A DNA stretch of 57,838 nucleotides from Caulobacteraceae bacterium (lineage in GTDB: Bacteria > Pseudomonadota > Alphaproteobacteria > Caulobacterales > Caulobacteraceae): positions 1-57,838 of the forward strand of contig JADZBR010000175.1 in NCBI GenBank assembly GCA_020852035.1. The letters are read 5' to 3'. Both the position numbers and the translations under genes were made by a program. How positions within the stretch are numbered: position 1 is the first letter of the stretch; each line of letters starts with the position of its first letter. Below, one piece after another: positions 1 to 57,838 of the stretch. The notes beneath the pieces were generated by a model that made no database searches, had not been told where the DNA came from, and saw only the letters and a program-made list of their open reading frames with translations.

Positions 1-91
1 TCAGAGCCGCTCGCGCGGCGACGTCGAACTCTTCTAGGTCAGCATTCGAGCCTGGAGCCCGGCCGAATCGAAATGGCGAAGACCCGACAGT

Positions 92-757
92 TTGTGTCGC
101 CGACGGGCGACCCCGGGGGAATCGCCGACGTTGCTGGGCTGGAGGGATTTGTCGGGCGTGAAGGGCAGACCTGGGGCGTCGATCGACGCCGCTCCCGCTG
201 AAGTTTCCAGCGGCTACCTGACCCACTGGGCTGTCTCGCGAACGCGCCCGACCGCGATCGTGACGCTCGACATGCGGCTCGTCTGGGCGAACGAAGCGGC
301 GATCACGATGCTCCGCGAGGGTTCGACCTTCGGATTGCAGGGCGGCCAGCTCGTCTGCGTCGACAAGGCCCAGAACGGCGATTTCGCCGCGCTGGTCGCG
401 CGTTCGGACCATCGCCCCTGGCTCTGGGCCTGCGCGGCCGGCGACAACCACATGCTGGTCAAGGCCGAGCTCATCCATCCCGCCGGAGCCCCTCCGGCCG
501 CGGTTCTGGAGTTCTGCCCGGCGCAGGATTCCGACGCCTATCTGTGGGCCGACATCGGCAAGATCTTCGGGCTGACTCCGGCCGAAACCGCCGTGACGAA
601 GCGCGTCGTCGACGGCATTCGCGCCGACATGATCGCCGCCGATCTGAACGTCACCATCGAGACCGTCAGGACGCACCTTAGACGCGCGTACAGCAAGCTG
701 GCGGTCAACAGCCTCGGCCAGATGACGGCCCTGGTCGGCGGCTACAGGTTGCGTTGA
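92..757 (+). CDS. LuxR-family HTH transcriptional regulator with PAS-like N-terminal region
   Basis: C-terminal FGLTPAETAV...IAADLNVTIETVRTHLRRAYSKL is a LuxR/NarL HTH. N-terminal AIVTLDMRLVWANEAA is PAS-like. In-frame GTG at 158 after GGAGG is an alternative start. Confidence 0.85.
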   Translation: MCRRRATPGESPTLLGWRDLSGVKGRPGASIDAAPAEVSSGYLTHWAVSRTRPTAIVTLDMRLVWANEAAITMLREGSTFGLQGGQLVCVDKAQNGDFAALVARSDHRPWLWACAAGDNHMLVKAELIHPAGAPPAAVLEFCPAQDSDAYLWADIGKIFGLTPAETAVTKRVVDGIRADMIAADLNVTIETVRTHLRRAYSKLAVNSLGQMTALVGGYRLR

Positions 758-944
758 GAAACAAAGTCACGGCCGCGACAAATATTCACGATCTTCGGAA
801 AATGGCGAAAAAACAACGTATAATCGTTAATTTTTCGCGTTCGAGGTCATGTTTTCACCACAATTTTTTCGCTCTCGAGTTGAAACTCCAATTCCTCATC
901 AAATTTGAGGACGCGGTCCGCGCACACCAGCCATAAGTTGTTTT

Positions 945-959
945 TTAAGGAAGCGTTAA
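945..959. promoter_or_regulatory. CtrA binding box (TTAA-N7-TTAA)
   Basis: TTAA GGAAGCG TTAA at 945-959, exact consensus spacing, within the AT-rich region upstream of the pilus operon. Confidence 0.65.
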
Positions 960-1218
960 GTTTCCGAATGGTGGGGGCGACGGCGGCTGAGCCGCCCAAG
1001 CCGGATAACCGGGGGCGAAATGCGGCGGCCGGCCCACGGCCGCCGGAACGAACTCGGCTGTCCTTCCCGCAAAACCCGCCTCACGCCCGCCATCGGCGGG
1101 CGAGGGCACGATTTTGGTTCGGGTCCTTGGGCCGCTCCCTGCGGCTTTGGGGTCCACTCATTGGCCGGTTCGCCGGTCGGCAGTTGGGCCCTCGGGCCGA
1201 TATCTTGGAGACGACCTT

Positions 1219-1815
1219 ATGAAACTCGCTTTGATCGGCGCTTCGGCGCTGTCGCTTCTGATGGCCACTTCGGCCTCGGCCGCCGGCCCGTCGCCGTCGC
1301 CCATCAACATCCCTGTCAATGGCAACGTTCCCGCCGCCTGCGGCGTGGGCCACCAATCCGGCGGCGGCCCCGGGCCCGGCTACTCTTTGACCGCCAACGT
1401 GGCTCTCGGTGACATCACCGACGCCAACGGCTTCCTTTCGGTCGCCGACAAGACCATCAACTTCGGCAACATCTGGTGCAACGGCGGCGCGACCTTGACC
1501 CTCGCTGTCACCCCGCTGTCCACCACGACCCCCCTGACCGATCCGGACTCCTTCGACAGTTCGTTCGCGATGGAGGTCACGAAAGGCGCTCTGACCAAGA
1601 GCATCTTCAGCTACTTCGGCGGCCCCACCCAGGTCAGCTCCACCGCCACCACGCCGGGTTCGCTGGTTTATGCCAACCCCGCGGCGTTCGAAACGGGCGG
1701 CGCCGGCTACGCCGAGGCGATCCTGCGGGTCCTGGCCCCGACCAGCGGCGGCAACGACCGCCCGATGGCCGGCGCCTACACGGGCAGCGTCACGCTGACC
1801 GTCACGTCCAACTAA
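1219..1815 (+). CDS. Chaperone-usher pilin-like subunit 1 (probable major subunit)
   Basis: ATG 1219 after GGAG; Sec signal MKLALIGASALSLLMATSASA; INIPVNGNVPAAC, WCN and C-terminal AGAYTGSVTLTV motifs; first gene of the operon and followed by a stem-loop. Confidence 0.8.
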   Translation: MKLALIGASALSLLMATSASAAGPSPSPINIPVNGNVPAACGVGHQSGGGPGPGYSLTANVALGDITDANGFLSVADKTINFGNIWCNGGATLTLAVTPLSTTTPLTDPDSFDSSFAMEVTKGALTKSIFSYFGGPTQVSSTATTPGSLVYANPAAFETGGAGYAEAILRVLAPTSGGNDRPMAGAYTGSVTLTVTSN

Positions 1816-1824
1816 CGGGAACGT

Positions 1825-1851
1825 CGGACGGGCGGCCACGCCGCCCGTCCG
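1825..1851 (+). terminator. 12-bp perfect stem-loop after pilin 1 (attenuator or mRNA-stabilising hairpin)
   Basis: CGGACGGGCGGC-cac-GCCGCCCGTCCG; no long U-tract follows. Confidence 0.65.
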
Positions 1852-1881
1852 GCCTCTTGCGTACCTTTCAAGGAAGCCCCG

Positions 1882-2511
1882 ATGCTCAAGTCCCTCGCAA
1901 AGCCCGCCGGAGCCCTCGTGGCGACCGCCGTGCTGGCGTGCGCGGGCGGGGCTTTCGCCCAGACCGTGACCGCCGTTTCGGCGGCGGCCCTGGGGGCCGG
2001 CTACACGGCCCAGGACGCGCCGCTCGGCGCGCCGACCGAATTGCGGATCGACCTTAAGGGTCGCGTGGCCCCGCGCTGCGACCTGGTGACGCCGCCGGTC
2101 GCGAGCGGGACCCTGCGGTTCAGCCGCCCCGGCCAGGGCTCAGCGCCCTTCGCCATCGACTGCAACGCGCCCTTCAACCTGCGCGTGGTTTCCCAGCACG
2201 GCGGCTTCGCCAGCGTCGACCCGACGCCCGGCGTCAAGACCCTGATGCCCTACGAGGTGGCCGTCGACGTCGGCACCGACCGGGGCCGCCGCAATCTCGG
2301 CTGGTGCCGGGCCGCGGCCCTGACGACCTCGGCCGCCGGCGGCTGCGTCTTTGCGCCCAACAGCCCCTCGCGCGGCTGGTCCTCCGGCGAGGACGCGGCC
2401 ATCAACCAGACCGGCGCGCTGCACCTGCGCTGGGCCGGCCAGGCCGAGGGCGCGCCGCTGCTCGGCGCCTACACCGACACCATCGTGATCGAGCTGGAGG
2501 TCCGCGCGTGA
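1882..2511 (+). CDS. Chaperone-usher pilin-like subunit 2
   Basis: Signal peptide; LRIDLKGRVAPRC, IDCNAPF, SQHGG, PYEV, C-terminal LGAYTDTIVIEL. Confidence 0.75.
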   Translation: MLKSLAKPAGALVATAVLACAGGAFAQTVTAVSAAALGAGYTAQDAPLGAPTELRIDLKGRVAPRCDLVTPPVASGTLRFSRPGQGSAPFAIDCNAPFNLRVVSQHGGFASVDPTPGVKTLMPYEVAVDVGTDRGRRNLGWCRAAALTTSAAGGCVFAPNSPSRGWSSGEDAAINQTGALHLRWAGQAEGAPLLGAYTDTIVIELEVRA

Positions 2512-2551
2512 CCCCCGCTCCCCGCCGCCCGGGCCCACCGAGGAGACTTCC

Positions 2552-3079
2552 GTGAAGGTTCACCGACTCTTGGCCCTCGGACTTGGCCTGGCGGCCAGCG
2601 CCACGGCGGCCTCGGCCCAGGACGCCACCCTGCTGCAGGTGAAGTCCAACGTGACGCCCTACTGCACGACCATGACCCCGACCGCTCCGGCTCCCTTGAA
2701 CGTCGGCGCGCTGACCGACGCCAACGGCCTGCTGGTCGCCACCTTCGGCGGCACGACGACGCGCGACCTCGGCGCCTATTACTGCAACGCCCCGGCCACG
2801 GTCACGCTGGCGGCCTCGCCGCTGATGCAGACCGCCGGCACGCCGGTCGCCTACCCCGACAGCTTCACCAACCGCATCGACTACATCGCCAACCTGACCT
2901 GGGACGACCTCAGCCTGCCGGCCAGCAGCGCCTCCCCGAGCCCGGCGACCCATGTCGGCACGGAAGCCAACACCGGCAATCTGATCATCTCGGTGTCCGA
3001 CCCGGACATCTCCGGCACGCAGCGGCCGATCGCCGGCGACTACGCCGGGACGGTCACCCTGACCGTCGTGCTGAACTAG
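2552..3079 (+). CDS. Chaperone-usher pilin-like subunit 3
   Basis: GTG start after GAGGAG; signal peptide; VKSNVTPYC, YCNAP, AGDYAGTVTLTV. Confidence 0.78.
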   Translation: MKVHRLLALGLGLAASATAASAQDATLLQVKSNVTPYCTTMTPTAPAPLNVGALTDANGLLVATFGGTTTRDLGAYYCNAPATVTLAASPLMQTAGTPVAYPDSFTNRIDYIANLTWDDLSLPASSASPSPATHVGTEANTGNLIISVSDPDISGTQRPIAGDYAGTVTLTVVLN

Positions 3080-3096
3080 TCGCGGAAGCCCGGATC

Positions 3097-3669
3097 ATGA
3101 TGCGTTCGACCCTCCTCGCTTTCGCCGCCGTCGCCGCCGCGCTCGCCGCCGCGCCGGCCGCCCTGGCCCTGCCGGCCTCCTCGACGATCACCGTCACCGG
3201 CGAGGTCGACAAAGCCTGCGCGATCGGCCAGCCGACGCTGGTCACCCTCAGCCTCAACGACCTGACCGGGCCCGACGGCCGGATCTCGGCCTCGCTGGCC
3301 AGCAGCTCGGTCGCCGCCTCGACCGAGATCGAGAACGTCTGGTGCAACGCGCCCAGCACGCTCTCGCTGGACGCCGCGCCGATGGCCCTGCTGCAGCCCT
3401 ATCTGCCGCTGACGCCGCCGGGCTTCACGCGCCTGCTCACCTATGACGCCACACTCACCGGCTGGCCGTCGCCGCTGGTCGACCGCCCGCTGATCGGCGA
3501 CGCGGCCAAGACCGCGACCGCGGACGAGGCGCACGCCGGGCCGAACCTGGTGCTCAGCATCTCCAGCCTGGAGGCGCTCAACGCCGCCGGCACCGCGCCC
3601 AACACCACCGCGGTCCTGGAGGCCGGCACCTACTCCGGTCAGGTCATCATCGGAGTCACCGTCCAGTAG
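3097..3669 (+). CDS. Chaperone-usher pilin-like subunit 4
   Basis: Signal peptide; ITVTGEVDKAC, WCNAP, AGTYSGQVIIGV. Confidence 0.78.
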   Translation: MMRSTLLAFAAVAAALAAAPAALALPASSTITVTGEVDKACAIGQPTLVTLSLNDLTGPDGRISASLASSSVAASTEIENVWCNAPSTLSLDAAPMALLQPYLPLTPPGFTRLLTYDATLTGWPSPLVDRPLIGDAAKTATADEAHAGPNLVLSISSLEALNAAGTAPNTTAVLEAGTYSGQVIIGVTVQ

Positions 3670-3671
3670 CC

Positions 3672-4274
3672 ATGCCGCCCGACCGCGCCCTTCTCCATGC
3701 CCTGTGCGGCGGCGCCCTCATCGCGGTCGCCGGCGGCGCCTTCACGTTCGCCGCGGCGCAGGAGAAGACGGTCGTGGTGACGGTGACCGGCTCGGCCGAG
3801 CAGAGCTGTTCCCTGGGCCAGCCCGAGCCGGACGGCGGCGCGCAGAGCAATTTCGACGCGCCGTCGGGGTCGATCTTCAGCATCTCGGTGCTCGGCGATC
3901 CCGTCACCCTCTCAACCCGTGCGGCCAGCCTGACCCTGGAGATGGAAGCCTCCTGCAACAGCGCCCACCGGGTGCTGCTGGCCAGCGACGGCAACGGTCT
4001 GTGGCGCAATGGCGTCACCACGCCGGTGGCCGGCTTCGGCTCGGCCGTGCCCTATCGCGCCAGCCTGCTGTGGGCCGACAGCGAGGAGAGCCTGATCGCC
4101 GAAGCCGCCCAGCGGCGGAACGTCGAGCGCGAGCTGCTGGTCAGCGGCCCCAGCGCCGGCCAGATGCGCCTGGAGTTCGCCATCGCCGCCGGCGACACCA
4201 ACGCCGGAACCGGCGCACCGCTGCTGGCCGGCGAATATTCCGACGTGCTGCGCGTCACCCTGGAGTCGCAATGA
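3672..4274 (+). CDS. Chaperone-usher pilin-like subunit 5
   Basis: Signal peptide; VTVTGSAEQSC, SCNSAH, SDGNGL, VPY, AGEYSDVLRVTL. Confidence 0.78.
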   Translation: MPPDRALLHALCGGALIAVAGGAFTFAAAQEKTVVVTVTGSAEQSCSLGQPEPDGGAQSNFDAPSGSIFSISVLGDPVTLSTRAASLTLEMEASCNSAHRVLLASDGNGLWRNGVTTPVAGFGSAVPYRASLLWADSEESLIAEAAQRRNVERELLVSGPSAGQMRLEFAIAAGDTNAGTGAPLLAGEYSDVLRVTLESQ

Positions 4275-4843
4275 TGACCCGGGCCGCCCGCACGCTCGCC
4301 ATCGTCGCCGCCCTGGCCACCGCCGCTTCGACAGCCGCGGCCCAGGACGTGCTGCCGTCGTCGACGATCCAGGCGACCTTCCGCGGCGTGGCGCCCGCCG
4401 GCTGCCGCCTAGACGCGCCGACCGCGCCGTCCACCTCCAACGCCACCGTCGGCGGCCTGGCGCCGGGCTCGGCCGAGATCGCCTTCAACCCGCTGGTTGG
4501 CGATGACAGCGCGCCCCTCGGCGCCTCGGTGAGGCTGGTGCTGCCGGCGATCTGCAACCAGGCCCACACCCTCAGCCTGACCAGCGTCAACGGCGGGCTG
4601 AAGAACGCCGCTGGCCCGCCGCCTTCCGGGCCCTTCCGGGCGGTGCTGCCCTACAATGTGGTGGTGACCTGGGCGGGCGAGGATCAGTCGTTCGCCTCCG
4701 GCCAGGGCGCGACGCTGATGAACATCGGCGACGCCGTCTCCGACGTGGTCACCGTCACCATCCAGCTGCCGGCCGGGGGCGCGCCCCTGACGGCCGGGAC
4801 CTATTCGGACGAGCTCGTCCTCGAGCTCGGTGTGGCCGGGTGA
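4271..4843 (+). CDS. Chaperone-usher pilin-like subunit 6
   Basis: ATGA overlap with the previous stop (true start lies inside ORF 3704..4843); signal peptide; FRGVAPAGC, ICNQAH, SVNGGL, LPY, AGTYSDELVLEL. Confidence 0.78.
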   Translation: MMTRAARTLAIVAALATAASTAAAQDVLPSSTIQATFRGVAPAGCRLDAPTAPSTSNATVGGLAPGSAEIAFNPLVGDDSAPLGASVRLVLPAICNQAHTLSLTSVNGGLKNAAGPPPSGPFRAVLPYNVVVTWAGEDQSFASGQGATLMNIGDAVSDVVTVTIQLPAGGAPLTAGTYSDELVLELGVAG

Positions 4844-4921
4844 GGCGGGCATGACGCTTTCGACCTCTTCGACCGCTCGCCTGAACAACCAGCCGGGGAC
4901 GCCACGGGCGCGCCAGGCCGG

Positions 4922-5563
4922 ATGAAGGACATCGCCATGAAGACCATCGCCAGCCTCGCCGCCGCCGCCGCTCTCCTGGCGTGCGCGGGCCAAGCCTCAG
5001 CAGCCGACCCGTCCGTCACCCTCTTGGGGATGGCCGAAGGCTCCTGCAGCCTGCCCGACACCTGGGTGTTCGTGACCCAGACCGGCGGCGCCTCGGCCGC
5101 GCAGTTCTCGGGCATGACCTGGTCGATCCCGACCGAGGCGTTCGCGACCAGCTCTTCCGAAGCGGTCGCAGGAGATGAGTATTCGATCCGCCTTCGCGGC
5201 CTGGCCTTCTGCAACACCTCGCACAGCGTGCTGCTGAGCAGCACTCGTGGCGGTCTGAAGAACGGCCTCAGCGCACCGCCGCCGCCCGGCTTCGCCAACC
5301 GGCGCGCCATGCGCTACGAGGCCCAGTGGAGCACGGAAGCGGTTGGCAGCAGCTCGGTGGGCGGCCTGGGTCCGACGGTCGTGCTGACCCCGACGGGGCC
5401 GGCGCAGGCGGCGATCATGGACTACATCGTCAGCTCTTCCCTGCCGCCGCCCGGCGTTCGCGGCTTCGACGTCCAGATGAGCCTGCAGCGCGACCCGATC
5501 GCCGAACCCCTGGTCGCCGGCGCCTATAGCGACACCCTCACCATCACCCTGTCGGTCGACTGA
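4922..5563 (+). CDS. Chaperone-usher pilin-like subunit 7
   Basis: Signal peptide (alternative start MKTIAS at 4937); LLGMAEGSC, FCNTSH, STRGGL, AGAYSDTLTITL. Confidence 0.78.
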   Translation: MKDIAMKTIASLAAAAALLACAGQASAADPSVTLLGMAEGSCSLPDTWVFVTQTGGASAAQFSGMTWSIPTEAFATSSSEAVAGDEYSIRLRGLAFCNTSHSVLLSSTRGGLKNGLSAPPPPGFANRRAMRYEAQWSTEAVGSSSVGGLGPTVVLTPTGPAQAAIMDYIVSSSLPPPGVRGFDVQMSLQRDPIAEPLVAGAYSDTLTITLSVD

Positions 5564-5645
5564 CGGACGAGACGAATTTCATCGGTCTCGGGCCGGCCGG
5601 GACCATTGTGCAGCCAAAGCCGCGACGGCGGCTGATGGAGAGTTC

Positions 5646-6410
5646 ATGCGCCGCCCGATGCGAGTCCTTGCAGCCGCCCTTGGCCTGATTTTCTGTTTCG
5701 CCGGCGTCGGCGCCGTCCGGGCCATGACCGTCCAGCCGGTGGCGGTCGACCTGCGCATGTCGGGCCGCGAGATGAGCGCGCCGGTGCGGGTCGAGAACAA
5801 CGGCCCCAATCCCCTGCCGATCGAGATCCGCATCGTCGAGACCGAGTTCTCGCCGGACGGGGTGAAGGCGTCGGACAATCTCTCCGACGAGGTCATCGCC
5901 TTCCCGCCCCAGGCCCTCATCCCGCCGGGTCAGACCCAGGTGTTCCGCCTGCAGTATGTCGGCGACCCCGGCTCGGAGCGCAGCAAGCACTACTACGCCG
6001 AAGTGGCCCAACTGCCGGTCGAACTTCCGGAGGGCCAGTCGGCCATCCAGATTCTCTACAATTTCCAGGTGATGGTGAACGTCGCCTCGGTGATCGGCGG
6101 CCCGTCCGACCTGTCGGTGGTCAGCGCGGAGGCGGCCACGAACGCCGACGGCAAGAACGTCGCGGCCTTCACCATCCGCAACAGCGGGCTCAACTACGGC
6201 TATCTCAGCCGCTCGCAGATCGTCGTCACCCAGAAGGACGCCGGCGGCCACGAACTGCTGAAGAAGACCCTCAGCGCCAACGACGTTCAGCAGCAGATCG
6301 GCTTCGGCCTGGTGGGCCCGGAAAGCACCCGCCGCTTCGTCTCCCCGATCGAACTGGAGTCGGCCGAGGGCGTCGTCGAAGTCTCGCTGTCGAAGCCGCG
6401 CAACCGCTAG
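5646..6410 (+). CDS. Periplasmic pilus assembly chaperone (PapD/FimC-like fold)
   Basis: Signal peptide; MTVQPVAVDL, VRVENNG, AFPPQALIPPGQTQVFRLQY, second domain FTIRNSG; directly upstream of the usher. Confidence 0.88.
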   Translation: MRRPMRVLAAALGLIFCFAGVGAVRAMTVQPVAVDLRMSGREMSAPVRVENNGPNPLPIEIRIVETEFSPDGVKASDNLSDEVIAFPPQALIPPGQTQVFRLQYVGDPGSERSKHYYAEVAQLPVELPEGQSAIQILYNFQVMVNVASVIGGPSDLSVVSAEAATNADGKNVAAFTIRNSGLNYGYLSRSQIVVTQKDAGGHELLKKTLSANDVQQQIGFGLVGPESTRRFVSPIELESAEGVVEVSLSKPRNR

Positions 6411-6413
6411 GCC

Positions 6414-8915
6414 ATGAAGCGGAGGCGGCCAAACGCGGGTCCGGCGTGCGGCGTCGCGCTGCTGGCCGCCGGCGCGGCCTGGCCGGCCTGTGCGGAAGAC
6501 CCGATCTGCGACCTGATCCAGGCGGCCACCGCGCAGGACGCCGCGCCGGAGGCCGCCAAGCCTCCCGCCCCTCGCCAACTCAACCCTTCCGGCCGCACGC
6601 TCACCATCGTCGCGCCGCTGAAGGACGGGGCCATCTACCTCGGCGATGTCGAGATGCGAGTGCTCCCCGACGATCGGATAGAGATCGCCGCCGGCCAGGT
6701 GCTCGACCTCCTCAAGAAGACCCTCGATCCGGACGCGCTCGAACCCCTGCGGGCGGAGGCGCTGCCCGGGGCCTTCCTGCCGCCTGAACGCCTCGCCGCC
6801 CTGGGCCTGCCCATCGCCTTCGACCCTCGGGTCCTGGAGCTTTCGCTGTCGATCCCGCCCGCGGCCCGCTCTCGCCAGGCGATCGGCATTTCCGACCTGG
6901 ACCGCGAAACCTACGGTGACTTCGCCCAGCCCGCGAAGTTCGCCGCCTTCCTCAACCTCGCCGGCTCGACCGACTACGTCCACAAGGGGGCCAAGACGGG
7001 CCTTGGCGACCCGCTCGCCCTGATCGACGGGGCGGTCCGCTACAAGGGCGTGGTGCTGGAATCGGAAGGGACCTGGAGTTCTTACGACGGCGGCTTCACA
7101 CGCAACGGCACGCGCCTGGTCTACGACGACGCGCGGCATCTCAACCGTTGGGTCGTCGGCGACGTCACCCTGCAGACCCGCGGCTTCCAGTCGTCGGATC
7201 AGCTCGCCGGCATCAGTATCACCAAGAGCTTTTCGCTGCTCGACCCCCAGCGCAATGTCGCCCCCCGCGGCGCGCGCGCCTTCAGCCTGGACCGGCCATC
7301 GACCGTCGAGGCGATCGTCAACGGCCGCACGGTCCGGACCCTGCGCCTGCAGCCGGGGACCTATGACGTCAGCGACTTTCCGTTCGTCCAGGGCTCGAAC
7401 GACATCGAGCTGAACATCGTCGACGACGCGGGGCGCCGCGAAGTCGTCGCGTTCTCGATCTTCCTGGATCGCACGCAGCTGGCCCCGGGCCTTTCGGAAT
7501 ACAGCCTCTTCGCCGGCGTCCGCGCCGACCGCATGGGCCGCGGCATCCACTATACCAGTGACTATCAGGCGGCCGGCTTCTACCGCTACGGGTGGCGCGA
7601 GAACATGACCCTGGGCGCCAACTTCCAGGCCGGGCGAGAGGGCGGCATGGTCGGAGGCGAGACGGTGTGGGGCATGCCGCTCGGCACCCTCGGCATGGAC
7701 CTGGCGGCCAGCCACCTCAAGGGCGTCGGATCCGGCTATGCCGCGAACATCACCTTCGATCGGCTGATGCAGGGCGAAAGGGGCGCCACTTCGCTGGTCG
7801 CGGGGCTCGAACTGCGCAGCACGGCGTTCGGCTCGGTCGGACAGTTCGGCATCGTCAATCCTTACTCGGTCAACGCCTCGATCGGGGTGAACCGGTCGTT
7901 CGGCGACGCCTCGTTCGTGGGCGTGCAACTGCGCTACGCCAAGGGCCGCGGCGACGTGCAGGACGAACGTGCGGCGCGCCTGACCTATGGCCGGCGCCTG
8001 ACCGAAGCCATGAATGTCATCGTCGATCTCGACTGGCGGGACGGCGGTTTCGCTTCGGGCGCGGGCTTCAGCGTGGCGCTGGTTCGCCGGTTCGGGGCCA
8101 CCGGGTCGGCGCGCGTGGAGTATGACAGCGTCGATAAACGCACACGCCTCGGGTATCAGACCTCCGGTGGCCGCGGCGTAGGCGCCTGGAGCGCTTCCGG
8201 CAATCTGGACGTCGCCTCGGACGTCTACGGCTTCAATGGGTCGGCCGCCTATGCGGGCAACCGCGCGGACTTCGGCCTGGCGCACAACACCGCCTACTCG
8301 GCGCTTGAGAGCAAGATCAGCGACCAGCGCACCTCGTTGCGCGCCTCGACCGCGATCGCTTTCGCCGACGGCGCCTTCGCGGTCGGCCGCCAGGTCGGCG
8401 ACGGCTTCGCGATCTTCCGGCCCTACGAGGGCGCCGACGATGTCGCGATCGAAGTCGAGCCCTCCGAAGACGGCTACTACGCGCGATCCGGCCTGCTCGG
8501 CCCGGCCCTCTACGGCCAGATCAGCGCCTACTCGCCGCGCACCGTCATCGTCGATGCGCCCGACGCCCCGGCCGGGTTTGACATCGGCCAGGGCGCGCTG
8601 CGGGTTCGCGCGCCCTACAAGGCGGGCTATGTCGCCACCATCGGGTCGGACTACGGCGTCACGGTGATCGGCCGGCTGCTTTCCGAGACGGACGCGCCCC
8701 TGACGCTGCTGGCGGGCGTCGCGATCGAACAGGGCGGCGAAGGCCGGCGCGTCCAAGTGTTCACCAACCGCCAGGGCGCCTTCGGCGCCGGGGGCTTGAA
8801 AGCCGGTCGCTGGCGGATCGAAATGCCGGGCGACAACCCGTTGACCTACGACCTGCGCATCCCCGAAAGCCCCGACGGCGTGGCGCGCGTCGGCGACCTT
8901 CGGCCGGTCAGATAG
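6414..8915 (+). CDS. Fimbrial biogenesis outer-membrane usher
   Basis: 833 aa; GDVTLQTRGFQSSDQLAGISI, plug STVEAIVNG...LQPGTYDVSDFP..GSNDIEL, GFYRYGWRENMTLG, C-terminal FTNRQGAF. Confidence 0.92.
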   Translation: MKRRRPNAGPACGVALLAAGAAWPACAEDPICDLIQAATAQDAAPEAAKPPAPRQLNPSGRTLTIVAPLKDGAIYLGDVEMRVLPDDRIEIAAGQVLDLLKKTLDPDALEPLRAEALPGAFLPPERLAALGLPIAFDPRVLELSLSIPPAARSRQAIGISDLDRETYGDFAQPAKFAAFLNLAGSTDYVHKGAKTGLGDPLALIDGAVRYKGVVLESEGTWSSYDGGFTRNGTRLVYDDARHLNRWVVGDVTLQTRGFQSSDQLAGISITKSFSLLDPQRNVAPRGARAFSLDRPSTVEAIVNGRTVRTLRLQPGTYDVSDFPFVQGSNDIELNIVDDAGRREVVAFSIFLDRTQLAPGLSEYSLFAGVRADRMGRGIHYTSDYQAAGFYRYGWRENMTLGANFQAGREGGMVGGETVWGMPLGTLGMDLAASHLKGVGSGYAANITFDRLMQGERGATSLVAGLELRSTAFGSVGQFGIVNPYSVNASIGVNRSFGDASFVGVQLRYAKGRGDVQDERAARLTYGRRLTEAMNVIVDLDWRDGGFASGAGFSVALVRRFGATGSARVEYDSVDKRTRLGYQTSGGRGVGAWSASGNLDVASDVYGFNGSAAYAGNRADFGLAHNTAYSALESKISDQRTSLRASTAIAFADGAFAVGRQVGDGFAIFRPYEGADDVAIEVEPSEDGYYARSGLLGPALYGQISAYSPRTVIVDAPDAPAGFDIGQGALRVRAPYKAGYVATIGSDYGVTVIGRLLSETDAPLTLLAGVAIEQGGEGRRVQVFTNRQGAFGAGGLKAGRWRIEMPGDNPLTYDLRIPESPDGVARVGDLRPVR

Positions 8916-8926
8916 GAGACCCTGAG

Positions 8927-9844
8927 ATGAACCGTCGACTTGTCCGGGCCGTGCTCGCGTCGACCGCCATCGCCCTGCCCTCGGCGGCCTGGGCGCAGTG
9001 CGCGACGGTGGACCCGATCGTCGTCCCGCCGGTGCGGATCGACGCTCTGGACGCCTCCGGACCGGGAGAGCTCGCCCAGCCGTTCGTGCTCACGTTCCGG
9101 CGCACCGGCGTGGGGACTGACCCCATCGCCCTGCGCTACCAGATCGTCGATGAAGACTCGAGCGTGCGCTCGCGCGTCGGCCTGACGCGGGGTCCCATCG
9201 TGGAATGGCAGAGCCCGGACTCCTCGCGCTATATCGGAAGCTCGCGCAGCGAAGCCTATTCCCTGCTCCGCTCGGGCCAGATCGTACTCGAGAAGAACCA
9301 GCAGGCGGTGCAGCGCGACGTCGTGCTGCGTCTGGTCGATCTTCGCAACGAGGACTTCGCCGCCGGCGTCTACCGCGAGCAGTTCACCGTCCGCTTCTGG
9401 TGCGGCGACAACGAACAGACGATCCCGTTCGAGACGCAAGGCGCGATCGCCGTATCGGTGGCGGTGCCCAATGTGCTCAGCGCCAATGTCGCCGGGGCGT
9501 CGGCCGCCGGCCAGATCGACTTTCAGGATTTCGCCCTGCGGTCGCGGACCCTGCAGATATCGGTGCGCAGCACAGGTCCCTATCGGGTCACCGCCCGAAG
9601 CCTGAACGGCGGCGAGTTGCGGCGCGAAACCGCTGTCTCGGCGACCTCGGCCGACCGTATCCGCTATGTCGCCGCGCTCGACGGCGAAGCCCTGGCGGTC
9701 GACGGCGGCTCAGCGCAGGTCCAGGCCCGCGCCGGGCTGGCGGGGCGTCAGATGCCGCTGGAAGTGAACGTCGAAAGCGTGGCCGACAAGCACGCCGGGA
9801 CCTACGCCGACACCCTGCTCCTGACGCTGATGCCGGCCAACTAG
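8927..9844 (+). CDS. Two-domain pilus tip subunit / putative adhesin
   Basis: Signal peptide, 305 aa, two pilin-like halves ending in AGVYREQFTV and AGTYADTLLLTL; follows the usher. Confidence 0.7.
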   Translation: MNRRLVRAVLASTAIALPSAAWAQCATVDPIVVPPVRIDALDASGPGELAQPFVLTFRRTGVGTDPIALRYQIVDEDSSVRSRVGLTRGPIVEWQSPDSSRYIGSSRSEAYSLLRSGQIVLEKNQQAVQRDVVLRLVDLRNEDFAAGVYREQFTVRFWCGDNEQTIPFETQGAIAVSVAVPNVLSANVAGASAAGQIDFQDFALRSRTLQISVRSTGPYRVTARSLNGGELRRETAVSATSADRIRYVAALDGEALAVDGGSAQVQARAGLAGRQMPLEVNVESVADKHAGTYADTLLLTLMPAN

Positions 9845-9850
9845 AGCCCG

Positions 9851-10279
9851 TCAGGACTTCGCTTCGATGCGAACGCCCAGGGCCGGGCAATGCACCGACG
9901 AATGCCCCAGGTCGAGCTTGACCCGCACCGACCGCGCGTTGGGCTGATCTGAATCGGTGAGCATCGTCTCGCCCCCCGGCGACAGCGGAATGCGCTCGCC
10001 GCCAACCCAGAGCGCAGCATGGCGCAGGTTGGCCGGATGCTGCATCAGCACGCGATAGCCGCGCGGCGCGTTGCAGAATTCATGCGCCGATCCCAGGTCG
10101 ACTATACCGTGGCGGTTAGGCCGGACATGATGGCTGGAGAGTTCGACCCGACAGATCACCGGCACCTGCGCACGAACCGAAATCGTGGTGCTCGCCGAAC
10201 CGTCGGCGGCGAACGCCTGCGAGGAGGCGCCGGTCGCGATCGCCAGCACGGCGGCGGCCAGGATGGTCCTGTTCGACAT
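9851..10279 (-). CDS. Small secreted pilin-like protein, convergent with the pilus operon
   Basis: MSNRTILAAAVLAIATGASSQAFA signal; ISVRAQVPVIC and FCNAP match the pilins; lacks the C-terminal AGxY strand. Confidence 0.68.
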   Translation of the reverse strand: MSNRTILAAAVLAIATGASSQAFAADGSASTTISVRAQVPVICRVELSSHHVRPNRHGIVDLGSAHEFCNAPRGYRVLMQHPANLRHAALWVGGERIPLSPGGETMLTDSDQPNARSVRVKLDLGHSSVHCPALGVRIEAKS

Positions 10280-10355
10280 TTGAAGGCCCGCTTGTGGAGC
10301 GGGCATCCTGCCGGGCAAACCTTAACACCGGCCGAACCCGGCCCGCCCAAGCGTC

Positions 10356-11189
10356 CTAGCGGTACCGGATCAGCGCCTCTTGGGCCGCGGTGGCGACCAG
10401 CCGCCCGTCCGGGTCGAAGATCGCGCCGCGGTTCGTGCCGCGCCCGCCCGAGGCCGAGGGGCTGTCCTGGGCATAGAGGTGCCAGCGGGTGAAGTCGGTC
10501 GGATGGTGGAACCACAACACGTGATCCAGGCTCGCGACCTGCAGCCGGCCGGAGTTCCAGTCGATCCCGTGCGGCCGCAGCGAGGTGTCCAGCAACGTCA
10601 TGTCCGTCGCATAGGCCAGGGCGCACTGGTGGATCATCGGATCGTCCCCCAGCGGCTGGCGGGCGCGGAACCAGACCGACTGCACCGGCTCCATGACCGG
10701 CGGCTTGCCGGGCGGCAGGGGATCGACCGGACGCACCTCCACAGGCCAGGTGCGGCGTTTCTCGGTGTCGCCGGCGGCCGCGCGCAGCTGGTCCTCGTCC
10801 AGCAGCCCCTCCGGGCCTGGCGTAGGCGGCATGGCGATCTGGTGCTCCAGGCCCTGCTCGGGCGTCTGGAACGAGGCGGAGAGGTTGAAGATCTGCTTGC
10901 CATGCTGCACGGCGGTTACCCGCCGCATGGTGAAGGAGCCGCCGTCGCGCACCCGCTCCACCTTCAGGAGGATCGGGATCTTCGGATCGCCGCCGCGGAT
11001 GAAATAGCAGTGCAGCGAGTGGCAGACCCGGCCCTCGACCGTGCGATAGGCCGCCGCCAGCGCTTGGGCCACCACTTGGCCGCCGTAGATGCGCCGGCTC
11101 TCGCCCGCCGGCGTATGGCCACGGAACATGTCCAGGTCGATCGCCTCGATGTCGAGGATGCTGACCAGTTCGCTGACGTCCTGGGCCAC
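10356..11189 (-). CDS. tesB: Acyl-CoA thioesterase II
   Basis: YGGQVVAQAL, HSLHCYF, RVRDGGSF, LAYATD, ASLDHVLWFH, QEALIR; GTG start just after the metY stop. Confidence 0.92.
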   Translation of the reverse strand: MAQDVSELVSILDIEAIDLDMFRGHTPAGESRRIYGGQVVAQALAAAYRTVEGRVCHSLHCYFIRGGDPKIPILLKVERVRDGGSFTMRRVTAVQHGKQIFNLSASFQTPEQGLEHQIAMPPTPGPEGLLDEDQLRAAAGDTEKRRTWPVEVRPVDPLPPGKPPVMEPVQSVWFRARQPLGDDPMIHQCALAYATDMTLLDTSLRPHGIDWNSGRLQVASLDHVLWFHHPTDFTRWHLYAQDSPSASGGRGTNRGAIFDPDGRLVATAAQEALIRYR

Positions 11190-11197
11190 CGGCGTCC

Positions 11198-12499
<1,302 letters not shown>

Positions 12500-12543
12500 T
12501 TGAAGCTCCCAGCATCGGATCGATCAGTGACGGCCTTTAGCCC

Positions 12544-13019
12544 GTGGAGATCGGACAAGGCCATACACATCGCCGATTTCGGGCCACCGGCCCGAGCCCC
12601 GGCGCCGCGCGGCGGGAGGCCCCCGCCCCTCGCGCCAATCCGCCCCACAGGGAGATCCGCGTTCCCAAGGCCGCGGAGCTGATCGCCGAAACCCTTCGCC
12701 GGCGGATCGTGCTCGGAGAGCTGAAGGCCGGCGACGCCCTGCCCCCCGAGGCGGACATGATGGTCGAGTTCAATGTCTCGCGCGCGTCGCTGCGTGAAGC
12801 CTTCCGCGTGCTGGAGGCCGAGGCGCTCATCGAGGTCAAGAGCGGGCCGATCAGCTGGAGCTCAACAGGGCGGCCCTGGAAAGCCACCGAGTGCTTTACG
12901 GGATGCTGGAGCAACGCAACCCGGACGGCGGCCGAGGCGGCCTGGCGCTTCACATGCACCGGGTGAAGGACATCGTGCTGTCCGAGCTGGGCGGTGCCAC
13001 CGTTCTCGACCTCTACTAG
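12544..13019 (+). pseudogene. GntR/FadR-family regulator pseudogene (internal deletion and frameshift)
   Basis: Intact winged HTH (KAAELIAETLRRRIVLGELKAGDALPPEAD...VSRASLREAFRVLEAEALIEVKSG) joins directly, in another frame, to an FCD-like tail (LNRAALESHRVLYGMLEQRNPD...HMHRVKDIVLSELGGATVLDLY*, TAG 13017-13019). Confidence 0.75.
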
Positions 13020-13035
13020 CCCACCCTGACGCGCC

Positions 13036-13134
13036 AGAGCAAAATCCGATCCCATTGAATCAGATTTTGCTCAAGAATCCTGAAATTAGAGCATTTTTCT
13101 TCGCCGAACCGGCGACCACTTTGGCAGAAAATGC
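13036..13134 (+). repeat. CIR/RIME-like double-hairpin intergenic repeat, copy 1
   Basis: GAGCAAAATC...GATTTTGCTC and GCATTTT...GAAAATGC hairpins; closely matches the reverse complement of 14429-14527. Confidence 0.85.
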
Positions 13135-13202
13135 CTTAGCCGCGCCGGGAAGGTTTGCCCCTTGCGGGATTCGGCGTATGCAGGGCCGAACTAAAGAGGA
13201 TA

Positions 13203-14369
13203 ATGATGTCACTGTTTTCGCTTCTGGCATGCGCCTCCGTTCTCGCCGCGGTTCCCGCGAAGGTGGAAACGCCGCCGCCGGACCTGGCGCAGATGCGCCG
13301 CTGGACCCCACAACAGCGTGCGGCGGCCTTCAGCAGCGTGGAAAAGATGTTCCCCGTGGCGGTGGTCAAGCGCGGCGACGTGGTGCGCGACATGCCGCTC
13401 GCCGATATTCAGGTTCCTTCAACCTTCACCCAAGAGGGCCGGACGTACGACGTCGCGTCCTTCATGGAGGCCCAGAACATCTCCGGCCTGCTGGTGTTGA
13501 AGGACGGCGAGATCGTGCTGGAGCGCTATGGGCTGGGCCGTGGCCCGCAGGACCGGTGGACCTCGTTCTCGGTGGCCAAGTCGATCACCTCCACCCTGAT
13601 CGGCGCCGCCATCGCCGACGGCAAGATCACCGGGCTCGACGCCCTGGTCACCGACTACGTTCCCGAAATGGCCGGCGGCGCCTATGAGGGCGTCACCGTG
13701 CGCCACCTGCTGACCATGAGTTCGGGAGTCAAATGGAACGAGGACTACACCGACCCGGACTCCGACGTCGGCAAGGTGGGCGGCGCGGTCACCGAGCCAG
13801 GCGTCAACCCGATCGTCAGCTACATGCGCAAGCTGCCGCGCCAGAACGCGCCGGGCGCGGCCTTCACCTACAACACCGGCGAGACCGACCTGGCGGGCGT
13901 CCTGCTCTCCAGGGCAGTCGGCAAGCCGATCTCCGACTATCTCTCCGAGAAGATCTGGGCGCCCTACGGCATGGAGCAGGACGCCGCCTGGATGCGTGAC
14001 GCCGGCGGCCACGAGCGCGGCGGCTGCTGTCTCAGCCTGACGCTGCGCGACTATGCGCGCGTAGGCCAGTTCATGCTGGACGGCGGCCTGATCGACGGCG
14101 AGGCCGTCCTCCCCGAGGGATGGGTGAGCGAGGCGACCAGCCCGCTGCTGCCCACGGGCCAGCCGGAACGCGAGAGCTATGGATACTTCTGGTGGACCCA
14201 GGGCGACGGATCCTACGCGGCCGTCGGCATCCACGGCCAGGCGATCCTGGTCTATCCCGACGAACGCCTGGTGGTGGCGGTCAACTCGGCCTGGTCCGAC
14301 GCCAGGTCTTCCGAGCTCTATGTTCAGCGCGACAATTTCGTCGGCGCGATCCGCGCATCATTGCGTTGA
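13203..14369 (+). CDS. Secreted serine hydrolase, beta-lactamase class C / NylB-like family
   Basis: Signal peptide after AGAGGA; SVAK (SxxK), LLTMSSG, FTYNT, GIHGQ. Confidence 0.88.
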   Translation: MMSLFSLLACASVLAAVPAKVETPPPDLAQMRRWTPQQRAAAFSSVEKMFPVAVVKRGDVVRDMPLADIQVPSTFTQEGRTYDVASFMEAQNISGLLVLKDGEIVLERYGLGRGPQDRWTSFSVAKSITSTLIGAAIADGKITGLDALVTDYVPEMAGGAYEGVTVRHLLTMSSGVKWNEDYTDPDSDVGKVGGAVTEPGVNPIVSYMRKLPRQNAPGAAFTYNTGETDLAGVLLSRAVGKPISDYLSEKIWAPYGMEQDAAWMRDAGGHERGGCCLSLTLRDYARVGQFMLDGGLIDGEAVLPEGWVSEATSPLLPTGQPERESYGYFWWTQGDGSYAAVGIHGQAILVYPDERLVVAVNSAWSDARSSELYVQRDNFVGAIRASLR

Positions 14370-14428
14370 CCCGCCCCTTCCCTGGCCTGTCCCGCAATGA
14401 TTCCGCGTGAATCGGAAGGGATCCTGGT

Positions 14429-14527
14429 GCATTTTCCGCCGAAGTGATCGCCGGTTCGGCGAAGAAAATGCTCTAATTTCAAGGAGTCTTGAGCGAAATC
14501 CGATTCAATGGGATCGGAGTTTGCTCT
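14429..14527 (-). repeat. CIR/RIME-like double-hairpin intergenic repeat, copy 2 (inverted)
   Basis: Reverse-complement match to 13036-13134; its end overlaps the TAG stop of the LLM gene. Confidence 0.85.
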
Positions 14528-15713
14528 AGGCCGCGCGGGCGAACGCCGGGACCAGCAGGCGGCCGGCGAGTTCGATGCTCTTCAATACGGCGGCGTGCGG
14601 GATGGCGCCGAACTGCATCATGCACATCATGCGGTCGGCGCCGATCGCCTCGTAGCCGCGGCGCTTCTCGGCGCAGTGGTCGGCGTCCCCGATGACCACG
14701 CAGTCGAGCGGCTCCAGCACCTCCTGCGCCTCCCGTTTGTCGATCGCCTCGCCCTGGGCCATGCGCTTGAGCAGCACCACCACCGGCGGGTCGTCGTCGT
14801 GGATCACCGTCTCGTTCGGGTCGAGTTGGGCCTGAGCGGCCGTGTCGCGCGCCGAATTGGGGTGCAGGCCGGCCTTGATCATGTCGTACCAGACCCGCCG
14901 CGGCACCTTGAACACGCGCGGCGCGGCGTTGACGTACCAGAGGGCCGACCAGGCCGCGCCGTTGGCGATGGCCGCCTCGCGCGTCTCGGCGATATGGACG
15001 AAGGTGAAGCAGCCCTTCTGGCGGTTGACGAAACGCCCGGCCGGCGTCTGGCAGGCGGCCAGCCCGCGGTCGTGCTCGCGCAACATCTCGCCGAGGAACT
15101 TCACCGGGCTCAGCAGGGTGGTGCCCAGCGCGCCGACGCCCATCTCGCCGGCCATGTAGAAGCTCTCCGGCGAGCCGCAGGTCTGCCATAGCGGCGGATG
15201 CGGGGATTGCAGCGGCTTGGGCACGATCTCGCGCGGCGGCACCCTGTAGTCGGCCCCCTCCCAGGAGAACTCCGGCTCGGTCCAGACGCGCGGGATGATG
15301 TGCATGGCGTCGCGCACCTGGTCGCGCGCCTTCTCCGGATCGACGCCGAAGGTCTCCCATTCCTTGCCGCCGGACTTGGCCAGGCCCATTTCGAAGCGGC
15401 CGCCGGAGAGCACGTCCAGGGTCGCGCCCCGCTCGGCCACGCGCAGGGGCGAGTTGATGTTGAAGGGCGCCAGCACCCCGGCGTGGCCCACCCGCAAGCG
15501 CTGCGTGGTCATGGCGATGGCCGTCAGCACCAGTTCGGGCGCGGCCGAATAGCTGAACTCCGGGGCGCCGTGGTGTTCCACCTGCCACCAGGCCGTGAAG
15601 CCCGCCGCGTCGGCGGCGCGGGCCTGCTCCAGGATTTCCCCAAAGAGGCTCGCCTCGTCCTGTCCATGCCACGGAAACGCCCGCTGGATCTCGCAGAAGA
15701 TGTCGAACTTCAC
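14526..15713 (-). CDS. LLM-class (luciferase-like) flavin-dependent oxidoreductase
   Basis: MKFDIF, WQVEHH, PLRVAERGATLDVLSGGRFEMG, PKPLQSPHPPLW. Confidence 0.9.
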   Translation of the reverse strand: MKFDIFCEIQRAFPWHGQDEASLFGEILEQARAADAAGFTAWWQVEHHGAPEFSYSAAPELVLTAIAMTTQRLRVGHAGVLAPFNINSPLRVAERGATLDVLSGGRFEMGLAKSGGKEWETFGVDPEKARDQVRDAMHIIPRVWTEPEFSWEGADYRVPPREIVPKPLQSPHPPLWQTCGSPESFYMAGEMGVGALGTTLLSPVKFLGEMLREHDRGLAACQTPAGRFVNRQKGCFTFVHIAETREAAIANGAAWSALWYVNAAPRVFKVPRRVWYDMIKAGLHPNSARDTAAQAQLDPNETVIHDDDPPVVVLLKRMAQGEAIDKREAQEVLEPLDCVVIGDADHCAEKRRGYEAIGADRMMCMMQFGAIPHAAVLKSIELAGRLLVPAFARAA

Positions 15714-15732
15714 GCCCTGTCCTCACCTATTT

Positions 15733-15830
15733 TATAACGATTGTTATGTTATCGACCGGCCAAACTCGAGTCAATTTCATAGGGAGCTGACGAACAGCCG
15801 GGTCAGCGCCTTTGCGTAACGATTGGTATG
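15733..15830. promoter_or_regulatory. Two putative operators (CATAACG-NN-YGTTATG type) upstream of the LLM gene
   Basis: TATAACGATTGTTATG 15733-15748 and CGTAACGATTGGTATG 15815-15830. Confidence 0.6.
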
Positions 15831-15834
15831 TCCT

Positions 15835-16878
15835 TCATGCAACCAGCTCAGCCAGGCCCTGGATGCGATAGGCCCGCGCGGCCACGTCGTGAAACATCAG
15901 CCGCTTTTCGTCGGCGCTGAACGCCGCGGCCATCTTCTTGTGCGCGTTCCACAGCACGCCGTAGCCGCACGCCCGCTTGTCCATCGGGAAGTTGCTTTCA
16001 AACATGCAGCGCGCCGGGCCGAACAGCTCGATGGCGGCGGCGTAGTAGGGGCCGTTCGCGGCGGCCAGCTCGTCGGACGTCGGCGGCATGGCCCGGGCGT
16101 GCCAGTCGAAGCCGTTGAAGTGCATATTGAGCCCGCCCAGCTTCAAAAGGACATTCGGATGCGCGGCGACCGCCGCGAGCCCGGCGCGCCAGGCGGCGAA
16201 CACCTCCTCTCGGCGCCCGGCGTACCAGCCCAGGCCCAGCGGCGTGCCGATGTGGTCGAGGATGAGGGTCAGGCCCGGCAGGGCCGCCGCCAGCCGGGCG
16301 ACCTCGTCCAGCTGATGGTGGAAGACCCAGACGTCGAGCGACAAGCCGCGCCGTTCCAGTTCGCGCGCGCCGGCGAGGAAGGCGGGGCTCCGCATCATGT
16401 CCGCCGGGGCGCTGGGCCAGGGGTCGAGCGCGCCGTGCGGGTCGGCGCAGACGATCGGCCGCACGCCGCGATAGCGGTCCGGCGCGCGCGCCATGTGCAG
16501 GTCCAGCACCTCGCCCACGCGCTCGCCCAGCATCAGGTCGGCTGAGCCGAACATCGCCGCGCAGGCCTTCACCGGGCCGAAGGCGCCGCTGGCCGCCTGG
16601 GCGCCCACCCCGTTGGCGAACTCCACCTCCCCGACCGAGCGCAGCTCGGGCGGGCCGCCCGGCCGGTACATGGCCGCGCACTCGGCGAAGACGCTGGCGA
16701 CGATGTTGTGCCCGCCCCGCGCCGGGTCGGCGTCGGCCAGGAAATCGTCCAGCAGGTAGGTGTCGTGCGGCAGCTTCCAGAGGTGGTGGTGGGCGTCGAC
16801 GATCGGCAGGCCGGGCTCCAGGGGCGCTTCGCGCACCTGCGCCAGCCAGTCGCCGCGCACGGGCCATTCCATCGACAT
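15835..16878 (-). CDS. Amidohydrolase-2 family protein (lactonase-like)
   Basis: IVDAHHHLW, LILDHIG, LKLGGL, RCMFESNFPMD. Confidence 0.9.
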   Translation of the reverse strand: MSMEWPVRGDWLAQVREAPLEPGLPIVDAHHHLWKLPHDTYLLDDFLADADPARGGHNIVASVFAECAAMYRPGGPPELRSVGEVEFANGVGAQAASGAFGPVKACAAMFGSADLMLGERVGEVLDLHMARAPDRYRGVRPIVCADPHGALDPWPSAPADMMRSPAFLAGARELERRGLSLDVWVFHHQLDEVARLAAALPGLTLILDHIGTPLGLGWYAGRREEVFAAWRAGLAAVAAHPNVLLKLGGLNMHFNGFDWHARAMPPTSDELAAANGPYYAAAIELFGPARCMFESNFPMDKRACGYGVLWNAHKKMAAAFSADEKRLMFHDVAARAYRIQGLAELVA

Positions 16879-16924
16879 GGCGAACGCGAGGGGCGCGGGC
16901 GAACCACCCTTCGCCCCCCTCTCC

Positions 16925-19219
16925 TCAGAAGTTGACCCCGACCCGCACGCCGTAGGTGCGCGGCGGGTAATAGACGAAGTTGTCGGGCTGCAGGCCCTGC
17001 TGGCCCAGGGTGATCGACTGCAGGCCGTCGTTCGAGATGATGTCGTCGTCCTCGATGTTGGCGACGAACGCCTCGACCCGGTACTTCCGGTCCGGGCTCT
17101 CCCAGGTCACCCGCGCATTGGTGGTGTGGTAGGCTTTCTGGCGCGAGGTGATGTAGTTGTCGGCCAGGAAGTCCACGCGGCCCGAGAAATAGACGTCGAG
17201 CCGCGGCGTGATGGCGCCGATGGCGGTCTCGAAGCGATACTCGGCCCCCAGATTGACCGTGTAGGGCGGCGTCTGGTTGAGGTTGTTGCCCTTGAAGTTG
17301 CAGAGCAGCGTCACCGGGTCGCACCCCGGGCCCGGGCCGCCGAAGCGCGCGGCGCGGGTGATGTAGCGCCCGTACTCCGCATCGGTGAGCGTCACGGTGG
17401 CGTTGAAACGCAGGCCCTCCACCGGCACGGCGGTCAGTTCGGCCTCCAGCCCGTTCACGTCGGTGGTCCCGTCGACGTTGTTGATGCCCGACTGCGTGGC
17501 GCTCTGGATGAACACCTGCAGGTTCTTGATCTTCTGGTGGTAGGCTGCGAGGTTGAGCTGCACCCGGTCGTCGAGGAAGCGCGACTTCAGGCCCACGTCG
17601 AACGAGGTCAGGGTCTCGGGATCGTAGATGTTGCCGAGGCCGGTGATGTTGCCCCCCGCCAGGTAGCCGCGCGCGACGGAGGCGAACAGCATGGTGTCCT
17701 CGTTGAGCTGGTAGCTCAGCCCCACCTTGCCGGTGATGCGGTTCCAGGTCTCGCTGAATGGCCCCTCGGTGACGCCGCAGCTGCCGCCGCAGGCCAGCGG
17801 CAGCTGGTAGTCCAGCGAGTTGAAGCCCGACTTCTTGTCGCGGGTGTAGCGGATGCCCGCCGTCAGGATCAGGGGCAGCCCGGCGTCGGTCTTGCCGAAG
17901 TCGTAGTCGAACTGGCCGAAGGCGGCCAGGGCGTTGGTCTTGCTGACCCCGTTGCTCAGGAAGTTGAACTGGTCGAACGGCACGGTCGGGCCGAAGTCGT
18001 TGTAGCCGAGGTCGCGGTAGGAGAAGTCCTGGAAGTTCTTGCCGTGGAAGTAGATGCCGCCGACCACCCAGGTCAGGGCGCCTTCGCCGTTCGAGGCCAG
18101 CCGCACCTCCTGCGAGAACTGCTTGGCCTCCAGCCGCCAGGCATCGCCCACCGCGATCGGCAGGTCCGAACCGTCGCCGTCGCTGATCTGGTCGACGTGG
18201 CTCTTCCCGTAGGCCGTCACCGAGGTGAAGGTGGCGAGCGGCGCCTCGTAGTCCAGCGTCGCCGAGTAGAGCTGGGTGTCGTTCTCGCCCACGTCGGGGG
18301 CGTCGTGGCAGACCCGCCGCGGGTCGAACTTCGCGGCCGTGCTGAAATCGCAGGCCGAGCCGGCGGGGATGCCCAGCGGCGGGGTCATGTAGCGGGCCGG
18401 CGTCTGCCACCAGGCCGTCGCCGTGGCGGACACCCCCTCGCTCCAGGTGCGGTGCGCGGCCAGCAGCAGGCGCGTCCGCGGGCTGAAGTCGACCGCCAGC
18501 TGAGCGCGGACCATCTGATAGTCGAGGCGGTCGAGCTGGTTGGTGGCCGTGGGCTTGGCCGACAGGTTCTTCGTGTAAGGGTCGTGCTGGGCCGAGACGG
18601 CGGTCAGGCGCGCGGCGACCTGGGTGTCGCCGCCCGACGACAATGGCAGGTTGACGAACCCGCGGAAGGTGCGCGCGTCGTAGTTGCCCAGCATGGCGTC
18701 GAGGCCGGCGGCAAACTCGCCGGCCGGCTTGTTGGTGATGACGTTGATCGAGCCGCCCACCGAGTTGCGGCCGTAGAGGGTGCCCTGCGGCCCGCGCAGG
18801 ACCTCCACCCGGGCGATGTCATAGAACTCCGGGTCGATGGAGGTCGTGCGCTGCACGTAGACGCCGTCGATATTGTAGGCGACCGGCGAATCCCCACCCG
18901 GCGTTGTGTTCTGGCTGCCCAGGCCGCGCATGGTGATGACGTTCTCGCCGCCGGTGACGCCGGCCCCGAACCGCAGCGACGGCACGCGCGTTCCCAGCTC
19001 CTTGAAGCCGATCACGCCCTGTTTTTGCAGGTCCTCAGCGCCGACCGCGGTGATCGGGATGGGCACCCGCTGGACGTTCTCCTCGCGGAACTGGGCGGTG
19101 ACGACCACCTCGCTGACCGTGGTGTCGGCGGGCTCGGCGGCCTGCGCGGCGCCCGCCATCAGCACGGCTGCAGCCGCGCCGCCCAGAAGGCGCGCCCGGC
19201 GCCTAATCATCCTGGCCAT
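16925..19219 (-). CDS. TonB-dependent receptor
   Basis: Signal peptide; EVVVTAQFRE, RVEVLRGPQGTLYGRN, C-terminal PRTYGVRVGVNF. Confidence 0.93.
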   Translation of the reverse strand: MARMIRRRARLLGGAAAAVLMAGAAQAAEPADTTVSEVVVTAQFREENVQRVPIPITAVGAEDLQKQGVIGFKELGTRVPSLRFGAGVTGGENVITMRGLGSQNTTPGGDSPVAYNIDGVYVQRTTSIDPEFYDIARVEVLRGPQGTLYGRNSVGGSINVITNKPAGEFAAGLDAMLGNYDARTFRGFVNLPLSSGGDTQVAARLTAVSAQHDPYTKNLSAKPTATNQLDRLDYQMVRAQLAVDFSPRTRLLLAAHRTWSEGVSATATAWWQTPARYMTPPLGIPAGSACDFSTAAKFDPRRVCHDAPDVGENDTQLYSATLDYEAPLATFTSVTAYGKSHVDQISDGDGSDLPIAVGDAWRLEAKQFSQEVRLASNGEGALTWVVGGIYFHGKNFQDFSYRDLGYNDFGPTVPFDQFNFLSNGVSKTNALAAFGQFDYDFGKTDAGLPLILTAGIRYTRDKKSGFNSLDYQLPLACGGSCGVTEGPFSETWNRITGKVGLSYQLNEDTMLFASVARGYLAGGNITGLGNIYDPETLTSFDVGLKSRFLDDRVQLNLAAYHQKIKNLQVFIQSATQSGINNVDGTTDVNGLEAELTAVPVEGLRFNATVTLTDAEYGRYITRAARFGGPGPGCDPVTLLCNFKGNNLNQTPPYTVNLGAEYRFETAIGAITPRLDVYFSGRVDFLADNYITSRQKAYHTTNARVTWESPDRKYRVEAFVANIEDDDIISNDGLQSITLGQQGLQPDNFVYYPPRTYGVRVGVNF

Positions 19220-19268
19220 CTGCAGATCCCTCCCCGATCCGTCGTTGCCGTGCCGGCCCGCGCCCAAG

Positions 19269-19790
19269 TCAGCGCGGCCCATCTGCGCCCAACGCCTCGT
19301 TGGCGCGCGAGTGGCGTACGCCGGGCTGCAGTTCGATCATCTCGATGATGTTGCCGTTGGGGTCGTAACAGCACGCCGTGCCGACGATGCCGAGGTTGGC
19401 GTCCGGCGTGTGCACGGGTTGGGTGAAGACGACGCCCGCCTGGGTGAGCGCCGCGTAGGCGGCGTGCACATTGCGGGTCCTGAAGGCGATGATCCGGGGC
19501 ACCGCCTGTCTGCGGGCCGCCGGGTCGGGAAAAGCGGCCCTGGGCTCCACCCATTCGATCAGGTCGATCATCGGACCGTCCGGGTCCGACGGCAGCACCA
19601 TCAGCACCCCGCGCCCGTCGGCCTTCGCCAGTCCGAAGATGCCGGCGACGAACTCCGGCCACACCACGTTGCGACGGTCGTTCAGCACCTCGAAGCCAAG
19701 CAGCCGATAGAAGGCGACGGACTCGTCCAGGTCCCGGCAGTTGACGACCGTATGATAGAAGCGCGACAGCGCCCACGCCGCCTCGGACAC
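19269..19790 (-). CDS. VOC/glyoxalase-family protein
   Basis: HTVVNCRDLDESVAFYRLLGF, IDLIEW, IAFRT, YDPNGNIIEMIE. Confidence 0.88.
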   Translation of the reverse strand: MSEAAWALSRFYHTVVNCRDLDESVAFYRLLGFEVLNDRRNVVWPEFVAGIFGLAKADGRGVLMVLPSDPDGPMIDLIEWVEPRAAFPDPAARRQAVPRIIAFRTRNVHAAYAALTQAGVVFTQPVHTPDANLGIVGTACCYDPNGNIIEMIELQPGVRHSRANEALGADGPR

Positions 19791-19865
19791 GTCTCCATCT
19801 CCCCTGTGCGATCCCGGCGGCGCCCGCGTCAGCGGAGCCGTCCGACATTCATCTTATGGGGAAAG

Positions 19866-20013
19866 CATAACGATGGTTTTGTCGCGACCGCAAGCAATAA
19901 TATAACATGTGTTCTGGATTGAAGCGGCCGGGGGCCCCTTGGGAAGCGCTGGTGCGTCGGGGCAAGCGAACGCCCTTTGGCGCGGCCTGGGAAACGAGGT
20001 AACGGGCGTTATG
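19866..20013. promoter_or_regulatory. Two putative operators upstream of the VOC-TBDR-amidohydrolase unit
   Basis: CATAACGATGGTTTTG 19866-19881 and GGTAACGGGCGTTATG 19998-20013. Confidence 0.55.
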
Positions 20014-20021
20014 GTTGAACG

Positions 20022-20654
20022 CTAACCGGACACGCGCGACGGTTTGCGGCGAGGCTCGGGAACGGGTCCCAGGCGCAGGTCCACAAGCGAGTCCACGAAC
20101 TGGCGCAGGGCGACGCTGGTGAACTTGCCCGCGCCCAGCAGGACCTGCACGCCAAGCCCGTCGACAAGGGCGATGATCTCGCGCGCCACCCGCTCGACAT
20201 CGAGCTCGCGCGGCGCCTCTCCCTGCTCCTGCGCGCGGCGGATCACCGTCGAGACCCGGCCCATGTATTCGACGTAGCGCTCGCGCATCACCCGCTGCAC
20301 CTGCGGACTGTGGGCGCCCCGCTCCCAGAACGCCAGCCAGCAGCGCCACTGCGCCTTCATCGCCGTCGAGGTGGGCAGGATGGTGTGCAAAAGGTCGCGC
20401 AGGGCCTCGCGCGCCGACATCCCCGTGGCCGCCTCGTCCATCATCGGGCGGACAATCTCGGCGCCCTGCTCGGAGACGGCGATCAGCACCTCGTCCTTCG
20501 ACTGGAAATAGTGGGTCAGCGCGCCGGTCGTGAAGCCGGCCTCCTTGGCCACGTTGCGCATGGTCAGGCCCTCGAGCCCCTCGCGCGAGATCACCGCCAG
20601 CGCGGCCGCGGCGAATTGTCGTCGCCTCAGTTCGTGGTCGGCCTGCCGGGCCAT
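20022..20654 (-). CDS. TetR/AcrR-family regulator (BetI-like C-terminus)
   Basis: ISREGLEGLTMRNVAKEAGFTTGALTHYFQSKDEV; WLAFW; IIALVDGL. Confidence 0.92.
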   Translation of the reverse strand: MARQADHELRRRQFAAAALAVISREGLEGLTMRNVAKEAGFTTGALTHYFQSKDEVLIAVSEQGAEIVRPMMDEAATGMSAREALRDLLHTILPTSTAMKAQWRCWLAFWERGAHSPQVQRVMRERYVEYMGRVSTVIRRAQEQGEAPRELDVERVAREIIALVDGLGVQVLLGAGKFTSVALRQFVDSLVDLRLGPVPEPRRKPSRVSG

Positions 20655-20713
20655 GCGCTCTCTCAGCTCCTCGCGCCTAACGAGGCTGGCGCGTTACCAC
20701 AGGGCGCGCCAAG

Positions 20714-20729
20714 GAACACGCCCGTTATG
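20714..20729. promoter_or_regulatory. Putative autoregulatory operator upstream of the TetR gene
   Basis: GAACACGCCCGTTATG (reverse complement CATAACGGGCGTGTTC). Confidence 0.5.
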
Positions 20730-20854
20730 TTTCAGCCGCCGCAGACGCCGGCTGACATTCAAAAAGCCCGGGACCGCGGCGTGAACGCCCAGGCTATCGA
20801 CACCGCGAGCCCGCGCCTGGCGCCAGCGGCGGGCGCCGAACCCCGGCGCGCGCC

Positions 20855-21736
20855 TCAGGTCGCCTCGTCCCACGGATAGAACGGCGGCATCGCCGTCGCC
20901 CGGCCGGCGAACGTCGGGTCGCGCTTCTCCAGGAATGCGGCGACGCCTTCCTTGCCGTCGCCGATGCTGGTGTAGAACATCGCCAATGAATCCACGCGAT
21001 GCGCCTCGATCGGATGCGCCTGGGCAGCGTTGCGCAACAGCATCTGCCGCGCCAGCGCCACGGCGACCGGCGAGCGACGATCGATGAACTTCCGCGCCAG
21101 GGCATAGGCCGCCGGCAGGAGGTCGTCCCTGGGGTGGATGGAGCGCAAAAGCCCGCCCCGCAAGCCCTCCTCCGCATCGAAGATATCGCCGGACAAGACC
21201 CACTCCAGGGCTTGCTGCGGCCCGACCAGCCGCGGGAGAAACCAGCTCGAGCACGCCTCGGGAACGATTCCGAGCCGGCCAAACACAAACCCCATGCGCG
21301 CGCTATCGGCCGCCATCCGAATGTCCATCGCCAGGGTCATGGTCAGGCCGATGCCGACAGCCGGCCCATTAATGGCGGCGATGACCGGCTTCTTGCAGTC
21401 GAAGATGGCGAGCGTCACTCGCCCTCCGGTGTCGCGCACGCCGTCGCGAATGGCGGGGTCCTCCAGCCGCTCGCGCATGTCGGACAGGGTCGGACTCTGG
21501 GCTTCGTCGAGTCCGAAGACATTGCCCGCCCTGGAGAGGTCCATGCCGGCGCAGAACGCGCGGCCCCGGCCCGTCACCACAATGGCGCCGACCGCATCGT
21601 CGTCGCTGGCGCGCCGAAAGGCATCGATCAGCTCGTGCGCCATCTCGACAGTGAAGGCGTTGAGGCTGTCGGGCCGGTTAAGCGTGAGCGTGAGGATCCG
21701 GTCGTCGATGTCGTAGGTCAGCGTGCTGTAGGCCAT
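20855..21736 (-). CDS. Enoyl-CoA hydratase/isomerase (crotonase) family protein
   Basis: LTLNRPDSLNAF, GRAFCAGMDL, KPVIAAINGPAVGIG, GIVPE, EGVAAFLEKR. Confidence 0.93.
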   Translation of the reverse strand: MAYSTLTYDIDDRILTLTLNRPDSLNAFTVEMAHELIDAFRRASDDDAVGAIVVTGRGRAFCAGMDLSRAGNVFGLDEAQSPTLSDMRERLEDPAIRDGVRDTGGRVTLAIFDCKKPVIAAINGPAVGIGLTMTLAMDIRMAADSARMGFVFGRLGIVPEACSSWFLPRLVGPQQALEWVLSGDIFDAEEGLRGGLLRSIHPRDDLLPAAYALARKFIDRRSPVAVALARQMLLRNAAQAHPIEAHRVDSLAMFYTSIGDGKEGVAAFLEKRDPTFAGRATAMPPFYPWDEAT

Positions 21737-21883
21737 CACATCCTGCGCGATTGAGGGAGAACGGCCTGCCTTAGAGCTTCCCTTCACGCTTGTCGCTCAC
21801 TGGCGCGCTCCACCGGAGCGCCGACGCAGTCCGCCGTCCAGGCGGCGCTCCCGCGCGCCTGCCCGGCTTTAGCCCCACCAGAG

Positions 21884-21916
21884 TTGTATGCAATATTTCA
21901 TATATTGTTGGACAAT
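21884..21916. promoter_or_regulatory. Possible GntR-type operator pair in the divergent promoter region
   Basis: TTGTATGCAA (21884-21893) and ATTGTTGGACAAT (21904-21916) in an AT-rich stretch. Confidence 0.4.
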
Positions 21917-22084
21917 CTTACATCGACTGGCTATTCGTAGGCTGCGCCGCACCCCGCAAAGAGGACAGGCGCTGGGAGATGCAAGCGGCCCGGCTTGCCG
22001 GGCAAACCCGATCGACGCCGCCGGTTCACCGGGCCGCCAGGCCCGACGCATGCGCGCGATCCATTCAGCAGGAGGGAATGACCC

Positions 22085-23617
22085 GTGGCTTCAGCAATGC
22101 TGACCTTTACCGACCAGCCCCGCCAAATCGCGGACGACGAGGCGGCCGAGCCGCTGGTCGATGTCGATGTCGACGTCTACGTCTATGCGCCCGACGAACC
22201 GGGGGAATACCCGGTGATCATCTACAGCCACGGCACCCGGGGCGAGGCCGACCAGACCCACGACGGCATCACCTCCTCGTTGCCCCTCTACTGGGTCAGT
22301 CAGGGCTACATCGTCATCCTGCCCGCCCACGCCGAAGGGCGCGACGCCACGCAGAGCCAGATCGACAACCTTCCCCTGGAGGACGAGTTCGACGGGGCGG
22401 TGAACGGGTTCCTGTTCAACCGGGTCGAGGACATGAAGACCGCGCTCGACCACATCGGCGACCTGCTCGCCGAACTGGGGCCGGGCTATTCATCCAGCGG
22501 GTACGTCGTCGCCGCCGGCTACTCGGCCGGCGGCTCGACCGCCGAGGTCGCGGCGGGCGTCTCGATCAAGGACCTCTACGGGAACATCGTGAACTGGGGC
22601 GACTCGCGCTTCGACGCCCTGATCGACCTGTCGGCCGGCGGCGCGATGGAGGACGAGGAGGGCCACAATCCCTACGGCTTCTACGACGACGAGGACGGGA
22701 CCTCGTGGGATGGGTTCAGCAAGCCCATGTTCGTCGCCACCGGCGAAAACGACGTCCAGAAGGACGGCGGCAACTACCAGCACAAGCTGGACCCCTACGA
22801 CAACGCGCCGGCTGGCCACAGCTACGCCTTCGTCTTCAACAACGCGCGCCACGGCGACTTCGGCGTTCGTGTGTCCGAGACCGATCCGGGGGACAACTTT
22901 CACGTCTATGTCGAGCTGACCAGCCTCACCGGCTGGTTCCTCGACGGCTACGCCAAGGGCCAGATCGCCGATCTGGCCTCGCTGAGGGACGTCGACGGCC
23001 AGATGGCGGACGACACCACGTTCACCGAACTCTGGCAGGCCCTGCACACCGGAACCAAGGCCGGCGACACGCTCACCGGCAATGGCGGCGCCAATACGCT
23101 GGTCGGAACCGATTACAACGACACGCTGTCGGGGCTGGGCGGCGCCGATACGCTGACAGGCGGCATGGGCGGCGACATCTTGTCGGGCGGCGCCGGCGGC
23201 GATTTTCTCGACGGCGGCAGCGGGCGCGACACGCTCACCGGCGGTCTGGGCGCCGATACGCTGGTGGGCGGGTTCGATTCCGACGTGCTGACCGGCGGGG
23301 CCGGAACCGACACCTTCCGCTTCGTCGCCCGCGGGGACGGCGGTGGGCGGGGCGACACGATCACCGATTTCGCCATCGGCTCTGACCACATCGACGTCGA
23401 CGCCCTGCTCACATCGATCGAACAGAGCACCACGTCGATCGGCGACCACATCGATCTCGTGGTCGTGGGCGTCGATACCTGGATCATCCTCGACGTCGAC
23501 AACGACACGGACTACGTGCAGGGGATCAACACGCTCGACGACGAGGTGATCGCCGTCGTCCTGAACACCGCCGCCGGTGGGGCGACCCTCCTGTCATCGG
23601 GCGACTTCCTGTTCTGA
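22085..23617 (+). CDS. Acidic alpha/beta-hydrolase fused to RTX Ca2+-binding repeats (probable type I secretion substrate)
   Basis: YPVIIYSHG, GYSAGG nucleophile elbow, PMFVATGEND, NARHGDF; nine nonapeptide repeats; no N-terminal signal peptide; C-terminal DFLF. Confidence 0.82.
   Translation: MASAMLTFTDQPRQIADDEAAEPLVDVDVDVYVYAPDEPGEYPVIIYSHGTRGEADQTHDGITSSLPLYWVSQGYIVILPAHAEGRDATQSQIDNLPLEDEFDGAVNGFLFNRVEDMKTALDHIGDLLAELGPGYSSSGYVVAAGYSAGGSTAEVAAGVSIKDLYGNIVNWGDSRFDALIDLSAGGAMEDEEGHNPYGFYDDEDGTSWDGFSKPMFVATGENDVQKDGGNYQHKLDPYDNAPAGHSYAFVFNNARHGDFGVRVSETDPGDNFHVYVELTSLTGWFLDGYAKGQIADLASLRDVDGQMADDTTFTELWQALHTGTKAGDTLTGNGGANTLVGTDYNDTLSGLGGADTLTGGMGGDILSGGAGGDFLDGGSGRDTLTGGLGADTLVGGFDSDVLTGGAGTDTFRFVARGDGGGRGDTITDFAIGSDHIDVDALLTSIEQSTTSIGDHIDLVVVGVDTWIILDVDNDTDYVQGINTLDDEVIAVVLNTAAGGATLLSSGDFLF
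23069..23311 (+). repeat. Nine 27-bp RTX (GGxGxD-type) nonapeptide repeats
   Basis: TLTGNGGAN/TLVGTDYND/TLSGLGGAD/TLTGGMGGD/ILSGGAGGD/FLDGGSGRD/TLTGGLGAD/TLVGGFDSD/VLTGGAGTD. Confidence 0.88.
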
Positions 23618-23813
23618 CTCATGGCGCAATGGCGCGGGCGCTTCGGCCGAAGAGGGGCGCCCACCCACATCTCGCCGTCCACTGCGGCAAACAGCGCGGC
23701 GGGTTCAGCACCGCCCAGGCGCCCGCTGGCCAGGGGTGGATCGCAAGGTCCGCCGCGGGCCCGGCGGAAGCGGACGCCGGTTCGGCGAGCAAGCGCTCTG
23801 GTTTCAAAGGGTC

Positions 23814-24692
23814 CTAGCGCAGACGCCGCCAGTCGAACTCGGCCAGCCGCCGGGCCAGGGACTCCAGGTCCGCGCGCAGCCGCTCGAAGCCCTCGGTCCG
23901 GGCCAGCGTCTTCTCCTGCACATAGAGCGCCCGGTTGATCTCGATCTGCAGGGCGTGCACCCGCCGCGCGGGCCGGCCGTAGTGCTCGGTCGTGTAGCCG
24001 CCGGCGTAGGGCGCGTTGCGCGCCACCTGGTAGCCGAACGCCATCAGTTCGCGCTCCACCGTGGCCGTCACCAGCGGCGCGCAGGACGAGCCGAACCGGT
24101 CGCCGAGCACCATGTCGCAGCCGCGCCCGCGCCCGGCCATGCGGGCCGCCGCCGCCGGCATCGAATGCCAGTCGACCAGGATGGCGAAACCGTGCTCGGC
24201 CACCGCCTCGGCAACCAGCTCGGCCAGGGCGGCGTGATAGGGCCGGTGCGCGACCTCGATCCGCCGCCGCGCCTCGGCGAAGGACAGCTTGCGGGCGTAG
24301 ATCTCCTGGCCGTCGGCCACCACCCGGGCGATTGAGCCCAGCCCCGCGGCCACCCGCGCCGAGCGCCCGCGGGCGAACTCCGGCAGGGTCTCCTCGAACA
24401 TCGCCTGGTCGAGCTCGTAGGCTTCACGGTTCACGTCCACGAAGGCGCGGGCGTAGCGGGCGGCGATCAGACTGGCCCCGACCGTCGGGGCGGCGGCGAT
24501 CAGCTCGTCGACGAAGGCGTCCTCCGAGCCGCGGATGGCGGCCGCGTCCAGCGCCGCGGCGGCCATCATCTCTTGCGGATAACACCGGCCGGAATGCGGC
24601 GAGGCGAACACCAGCGGGGTCGCCGGCGCGCCGCCGGTCCGCCAGACGTCGAACGCCGGCTCGAAGACGTCGAGGGTCGCCTGTCCATCCAT
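23814..24692 (-). CDS. N-formylglutamate amidohydrolase
   Basis: FASPHSGR, RAFVDVNR, GLGSI, PYH, DWHSMP, GDRFG, NAPYAGG, LQIEINRALY. Start uncertain (ORF open to 24728). Confidence 0.9.
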   Translation of the reverse strand: MDGQATLDVFEPAFDVWRTGGAPATPLVFASPHSGRCYPQEMMAAAALDAAAIRGSEDAFVDELIAAAPTVGASLIAARYARAFVDVNREAYELDQAMFEETLPEFARGRSARVAAGLGSIARVVADGQEIYARKLSFAEARRRIEVAHRPYHAALAELVAEAVAEHGFAILVDWHSMPAAAARMAGRGRGCDMVLGDRFGSSCAPLVTATVERELMAFGYQVARNAPYAGGYTTEHYGRPARRVHALQIEINRALYVQEKTLARTEGFERLRADLESLARRLAEFDWRRLR

Positions 24693-24808
24693 CCGGCCGA
24701 TAAGACGATGCGCCGCGAGGGGCGTCAAACCGTGCGGCGCGGTTCATGCTCGATTTACAGCTGCCGGTTTAACCTTGCCGTCCGATCCGCAAGAGGGACC
24801 CGCCCGCC

Positions 24809-25168
24809 GTGCCGCGCATCCTCCTCGCCGAAGACGACGACAGCCTGCGCGGTTTCCTGGTGCGCGCGCTGGAACGCGCCGGCTATGAGGTCGAGGCCTG
24901 CGCCGACGGCGACGCCGCCGCCGCCGCGCTCGACCGCGACTGGGACCTCCTGCTCACCGACATCGTCATGCCGGGCCTGGACGGCATCGAGGTGGCTCGC
25001 CAGGCCGCCGCCCGCCAGCCGGGGCTGCGGATAATGTTCATCACCGGCTTCGCCGCGGTGGCCCTGGCCGCCAACGAGGCGGCGGTGCCGGGCGCCAAGG
25101 TGCTCTCCAAGCCCATTCACCTGCGCGAGATCGTCGCCGAGGTGGAACGGATGCTGGTCGCCGCCTGA
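24809..25168 (+). CDS. cpdR: Single-domain response regulator CpdR (ClpXP adaptor)
   Basis: RILLAEDDDSLRGFL..ALERAG...WDLLLTDIVMPG.DGIEVARQAAAR...IMFITGFAAVAL...AKVLSKP; lies between N-formylglutamate amidohydrolase and tRNA-Val. Confidence 0.93.
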   Translation: MPRILLAEDDDSLRGFLVRALERAGYEVEACADGDAAAAALDRDWDLLLTDIVMPGLDGIEVARQAAARQPGLRIMFITGFAAVALAANEAAVPGAKVLSKPIHLREIVAEVERMLVAA

Positions 25169-25233
25169 GCCCGGTTGCCTCGGCCGGGCGGTGCGCGTAT
25201 ATCGGCGCCTCCCCGCTCGCCGGAGCCTGGTTT

Positions 25234-25308
25234 GGACGCGTAGCTCAGCGGGAGAGCACTACGTTGACATCGTAGGGGTCGCTGGTTCAATCCCAGCCGC
25301 GTCCACCA
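25234..25308 (+). tRNA. tRNA-Val (anticodon GAC)
   Basis: Acceptor GGACGCG/CGCGTCC, D-arm TAGCTCAGCGGGAGAGC, anticodon arm CTACG-TTGACAT-CGTAG, T-loop GGTTCAATCC, encoded CCA. Confidence 0.97.
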
Positions 25309-25696
25309 TTCTTTCCTCAGTAAAAACAATATCTTAGACGGGCGCTGCGGCGTGCGCACGCTCTTCCATTGGGGAGTTTTTGGGCTAGGGGGCGATCGGC
25401 GCGAAACTAGCTGTGACCGCCTGAAACCCGGCATCATGGTCGCCACGGAATGTGGACATGCCCTCATCAGCGCTCATGCTTGCTTCTTGGTCATATGATC
25501 TGAAGGACGCGCGGTCCTGACACCGCCGAAGTTCGCTCGGCGGTTTGTGGAGTGGGCGAGCCCTGAGCGCAGAGCGAGATGATGGCCGCACCAACCAAGG
25601 TCACAGCTGCGCCGCGATCAGCCATGACACATTGGGGGAGCCATCAGACATAGCGCATACCAGCCTGAGGCTTCATCCTGTCAAACCGAGAGGGGC

Positions 25697-26629
25697 TCAG
25701 GTCAGTGCTCTGACTTCTTGGAGAAGCCAATTTACGCCCGCGTCGCGGGCGCTGGCGAAGACCGCGCCGATCACGACCGTCGGCGTTGGGTGCGGCGGGG
25801 TCAAGAGCTCCACGAACTCGGGCGCGGCCGCCTGGCCGTAGCGGCGCAGGGTGAGCGTCACCGCGTCCGACCCCAGGACAGCCGCCAGCGCGTGCGACAG
25901 GTCCGACACCCTGGCCGCCACGCGGCCGCTTTCGAGGTCGAGCGCCTGGCTTCCGCGCAGTTCCCGCGCTTCGTCCAGCAGGCGGCGGGCTTCTTCGTAC
26001 TCGTCGCTGACGACTGGGCGGAGGTCTTCCAACACTACGTGCTGGGCCCGCAGCAACATGGTCATGGTCAGCGGCGCCCGCACGTACGGGTGGCCACGCC
26101 GGGCGGCCCACACCATCTCGTCCTTCAGCAGCGGCAGCCATTCCACTTTCGCAGGCCGTGGCGGCTCGGCGCCGAAGGCGATGTCGACCAGGCCGCGCTG
26201 GACGGCTTCGACGAAATCGGCGCCCACCGGCAGGAAGCGGATCCGCACGCCAGGGGCCACATCACGCAGACGCGCCAGGAGGCGCGGCAGGAAGACCGCG
26301 GCCGAATAGGACCCGCCGGTCAGCACGAATTGCCGCTCGGACGCCTGCGGATCGAAGTCCAGCGGCTCGATCGCGCTGCGCAGGTTTTCCATGGCCGGCC
26401 CGGCCCGTCGACCGACCTCGATCGCGTAGGGCGTCGGCGTCATCCCGCCCTGCGCACGCTCGAACAAGGGATCGCCGAAGGCCAGGCGTAGCCGCGCCAG
26501 GGCGTGGGACACGGCCGATGGCGTGAGGCCGAGGCGGCGTGCCGTGAGGCTCACGCTGCGACATTCCAACAGGGCGAGGAAGACCTTGAAGAGGTTGAGG
26601 TCGAGCGCGCGAAATTGAACTTCATTCAT
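25697..26629 (-). CDS. LysR-family regulator (NodD/MexT-like)
   Basis: LDLNLFKVFLALLECRSVSLTARRLGLTPSAVSHALARLR...DPLFER...MTPTPYA; divergent from the efflux operon. Confidence 0.92.
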   Translation of the reverse strand: MNEVQFRALDLNLFKVFLALLECRSVSLTARRLGLTPSAVSHALARLRLAFGDPLFERAQGGMTPTPYAIEVGRRAGPAMENLRSAIEPLDFDPQASERQFVLTGGSYSAAVFLPRLLARLRDVAPGVRIRFLPVGADFVEAVQRGLVDIAFGAEPPRPAKVEWLPLLKDEMVWAARRGHPYVRAPLTMTMLLRAQHVVLEDLRPVVSDEYEEARRLLDEARELRGSQALDLESGRVAARVSDLSHALAAVLGSDAVTLTLRRYGQAAAPEFVELLTPPHPTPTVVIGAVFASARDAGVNWLLQEVRALT

Positions 26630-26784
26630 GATGATAGTGATCATGTTTCATTTGGCTCATGCCGCTCGTCAAACTAAATGTTCCGCATGGTCGCGACGCT
26701 CGGCACGACCTTCGATGGAATCAGCCGCATGACCAAAACCTCTCCGCCCAGCGCAGACTGGCGCCTCCGCGCGCGTGCGCCGCG

Positions 26785-27822
26785 ATGATCAAGGGCCTTT
26801 TCGCCGGCCGCCGCCGACTGCTGCTGATGGTGGTTCCGCCAATCGTCATCGCTGTAGCGGTCCTGGTGTGGATGACCACGCACAGCGGCGTGGTGTCTAC
26901 GGACAACGCCACGGTGGCCGCCGCGCGCGTGCCGATCAGCGCCAGCGTGCGCGCTCGAGTGATCCAGGTGAGCGTGAAGGAAAACCAACCGGTCCACGCG
27001 GGTGAGGTCCTCTTCACGCTGGACGATGCCGACTTCAAGGTCGCGGTGGTGCAGGCCGAGGCGGATTTGGCGGCGGCGCGGCTGCAGGTCGCGGGCCTGC
27101 GCGCGGCCTATCGCCAGAGCCTCGCCGACACCCGTGCGGCGCGAGCCCGGGCGGGCTTGGCCCGCAACGAGGCGGCGCGGCAGCGAGATCTCCTCAACGT
27201 CGGCGTCGCCTCGCAGCGCGACGTCGACCAGGCCGTCAGCGCGGCCTCCGTCGGAGAAGCCCAACTCAACGCCGAGGTCCAGGCCCAGGCCACCGCCCTG
27301 GCGAACCTCGGCGGCGCCCCCGACATATCGGTCGATCAGCACCCCCTGGTGCTGAAAGCGAAGGCGAGGCTTGAGCAGGCGCAGATCGACCTTGCCCACA
27401 CCCGCGTCACCGCCCCCGCCGACGGCCGCGCCGCGCGCGTCTCGCAACTGCAGGTCGGCTCCTACGTCCAGCCGGCGCAGACGCTGTTCTGGCTGATTTC
27501 GGGCAAGCCGTGGGTAGACGCGGCGTTCAAGGAGAACCAGCTCGCGCACCTGCTGCCCGGCCAACCCGTGAAGATCCGCATCGACGCCCACCCCGGCCAG
27601 ACCTACGCGGGGCACATCGAAAGCCTGTCGCCGGGCACCGGCGCGAGCTTTGCGGTGCTGCCCGCCGAGAATGCGACCGGCAACTGGGTGCACGTGGTGC
27701 AGCGGCTGAACGTGCGGGTCGCCTTCGACGAACTGCCCGCCGACGCCGCGCTGGCTGTCGGCCTGAGCGGCAAGGTCGCCGTCGATACGCGCGGCCAGAC
27801 ATCGGCCGGAACCGCTTCGTGA
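26785..27822 (+). CDS. HlyD/EmrA-family membrane fusion protein
   Basis: N-terminal TM, STDNA, FKENQL, PGTGASFAVLPAENATGNWVHVVQR. Confidence 0.9.
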   Translation: MIKGLFAGRRRLLLMVVPPIVIAVAVLVWMTTHSGVVSTDNATVAAARVPISASVRARVIQVSVKENQPVHAGEVLFTLDDADFKVAVVQAEADLAAARLQVAGLRAAYRQSLADTRAARARAGLARNEAARQRDLLNVGVASQRDVDQAVSAASVGEAQLNAEVQAQATALANLGGAPDISVDQHPLVLKAKARLEQAQIDLAHTRVTAPADGRAARVSQLQVGSYVQPAQTLFWLISGKPWVDAAFKENQLAHLLPGQPVKIRIDAHPGQTYAGHIESLSPGTGASFAVLPAENATGNWVHVVQRLNVRVAFDELPADAALAVGLSGKVAVDTRGQTSAGTAS

Positions 27823-29321
27823 ATCACGACGAGATCAATCCGTCCCAGCGGACCCTGATCACCGTGGCGGTGATCCTGGTGACCATCCTGTCCTCGGTCG
27901 CCTCGACCATCGCCAACGTCGTCTTGCCGCAGATCCGCGCCAGCACCGCCGCGGCCCAGGACCAGGTGAGTTGGGTGCTGACCTCGTACATTCTCGCCGG
28001 GGTGCTGGCGACGCCGGCGATCGGCTGGCTCGAGGACAAGTTCGGCAGGCGCAATCTGATGCTGGCCGCCGTCGCCGGCTTCGGCCTCGCCTCCACCCTC
28101 TGCGGCCTGGCCAGCAACATCTACGCGATGGTCGGCTTTCGCCTCATGCAAGGGGCGTTCGGGGCGATCTTCGTACCCATGGCGCAGGCGATACTTCTCG
28201 ACATCAACCCGCCGCACAAGCACGGCGAGGCGATGTCCATCTGGGGCATGGGCGCGGTTCTGGGGCCGATCCTCGGGCCTGTGCTGGGCGGTTGGCTGAC
28301 CGACAATTTCTCCTGGCGCTGGGTGTTCTTCATGAACCTGCCGCTGGTGGCCGTGGCCTTCCTGATGATCGGCGCCACCCTGTCGGCGCAGCCACCGAAA
28401 GCGGCGCGTAGGTTCGACGTGTTCGGCTATGTCGCTCTGGCGCTGGGGTTGGCCGGACTGCAGGCCCTGCTGGACCGGGGGCCCGGGCAGGAGTGGTTCG
28501 CCTCGCCGGAGATCTGGACCTACCTGGCGGTCTGCCTGCTGGGCTGTTGGGTGTTCGGGGTTCACCTGGCGACCAAGCCGCATGGCGCCTTGTTCGACCG
28601 CAGCGTGCTGTCCGACGTCAATTTCATCGTCGCCTCGGCGATGATCATCTTCGTCGGCATCCTCCTGTTCGCCGGCGCGGCCGTGCTGCCGACGCTGCTG
28701 CAGAGCCTGCTCGGCTATCCGGTCCTGCACACCGGGCTGGTGCAGCTCCCGCGCGGCCTGGGCTCGTTCCTGGCGATGTTCCTGGTCGGGCGGCTGGTCG
28801 GGCGGTTCGACAACCGGCTCATCGTCCTGGCGGGGGTGGCCCTGACCGGCTGGTCCTACCTGGAGATGTCACACTTCTCGCTGCAGATGGATGAGCGCCT
28901 GGTGCTGGTCTCCGGCTTCCTGCAAGGCCTCGGCGTTGGCCTGGTGTTCGTGCCGCTTTCGGCCCTGGCCTTCGCCACCATCGCCCCGGCGCTTCGCACC
29001 GAAGCGGCCTCGCTCTTCACCCTCCTGCGCAACGTCGGCAGCAGCGTCGGCATCTCGATGGTCGGGGCGCTGCAGATCTACAACTCAACAATCGTCCAGG
29101 CGCGGCTGCTCGAAAAGGCCACGCCGGACAATCAGAACATCATCGCCTCGGGAATCGATCTGAACACCACGCAAAGTCTGGCGATGTTCGCCAAGCGGGT
29201 CGCCCAGCAAGCTTCGATGGTCGCCTATATCGACAGCTTTCACCTCCTCTACTGGCTGTGCATCCTGATGGCGCCGCTGATCCTGTTCCTGCGCAAGCCG
29301 AAGGCTTCGACGAATGCTTAA
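27819..29321 (+). CDS. DHA2 (EmrB/QacA) MFS efflux transporter
   Basis: TIANVVLP, WVLTSY, FRLMQG, GPILGPVLGGWLTDNFSWRWVFFMNLP; GTGA overlap with the upstream stop. Confidence 0.92.
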   Translation: MNHDEINPSQRTLITVAVILVTILSSVASTIANVVLPQIRASTAAAQDQVSWVLTSYILAGVLATPAIGWLEDKFGRRNLMLAAVAGFGLASTLCGLASNIYAMVGFRLMQGAFGAIFVPMAQAILLDINPPHKHGEAMSIWGMGAVLGPILGPVLGGWLTDNFSWRWVFFMNLPLVAVAFLMIGATLSAQPPKAARRFDVFGYVALALGLAGLQALLDRGPGQEWFASPEIWTYLAVCLLGCWVFGVHLATKPHGALFDRSVLSDVNFIVASAMIIFVGILLFAGAAVLPTLLQSLLGYPVLHTGLVQLPRGLGSFLAMFLVGRLVGRFDNRLIVLAGVALTGWSYLEMSHFSLQMDERLVLVSGFLQGLGVGLVFVPLSALAFATIAPALRTEAASLFTLLRNVGSSVGISMVGALQIYNSTIVQARLLEKATPDNQNIIASGIDLNTTQSLAMFAKRVAQQASMVAYIDSFHLLYWLCILMAPLILFLRKPKASTNA

Positions 29322-30729
29322 ACCTTCCGCATTCCTCTTGGGATGCACGCTGCTGTGCGGCTGCACGACGGTGGGCCCGGACTTCGAACGGCCCGCTGCG
29401 CCGAAGGTGGCGAGCTACGCCATGGCTGGCGAACCCGCCCCGCGGCTGAAGCTGGAGCCGCAGTCCGCCCCGCCCCAGTGGTGGACCGCCTTCGGCTCGG
29501 ACCAGCTCAACGCGCTGGTCGACGACGCCCTCTCGCGCAACCAGACCCTGGCGTCCGCCGACGCTGCGCTGGAGCGGGCCCGCGCCAACCTCTCGGTTGT
29601 CAGCGGCGGGGCCGGCGTGCAGCTCGACGGCAAGGCCAGCGTGGTGCGCGAACGGGTGAACACCGCCGCCTTCGGCATCGAGGGCTTTCCTAGCCCGACG
29701 ATCTCGCTCTACTCCATCGGGGTCGGGGCCTCGTTCGATTTCGATCTCTTCGGCGGCGAGCGGCGGCGCATCGAAAGCGCCGAAGCCCAGGCCCAGGCGC
29801 AGGCCGCCCGCACCGACGCGGCCTACCTCACCCTGAGCGGCGAGGTGGTGCTGCGCGCCATCGAGATCGCCGCCCTGCGCGAGCAGATCGACGCGCTGGA
29901 GGAGGTGACCGCCGACAGCCGCCGCACCGTCGAGATGACCCGGCGCGCCGTCGAAGCCGGCGGCCTGCCGCGTTCGGCCATCGTCACCGCCCGGGCGCAA
30001 CTGGCCGAGGACGAGGCGCGGCTGCCCGCGCTTCGTCAGCAGCTTGCACAGACGCGCCACGCACTGGCGTTGCTCACCGGGCGCGCGCCGGGCCAGTGGA
30101 GCCCGCCCGACATCGATCTGGCGACCATCAAGGCGCCGGCGGCCGTTCCGCTCGGCGTGCCGTCCGAACTGGTGCGCCGGCGACCGGATATCCTGGCGGC
30201 CGAAGCCCGGCTGCATGCCGCGACGGCGGATATCGGGGTGGCGACCGCAGCCCTCTACCCCCAGCTTCGCCTGACCCCGGATTTCACGCTGGCGGCCCTC
30301 GATCCCAGCGACGTGCTCAACTACCAGAGCAGCGGCTGGATACTGGGCCCGTCATTGACCTTCCCGATCTTCCGTGGCGGTCAACTGCGAGCGCAAAAGC
30401 GCGGGGCGGAGGCGACGCGCAACCAGGCCCTGGCCGACTACCGGCAGACCGTCCTGGTCGCCTTCGCCCAGGTCGCCGATCTGCTGCACGCCGCTGCGCA
30501 GGACCAGGCTTTGACGGAGGCCCAGGCGCGCGCCTCGCAAGCCGCCGGCGAAAATGCCCGCTTGGCCAACCTGGCCTATCAGAACGGCGCCGGCTCACTG
30601 CTCTCCGTCCTGGACGCGCACCGGCAGGCGCAGCGCGCCAGGCTGGCCTCGATCGAGGCGCAAGCAAGGCTACGCCGCGACCTGGCGGCGTTGTTCGTCG
30701 CGTCAGCGGCCGATTGGCGAGGGAGCTGA
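29314..30729 (+). CDS. Outer-membrane efflux lipoprotein (NodT/OprM family)
   Basis: Lipobox LCGC-TTVGPDFERP; WWTAF; PSELVRRRPDILAAE; ADIGVATAALYP. Confidence 0.92.
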   Translation: MLKPSAFLLGCTLLCGCTTVGPDFERPAAPKVASYAMAGEPAPRLKLEPQSAPPQWWTAFGSDQLNALVDDALSRNQTLASADAALERARANLSVVSGGAGVQLDGKASVVRERVNTAAFGIEGFPSPTISLYSIGVGASFDFDLFGGERRRIESAEAQAQAQAARTDAAYLTLSGEVVLRAIEIAALREQIDALEEVTADSRRTVEMTRRAVEAGGLPRSAIVTARAQLAEDEARLPALRQQLAQTRHALALLTGRAPGQWSPPDIDLATIKAPAAVPLGVPSELVRRRPDILAAEARLHAATADIGVATAALYPQLRLTPDFTLAALDPSDVLNYQSSGWILGPSLTFPIFRGGQLRAQKRGAEATRNQALADYRQTVLVAFAQVADLLHAAAQDQALTEAQARASQAAGENARLANLAYQNGAGSLLSVLDAHRQAQRARLASIEAQARLRRDLAALFVASAADWRGS

Positions 30730-30764
30730 GCGTGGGGCGTCAACCTCGCACCGCATGCACTAGT

Positions 30765-30910
30765 TATCGTTGCTACGAAGGTTGTTCGCCTGGGGGGACC
30801 GTCTGAACGAAGTGGGGTTGCGACACACCTACGTCCTCGGAGGGCCCCGGATGAACGTCCACAAGAATGCGCGGCTGACGCCGCGTGGTCGAGCCGTATT
30901 GGTGCATCGC
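30765..30910 (+). mobile_element. IS481-family remnant (left end plus first ~20 transposase codons)
   Basis: ATG 30851 MNVHKNARLTPRGRAVLVHR is an IS481-type transposase N-terminus; IR-like TATCGTTGCTACGAAGGTTGTTC is preceded by ACTAGT (NCTAGN target type). Confidence 0.8.
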
Positions 30911-30929
30911 TCTTGGCTTGCGAGCCGGC

Positions 30930-33149
30930 TCACCAGCGCTTGGCGATCGAGACGCCGTAGGTGCGCGGGGCGTTGTAGTTGCGGTTGCCGTAGCCGAGCG
31001 CGGGCAGGTCGAGGCCCTGGGTCAGGTGGCGCTCGTCGCTGAGGTTCTTGCCCCAGAGGGCCAGCTCCAGCCCGCTCTCCTCGCCGATCAGCGAGACCCG
31101 GCCGTCCCAGCTCCAGTAGCTCTCCTGGCGGACCAGCGGGTCGTTGATCGCGTCCTTGAAGGCGTCGTCGGAATAGTGACCGGCGCCTTGCAGAGCGACG
31201 CGCCAGCCTTCGCTCACCGCCCGCTCGTAGCGGGCCTGCAGGTTGAAGGTCACCTTCGGCGCGTTGGGCAGGCGGTTGCCGGCCGCCACCGGGCCGTCGG
31301 CGGTGGTGAAGGCGCCGAGCTCGGCGTGCAGCAGGCCGACGCCGGCCTGCAGGGTCAGCCCCTCCAGCGCCGCCGGCCGCCAGACAGCCTCGGCGTCGAG
31401 CCCATAGAGCTCGGCCTTGCCGACATTGCCCAGGCGCTGGATCGGCAGGGCGCCGGAGGTGTCGCGGATGAAGGTCTGGACGTCCTTGTAGTCGTAGTAG
31501 AAGGCGCTGGCCGAGAGGCTGAGGCCCGCCTCCAGCACGCGCGTCTTCCAGCCGGCCTCATAGGCGATCAGCCGCTCCGGCTCATAGGCCTGAAGCTGGG
31601 CGCTGGAGGTGGCGAAGCCGGAGAAGAAGCCGCCGCTCTTCACCCCCTGCGAGGCGCTGACGTAGAGCAGGGTGAGCGGCGTCGGCTTGTAGTTGAGGCC
31701 GAGCTTCCAGGACCAGTTCCTGTCGCGGATGGTGTCGTCGACGAAGGCGATGCGGATCGGCGAGGTTCCGCAGGGCGCCATCGTCAGGAAGCTGGCCGGG
31801 CAGAGCGCGACCAGGTCGTGCACCTCGCCGAGGTTCGACTTCTTCTCCCAGGTGTAGCGCAGGCCGGTGACCAGGCTGAGCCGGTCAGAGAGTGTCCATT
31901 CGGCATGGGCGAAGGCGGCGGCCGAGGTGGTCTCCTGGTCGGCGGTGCTGAGCAGGCGCGTGTTGAAGAGGTTCTCGAAGAAGGCCGGCGTGTAGACCCG
32001 TACGCCGTCACGCGAATAGAAGCCGCCGACCAGCCAGTTGGCGCGGCCGGTCTCGCCCGAGAGGCGCAGCTCCTGCGAGAGCTGGTGCACCTTGTCCGTC
32101 TGGATGAAGTCGGTCAGCCGCAGGGGCGAGGCGTCGGTGTCGATATAGAAGCTGCGCGCGAAGTTGGCGTAGCCGGTGACCGAGGTCAGGGTCGCCTCGC
32201 CGATCTTGCGCTCGATACGCAGCGTCGCGCCCACCTGGTCGATGTCGTAGAAGTGCTCGCCCGACCAGTCACCGGTGAAGGGATCGCCGTCCGGGTCCGA
32301 ATAGCCGAACAGGTTGGCGCAGGCCGGGTCGCCCGGGCAGGGCGCGCCGGGCGTGGGGGCGTAGCCGAAGAACTCCCCCTGCCCCATCTCCGAGCGGGCG
32401 CGCTGGCCCTCGATCTTGAAGATCACGTCGAGGTCTTCCGAGGGCGTCCAGCGCAGTTGGGCGCGGCCGAGCGCCAGCTTGCGGCGGCCGATGTCCTCGC
32501 CGATCACGCGGTTGAACCAGTAGCCCTCGCCCTGACGGATACCCTTGGCGGCCAGCCGCAGCGCGACGGTCTCGCCGAGCGGCACGTTGACCATCCCCTC
32601 GATGTCGGCCGCCTCATAGTTGCCGTAGGACGCGGCCGCGCGGGCCGAGAAGCCGGCGAGCGAGGGCCGGGCGGTGAGGATATTCAGGGCGCCGGCCGTC
32701 GAGTTGCGGCCATAGAGCGTGCCCTGCGGCCCCTTCAGCAGTTCGACCCGCTCGACGTCGAAGAAGTCGAAGCTCATCTGCGCCAGCGAGGCCAGATAGA
32801 CCTCGTCGATATAGATGCCGGCCGAGGGGTTGTTGGTGGACGAGAAGTCGTCGAGCCCCACGCCGCGCACGGTGATCACCGGCATGGCGCCCGGCGCCTG
32901 TTCCTTGACGTCGAGGTTGGGGGTCAGGGCGGCCAGGTCGCGCACCTGCTCCACCCGCCGGCCTGCCACCTGCTCGGCGGCGACCACCGAGACCGAGCCG
33001 CCGACGTCCAAGAGGTCCTGGGTGCGCTTCTGGGCGGTGACGGTGACCTCCGCCACCTCGGTCGCCTCCTGCGCCAGGGCCGCGCCCGGCAGGGCGGCGC
33101 TGGTCAGCAGCGCAAGACGCAACAGCTTCGCCGGCATGGAACGGGACAT
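30930..33149 (-). CDS. TonB-dependent receptor
   Basis: Signal peptide; EVTVTAQKR, RVELLKGPQGTLYGRN, PRTYGVSIAKRW. Confidence 0.93.
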   Translation of the reverse strand: MSRSMPAKLLRLALLTSAALPGAALAQEATEVAEVTVTAQKRTQDLLDVGGSVSVVAAEQVAGRRVEQVRDLAALTPNLDVKEQAPGAMPVITVRGVGLDDFSSTNNPSAGIYIDEVYLASLAQMSFDFFDVERVELLKGPQGTLYGRNSTAGALNILTARPSLAGFSARAAASYGNYEAADIEGMVNVPLGETVALRLAAKGIRQGEGYWFNRVIGEDIGRRKLALGRAQLRWTPSEDLDVIFKIEGQRARSEMGQGEFFGYAPTPGAPCPGDPACANLFGYSDPDGDPFTGDWSGEHFYDIDQVGATLRIERKIGEATLTSVTGYANFARSFYIDTDASPLRLTDFIQTDKVHQLSQELRLSGETGRANWLVGGFYSRDGVRVYTPAFFENLFNTRLLSTADQETTSAAAFAHAEWTLSDRLSLVTGLRYTWEKKSNLGEVHDLVALCPASFLTMAPCGTSPIRIAFVDDTIRDRNWSWKLGLNYKPTPLTLLYVSASQGVKSGGFFSGFATSSAQLQAYEPERLIAYEAGWKTRVLEAGLSLSASAFYYDYKDVQTFIRDTSGALPIQRLGNVGKAELYGLDAEAVWRPAALEGLTLQAGVGLLHAELGAFTTADGPVAAGNRLPNAPKVTFNLQARYERAVSEGWRVALQGAGHYSDDAFKDAINDPLVRQESYWSWDGRVSLIGEESGLELALWGKNLSDERHLTQGLDLPALGYGNRNYNAPRTYGVSIAKRW

Positions 33150-33315
33150 CGATTCATCCTCCCCGTGATTGGTGCGGGCGCTCAGGACGCCCTCTCTACG
33201 TTTTGACAGTGAAGTATGGATGCATAACCACATGCAAGAAGGGGCTTGTCAAGAAATTCAACACTGGCGTATGCTGACCAAACTGGTCGTAAAGCCGAGG
33301 GAGGGCTGCGCGCCG

Positions 33316-34590
33316 ATGCCCAAGCCCCGTCCTGAACCGGTCCCGGAACCCGTCGTCCGCCCGACCCGCAAGCGCAGCCTGAAGCGCGAGGCGCTGCTTG
33401 TCCGCGCCACGGAGCTGTTCAATCTGAAGGGGATCGGCGCCACCTCGATCGGCGACGTCGCCGCCGAACTCGGGCTCACCCGGGCGGCGCTCTACTACTA
33501 TGTGGAGGACCGCGACGCCCTGGTCTTCCAGTGCTACCTGCGCGCCTGCGAGCAAACGGCCGAGGACCTGGCCCTCGCCGCCGAGGCTAACGACGGCCTG
33601 AGCCGCGTGCTCGATTTCGTCGAGCGCCAGGCCGAGCCCAGTCGACCGGCCGCCGCGGTGCTCAGCGAGACCCGCGCCCTGCCGCCCGCCCAGCGCGAGG
33701 TGGTCGAGGCGGCGCAGGCCCGCAACGCCGCCCTCCTGCAGGCGATGGTCGCCGGGGGCGTCGCCGATGGCAGCATCCGACCCTGCGACGCCGAGATCGT
33801 CGCCCAGGCGATCCTCGGGATGCTGGCCTGGGCGCAGCTGTCGCCGCACTGGGTACGCAGCGTCGGCGGCCGCAGCTTCCGCGCCCGCACCGCCCGAGCG
33901 CTCACCGCCATGCTGCACCACGGCGACGGCGCGCCCGGCCGCCCGGCCCCGGCCTGCCCGGTGGCGATCGAGAGTTTCCTGCCCGGCCCGATCAACGCCT
34001 TCGACCGGCGTGAGGCGGCCGAGATGAAGACCACCCAGCTGATCGCCGCGGCCTCGCAGCTCTTCAACCGCCACGGCATCGAGGCGACCTCGCTGGAAGA
34101 TGTCAGCGCCGCGCTGGGGGCCACCAAGGGTGTCGTCTACCACTACATGCAGGACAAGACCGACCTCGTCATCCGCTGCTACCAGCGCGCCTTCAGCCTC
34201 TACGACGCCTTCGCCCTGGCCGCCCGCCGGCACGGCGCCGACGGCCACGCGCGGGCGATGATCGGCGCGCACCTCAACGTCCAGGCGCAGGTCAGCGCGC
34301 TATCGCCGCTGATGCCGCAGCCGGGCCTCGACGCCCTGCCCGAGCCGCACCGCAGCGAGCTCACCGTCCGCGCCCGGGGCCTGCGCACCCGTTTCGCCGG
34401 CTTCATACGCCAGGCGATCGCCGACGGCAGCGGGCGCGACTGCGACGTTCTGGTGCTCTCGCAGATCGGGGCCGGGGCCTTCGGCTGGCTGCCCAAGTGG
34501 GTGGCGCCGGACGACCCGCGCCCGCCCGCCCGCTTCGGCGACGAGATCGTCGCCCTCTTCACCTTCGGCCTTTCCGCGAGACGTTCATGA
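33316..34590 (+). CDS. Tandem double-TetR regulator (two HTH plus ligand-binding units)
   Basis: HTH1 ATELFNLKGIGATSIGDVAAELGLTRAALYYYV; HTH2 ASQLFNRHGIEATSLEDVSAALGATKGVVYHYM. Confidence 0.88.
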   Translation: MPKPRPEPVPEPVVRPTRKRSLKREALLVRATELFNLKGIGATSIGDVAAELGLTRAALYYYVEDRDALVFQCYLRACEQTAEDLALAAEANDGLSRVLDFVERQAEPSRPAAAVLSETRALPPAQREVVEAAQARNAALLQAMVAGGVADGSIRPCDAEIVAQAILGMLAWAQLSPHWVRSVGGRSFRARTARALTAMLHHGDGAPGRPAPACPVAIESFLPGPINAFDRREAAEMKTTQLIAAASQLFNRHGIEATSLEDVSAALGATKGVVYHYMQDKTDLVIRCYQRAFSLYDAFALAARRHGADGHARAMIGAHLNVQAQVSALSPLMPQPGLDALPEPHRSELTVRARGLRTRFAGFIRQAIADGSGRDCDVLVLSQIGAGAFGWLPKWVAPDDPRPPARFGDEIVALFTFGLSARRS

Positions 34591-35765
34591 GCCTGATCAA
34601 GATCGATGGCGTCGCGATCGAGGGCGAGGTCGCGCCCGGTTTCGAAGCCGTGGCCGAGCGTTTCGCCGCCAACTTCACGCGGGGCGACGAGCACCGCGAG
34701 ACCGGCGCCTCCTTCGCCGCTTACCGGGATGGCGCGCCGGTGGTCGACATCTGGGCCGGTTGGCGCGATGCGGCCCGCACGCGCCGGTGGACGCGGGACA
34801 CCCTGGTCAACGTCTGGTCGACCACCAAGGGGGTGACCGCCATCGCCCTGGCCATGCTGGTCGACCGCGGCCTGATCGACTACGACGCGCCGGTCGCCGA
34901 CTACTGGCCGGCCTTCGCGCAAGCCGGCAAGGGCGAGATCACCGTTTCGCAGCTGCTCTCCCACCAGGCCGGCCTGCCGGGCTTTGTCGAACCCACCCCG
35001 CTCGCCGACTTCTACGACTGGGCGACGGTGACCGAGCGCCTCGCCGCCCAGGCGCCGATGTGGCCGGCGGGCGAGAAGAACTCCTACCACGCCATGACCT
35101 ACGGCTTCCTGGCCGGCGAGCTGATCCGCCGGGCCAGCGGCAAGAGCGTCGGCGCCTTCCTCGCCGAGGAGATCGCCAGCCCGCTGGGCGCCGACATCCT
35201 CATCGGCCTGCCGGAGGCCGAGGAGCCCCGCATCGCCACCATGCTGGGGCCGAGGACGCCCGCGCCCTTCGACCCTGACCAGTTGCCGCCGGAAGCCGCC
35301 GCGGCGATCTCCAACCCCGAGATGCGGCCCGACCTGCCGCACGCCCGCGCCTGGCGCGCGGCCGAGATCCCGGCCGGCAACGGCCACGCCTCGGCCGCGG
35401 GCCTCGCCCGGCTCTACGCCGCGGTCGCCGGCGGCGGGACGTTGGACGGCGTGCGGCTGATGTCACGCGGGACGATCGCGCGGCTGACCGAGGTTCAAAC
35501 CGAGCGCGAGGACATCATGCTGGGCTTCAAGCCGTTCTGGGCCCACGGGGTGGCGCTGAACGACGCTGGCGTATTCGGCCCCAATCCGCGCGCCTTCGGC
35601 CACTCCGGCTGGGGCGGTTCCTTCGCCTGCGCGGACGTCGAGAACCGTCTTTCCATCGCCTACGCGATGAATCAGATGGGCGCTGGCCTCGTGGGGGATC
35701 CGCGGGCCGTCGAGCTTTGCCACACCCTGTATGACTGTCTCGAGCGCAAAGCCGTCAGCCGATAG
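34587..35765 (+). CDS. Serine hydrolase / family VIII-type esterase (beta-lactamase class C fold)
   Basis: WSTTK (SxxK), LLSHQAGL, YHAMTYG, FGHSGWGGS; ATGA overlap with the TetR stop. Confidence 0.9.
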   Translation: MSLIKIDGVAIEGEVAPGFEAVAERFAANFTRGDEHRETGASFAAYRDGAPVVDIWAGWRDAARTRRWTRDTLVNVWSTTKGVTAIALAMLVDRGLIDYDAPVADYWPAFAQAGKGEITVSQLLSHQAGLPGFVEPTPLADFYDWATVTERLAAQAPMWPAGEKNSYHAMTYGFLAGELIRRASGKSVGAFLAEEIASPLGADILIGLPEAEEPRIATMLGPRTPAPFDPDQLPPEAAAAISNPEMRPDLPHARAWRAAEIPAGNGHASAAGLARLYAAVAGGGTLDGVRLMSRGTIARLTEVQTEREDIMLGFKPFWAHGVALNDAGVFGPNPRAFGHSGWGGSFACADVENRLSIAYAMNQMGAGLVGDPRAVELCHTLYDCLERKAVSR

Positions 35766-35852
35766 TTGACTTCGCCGCAGCCTCTGCGCGCCACCAGCGG
35801 AAGTTCGCGTAGCCCGGATAGTGGACTTTGCGTCCTGTTGACTCGCCGGGGG

Positions 35853-38009
35853 TCAGAACCTTCCCGAGATCAGGAACCCGACGACGCGCGAGCCCTCGGG
35901 ACCGCCCAGCGCCTCGCGTTCCTCGATTCTCTGCACCTGCCCTGTGCTGCGGTCGCCGACGAAAAAGGTTCGGGTCCGCTCCTCCGACGAGACAAAGAGA
36001 TTGTTGAGATAGAGCCGCACCGTCACCGGCTTGATGGCCGTGGTCTCGACGAAAAGATCGAGCCGCGGCTTTGGCCGCACGTATTCTATGATCTCGGCGC
36101 GGCGGTACTCCGCCCGGCCCGCCCACTGGAAGAGCGTCGCTCCCCAGGCCGACGAGAGGCCGGGCAGGTTATGCCGGTAGCTCACCAGATAGGCCCAGTC
36201 CTTGTCGCCGCCGTTCAGCGTGGCCGAGCCCGACGGCGTGGTCTGGCGCTCCAGCGGGATGGAGAACGAGCGGCGCTCGCCGGTGACCGGGTCAGTCACA
36301 CGCGTGCGCTGATAGAGTCCGCTCAGGCGCAGCTCGGCGTTGGGCAGGCCAAACGGGCCAAGCGGCAAGGTGGCCCGCGCCTCGACGCCCCGGCGCGAGC
36401 CCTTGCCGATGTTCCCATAGGCGTCGAGCCCGCCGATATCGACCAGGTCGTGCACGTCCTCCACCCGGTCGGCGAAAGCTGCGAGGTTCAACACCGCGCG
36501 GCCCTCGAACCGTCGGTCCCATTCGATGCGGGCCTTCCAGGCGCGCTGGGGCGCCAGGTCGGGGTTGCCCTGGATGGTCGAGGTGTTGAGGAAGTCGACC
36601 GCGCTCGAGAACTCGGCGAAATCGAGCTGGGCCACGTCGCGCTGCACGATCAGGCGCAGAGTGCTGCGTTCGTCGATCACATAGGTCGCCGAGGCGCGGG
36701 GCTTGAGGTAGCGAAAACTGCGCGCCTTCTCCTGGTCGCCGGTCTGGGTGATGCGCGAAAGCTCGAAATTCACCCCGCCTTCCACGGTGAGCTTGGGGCT
36801 GATCGTCCAGATGTCGGTGGCGAACACCTCGCCGCGCACCTCCTCTACCCGGGCGTCCGAGACCGCCAGCTGGACCGGAATCGCCGGACCGCCCTGGGCC
36901 TGGTTGACGATGTCGAGGGTCGTGTCGCGGAAGTTGAAGGCGCCCTCGCCGCCGAACTCCAGGGTGTGCTGTTCGTTCAGGCTCCACTTGACCTGGGCCC
37001 GGCCGATCCGCTCGCCGCTGCGTGTCGTGCGATCCTGGGTCCGCGTCAGCCGGGTCGCCGGCGCGGTGAATATCTCGAAGCGGTCGTTCTGGTCGACGCT
37101 GGTGTTGGAGACGAGGCCGATCAGCTTCACCGAGAGGGCGGGGCTGAATCGATGTTCCCAGTCACCGCCGAGTTCGGCCGAATAGTTGTTGTCGAACTCT
37201 GTCCGTCCGTCGAGCGAGCTGCGCAGGGCGCCGGCGGGCGTGGCCTCGAACTGCACGGAATCCGACGCATTCCAGACCGGCGCGTCCTGCAGGTTCAGGT
37301 TCACGGTGTCGGCCGGGGTCGGTCGCCAGCCGAGATGGGCCGAGCCCTGCAGGCTCATGTTGTCGGCCTGATTGACCTGATGGCGGGTCGCGGTGAGCGC
37401 GCCGTTCGCGGCAAGGAACCGGTCGTGGCTGACCCCCCGGCCGAGGGTGTTGGGCGACTGGATATCCAGAGAGAGCTCGGCGTTGGGCGACAGCCGCAGG
37501 GTGCGTGAGGCCTGCAGGGCCCAGCCGATGCGGTTGGAATACTGGATGTGCCTCAGCCCGGCGACGAACGTCGTCCCGCCGGACGCACGGGCGTCCTGCT
37601 TCACCACCACATTGACGATCTGCGCCTGGCCGCGAACATCCACCGCCGCATCGCTGCCGGAGAGCAGCTCGATGCGCAGCACGTTGGCTGCGGGAATCCG
37701 CTTCAGCAGTTCCGACGCGACGGTCTTGGAACTCGGCCGCTCGCCGTTGATCAAGAGGTTGCCGGCCGAGCCGCCGAACCCGCGCCGATCGTCGCCGTCG
37801 CGCAGCTCGAAGCCCGGAACCCGCGCGACCATGTCCGCCGCGGTGATCGGGTTGTAGGGGACAAAGAAGGTCGCCGGGAAGGATTGGTCGCCATCGCTTG
37901 CCGGCGCCGCGACCTCCTGCGCCGCCGCATAGAAGGGGAGACCCGCGGTGGCCGCCAGCGCCGAGGCCAAAAGCAACCACCTCGAACGGCGGCTTCGCAG
38001 CTGCCCCAT
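35853..38009 (-). CDS. TonB-dependent receptor (short-plug type)
   Basis: Signal peptide; TAADMVARVPGF, RRGFGGSAGNLLINGERPSSK, GNPDLAPQ, C-terminal F. Confidence 0.88.
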   Translation of the reverse strand: MGQLRSRRSRWLLLASALAATAGLPFYAAAQEVAAPASDGDQSFPATFFVPYNPITAADMVARVPGFELRDGDDRRGFGGSAGNLLINGERPSSKTVASELLKRIPAANVLRIELLSGSDAAVDVRGQAQIVNVVVKQDARASGGTTFVAGLRHIQYSNRIGWALQASRTLRLSPNAELSLDIQSPNTLGRGVSHDRFLAANGALTATRHQVNQADNMSLQGSAHLGWRPTPADTVNLNLQDAPVWNASDSVQFEATPAGALRSSLDGRTEFDNNYSAELGGDWEHRFSPALSVKLIGLVSNTSVDQNDRFEIFTAPATRLTRTQDRTTRSGERIGRAQVKWSLNEQHTLEFGGEGAFNFRDTTLDIVNQAQGGPAIPVQLAVSDARVEEVRGEVFATDIWTISPKLTVEGGVNFELSRITQTGDQEKARSFRYLKPRASATYVIDERSTLRLIVQRDVAQLDFAEFSSAVDFLNTSTIQGNPDLAPQRAWKARIEWDRRFEGRAVLNLAAFADRVEDVHDLVDIGGLDAYGNIGKGSRRGVEARATLPLGPFGLPNAELRLSGLYQRTRVTDPVTGERRSFSIPLERQTTPSGSATLNGGDKDWAYLVSYRHNLPGLSSAWGATLFQWAGRAEYRRAEIIEYVRPKPRLDLFVETTAIKPVTVRLYLNNLFVSSEERTRTFFVGDRSTGQVQRIEEREALGGPEGSRVVGFLISGRF

Positions 38010-38030
38010 GAAATCCCCCGAATGAAATAT

Positions 38031-38049
38031 GAGTTTAATTATTGAACCC
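38031..38049. promoter_or_regulatory. Imperfect palindrome between the divergent TBDR and HxlR genes (putative operator)
   Basis: GAGTTTAAT-T-ATTGAACCC. Confidence 0.45.
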
Positions 38050-38120
38050 ACTATGCGAGGGTGCCCCGCCCGGGTCAATGGCGCTGGGCGTGATTTTCCT
38101 GAAAGGCGAGGTGCGAAGCG

Positions 38121-38609
38121 ATGCGCTGGGACCAGTTGGCCGAGGACGATTGCCCCGTCGCCCGCGCACTTTCCGTCATCGGGGACCGCTGGGCGGCGCT
38201 CATCCTGCGAGACGCCCTGCGCGGCGTGACCCGGTTCGACGCGTTCCACGCCCGGTTGGGCTGCAGTCGCGCAATGGTCGCCAAGCGGCTCGCGGAGCTG
38301 GTCGATCAGGGCGTGTTCGAGCTGCGCGCCTACCAGGACCACCCGCCGCGCCATGACTATGTCCTCACCGACCGTGGCCGGGCGCTCGGTCCTATCGTGA
38401 TGATGATGGCCCAGTGGTCGGAGACCTGGCTGCCCCAGCGCCGGTCGAGCCCGCTGCGACGCCGCCACAAGGATTGCGGCCAACTCTTCCAGCCGGTGCT
38501 GGTGTGCTCGGAGTGCCGCGAGCCGGTCGAGCCGGGCCGGGTCGAGTATCCGGACCTCGCGCCCTCGCGCCGGCGAGCGACCACAGATCGCCAGGGCCAG
38601 TCGGCATGA
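38121..38609 (+). CDS. HxlR-family winged-helix regulator
   Basis: CPVARALSVIGDRWAALILRDA..GVTRFD...YVLTDRGRAL; C-terminal HKDCG...CSEC. Confidence 0.9.
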   Translation: MRWDQLAEDDCPVARALSVIGDRWAALILRDALRGVTRFDAFHARLGCSRAMVAKRLAELVDQGVFELRAYQDHPPRHDYVLTDRGRALGPIVMMMAQWSETWLPQRRSSPLRRRHKDCGQLFQPVLVCSECREPVEPGRVEYPDLAPSRRRATTDRQGQSA

Positions 38610-39424
38610 GCTGCCCCGCCCCTCACCCCTTCGACGAAGCCCTCGCTTTGCAGCGGGCTGGCGACGGTCGGTTCACCGGCGTGATGAGCCAAGGCTACTG
38701 GAACATGGCCGGGCCGTTCGGCGGCATGACCGCGGCGATCCTGCTCAAGGCCGTGACGCTCCACCCCGACCTCAAGGGCCGACCGCTGTCGCAGACCGTG
38801 AATTTCTGCGCTGCGATCAGCGCAGATCCGTTCGAACTGGAAACAGTGCTCGAGCGCGACGGGCGTTCGACCCAGCACTGGCGCGTGACCTTGCGCCAGA
38901 ATGACAGCGTCGCCGCGAACGCGACCGTGGTGACCGGCCCCCATCGGGACACCTGGTCCAGCCAGCCCGCCGCCGCGCCGGCCCTGCGGCCTCACGAGAG
39001 TCTCGAAGCCTTCGACACCGCCGGCCGCAGCGGCTGGTTCGGCCGCTATGAGATGCGGTTCGACGGCGGCGCGCCCACGCTCTCGGGTCCCGCGGGCGCC
39101 AGTGGCGACGGCCAGACGCGGGCGTGGCTGCGGGACGAGCCGCCCAGACCGCTGGACTATCCGGCCCTAGCCTCTCTCGCCGACGCCTTTATTCCGCGTG
39201 TCTTCCTCATGCGCGGCGTGCCTGGCCCGGCGGCGACCGTCACGCTGACGACCTACTTCCTCGCCAGCGAGAGCGAACTGGCGGCCCAGGGCGCGCGCCC
39301 CATCGCCGGGGTGGCCACGCCGAGGGCGATCAAGCACGGCTTCCACGACCAGAGCGCCGAACTCTGGGGCGACGACGGAAATCTGCTGGCGGTGTCCCAC
39401 CAGCTCGTGTGGTTCAAGGACTAG
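38606..39424 (+). CDS. Acyl-CoA thioesterase, double hot-dog family
   Basis: GPFGG, ERDGRS, LADAFIP, DQSAELW...SHQL; ATGA overlap. Confidence 0.85.
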   Translation: MSCPAPHPFDEALALQRAGDGRFTGVMSQGYWNMAGPFGGMTAAILLKAVTLHPDLKGRPLSQTVNFCAAISADPFELETVLERDGRSTQHWRVTLRQNDSVAANATVVTGPHRDTWSSQPAAAPALRPHESLEAFDTAGRSGWFGRYEMRFDGGAPTLSGPAGASGDGQTRAWLRDEPPRPLDYPALASLADAFIPRVFLMRGVPGPAATVTLTTYFLASESELAAQGARPIAGVATPRAIKHGFHDQSAELWGDDGNLLAVSHQLVWFKD

Positions 39425-39442
39425 CCCAGGAAGGACCAGCTC

Positions 39443-40213
39443 ATGCCTTCGACTACGGATTCCTCAACGGCGGGTGTGGCGCTCGTCGTCGGCGGCGGCC
39501 CCGGAATCAGCGCCAGCTGCGCCCGGCTGTTCTCCGAGAGCGGCCTGCGCGTCGCCGTCGCCGCCCGCTCGCCGGACAAGCCCGTGCTCCAGGCGCTGGA
39601 GGAGAAATACGACGTGCGCCGCTACGCCTGCGACGCGGCCCGCGCCGAAGATATCGATCGCCTGTTCGACGCCGTCGTGGCCGACCTCGGAACGCCCAGG
39701 CTGGTGGTGCACAACATCGATGGCCGCGTGCCCGGCATCTTCCGCAAGGGGATCATCGAGGCCGATCCGGCGATGGCCTTCGAGACCTTCCGGAACGCCG
39801 CCTTCAGCGCCTTCCTCGTCGGACGGAGCGCAGCGCGGCTGATGCTCGAGAACCCGCCGGACGCCAACGGCGCGCGCGGGACGATCATTTTCACCAACGC
39901 CAGCGCCGCGCTCAAGGGCTTCGCCAACAGCGCCGCCTTCGCCATGACCTGCCAGGCCAAGAGCGGGCTTGCCCAGAGCATGGCGCGTGAATTGATGCCG
40001 CAAGGCATTCACGTCGCCAACGTGCCGATCGACGCCGCCGTCGGCTTCGCGCAAGACGACGGCAGCCGCGCGCATCGCCTGGCGGGAACCACGGTCGACG
40101 ACAACATGGCCCACCCGGACCACATCGCCGAAACCTACCTTCAGCTTCATCGCCAGCATCGATCGACCTGGGCGTTCGAAGTCGTCCTGCGACCGTGGGT
40201 CGAGAAGTGGTGA
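39443..40213 (+). CDS. Short-chain dehydrogenase/reductase, atypical
   Basis: ALVVGGGPGIS, IIFTNASA, LAQSMAREL..GIHVA, QHRSTWAFEVVLRPWVEKW. Confidence 0.88.
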   Translation: MPSTTDSSTAGVALVVGGGPGISASCARLFSESGLRVAVAARSPDKPVLQALEEKYDVRRYACDAARAEDIDRLFDAVVADLGTPRLVVHNIDGRVPGIFRKGIIEADPAMAFETFRNAAFSAFLVGRSAARLMLENPPDANGARGTIIFTNASAALKGFANSAAFAMTCQAKSGLAQSMARELMPQGIHVANVPIDAAVGFAQDDGSRAHRLAGTTVDDNMAHPDHIAETYLQLHRQHRSTWAFEVVLRPWVEKW

Positions 40214-40392
40214 AGGTGCGGGCCGAGGCTCGGTTGTCGATCCCGGGTGGAGCATGGCGGATACGAACCGGCGGTCGGGTTCTGGCTGCTGTGCGCCACT
40301 TCCGGACATTGAGCTCGATCCGGGAAGCGGTCATCGCGAGGGGTGGCGAAGACAGGCATCGATGAAGCGTGGGAACGCGCTTGCCATCGGCT

Positions 40393-40959
40393 CTAGGCGT
40401 CGGCGCGTGCGGCCTTCGTCAGCTCGCGGATCCAGGCGCGCTGGCGGCCGACGTCAAACGGCTCCTCACGCAGCGTGTGTGGGTCCCACTGGCGCCGCTC
40501 GACGACGTCGAAGTGGCTGTTGCCGTATGCGTGCAGCGAGAGCCCGGACTCGCCCGGCTCGCACCACATAGAGTGCACTGTCTCCTCGCCCATCACCGCG
40601 ACTTGTCCGGCGCTGACCCGCACCCGCGGGCCCTCGGCCACATGCGCGCCGTCGCGCCGCCAGGTGCGGTAGCCCTCCGAGCCCTCGATCAGGCCGACGA
40701 CCGCGGTGGTGGCGTGGTCGTGCGGGGCGCTGCGCAGGCCGCCGGTTCCTTCCACGGCGTAGATCGTGAGCTCCGGTCCCTGGGCGTAGACGGCAATCCC
40801 CTTCGTGTCCGACGCCGCGATGTCGCTGCGCAACTCATGGGCGAGCTGCGGAGCTTCGGCGATCAGCCGCCGCATGGCGTCAGCAATCCGCTCCGGCCAG
40901 TTTTCGTACGGCCGCGCCGCGTGGCAGGCGGCGAGGAACAGGGCCAAGTCAGAGCTCAT
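40393..40959 (-). CDS. Cysteine dioxygenase-like cupin
   Basis: SAPHDH, G.IEG.E, VHSM, SLHAYG motifs; ATG after GAGGAGG. Confidence 0.78.
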   Translation of the reverse strand: MSSDLALFLAACHAARPYENWPERIADAMRRLIAEAPQLAHELRSDIAASDTKGIAVYAQGPELTIYAVEGTGGLRSAPHDHATTAVVGLIEGSEGYRTWRRDGAHVAEGPRVRVSAGQVAVMGEETVHSMWCEPGESGLSLHAYGNSHFDVVERRQWDPHTLREEPFDVGRQRAWIRELTKAARADA

Positions 40960-41189
40960 GCGGGCCTCCTCCGGCGAGCATAGCCGTCGTGGTCGGCGAT
41001 GCGAAGTTGAGATCACCCCGGGAAATGGCCGCCCCCCCCTTGGTGTTAACGAGGCGCCCCCAGGCAACGATGCGCCCCAAGCTGACTCTCGCGTTGCGCA
41101 CGGACGCGGACATTCGCCGCCTTAGTTACGAGTGATAGGAACCCGCCGGCTCGGAATTTCAAGCCGCTTGCTTTCGCACCGACCCGACT

Positions 41190-41472
41190 GCGCAATCGCC
41201 GGAGCGGGCCAGGAGGGCAGGGTCCAGTTCGCCGTCCGCCAGGTAGGCGCGCGCGAAGGCCAGGCCCTCGGCGGTCGGGCCGCCCGGCTCGGCGGGCAGG
41301 CGATCGACCATGCCGACCGGCGTCGAGCCGGCGTCAGACATCGGGGGCGTTCTCCGCGGCTTGGACTTCGGCGTCATGCAGAGCCAACTGCGGCGCGTTG
41401 GCCATCGCCAGCCAGTAGCCGGCCAGGGAGAGGATGCCGGTGATCACGCCGAGCCAGGTCAGGGCCAGCCCC
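41190..41472 (-). pseudogene. Fragments: C-terminus of a membrane (MFS-like) protein and N-terminus of the next gene
   Basis: GLALTWLGVITGILSLAGYWLAMANAPQLALHDAEVQAAENAPDV* overlaps MSDAGSTPVGMVDRLPAEPGG...; both have host-like codon usage and both are truncated. Confidence 0.45.
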
Positions 41473-41760
41473 TTTGCGCCCGCTTGTCCGGTCGTGCGAT
41501 CAACCAAAAGACGGACATCGTGAAGAAGCTGACGAAGAGCGTGATGGCGACCTGACTAAGCCGAGCGGGCGACAAAATTGTCGCGATGTCCTCACCCTGA
41601 GACACCACTGGCCAAATGACAAAGTAAGAGACCAACAAGGCGAAAAATACCAACGCGATCACCGAATAGGTGGCTGCACCGGTTAGGCGACACCTTCTGA
41701 GAACCACAAATAGAGGGATGCCGACCACGAAGGCGAGCGGATACCCGGACATGTCGCAGG
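41473..41760 (-). pseudogene. Truncated multi-TM immunity-like membrane protein
   Basis: AT-richer; GYPLAFVVGIPLFVVL...VSFFTMSVFWLIARPDK; N-terminus missing. Confidence 0.5.
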
Positions 41761-42062
41761 TGTTGATTCGATGATTTTCTCCCGCGATCTGCCCTGTGTA
41801 CGGAGCCAATCGATTGATGGTCCGAGTTTATCGCCATACCTGACAATATTTCGATCATCAATTTCGATCCGCTTAACCTCCGGCGTCAAATCCTCAAGCT
41901 GAACACCCAAGGCGTGGCTATCAGCGTGAAGGGTCCGCGCGATCTGCTCAGCTGAATTACCAGCAGCTCGCATGTCCAACGTCTTACCAGCCAATCCTTC
42001 AACGGCATCGATGTATTGCTAGCGGAGAAGCGGAACACTCTTTGCGGCCCTGCCAGCGGCGC
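41761..42062 (-). pseudogene. Decayed polymorphic toxin C-terminal domain (Rhs/CdiA-CT-like)
   Basis: AAKSVPLLR*QYIDAVEGLAGK...SAEQIARTLHA...LTP...RNIVRYGDKLGPSIDWLRTQGRSREKIIES; in-frame TAG at 42019-42021; no start or delivery domain. Family assignment is from recalled similarity only. Confidence 0.55.
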
Positions 42063-42130
42063 CTAGCGTAAGCTGGGCCGCCTCGGGGCGCGAATCTCCG
42101 TCGGACCGGCTCCAGGAGGTGCGGCGCCGG

Positions 42131-44134
42131 CTAGGGGCGAAGTCGCCAGGTCAACCCGACCCGCAGGAACCGCGGGTCCGTGAAGCTCTCCACGCCGTCG
42201 GCGGTCTGAGCGGTCTCGACCCTTTCGTCGAGCGCATTCTCCAGCGAGGCAAAGAGACCAAGGTCGCCGCGCAGGCGCCAGTCCGCCCGCAGGTCCAGGG
42301 TGAGCGCCGGCGACAGCACGCGGCTGTTCAGGTCGTCGTCGAACCGTCGCCCCTCGTAGCGCAGGTCGGCGGCGAGGCTTAGCCGCTCGCCCGCTCGCCA
42401 GTCGAGGCCGGCGCGGGCGGCCCAGCGGGGCGCCTGGGCGGGCCTGAGGCCGGTCAGCTGCGGCGCCTGCCCGCCGCCGTCGACCGTTGCATCGGTGAAC
42501 GCGACCGCCGCCTCGACAGCCAGGCGGCCGCTCATCTGGCGGCGCAGCTCGGCCTCCATGCCCCACGCCTCGATACGCCCGGCATTGCGCCGCTCGCGCA
42601 GCACGCCGCCCGCCGGCACGAAGCCCGCCCGCGGGAAGGTTCCTGGGCCGGCGCCGATCGTGACGTTGGCGATGGCGTCGTCCAGCCGGTTCCAGAAAAC
42701 GGTGGCCTGCGCCGTAGCGCCCCTTCCCCGCCAGGCGAAGCCCGTCTCAACGCCGACAAGCCGCTCGGGCTCAAGCGCCGCATTGGCCTCGGTGATGTCG
42801 TTGCCCACCCGGAAGGGGCGGTGAAGCTCGTTCAGGCTCGGCGGCCGAAAGCCGCTGTAGGTCGCCGCGCGCCAGGACAGCCGCTCGCCGAGCGTCCGGC
42901 GCAGGCCCAGCCGGGCGGAGACCACCCGGCCCGATCGGTCGGCGGGATGGTCGTCAAGGATCACGCCGCCGGTCTGGCGGTCGACTTCGCGCCGCACGCC
43001 GTCCGCGCTCGACCAGCCGTCGACGCGCACGCCGCCCGTCGCTAGCCAGCGGTCGCCGGTCCAGGTTCCCTCGGCGTAGGCGCCGGCCACCCCCTGGCGC
43101 CCGCCGGCGCGGCGCTCGCGCGTGAAGTCGCCGCCCATGAAGCGGAAACGCTCGCGCACCTCGCCTTCGAACCCGCGTGCGTCCAGCCCCGCTTCCCCCT
43201 CGAAGCGTCCGGCCGTCCTTCGCAGCGCGGCGTTGACGCCCCAGCCCTCGGCGGGCGTGGCGAACTGATCGTTGGCCGGCGTGGTCGCCACGCGGCCGGC
43301 GGCCACCGACACGGAACGGTTGGCGAGGTCGCTCGTGCGCCGCCAGGCCTGCAATCGCCAGCCCCAGCCTGCCGCCGGCGCCCGCGCGAAGGTGGCGCTG
43401 AGCGTGTCGCCGCTGGCGCGCGAGCCAGCCCCGACGAGCCCCGCGCCGCGATCCTCGCGATAGGTGGCCGCGCGCAAGGACAGCATGGCCTCGCCGATCG
43501 GCGCGTCGACTCTGAGGGTCGCGCTGCGCGCCTCGAGGTCCAGCCGATCGTCGGCGGCGCCGGCGGCGGACCCGCGCACCGGGCGATAGCCGCCGTCGGT
43601 CTCGTAGGACGCCGAACCGAACAGGCGCAAGCCGCCCAGCGGGGCGACCCCGGCCGCCGCCGCGCGAGCGTTCCGGCGCCCCCCCGCCGAGACCTCGGCC
43701 AGCCCGCCCGACGACCGTTCGTCCAGCCGCACGACGCCGGTCAGCGCCCCTGCTCCGTAGGGCCCGGCCCCCGCGCCGCGCAGGATGGCCGCGCCCTCCA
43801 GGGCCTCGGGCGGCAGCTGCGACCAGATCACCCAGCCGCCGAACGGGTCGTTCAACGGCACGCCGTCGAGCAGCACCAGCGCGCGGCCCGCGCCCGACGG
43901 CGCGATGGCGCGCAGGCTGAGGCCCTGGGTGGTCGGGTTGGCGACCGCGCTGGAGGCGCGGCGGAACAGGGAGACGCCCGGCGTGGCGGTGAGCGCCGCA
44001 TCGACCCGGCCGGCCGCCCGCAGGTCTTGCGCCATCACCTGAGTGACGGAGAACGCCGCCTCGCCGGCGCCTGGGGGCAGCCGCGCGGCGGTGACCACGA
44101 TCTCGGCGACGGGCGGCGGCGTGTCGACGGGCAT
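42131..44134 (-). CDS. TonB-dependent receptor without an evident signal peptide
   Basis: EIVVTAARLP, NPTTQGLSLRAI, LVLLDGVPLNDPFGGW, YGAGALTGVV, FRPPSLNELHRPF, NAALEPE. Confidence 0.88.
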   Translation of the reverse strand: MPVDTPPPVAEIVVTAARLPPGAGEAAFSVTQVMAQDLRAAGRVDAALTATPGVSLFRRASSAVANPTTQGLSLRAIAPSGAGRALVLLDGVPLNDPFGGWVIWSQLPPEALEGAAILRGAGAGPYGAGALTGVVRLDERSSGGLAEVSAGGRRNARAAAAGVAPLGGLRLFGSASYETDGGYRPVRGSAAGAADDRLDLEARSATLRVDAPIGEAMLSLRAATYREDRGAGLVGAGSRASGDTLSATFARAPAAGWGWRLQAWRRTSDLANRSVSVAAGRVATTPANDQFATPAEGWGVNAALRRTAGRFEGEAGLDARGFEGEVRERFRFMGGDFTRERRAGGRQGVAGAYAEGTWTGDRWLATGGVRVDGWSSADGVRREVDRQTGGVILDDHPADRSGRVVSARLGLRRTLGERLSWRAATYSGFRPPSLNELHRPFRVGNDITEANAALEPERLVGVETGFAWRGRGATAQATVFWNRLDDAIANVTIGAGPGTFPRAGFVPAGGVLRERRNAGRIEAWGMEAELRRQMSGRLAVEAAVAFTDATVDGGGQAPQLTGLRPAQAPRWAARAGLDWRAGERLSLAADLRYEGRRFDDDLNSRVLSPALTLDLRADWRLRGDLGLFASLENALDERVETAQTADGVESFTDPRFLRVGLTWRLRP

Positions 44135-44188
44135 TTCGGTTCGGCGCTTGGGTGAGGGAGGGCGGCTCGGAACAGCCCTTCGGCGGCG

Positions 44189-44836
44189 CTAGGCTTCCGC
44201 GGCTATGGTCCGCAGGGCGCGTTCAAACGTGTCGGCGGGCTGGCCGCCCAGGATCAGGTATTTCTCATTGATGATCGCGGCAGGCACCGAGCTGATGCCG
44301 GCCTCATACCACTGGCGCTCCAGCGAGCGGATATGGTCGGCGAAGCGGTTGGAGGCCAGAACGGCGCGGGCCGCCGCCGGGTCGAGACCGGCGCGCTCGG
44401 CGGCGGCCACCAGCACCTCGTGGTCGCCGGGGTTCTCGCCGCGGGTGAAGTAGGCTTCGAACAGGGCGTGCTTGAGCGGCAGCTGGCGGCCCTCCAGGCC
44501 GGCCCAGTGCAGCAGGCGGTGGGCGTCGAAGGTGTTGTAGATCCGACTCTCGGGGGTGGTGGCGATGGTGAAGCCCACCTCGGCGGCGCGGGCGCGGATC
44601 TGCTCGCGGTTGGCCGCCGACTGCTCGGGCGTCGCGCCGTATTTCTCGAAGACGTGCTCGCCGATGTTCTGGCCTTCGGGCGGCATGTCGGGATTGAGCT
44701 CGAAGGGCTGCAGGGTGATCTTCGCGTCGACCAGGTCGCCGACCCGCGCCAGGGCCTCCTCGAGCCCGCCCAGGCCGATGACGCACCAGGGACAGGACAC
44801 ATCGGAGATGAAGTCGATCGTCATGGGTTTGGTCAC
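44189..44836 (-). CDS. DsbA-family oxidoreductase (FrnE-like)
   Basis: SDVSCPWCVIG, PFELNPDMP, NTFDAHRLL, GISSVP, GGQP. Confidence 0.92.
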   Translation of the reverse strand: MTKPMTIDFISDVSCPWCVIGLGGLEEALARVGDLVDAKITLQPFELNPDMPPEGQNIGEHVFEKYGATPEQSAANREQIRARAAEVGFTIATTPESRIYNTFDAHRLLHWAGLEGRQLPLKHALFEAYFTRGENPGDHEVLVAAAERAGLDPAAARAVLASNRFADHIRSLERQWYEAGISSVPAAIINEKYLILGGQPADTFERALRTIAAEA

Positions 44837-44977
44837 GCCGTCGCCTCCCTGGCGAACGAGGCGTCGGCGCCTCAGCCTAGAAATAGCGGTTCGTGCGGGA
44901 AATCCAATTCGTCCGCCGCCGACAAGGCCGGGATGCCGCGAGAACCGGCGGTGGGCCTCACACAGCGCGGGCGGCGC

Positions 44978-45001
44978 TTGACCTTCCCACGGTTGGAAAC
45001 C
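44978..45001 (+). promoter_or_regulatory. CueR-type promoter/operator upstream of pcoA
   Basis: TTGACCTTCCCACGGTTGGAAACC: -35 hexamer overlapping the CueR dyad. Confidence 0.75.
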
Positions 45002-45036
45002 GCATCTCCGGCCGAGTCGCTACCACAGGATGTTTG

Positions 45037-46869
45037 ATGCCCGGGCGCAGACCTGACCTCGACCGACGGACGCTGATCAGAAGCGCGGGGATTCTCGGCG
45101 GCGGCGCGGCGATCGCCTCGCTGCTCCCCGGCTGGGCGCACAGCGCCGCGCAAGGTCTGCCTGGCGAACTGCCGACCTTGTCGGGCGAAGACATCCGGCT
45201 GACCATCGGCCACACGCCCATCACCATCGAAGGCGAGCGGCGCCACGCCGTCACCATCAACGGCACTGTGCCTGGGCCACTGCTTCGGTTGAAGGAGGGG
45301 CGGCGCGTCCGTATCTCCGTCACCAATACGCTCGAGGAATGGACCTCGATCCATTGGCACGGGCTGCTGGTCCCCTCCGAGATGGACGGGGTGCCGGGCG
45401 TGAGCTTTCCGGGAATCGCGCCGGGCCAGACCTTCGTCTACGAGTTCCCGGTCATCCAATCTGGGACGTACTGGTACCATAGCCATTCGGGCCTGCAGGA
45501 GGCGGAAGGCCACTACGCGCCGATCGTCATCGAACCGGCCAGGCCCGATCCGGTCGCATTCGACCGCGAGCATGTGATCGTGCTCGCCGATCACAGCGAG
45601 ATGCACCCGCATCTGATCTTCCGCCGGCTGAAGCAGCAGGGCGGGGTCTTCAACCAGCAGCGCCAGACCCTCGCCGACCTCCTGGCAGGCAAGGACCAGA
45701 CGCTGGCCGAGCGGGTCGAGTGGGCGAAGATGCTGATGGACCCCACCGACATCTCCGACGTCACCGGGGCGGCGATGACCTTTCTGCTCAACGGGCACGG
45801 GCCGAAGGACAACTGGACCGGTCTCTTCGCCCCCGGCGAACGGGTGCGGCTGCGCTTCGTCAACGCCGCTGCGCAGATGATCTTCAACATCCGCATCCCC
45901 GGGCTGAAGCTCACCGTGGTGGCGGCCGACGGCCAGAACGTGCGGCCTGTGGAGGTCGACGAGTTCCAGATCGGCAACGCCGAGACCTACGACATCATCG
46001 TCCAGCCTATCGAGGATCGCGCCTTCACCATAGTGTCCGAAGCCATCGACCGGTCAGGCATGGGCCGCGGCACGCTGGCCCCGAGGATGGGGATGAGCGC
46101 ACCGGTCCCGCCGCTGCGCGAGCGGCCGGTCCTGACCATGAGGGACATGGGAATGGACATGTCCGCCCACGGCGCATCGGGCGGAATGGATCACTCCGGC
46201 ATGGCGGGCATGGACCACGGAGCCATGCCCGAAACGGCGTCCGCGCCGCCGCCCGGGATGGCGCCGCCGAGAGCGCGAGGCTCCGACGTCATGGGCGAAA
46301 TGGTGGGCATGGACATGAACATGCTCAACTACGCCCTGGCGCCGCAGATCAAACCTGGACCGGGCGTGCAGATGATCTCGCCCATGCCCGTGGATCGCAC
46401 CGGCGAGCCGGGTCTGGGGCTGGCCAGCGTCGGTCATCGGGTCCTGGTCTACACCGATCTGATCGCCCTGGAGCCCAATCCGGATCAGCGCGCGCCGGAC
46501 CGCGCCCTGGAGATTCGTCTGACCGGCAATATGGAGCGCTTCATCTGGGGCTTCGACGGCTGGACCTTCAGCGAGAAACCGCCGGCCTATTCGTTCCGCG
46601 CCGGCGAGCGGGTGCGGGTGACGCTGGTCAACGACTCGATGATGACCCACCCCATCCACCTGCACGGCCACTTCTTCGAGCTGGTCCACGGGCCGGTGGG
46701 CCACATGCCGCGCAAGCACACAGTCAACGTCATGCCGGGCGGAAAGGTCAGTTGGGATTTCACCGCCGAGGGCGGCGACTGGGCCTTCCACTGCCACATG
46801 CTCTACCACATGCACGCCGGGATGTTTCAGGTCTTCAAGGTGCGCCCCAGCCAGGGAGCCGGCGCATGA
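45037..46869 (+). CDS. pcoA: Copper-resistance multicopper oxidase (CopA/PcoA), Tat-exported
   Basis: DRRTLI twin-arginine signal; IHWHG, YWYHSH, HPIHLHGH, FHCHMLYHMHAGM; Met/His-rich insert. Confidence 0.94.
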   Translation: MPGRRPDLDRRTLIRSAGILGGGAAIASLLPGWAHSAAQGLPGELPTLSGEDIRLTIGHTPITIEGERRHAVTINGTVPGPLLRLKEGRRVRISVTNTLEEWTSIHWHGLLVPSEMDGVPGVSFPGIAPGQTFVYEFPVIQSGTYWYHSHSGLQEAEGHYAPIVIEPARPDPVAFDREHVIVLADHSEMHPHLIFRRLKQQGGVFNQQRQTLADLLAGKDQTLAERVEWAKMLMDPTDISDVTGAAMTFLLNGHGPKDNWTGLFAPGERVRLRFVNAAAQMIFNIRIPGLKLTVVAADGQNVRPVEVDEFQIGNAETYDIIVQPIEDRAFTIVSEAIDRSGMGRGTLAPRMGMSAPVPPLRERPVLTMRDMGMDMSAHGASGGMDHSGMAGMDHGAMPETASAPPPGMAPPRARGSDVMGEMVGMDMNMLNYALAPQIKPGPGVQMISPMPVDRTGEPGLGLASVGHRVLVYTDLIALEPNPDQRAPDRALEIRLTGNMERFIWGFDGWTFSEKPPAYSFRAGERVRVTLVNDSMMTHPIHLHGHFFELVHGPVGHMPRKHTVNVMPGGKVSWDFTAEGGDWAFHCHMLYHMHAGMFQVFKVRPSQGAGA

Positions 46870-47846
46870 TCCGGGCCGCGCTGATCGTCGGCGCGCTGAC
46901 GGCGACCGCCACCGTCGCCGCCGCGCAAGACCCGCACGCCGGGCATCATATGCCGCCGCCGGCCGATCCTCATGCGGGTCACGATATGCCGGCGCCCGGA
47001 CCGCAGGACCCTCATGCCGGCCACGACATGTCGGCTGCGCCCGCCAGCGCCGATCCCCACGCAGGGCGCGACACGGGGCCGCCGGCCGCGGCCCCCGCCG
47101 CCGCGCAGCTGCCGGTCGGCCAAGCCCCGGCGCCGGCCCCCATCACGGACAGCCTGGCCGACCGCGTCTTCGGCGCAGCGGCGATGGATCGAGCGCGGGA
47201 TGTCCTGGCGCACGAGCACGGCGGCGATCGGGCCTCCAAGCTGCAGGCCGATCTGCTGGAGTGGGCGCCCGCGGGCGGCGCCTACGGCTGGGAAGTCGAA
47301 GGCTGGTGGGGCGGCGACATCGACCGCCTGGCCTTCAAGACCGAGGGCGAGGGCCAAAAGAGCGAAGGGGTGGAGGCCGCCGAGGTCCAGCTGCTCTATT
47401 CGCGCGCCCTCGCCCGCTACACCGACGTGCAGGCCGGCCTGCGCTACGACATCGAGCCACGATCGCGGGCCTACGCCGTCCTGGCTGTCGATACGCTGTT
47501 CCCCTACTGGTTCGAGGCCGAAGGCTCACTGTTCGTGTCGGACAAGGGCGACCTCCTGGCGCGCGTCGAGGGCGCCTACGACCTTCGGCTGACCCAGCGC
47601 CTGATCCTGCAGCCGCGAGCGGAGCTGGACTTCGCCGCCCAGGACATCCCCGAAGCCGGCGCCGGCTCGGGCCTTTCCACCGCCGAACTGGGCCTGCGCC
47701 TGCGCTACGAGATCCGCCGCGAGTTCGCGCCCTACATCGGCGTTTCCTACGAACGCGCCTATGGCGGTACGGCGGACTTCCGCCGCGCGGACGGAGAGGA
47801 TCGGGAGACCACCCGGTTCGTCGTCGGTCTCCGGGCGTGGTTTTAG
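46866..47846 (+). CDS. pcoB: Copper resistance outer-membrane protein B (CopB/PcoB)
   Basis: Signal peptide, DPHAGH repeats, GWWGGDIDRL.FKTEGE, LRLRYEIRREFAPYIGV, GLRAWF. Confidence 0.93.
   Translation: MIRAALIVGALTATATVAAAQDPHAGHHMPPPADPHAGHDMPAPGPQDPHAGHDMSAAPASADPHAGRDTGPPAAAPAAAQLPVGQAPAPAPITDSLADRVFGAAAMDRARDVLAHEHGGDRASKLQADLLEWAPAGGAYGWEVEGWWGGDIDRLAFKTEGEGQKSEGVEAAEVQLLYSRALARYTDVQAGLRYDIEPRSRAYAVLAVDTLFPYWFEAEGSLFVSDKGDLLARVEGAYDLRLTQRLILQPRAELDFAAQDIPEAGAGSGLSTAELGLRLRYEIRREFAPYIGVSYERAYGGTADFRRADGEDRETTRFVVGLRAWF
46929..47069 (+). repeat. Four DPHAG(H/R) metal-binding repeats in the PcoB N-terminus
   Basis: DPHAGHHM, DPHAGHDM, DPHAGHDM, DPHAGRD. Confidence 0.8.
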
Positions 47847-47866
47847 GGGCGCGTTCCGGTGCGCCC

Positions 47867-47890
47867 TTGACCCTCCCACCGCGGGAATCC
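47867..47890 (+). promoter_or_regulatory. CueR-type promoter/operator upstream of copZ
   Basis: TTGACCCTCCCACCGCGGGAATCC. Confidence 0.75.
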
Positions 47891-47926
47891 CCAGATGGTC
47901 GGCGAAACCAGCCAGAGGAGCGTTTG

Positions 47927-48130
47927 ATGTTGCGTTACACCGTGGAGGACATGACCTGCGGGCATTGCGAACAGGCCGTCACCCGCGCGATCTCGACGCT
48001 CGACGCGCGCGCCGAAATCACCGTCGACTTGCCCGCGAAGCTGGTCGAGGTGAAGACTTCGGCCTCGCCGGGCTCCGTCGTCGCCGCGATGCGGGAAGCT
48101 GGCTATACGCCGCGGGAAGTTCGGCCGTAG
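47927..48130 (+). CDS. copZ: Copper chaperone (HMA domain)
   Basis: MLRYTVEDMTCGHC...AGY, 67 aa, GAGGAG RBS. Confidence 0.9.
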   Translation: MLRYTVEDMTCGHCEQAVTRAISTLDARAEITVDLPAKLVEVKTSASPGSVVAAMREAGYTPREVRP

Positions 48131-48288
48131 AACCCTGCGCACGCGCCGCGGGCTTGTAGCTGGAACTGCTAGCGGTCGCATTCGATGGTCTGTTCTCGCC
48201 ATCTCCCCCGGCGCTCGCGTCCCGCCCCCTTCCGATCGGCCGCGGGCGCACCACGCAGTCGTCCATCTGCGTCATAGGCGCCGTCCCC

Positions 48289-48311
48289 TTGACCTTCCCA
48301 TCATGGGAATC
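48289..48311 (+). promoter_or_regulatory. CueR-type promoter/operator upstream of the Cu-ATPase
   Basis: TTGACCTTCCCATCATGGGAATC; TACCTG lies 19 bp downstream of the -35. Confidence 0.82.
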
Positions 48312-48340
48312 CCTACCTGAGCCGGGCAAAGGAGGCGCGC

Positions 48341-50823
<2,483 letters not shown>

Positions 50824-50827
<4 letters not shown>

Positions 50828-51294
50828 ACATCGGCCAAGCTTCGCGCGCCTCGGGCGTCACCGCCAAGATGATCCGCTACTACGACGAGATCGGCCTGGT
50901 GCGCCCGGGGAGCCGCACCGAGGCCAACTACCGCGAGTACGACGAGGTGCAGGTCAACGAACTGCGCTTCATCAGGCGCGCCCGCAGCCTGGGCTTCTCG
51001 ATGGAGGAAATCGCCCACCTGCTGTCGCTCTGGCGCGACCGCGCCCGGCCCAGCCGGGAGGTCAAGGCGATCGCCGACCGCCACCTCGCCGACCTCGACG
51101 CGCGGATCGCCGAGATGCAGGCGATGGCCGACACCCTGCGCCGCCTCTCGGACTGCTGCGCGGGCGACGAACGTCCCGACTGCCCGATCCTCGCGGACCT
51201 GACGGGCGGTCTGGAAGCCGGAACCACCGCTTCGGCGGCTGGCGGGGGCGGTCGCAGTGGAAGGACGCCAGGTCGAACCCGCCCGATCGCTTGA
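50824..51294 (+). CDS. cueR: Cu(I)-responsive MerR-family regulator
   Basis: [18 protein letters not shown]; [13 protein letters not shown]. Confidence 0.95.
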
Positions 51295-51368
51295 GCCGGC
51301 TCCTGTCGCGGGCATGACATTCCGGCCGCAGGCGAAGATGCAGGGGCGGACGGGGACCTGGACGCCCA

Positions 51369-51399
51369 TCAGCGACCCGTCAGCGACCTCGGCTATGAT
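51369..51399 (+). promoter_or_regulatory. OmpR-type 11-bp-period direct repeat plus -10 box
   Basis: TCAGCGACC at 51369 and 51380, TATGAT at 51394-51399. Confidence 0.6.
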
Positions 51400-51406
51400 G
51401 CCCTTC

Positions 51407-51769
51407 ATGACCCAGGACCGACATTCCCGATCCCGCCGCCTCGCGCTTCGCGCCGGGCTCGCGCTCTGCATTCCCGCGGCCCTGTCGAGCCTGGGCGCCG
51501 CGGGCGCCGCCCATGCGGACGACCACGCGGAGAAGGCGCGCGAGATCCTCGCCATCCGCGCCGCCGTCCAGCGCGGCGAACTGCTGCCGCTGCCGCGCAT
51601 CATAGCCGCCGCGCAGGCCCACGCGCCCGGCGATGTGGTCAAGACCGAACTGGAGGCCAAACGCGGACGGCTGATCTACGAGGTCAAGATTCTCACCCCG
51701 GAGGGCGCCGTCCGGGAGGTGAAGCTGGACGCACGCACCGGCGCGCTGCTGCGCATAGAGAACGAGTGA
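51407..51769 (+). CDS. Periplasmic PepSY-domain protein
   Basis: Signal peptide; RAAVQRGELLPL, YEVKILTPEG.V.EVKLDARTG. Start uncertain. Confidence 0.85.
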   Translation: MTQDRHSRSRRLALRAGLALCIPAALSSLGAAGAAHADDHAEKAREILAIRAAVQRGELLPLPRIIAAAQAHAPGDVVKTELEAKRGRLIYEVKILTPEGAVREVKLDARTGALLRIENE

Positions 51770-52428
51770 TGCGCGTGCTGGTGGTCGAGGACGATCCGGT
51801 CGTCGGGCCAGACCTGGTGCAGGCGCTCGTCGAGGCCGGCTTCGTCGTCGACCTGTCACGCGATGGCGAGGATGCGTGGCTCCGCGGCGGCGTCGAGGAC
51901 TATGCCCTCGCGGTGCTGGACCTGGGCCTGCCGAAGCTCGACGGCCTCAGCGTCCTGAAACGGTGGCGCGCCGAAGGGCGCGGCTTCCCGGTCCTGATCC
52001 TCAGCGCCCGTAGCGACTGGGCCGAGAAGGTCGAAGGCATCCAGGCCGGCGCGGACGACTATGTCGGCAAACCCTTCGCGATGGGCGAACTGGTGGCGCG
52101 CGTGCGAGGCCTGGTGCGCCGCGCGGCGGGACACGCCTCGACGCTGCTTGCGGTCGGCCGCCTGACCCTCGACACCGGCCGGATGACCGTGGCGGTCGAC
52201 GACCGGCCCGTGCGTCTGTCGCCGCTCGAATATCGCTTCCTGGACCTGCTGGCTCACCGGCCCGGCCGTTTTCTGGCTGCCGGCGAGATCGCCGAGCATC
52301 TGCACGGCGCGGCCGACGCGGCGGACGCCAATGCGATCGAGGCGCTGGTGCTGCGGCTGCGCCGCAAGGTCGGGCGGGAGTTGATCGAGAGCCGGCGCGG
52401 CTTCGGCTACATGCTCGCCGGATCATGA
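51769..52428 (+). CDS. OmpR/PhoP-family response regulator
   Basis: MRVLVVEDD, VLDLGLP.LDG, LILSAR, GADDYVGKPF, winged helix ending RGFGY. Confidence 0.94.
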   Translation: MRVLVVEDDPVVGPDLVQALVEAGFVVDLSRDGEDAWLRGGVEDYALAVLDLGLPKLDGLSVLKRWRAEGRGFPVLILSARSDWAEKVEGIQAGADDYVGKPFAMGELVARVRGLVRRAAGHASTLLAVGRLTLDTGRMTVAVDDRPVRLSPLEYRFLDLLAHRPGRFLAAGEIAEHLHGAADAADANAIEALVLRLRRKVGRELIESRRGFGYMLAGS

Positions 52429-53825
52429 TCCGGGATTCGCTCCGGCTTCGCCTGCTTGCGGCGGCGGCGGTGGCGATCTTCGCCGCGCTCGGCCTGGCGG
52501 GCGCCGGAATGAGCTGGTTCTACGTGCGCCATATCGAGCAGCGCGAGGCCGATGCGCTGATCCGCGACGGCAAGCTGCTGGCCGGCGGCCTGCGCCTCGA
52601 CCCCGCCGGACGCCCGGCGGCGGACGCGCGGCCCGGCGATGATCGCTATGGCGAGGCGGCGAGCGGCCTCTACTGGCAACTCACCACCAGCAAGGGCGGC
52701 GTCCGTTCGGATTCGCTCTGGGACCAGAGCCTTTCCACAACGCCAGGCGCCGAGCGGGAGCGCTGGCGCATCCGTCATGCGCCTGGGCCGTTCGGCAAAT
52801 CGCTGCTGATGGCGGAACGCCCGATCACCCCTGAACACGCCTCGGAGCCGGTGCTGGTGCAGGTCGCGACCGACGACGCCTACCTCCATGCGGCGCGGCG
52901 CGAGTTCAACCGCGAGATCGCGCTGTCGCTCGGGCTGCTGTGGCTCTTCCTGCTGATCGCGGCCCACCTGCAGGTCTCCCTCGGCTTGCGCCCGCTGGCG
53001 GCGGTGCGCCGCCAGATCGGAGCGCTGAGGGGCGATCCGGCCGCCCGCCTGCCCGCCGGCCACCCGCGCGAGATCGCGCCGCTGGCCGACGCCATCAACG
53101 CGCTCGCCGACGCCCGCGAGGCCGACCTTGGCCGCGCCCGCAAGCGCGCCGGCGATCTCGCCCACAGCCTGAAGACGCCGCTGGCCGCCTTGGCGGCGCA
53201 GAGCCGCAGGGCGCGCGAACAGGGCGCGCTGGAAGCGGCGGACGGCCTCGACCGGGCGCTCGCGGCGATGCGTGCGACGCTGGAGGCCGAACTGGCCCGC
53301 ACGCGCGCGGCGGCGGCGCGCGAAGCGGGCCGGAGCTTCGCCGCCGACATCGAGACGCTGATCGAGAACGTCATCGCCGTGATCGAGCGGACCGAGCTCG
53401 GCGAGCGGCTGATCTTCGAGGTCGACATACCTGACGACGTCGCCGTTCCGGTCGCGGGCGAGGATTTGACCGAGCTGCTCGGCGCGCTGGTCGAGAACGC
53501 CGCCCGTCACGCGCGCCATCGGGTTCGCATACGGGGCGGGATGGCCGCCGGCGAAAGCCGGCTATGGATCGAGGACGACGGCCCCGGCCTGGGCCGGGAG
53601 TCGTCCCAAGCGGTGATGGCGCGGGGCGCCCGGCTCGACGAGGCGGGCCCGGGTCATGGCCTCGGCCTGGCCATCGTCGGCGATCTCATGCAGGCGACCG
53701 GCGGCGCCATCGCCCTCGATCGCTCCGGCCTGGGCGGCCTCGAAGCCTGCCTGACCTGGCCGGTCGGACAACTCGCCCCCCAGCCCCGCGCGCCGGGTGT
53801 CGTCAGCTGGCGGACGCGCCGCTGA
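52425..53825 (+). CDS. Sensor histidine kinase
   Basis: Two TM segments, HAMP, DLAHSLKTPL, LVENA, IEDDGPG, GHGLGLAIV. Confidence 0.94.
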   Translation: MIRDSLRLRLLAAAAVAIFAALGLAGAGMSWFYVRHIEQREADALIRDGKLLAGGLRLDPAGRPAADARPGDDRYGEAASGLYWQLTTSKGGVRSDSLWDQSLSTTPGAERERWRIRHAPGPFGKSLLMAERPITPEHASEPVLVQVATDDAYLHAARREFNREIALSLGLLWLFLLIAAHLQVSLGLRPLAAVRRQIGALRGDPAARLPAGHPREIAPLADAINALADAREADLGRARKRAGDLAHSLKTPLAALAAQSRRAREQGALEAADGLDRALAAMRATLEAELARTRAAAAREAGRSFAADIETLIENVIAVIERTELGERLIFEVDIPDDVAVPVAGEDLTELLGALVENAARHARHRVRIRGGMAAGESRLWIEDDGPGLGRESSQAVMARGARLDEAGPGHGLGLAIVGDLMQATGGAIALDRSGLGGLEACLTWPVGQLAPQPRAPGVVSWRTRR

Positions 53826-53898
53826 CGGCGAGCGTGAGTCTGGCGTCAGCGACCCTCTCCTAGAACTCGGCCCCAATGGATATCCAAGGGGGTCTATC

Positions 53899-55938
53899 TT
53901 GTCCGGCTGTTCGCGCATCGCCTCGTCCGTCGTCATGGCCTCGCTGCTCGCCGCCGTCAGCGCGCCGGCGTTCGCGCAGTCGGCGCCGTCCGAGGCGGTC
54001 AGCAGCTTCGACGCCGGGTTCTTTGCGCGATCCCAGCCGGCCTCGGCTTATGACATGATCCAACTCGCGCCGGGTTTCCGCCTTCAGGAAGGCGACGCCG
54101 AGCTGCGCGGCTATTCGGGCTCCGGCGGCAATGTCCTGATCGACGGCCGGCGCCCCGCGAGCAAGCAGGACACCCTGGCCACGCTGCTGAAGCGCATCCC
54201 GGCCGACTCCGTCGACCGCGTCGAACTGATCCGCAGCAGCGCGGCGGGATACGACATGCAGGGCCATGCGGTGCTCGCCAACGTCGTTCGCAAGCGCACC
54301 AGCCGTCTTTCGGGCCGGATCGAAGGCGAATATGCGAACCTGCGCCACGGCTACGACGCTCTGCGCATCGCGGGCGAACTCAATCTCCAATGGGGCGGGC
54401 GGACCCTCGATCTGCAGGGCGCGCGCTATCGCGAGATCGATGATCAGCACGGCTTCGGTTCGCGCGACCGCTATGCGCCCGACGGATCGCCCCTGCGGCT
54501 CACCGACTACCAGCAGCCGGAGGGCACGAGCTACACGGACCTGTCCGGCGCCTACAGCCAGCCGCTCGCCGGCGGGTCGTTCCGGGCCAGCGGGCTGTTC
54601 AAGGACAGCCGCATGTTCGCGGATATCGAACACGACATCTTCTACCCCGCCGACGCCCTGATCCTCGGCACCGAGCGCAATCATTCCCGCGCGACCGAGG
54701 GCGAGGTGCGCTGGGACCGGGGCATCGCCGCCGGCGGCCGGATCGAGCTGCTGGCGATCCGGCGCGACACGCGCGACCGCGGGACCGAAACCTCGCGCGA
54801 CGACGAGAGCAGCGAGATCAACCACGCCGCCGCCGACGCCGCCGAGACGATCCTGCGCGGCGTGTTCCGCCGCAAGGGAGCGCTGCTGTCGATCGAGCTT
54901 GCGGCGGAAGGCGCGATCAACACGCTCGACAGCCACGTGGCGCTGACCCGGGACGGCGCGGCCGTTCCGCTGCCGGCCGCCGATGTGCGCGTGGAGGAAA
55001 AGCGGGGGGAGCTGTTCGCCAATGGAACCTGGACCCTGTCCCCGGCTCTGACCATCGAAACCGGCCTGCGCCTGGAAGCTTCACGTCTGGCGCAAAGCGG
55101 CGACAGCGCATTGGTCAAGTCGCTCTCCTATTGGAAGCCCCGCCTGCTGGCCACCTATGCGGCGTCGCCGCGCGACCGGCTGCGGGTGCTTGTCGAACGC
55201 GAGGTCCGCCAGCTCGACTTCGCCGACTTCGTCAGCGCGACCTCGCTGACGAGCGGCGTCGTCACCGCCGGCAACCGCGACCTGGAGCCCGACAGCCTTT
55301 GGCGCGCGGAACTGACGTGGGAGCATCAGGTCGGCGCCGGCTCTGTGGTCCTCACAGGGCGGCATGAATGGGTGAGCGATGTCGTCGATGGCGTCGCCGT
55401 CGTCTCGCCCGAGGGGGTTTTCGACTCCGTGGGCAATATCGGCGACGGCAGCCGCAGGGAAATCCAGATCGACGCGAACCTGCCGCTCGATGGGCTGGGG
55501 CTTGCAGGCGTGACGATCACCGGATCGGGCCTGTTCCGCCGCAGCCGCGTGACCGATCCCCAGACCGGTGTGAAGCGCCGCATCTCAGGCGATGCACCGG
55601 TCGAGGCGACGGCGTCGTTGACCCACGATCTGCCCGCCCTGCACCTGCGCTGGGGCGTCAACTATGCGTTCCGGACGGTGGAGAGCGAGTTCAATATCCA
55701 CGAGGTGCAGCGCGACCGCCTCGCCGGTCGCCTGGACGCCTTCGTCGAATACAAGCCCGACGGGCGCTGGACGGTCAGGGTGTTCGGCAAGAACCTGACC
55801 GACAGCCCCGCCGTGCGGAGCCGGTCCATCTATGCCGGTCTGCGCGGAAGCGACGACCTCCGCTACCGGGAAGAGCGCGTGCTGCGCAGCGGGCGCTATG
55901 TCGGCGTCAACGTTCAGCGAACCTTCGGCGGACGGTAG
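53899..55938 (+). CDS. TonB-dependent receptor (short-plug type)
   Basis: TTG start after AAGGGGG; signal peptide; SAYDMI..APGF, RGYSGSGGNVLIDGRRPASK, GNRDLEP. Confidence 0.88.
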   Translation: MSGCSRIASSVVMASLLAAVSAPAFAQSAPSEAVSSFDAGFFARSQPASAYDMIQLAPGFRLQEGDAELRGYSGSGGNVLIDGRRPASKQDTLATLLKRIPADSVDRVELIRSSAAGYDMQGHAVLANVVRKRTSRLSGRIEGEYANLRHGYDALRIAGELNLQWGGRTLDLQGARYREIDDQHGFGSRDRYAPDGSPLRLTDYQQPEGTSYTDLSGAYSQPLAGGSFRASGLFKDSRMFADIEHDIFYPADALILGTERNHSRATEGEVRWDRGIAAGGRIELLAIRRDTRDRGTETSRDDESSEINHAAADAAETILRGVFRRKGALLSIELAAEGAINTLDSHVALTRDGAAVPLPAADVRVEEKRGELFANGTWTLSPALTIETGLRLEASRLAQSGDSALVKSLSYWKPRLLATYAASPRDRLRVLVEREVRQLDFADFVSATSLTSGVVTAGNRDLEPDSLWRAELTWEHQVGAGSVVLTGRHEWVSDVVDGVAVVSPEGVFDSVGNIGDGSRREIQIDANLPLDGLGLAGVTITGSGLFRRSRVTDPQTGVKRRISGDAPVEATASLTHDLPALHLRWGVNYAFRTVESEFNIHEVQRDRLAGRLDAFVEYKPDGRWTVRVFGKNLTDSPAVRSRSIYAGLRGSDDLRYREERVLRSGRYVGVNVQRTFGGR

Positions 55939-55969
55939 GTTCAGCCAAGGGAAGGCAGGCGCGTCGGCG

Positions 55970-56698
55970 CTAAGCCAGCGCACCGAGGTAGCGCGCGCTG
56001 GCTTCCACGCTCGGCCAATAGGGCTTTGGCGGGACATCGTGTTCGACGAAGAAATGCTCGACCCCGACGGCGCGGCCGGCGGCGACCATCCCCGGGAAAT
56101 CGAGCACGCCGGCGCCGACGTCGGTCATGTTCCCCTCCGCGGTCATGTCCTTGAGGTGCAGCAGCTTCACGCGGCTTCCAAGCTTTTCGATCATCGCCTT
56201 CGGCTCCTCGCCGCCGGTCTTCAGCCAGAAGACGTCGAGCTCGAAGAAAACCAGCGCGGGGTCGGATTCGCCGACCAGCACATCGAACGGGCGAAAGCCC
56301 CGCGAGTTGTCGAACTCGAAGTGGTGGTGGTGGTAGGCGAAGCGGAAACCCTCGTCCCGGGCGCGACCGGCGAAGGCGTCGAGCTGGCCGACCACGGCGC
56401 GCCAGTCGGCCTCCTTCGGATCGACATAGGGCAGCACGATGAACCGGCAGCCGAGCGTCCTGGCGACCTCGAACACGCGCGCGGGCCGCTCGGTGATCTC
56501 GGCCAGCCCCACATGCACCGAGGGGCAGTCGAGATCGATCTCGCGCATGCGTGCGGCGAGCGGCGCGAAATCCATGTCCAGGGGGGCGGCGAACTCGACC
56601 TCGTCGTAGCCGGTCTGCTTGATCCGCTCGAGCGTGCCGACGGGGTCTTCGCCGAACGGACGGCGCAGGGTGTAGAGCTGAAGACCGACGGGTTTCAT
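55970..56698 (-). CDS. Sugar phosphate isomerase/epimerase (xylose-isomerase-like TIM barrel)
   Basis: GLQLYTLR, YHHHHFEF, FELDVFW, LHLKD, G.GVLDF, FVEHD. Confidence 0.9.
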   Translation of the reverse strand: MKPVGLQLYTLRRPFGEDPVGTLERIKQTGYDEVEFAAPLDMDFAPLAARMREIDLDCPSVHVGLAEITERPARVFEVARTLGCRFIVLPYVDPKEADWRAVVGQLDAFAGRARDEGFRFAYHHHHFEFDNSRGFRPFDVLVGESDPALVFFELDVFWLKTGGEEPKAMIEKLGSRVKLLHLKDMTAEGNMTDVGAGVLDFPGMVAAGRAVGVEHFFVEHDVPPKPYWPSVEASARYLGALA

Positions 56699-57838
56699 CT
56701 AGAGGACTCCCTGTTCGAGCAGATCGGCCGCATGGTTCGCGGTGCGCGCCGAGAGCGCCATGTAGGTCAGCGAGGGGTTCATCGAGGCGCTGGAGGTCAT
56801 CACCGCGCCGTCGGAGGCGAAGAGATTGGGGACCTCGTGCGCCTGGCCCCAGCCGTTGAACACCGAGGTCGCCGGATCGCGGCCCATGCGCGCGGTGCCC
56901 ATCTCGTGGATACGGTCGCCCGGCGGGGTCAGATAGGCGCCCGCCTCCTCCCACGGCGTGATGTCGACACAGCCCATCGCGGCCAGCATCTCGGCCGCGT
57001 CGCGGGCCGCTTCGCGCATCATCACCCGCTCGTTCTCGCCGTGCGCCGCGTCGATCACCGGCAGCGGGATGCCCCAGGAATCGACGCGAGCGGGGGTCAG
57101 GGTGACGCGGTTGTCCGGGTTCGGCAGCACCTCGCCGAACGGCCCCAGCGACATCACCCAGACCCGCTTGGGCCGGCCGGTGTCGTCGAGTTCGCCGCCC
57201 GGTCGCCTCATCTTCCTCGCCGCGCCCTGCATGCCGAACCCGCGCAGGTAAGGCTTGTCGGTCTCGGTGATCCCCGAATAGCGCGGGATGTAGATGCCGG
57301 TGGGCCGGTCGGCCTGCCAGGGCTGGTCGCTGAAGCCGGGATAGGTTCCGGCGACCTGCTTGCAGCTGACGTGGTCCATGAGGTTGCGGCCGACCTGGTC
57401 GCTGCCGTTGGCCAGGCCGCGCGGGAAGGCGTCCGACCGCGAGTTCAGGAGCAGCGCGGCGGTGTTGATCGCCGAGGCGTTGAGGAACACCAGGCGTGCT
57501 TCATAGGTCACGCGCTCTTTGGTCAGGCGGTTGATGGCGCGCACGCCCGTGGCCCGGTTGCGCCCCGCGTCATAGGTGACGCTCTCGACGATGGTGTCGG
57601 TGAGCACCGTCAGATTGCCGGTCGCCCGGGCGGTGGGCAGGGTCGCGGCGAGTGAGGAGAAATAGGCGCCCAGCGGGCAGCCGTGGTGACAGCGCACATA
57701 GCCTTCGCAGCGCTGGCGCCCCTGGTCCATCTGCGCCTTGGCTACGCGGCTGAGGTTGGCGGTGCGGCCCATGATGAAGCGGCGGGTCGGAAAGGCGCCC
57801 TCGATCTTCTCCTGCGCCACCTCCTCCACGCAGTTGAA
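56699..57838 (-). CDS. GMC-family flavin oxidoreductase (5'-truncated by the window edge)
   Basis: CHHGCPLGAYFSS, LLLNS, VGRNLMDH, GEVLPNPDNRV, HEMGTARMG, NPSLTYMAL. Confidence 0.9.
   Translation of the reverse strand, partial: FNCVEEVAQEKIEGAFPTRRFIMGRTANLSRVAKAQMDQGRQRCEGYVRCHHGCPLGAYFSSLAATLPTARATGNLTVLTDTIVESVTYDAGRNRATGVRAINRLTKERVTYEARLVFLNASAINTAALLLNSRSDAFPRGLANGSDQVGRNLMDHVSCKQVAGTYPGFSDQPWQADRPTGIYIPRYSGITETDKPYLRGFGMQGAARKMRRPGGELDDTGRPKRVWVMSLGPFGEVLPNPDNRVTLTPARVDSWGIPLPVIDAAHGENERVMMREAARDAAEMLAAMGCVDITPWEEAGAYLTPPGDRIHEMGTARMGRDPATSVFNGWGQAHEVPNLFASDGAVMTSSASMNPSLTYMALSARTANHAADLLEQGVL

What the first reader, a model, noticed from the sequence alone, without database searches (positions are those of the whole stretch)
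1219..9844. Non-classical chaperone-usher pilus with seven tandem pilins in a Caulobacteraceae-like genome
Seen: seven consecutive secreted 175-213 aa proteins share an N-terminal beta-strand ending in Cys (e.g. INIPVNGNVPAAC), a central CN motif and a C-terminal GxY(S/T/A)(G/D) strand. They are followed by one chaperone, one usher and a two-domain tip protein. Known: characterised archaic (Csu-type) and alternate (CFA/I-type) operons have fewer subunit genes, and Caulobacter adhesion is known mainly through Tad pili and holdfast. Inference: this is a poorly characterised alphaproteobacterial CU clade that builds either a multi-segment fibre or several alternative fibres on one usher. It is the best candidate for an undescribed system in the window.
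Basis: partly seen in the sequence, partly recalled or inferred. Interest (0 to 1): 0.85.

Follow-up and report, generated by a model that had tools for sequence, protein, structure and literature searches.

The report
Anchor-less, cell-cycle-linked chaperone-usher pilus
This Caulobacter-family operon encodes seven different pilus subunits, an export pore from a structurally unstudied branch, and a folding chaperone that lacks both known subunit-gripping residue sets, and it sits behind a cell-cycle (CtrA-type) DNA motif, so it likely builds one multi-part surface fibre that is likely switched with the cell cycle and may be gripped in an undescribed way.

Summary
In detail: seven signal-peptide pilins, a chaperone, an usher and a tip protein. 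The model of one pilin (pLDDT 97) best matches CfaB, CupE1 and CsuA/B.

The usher falls in a 100/100 clade apart from Csu-type sigma and from alpha. That clade also holds Synechocystis Slr0019 and Vibrio ushers, so it is not purely alphaproteobacterial. Seven is not defining: close relatives have 2-9 pilins. Pilins group by gene slot across genera, and a hairpin follows p1. This favours one heteropolymeric fibre over alternative fibres.

1. The chaperone lacks the non-classical anchor (CsuC Arg89/Tyr196: 0 of 18 close relatives, against 13 and 12 of 13 sigma controls) and the classical one (0 of 18).
2. A perfect CtrA box lies upstream, 1 of 6 in the genome. The other five lie at hemE (two), ftsZ, flgB/fliO and eipA. 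13 of 18 close loci keep it.
3. A conserved convergent mini-pilin (p8) follows the tip gene.

Verdict: new variant of a known kind; nothing was tested at the bench. The scan earlier noted a multi-pilin alphaproteobacterial usher locus on other DNA (e1-6691434).

The parts
92..757 (+). LuxR-type (GerE HTH, weak PAS) regulator gene; start uncertain
   Evidence: PF00196 E 2.4e-8; homologues flank many related loci, some with two copies
945..959 (.). Perfect CtrA-box motif TTAA-N7-TTAA, about 260 nt upstream of p1
   Evidence: 1 of 6 perfect sites in the 3.2-Mb genome; perfect in 13 of 18 close loci
1219..1815 (+). Pilin p1, likely the major shaft subunit
   Evidence: first gene; followed by a hairpin; pilin profile E 4.9e-27
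1823..1853 (+). 14-bp RNA hairpin right after p1 (likely mRNA stabiliser or partial terminator)
   Evidence: z -4.2, 0 of 200 shuffles as stable; strong hairpins also follow the first pilin in L032 and L033
1882..2511 (+). Pilin p2, four-Cys class; the slot shared by all 13 loci in the pilin tree
2552..3079 (+). Pilin p3 (p1-like class)
3097..3669 (+). Pilin p4; modelled as a beta-sandwich with an unpaired N-terminal extension
   Evidence: AlphaFold2 pLDDT 97.2; fold matches to CU pilins
3672..4274 (+). Pilin p5 (slot conserved in 9 of 13 loci)
4271..4843 (+). Pilin p6 (slot conserved in 9 of 13 loci); overlaps the p5 stop
4922..5563 (+). Pilin p7 (slot in 4 of 13 loci)
5646..6410 (+). Periplasmic chaperone; Tyr117/Tyr186/Leu222 at the columns of CsuC Arg89/Arg174/Tyr196; no classical Arg8/Lys112
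6414..8915 (+). Outer-membrane usher of a clade separate from Csu-type sigma and from alpha
   Evidence: 28% identity over 770 aa to a member of the Slr0019 cluster
8927..9844 (+). Tip protein: N-terminal domain of unknown ligand plus C-terminal pilin domain
9851..10279 (-). p8: convergent 142-aa secreted mini-pilin with donor-like strand and Cys pair but no GxY strand motif
   Evidence: in 17 of 18 close loci (profile built from 13 loci, most of them in this set); hhalign to pilins 81.5% over 47 columns; chaperone complex weak pass

Best explanation
The locus is a complete non-classical chaperone-usher operon that likely builds a single heteropolymeric surface pilus, with p1 the likely bulk shaft subunit, p2-p7 likely low-copy adaptor or segment subunits, and transcription likely tied to the cell cycle through CtrA. 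Shown: gene content, conserved order, pilin fold of the p4 model, usher clade, residue states of the chaperone, and the CtrA-type motif with its conservation. Inferred: subunits cross the inner membrane by Sec, are held by the chaperone's donor strand, and polymerise tip-first at the usher by donor-strand exchange of their Cys-ending N-terminal strands. The hairpin after p1 likely gives excess p1 mRNA. The chaperone has neither described carboxylate anchor, and one chaperone serves subunits whose tails run 11 to 19 residues past the GxY tyrosine. So it likely grips subunits mainly through beta-strand contacts, or through a rewired polar site (conserved Lys114/His115/Tyr117/Tyr186), rather than clamping a fixed C-terminus. 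p8, made from its own promoter, is likely a further chaperone client such as a base anchor or terminator. The probable role is adhesion or aggregation alongside the Tad pilus, which this genome also encodes.
For: Fold: the p4 model has pLDDT 97.2 with residues 1-15 unpaired; the top 8 VIA-align rows are all CU subunits (CfaB, CS17, CfaE, CupE1, CsuA/B, CooA; Z 6.4-7.1, rmsd 3.1-3.5 over 114-118 residues except CupE1 at 9.6); the top 10 Foldseek rows are CU pilins. Slots: 80 pilins from 13 loci group by gene position across genera; orthologues 45-61% vs paralogues 14-35%; this genome has one usher, one chaperone and no other pilin. Hairpin. Chaperone: Arg89 column Y17/L1, Arg174 column Y18, Tyr196 column L17/M1, classical Arg8 and Lys112 0 of 18; sigma controls keep Arg89 13 of 13 and Tyr196 12 of 13; across 50 clade chaperones none has both. 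In CsuC the double mutant gave near-zero subunit recovery (PMC4654587, passages). Tails: 79 of 80 close pilins run 11 or more residues past the GxY Tyr and 0 of 80 end in an aromatic, vs 22 of 22 sigma subunits with exactly 10 ending Y/F/W. CtrA: the other five perfect boxes lie at hemE/kinase-pyrophosphorylase (two), ftsZ, flgB/fliO and eipA; box consensus from bioRxiv 739516 and 442541 (passages). p8-chaperone model: score 0.54 vs best control 0.13, contacts agree 91% or more, partner pLDDT 77 or more; weak support (the mark was reached by 116 of 157 solved and 2 of 215 mismatched pairs, but at 0.60 or under by only 18 solved and both mismatches). Flp pilin genes.
Against: No fibre, expression or binding data. 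Fold Z-scores near 7 are middling and no Foldseek hit reached E 0.001. Only p4 gave a good model (p1 without an alignment failed), and no pilin-pilin order was modelled. Long pilin tails also occur in alpha pilins (13-16 residues past the Tyr/Trp in four alpha pilins read), and the Ecp chaperones keep Arg89, so tail length alone does not show anchor loss. The Tyr196 column is in a gappy region; 13 of 50 clade chaperones (cyanobacteria-like branch, Vibrio) keep Arg89. The hairpin-after-first-pilin pattern is clear only in the window's subgroup and L035/L045, not in L036-L043. The p1-like class expands independently in some lineages (L035, L042), which could mean interchangeable shaft subunits. 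7 of the 13 perfect CtrA boxes come from near-identical loci of one genus; 5 of 18 close loci lack a perfect box (one cut by a contig end, three with one mismatch, one none). A box does not show activation rather than repression. The p8 pass is weak and may reflect likeness to solved chaperone-pilin pairs.
Confidence: 0.6

Rival explanations
1. Several alternative fibres: p1, p3 and p4 (one sequence class) are interchangeable shaft subunits that make different pili on the one usher, and only p2, p5, p6 and p7 are adaptors.
For: The p1/p3/p4 class is the one that varies in number and duplicates independently (up to 6 copies in L035 and L042); p1 and p3 are the closest paralogues, 35%.
Against: p1, p3 and p4 each keep their own orthologue and position in other genera. 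p3-p6 are tightly packed (gaps under 20 nt or overlapping), and the only strong hairpin follows p1, which fits one transcript with one abundant product.
Confidence: 0.2
2. An ordinary divergent archaic (sigma) operon: the chaperone still clamps the subunit C-terminus in the CsuC manner, using shifted or substituted residues, and the differences are sequence drift with no new mechanism.
For: CsuC is the only PDB hit of the chaperone (E 1.5e-7). The ML tree puts the clade sister to Csu-type sigma (89/89). Cyanobacterial systems are already called archaic. CfaA has a two-residue shifted Tyr/Arg pair, and two close chaperones have Tyr two positions before the Tyr196 column. Tyr is fully conserved at the Arg174 column and a Lys lies three residues before the Arg89 column.
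Against: The Arg described as the hallmark of non-classical chaperones is absent in 18 of 18. The terminal aromatic at +10 is absent in 80 of 80 subunits. Tails differ by up to 8 residues within one operon.
Confidence: 0.3
3. The system makes a short non-fimbrial surface structure or coat, or modulates another appendage (as proposed for Synechocystis CccS/CccP/Slr0019 and type IV pili), instead of a long pilus.
For: The closest experimentally touched relative is Slr0019, whose system was reported to affect type IV pili and adhesion without a defined fibre (bioRxiv 130278 and PMC4390875, passages). This genome has Flp/Tad pilins, and CtrA also drives Tad pilin expression (recalled).
Against: A full set with a tip protein, donor strands on all seven subunits and a hairpin marking an abundant first subunit is the layout of fibre-forming operons (Csu; CupE).
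Confidence: 0.12

Closest known systems
Synechocystis PCC 6803 CccS/CccP/Slr0019 (slr1667, slr1668, slr0019)
   Same: Same usher clade (FastTree 100 with Slr0019 added); 28% identity over 770 aa to a member of its 90% cluster.
   Different: One subunit and a separately located usher. The related Leptolyngbya chaperone keeps Arg89; Slr1668 itself was not examined. No structure or defined fibre in the passages read.
Archaic (sigma) Csu pilus of Acinetobacter baumannii and CupE of Pseudomonas aeruginosa
   Same: Gene order pilins-chaperone-usher-tip; a Cys pair after the donor strand; full-length profile match to CupE1 (E 0.002); CsuC is the best chaperone hit; likely sister clade.
   Different: Three pilins instead of seven. 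CsuC Arg89/Arg174/Tyr196 are replaced. Subunits do not end in an aromatic at +10. CsuD matches only 28% of the usher length at 26% identity. Nesting among these ushers is rejected in two tested placements.
Alternate (alpha) CFA/I, CS1-type and ECP pili
   Same: Best fold scores of p4 are to CfaB and CS17, tied with sigma pilins; long C-terminal tails; a sister relation to alpha is not rejected (p-AU 0.19).
   Different: Alpha ushers form their own 100/99 clade; EcpB and EcpE keep Arg89 and Tyr196; CFA/I-type pilins lack the Cys pair (recalled).
Classical multi-subunit pili (type 1 fim, yad, P pili)
   Same: One chaperone and usher serving several minor subunits plus a tip (fim and yad have four pilins plus tip).
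   Different: Classical Arg8/Lys112 anchor absent in 18 of 18; minor subunits precede the chaperone here; ushers are far apart.

Membership tests
Chaperone-usher pathway (general) | PapD-like chaperone and outer-membrane usher genes together with subunit genes | tested here: met
   PapD_N above cut-off; Usher E 1.7e-5 below cut-off; homologues annotated as ushers
Chaperone-usher pathway (general) | Subunits with pilin Ig-like fold and free N-terminal donor strand | tested here: met
   p4 model and fold searches; only 1 of 7 modelled well, the others by profile homology
Chaperone-usher pathway (general) | Polymerisation into a surface fibre by donor-strand exchange | not testable with these tools
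   needs EM and mutants
Classical CU (gamma, kappa, pi) | Chaperone Arg8/Lys112 carboxylate anchor | tested here: not met
   0 of 18 close chaperones; FimC, PefD, FaeE, YadV and others have R/K
Archaic (sigma), Csu/CupE type | Usher nested in the CsuD-containing clade | tested here: not met
   separate 100/100 clade; two nested placements rejected, p-AU about 0.001; other nested placements not tested
Archaic (sigma), Csu/CupE type | Chaperone Arg89 + Tyr196 (+ Arg174) anchor | tested here: not met
   Tyr117/Leu222/Tyr186 in the window; 0 of 18 close and 0 of 50 clade chaperones have both
Archaic (sigma), Csu/CupE type | SCPU (PF05229) subunits ending in an aromatic residue 10 after GxY | tested here: not met
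   3 of 72 pilins match SCPU weakly, best E 4e-4; 0 of 80 end in an aromatic vs 22 of 22 controls
Archaic (sigma) in the broad Nuccio-Baumler sense (with cyanobacterial ushers) | Usher groups with Slr0019 and is sister to Csu-type ushers | tested here: inconclusive
   groups with Slr0019; sister to sigma 89/89, but alpha-sister not rejected; the 2007 paper could not be read
Alternate (alpha) | Usher in the EcpC/CS1-type clade | tested here: not met
CtrA regulon | TTAA-N7-TTAA box in the promoter region | tested here: met
CtrA regulon | CtrA binding and cell-cycle-dependent transcription | not testable with these tools
   needs EMSA/ChIP and synchronised cultures

The most novel reading that the evidence does not exclude
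This is the type example of a third biochemical class of chaperone-usher assembly: a chaperone that captures subunits without clamping their C-terminal carboxylate. Freed from that constraint, the operon expanded to 7-9 specialised subunits plus a separately expressed mini-pilin terminator. It is also a chaperone-usher pilus wired directly to the CtrA cell-cycle circuit, giving stalked bacteria a second developmentally timed pilus that the model C. crescentus appears to lack.
Probability: 0.3. Interest if true: 0.78.

Novelty: new variant of a known kind. Interest (0 to 1): 0.58.

Why it matters
C-terminal carboxylate anchoring is described as common to classical and non-classical pilus chaperones, with two known chemistries (PMC4654587). 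A widespread clade with neither would show a third solution, or show that the anchor is dispensable. The pilin profile finds 2,827 clusters at 50% identity. The question is directly testable with one chaperone-subunit structure. The same usher clade contains the long-unresolved Synechocystis CccS/CccP/Slr0019 system, so a structure here would inform that question too. A CtrA-controlled chaperone-usher pilus would add an adhesin to the Caulobacterales life cycle beyond Tad pili and holdfast. Cultured carriers exist (a named relative is Brevundimonas lenta).

Tried and rejected
Structure and Atlas: p1 folded without an alignment was unusable (pLDDT 41). The Atlas could not read p1. The Atlas result for a p8 homologue gave only unnamed clusters and a sub-threshold SCPU lead (TM 0.56). 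The p8 profile had no meaningful PDB hit, and the usher had no PDB sequence hit.

CryoSeek TLP-1 fibrils: TLP-1b scored Z 6.1, rmsd 4.9, 10% identity, and the paper's top model was flavobacterial. Rejected as this system.

Genome scans: the search for related loci gave one locus. The PF00345 genome scan missed even this genome's chaperone, so its blanks are uninformative. PF00577 rang weakly in this genome (E 2e-4) and in none of the control genomes but E. coli; C. vibrioides is among the controls. That is only a weak hint that it lacks an usher. No sigma-70 promoter was found.

Sequencing runs: no RNA holder listed; no reads were laid.

Trees: mixture-model trees did not finish. In one search a wrong L125 ORF entered the tree; it was corrected, which used 30 of 51 rows (21 near-redundant or gappy rows dropped for run time). 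In the pilin tree some rows kept part of the signal peptide; columns under 60% filled were dropped.

Literature: nine searches showed no paper on this operon type. The library lacks most subscription journals and Nuccio and Baumler 2007. Supplements (e.g. the chaperone alignments of PMC4654587) were not opened and could already include members of this clade. Scan notes: no note held all words, and none matched the chaperone by sequence.


Full report
Observation. The window holds, on the + strand, seven signal-peptide proteins of 175-213 aa (1219-5563), a chaperone (5646-6410), an usher (6414-8915) and a 305-aa tip protein (8927-9844). The chaperone passes the PapD_N cut-off; the usher matches PF00577 below cut-off; the seven pilins have no real Pfam or NCBIfam match. 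Three further features belong to the locus: a LuxR-type gene upstream (92-757), a convergent 142-aa secreted gene p8 (9851-10279), and a TTAA-N7-TTAA motif at 945-959. The genome (88% complete) has no second usher, chaperone or pilin of this kind.

The subunits are pilins. A profile of 72 pilins has two invariant Cys and a near-invariant GxY Tyr. It matches CupE1 over its full length (E 0.002) and the C-terminal parts of Caf1 and CfaB. AlphaFold2 on a 150-row alignment gave p4 a mean pLDDT of 97.2, a beta-sandwich with the first 15 residues unpaired. The ten best Foldseek rows are CU pilins, none reaching E 0.001. The eight best rows of the wide search are CfaB, CS17, CfaE, CupE1, CsuA/B and CooA at Z 6.4-7.1: middling scores, tied between alpha and sigma. 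The family is large: 2,827 clusters at 50% identity with E up to 0.001.

Distribution and subunit number. The usher matched 28 of 200 other genomes of the family, 16 of them closely (E below 1e-130), and 0 of 18 of the same genus. It matched 20 of 400 other genomes of the class at E up to 1e-30, and plasmids of Sphingobium, Novosphingobium, Leptolyngbya, Vibrio and Photobacterium at 28-40%. Among 13 close loci the pilin count is 7, 7, 9, at least 6 (contig end), 9, 7, 7, 9, 8, 2 (near a contig end), 2, 4 and 3. More distant loci mostly have 1-4 where detected. Seven is therefore not a defining number, and classical fim and yad operons have four pilins plus a tip. It does exceed Csu and CupE, with three each.

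One fibre or several. In a tree of 80 pilins the rows group by gene slot across genera: the p2 slot in all 13 loci, p5 and p6 in 9, p7 in 4. The p1/p3/p4 class is the part that varies in number (few columns, many forks unresolved). Slot orthologues between the window and L032 are 45-61% identical, paralogues 14-35%. A 14-bp hairpin follows p1 (z -4.2), and strong hairpins follow the first pilin in L032 and L033, but the pattern is not clear in L036-L043. I infer fixed roles and one heteropolymer with p1 as bulk subunit. Interchangeable shafts within the p1 class remain possible.

Usher clade. Two placements inside Csu-type sigma are rejected (p-AU about 0.001); a sister relation to alpha is not (0.19). 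Synechocystis Slr0019 was identified through its cluster. A member of that cluster is 28% identical to the window's usher over 770 aa, and Slr0019 falls inside the clade. Its one studied member has disputed functions and no defined fibre (passages).

Chaperone. PMC4654587 (passages) shows that CsuC anchors the subunit's C-terminal carboxylate with Arg89, Tyr196 and Arg174. It calls that Arg the most characteristic feature of non-classical chaperones, and states that classical ones use a different basic pair. The window's chaperone has CsuC as its only PDB hit but carries Tyr117, Leu222 and Tyr186 at those columns. Among 18 close chaperones none has Arg at the 89 column, none has Tyr at 196, all have Tyr at 174, and none has the classical pair. 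13 of 13 sigma controls (10 from the same family) keep Arg89 and 12 keep Tyr196. Of 50 chaperones of the whole clade (with some near-duplicates and three second chaperones), 13 keep Arg89, 3 have Tyr196 and none has both. In step with this, 22 of 22 sigma subunits end on an aromatic exactly 10 residues after the GxY Tyr, whereas 79 of 80 close pilins run 11-19 residues and none ends on an aromatic. Tails of 11, 12 and 19 occur in one operon. Against over-reading: alpha pilins also have long tails while Ecp chaperones keep the Arg, CfaA uses a shifted pair, and conserved Lys114/His115/Tyr117/Tyr186 could form a rewired site. Either outcome differs from the two described chemistries, but this is inference from alignments.

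Regulation. TTAA-N7-TTAA occurs six times in the 3.2-Mb genome; other spacings from 3 to 12 give 0-3 each. Five sites lie at hemE/kinase-pyrophosphorylase (two), ftsZ, between flgB and fliO, and eipA. That eipA is a CtrA target and that this is the CtrA box is from bioRxiv 442541 and 739516 (passages); that the hemE region is the replication origin and that ftsZ and flagellar genes are CtrA targets is recalled. The sixth site precedes p1. A perfect box precedes the first pilin in 13 of 18 close loci and is the only perfect site in each of those regions. Seven of the 13 are near-identical loci, so there are about four independent spacer sequences. Of the five without, one is cut by a contig end, three have one mismatch and one has none. 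Direct CtrA control is likely; its sign is unknown, and the LuxR protein may add a second input.

p8. It is present in 17 of 18 close loci (the profile was built from 13 loci, most of them in this set) and has at least 135 homologues; the 120 listed have no Pfam match. Its first 50 residues align with the pilin donor strand and Cys pair (hhalign 81.5%). The chaperone-p8 model scored 0.54 against a best control of 0.13, with contacts agreeing 91% or more and partner pLDDT 77 or more. This is weak support: the mark was reached by 116 of 157 solved and 2 of 215 mismatched pairs, but at 0.60 or under by only 18 solved pairs and both mismatches, and it may reflect likeness to solved chaperone-pilin complexes. 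A terminator or anchor role is a guess from its separate transcription and short body.

Verdict. It works like an archaic chaperone-usher pilus but fails the Csu-type membership tests on usher placement, chaperone anchor and subunit C-terminus; membership in sigma in the broad sense is open. Nine paper searches found no description, within a library that lacks most subscription journals and the 2007 classification; supplements were not read. An earlier scan note on other DNA (e1-6691434) describes another alphaproteobacterial usher with 8-12 pilins; I did not check it.

Noticed in passing
G000 C153:11799-12106: A ctrA-like gene (found with recalled motifs) runs off the end of its contig after about 102 codons; the rest is not found in the assembly with two further motifs.
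   Followed up: partly
L052-L061 (Caulobacteraceae genomes): Canonical Csu-type sigma operons also occur in this family, sometimes in the same genome as the clade described here (e.g. G006, G120, G140, G170); some genomes carry two operons of the new clade (G140, G176, G195).
   Followed up: partly
L067 (Vibrio alginolyticus plasmid NZ_CP046807.1), L123, L127: Members of the same usher clade with two chaperone genes; in the Vibrio pair one keeps the Arg89 column and one does not.
   Followed up: no
L066, L078, L109, L113-L118, L121, L122: A cyanobacteria-like branch keeps Arg89 but has a conserved Asn at the Tyr196 column, an intermediate state of the anchor.
   Followed up: partly
L036-L043, L064-L065: Two LuxR-type genes bracket the locus; the tip proteins and one pilin slot carry long C-terminal tails (14-19 residues in the pilin; a Cys-containing tail in the tip).
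   Followed up: no
L049:8141 and L127:10034: Perfect CtrA-type boxes also precede two operons outside the close subclade.
   Followed up: no
window 44887-51291: ORFs that look like a copper-resistance cluster (multicopper oxidase, CopB-like, heavy-metal P-type ATPase, MerR-type regulator); judged by eye from translations, not scanned.
   Followed up: no
The genome search: None of the 18 same-genus genomes searched had a match to this usher, although genomes of other genera have 60%-identical copies: patchy inheritance or transfer. GC of the operon (0.68-0.73 per kb) is like the rest of the window.
   Followed up: no
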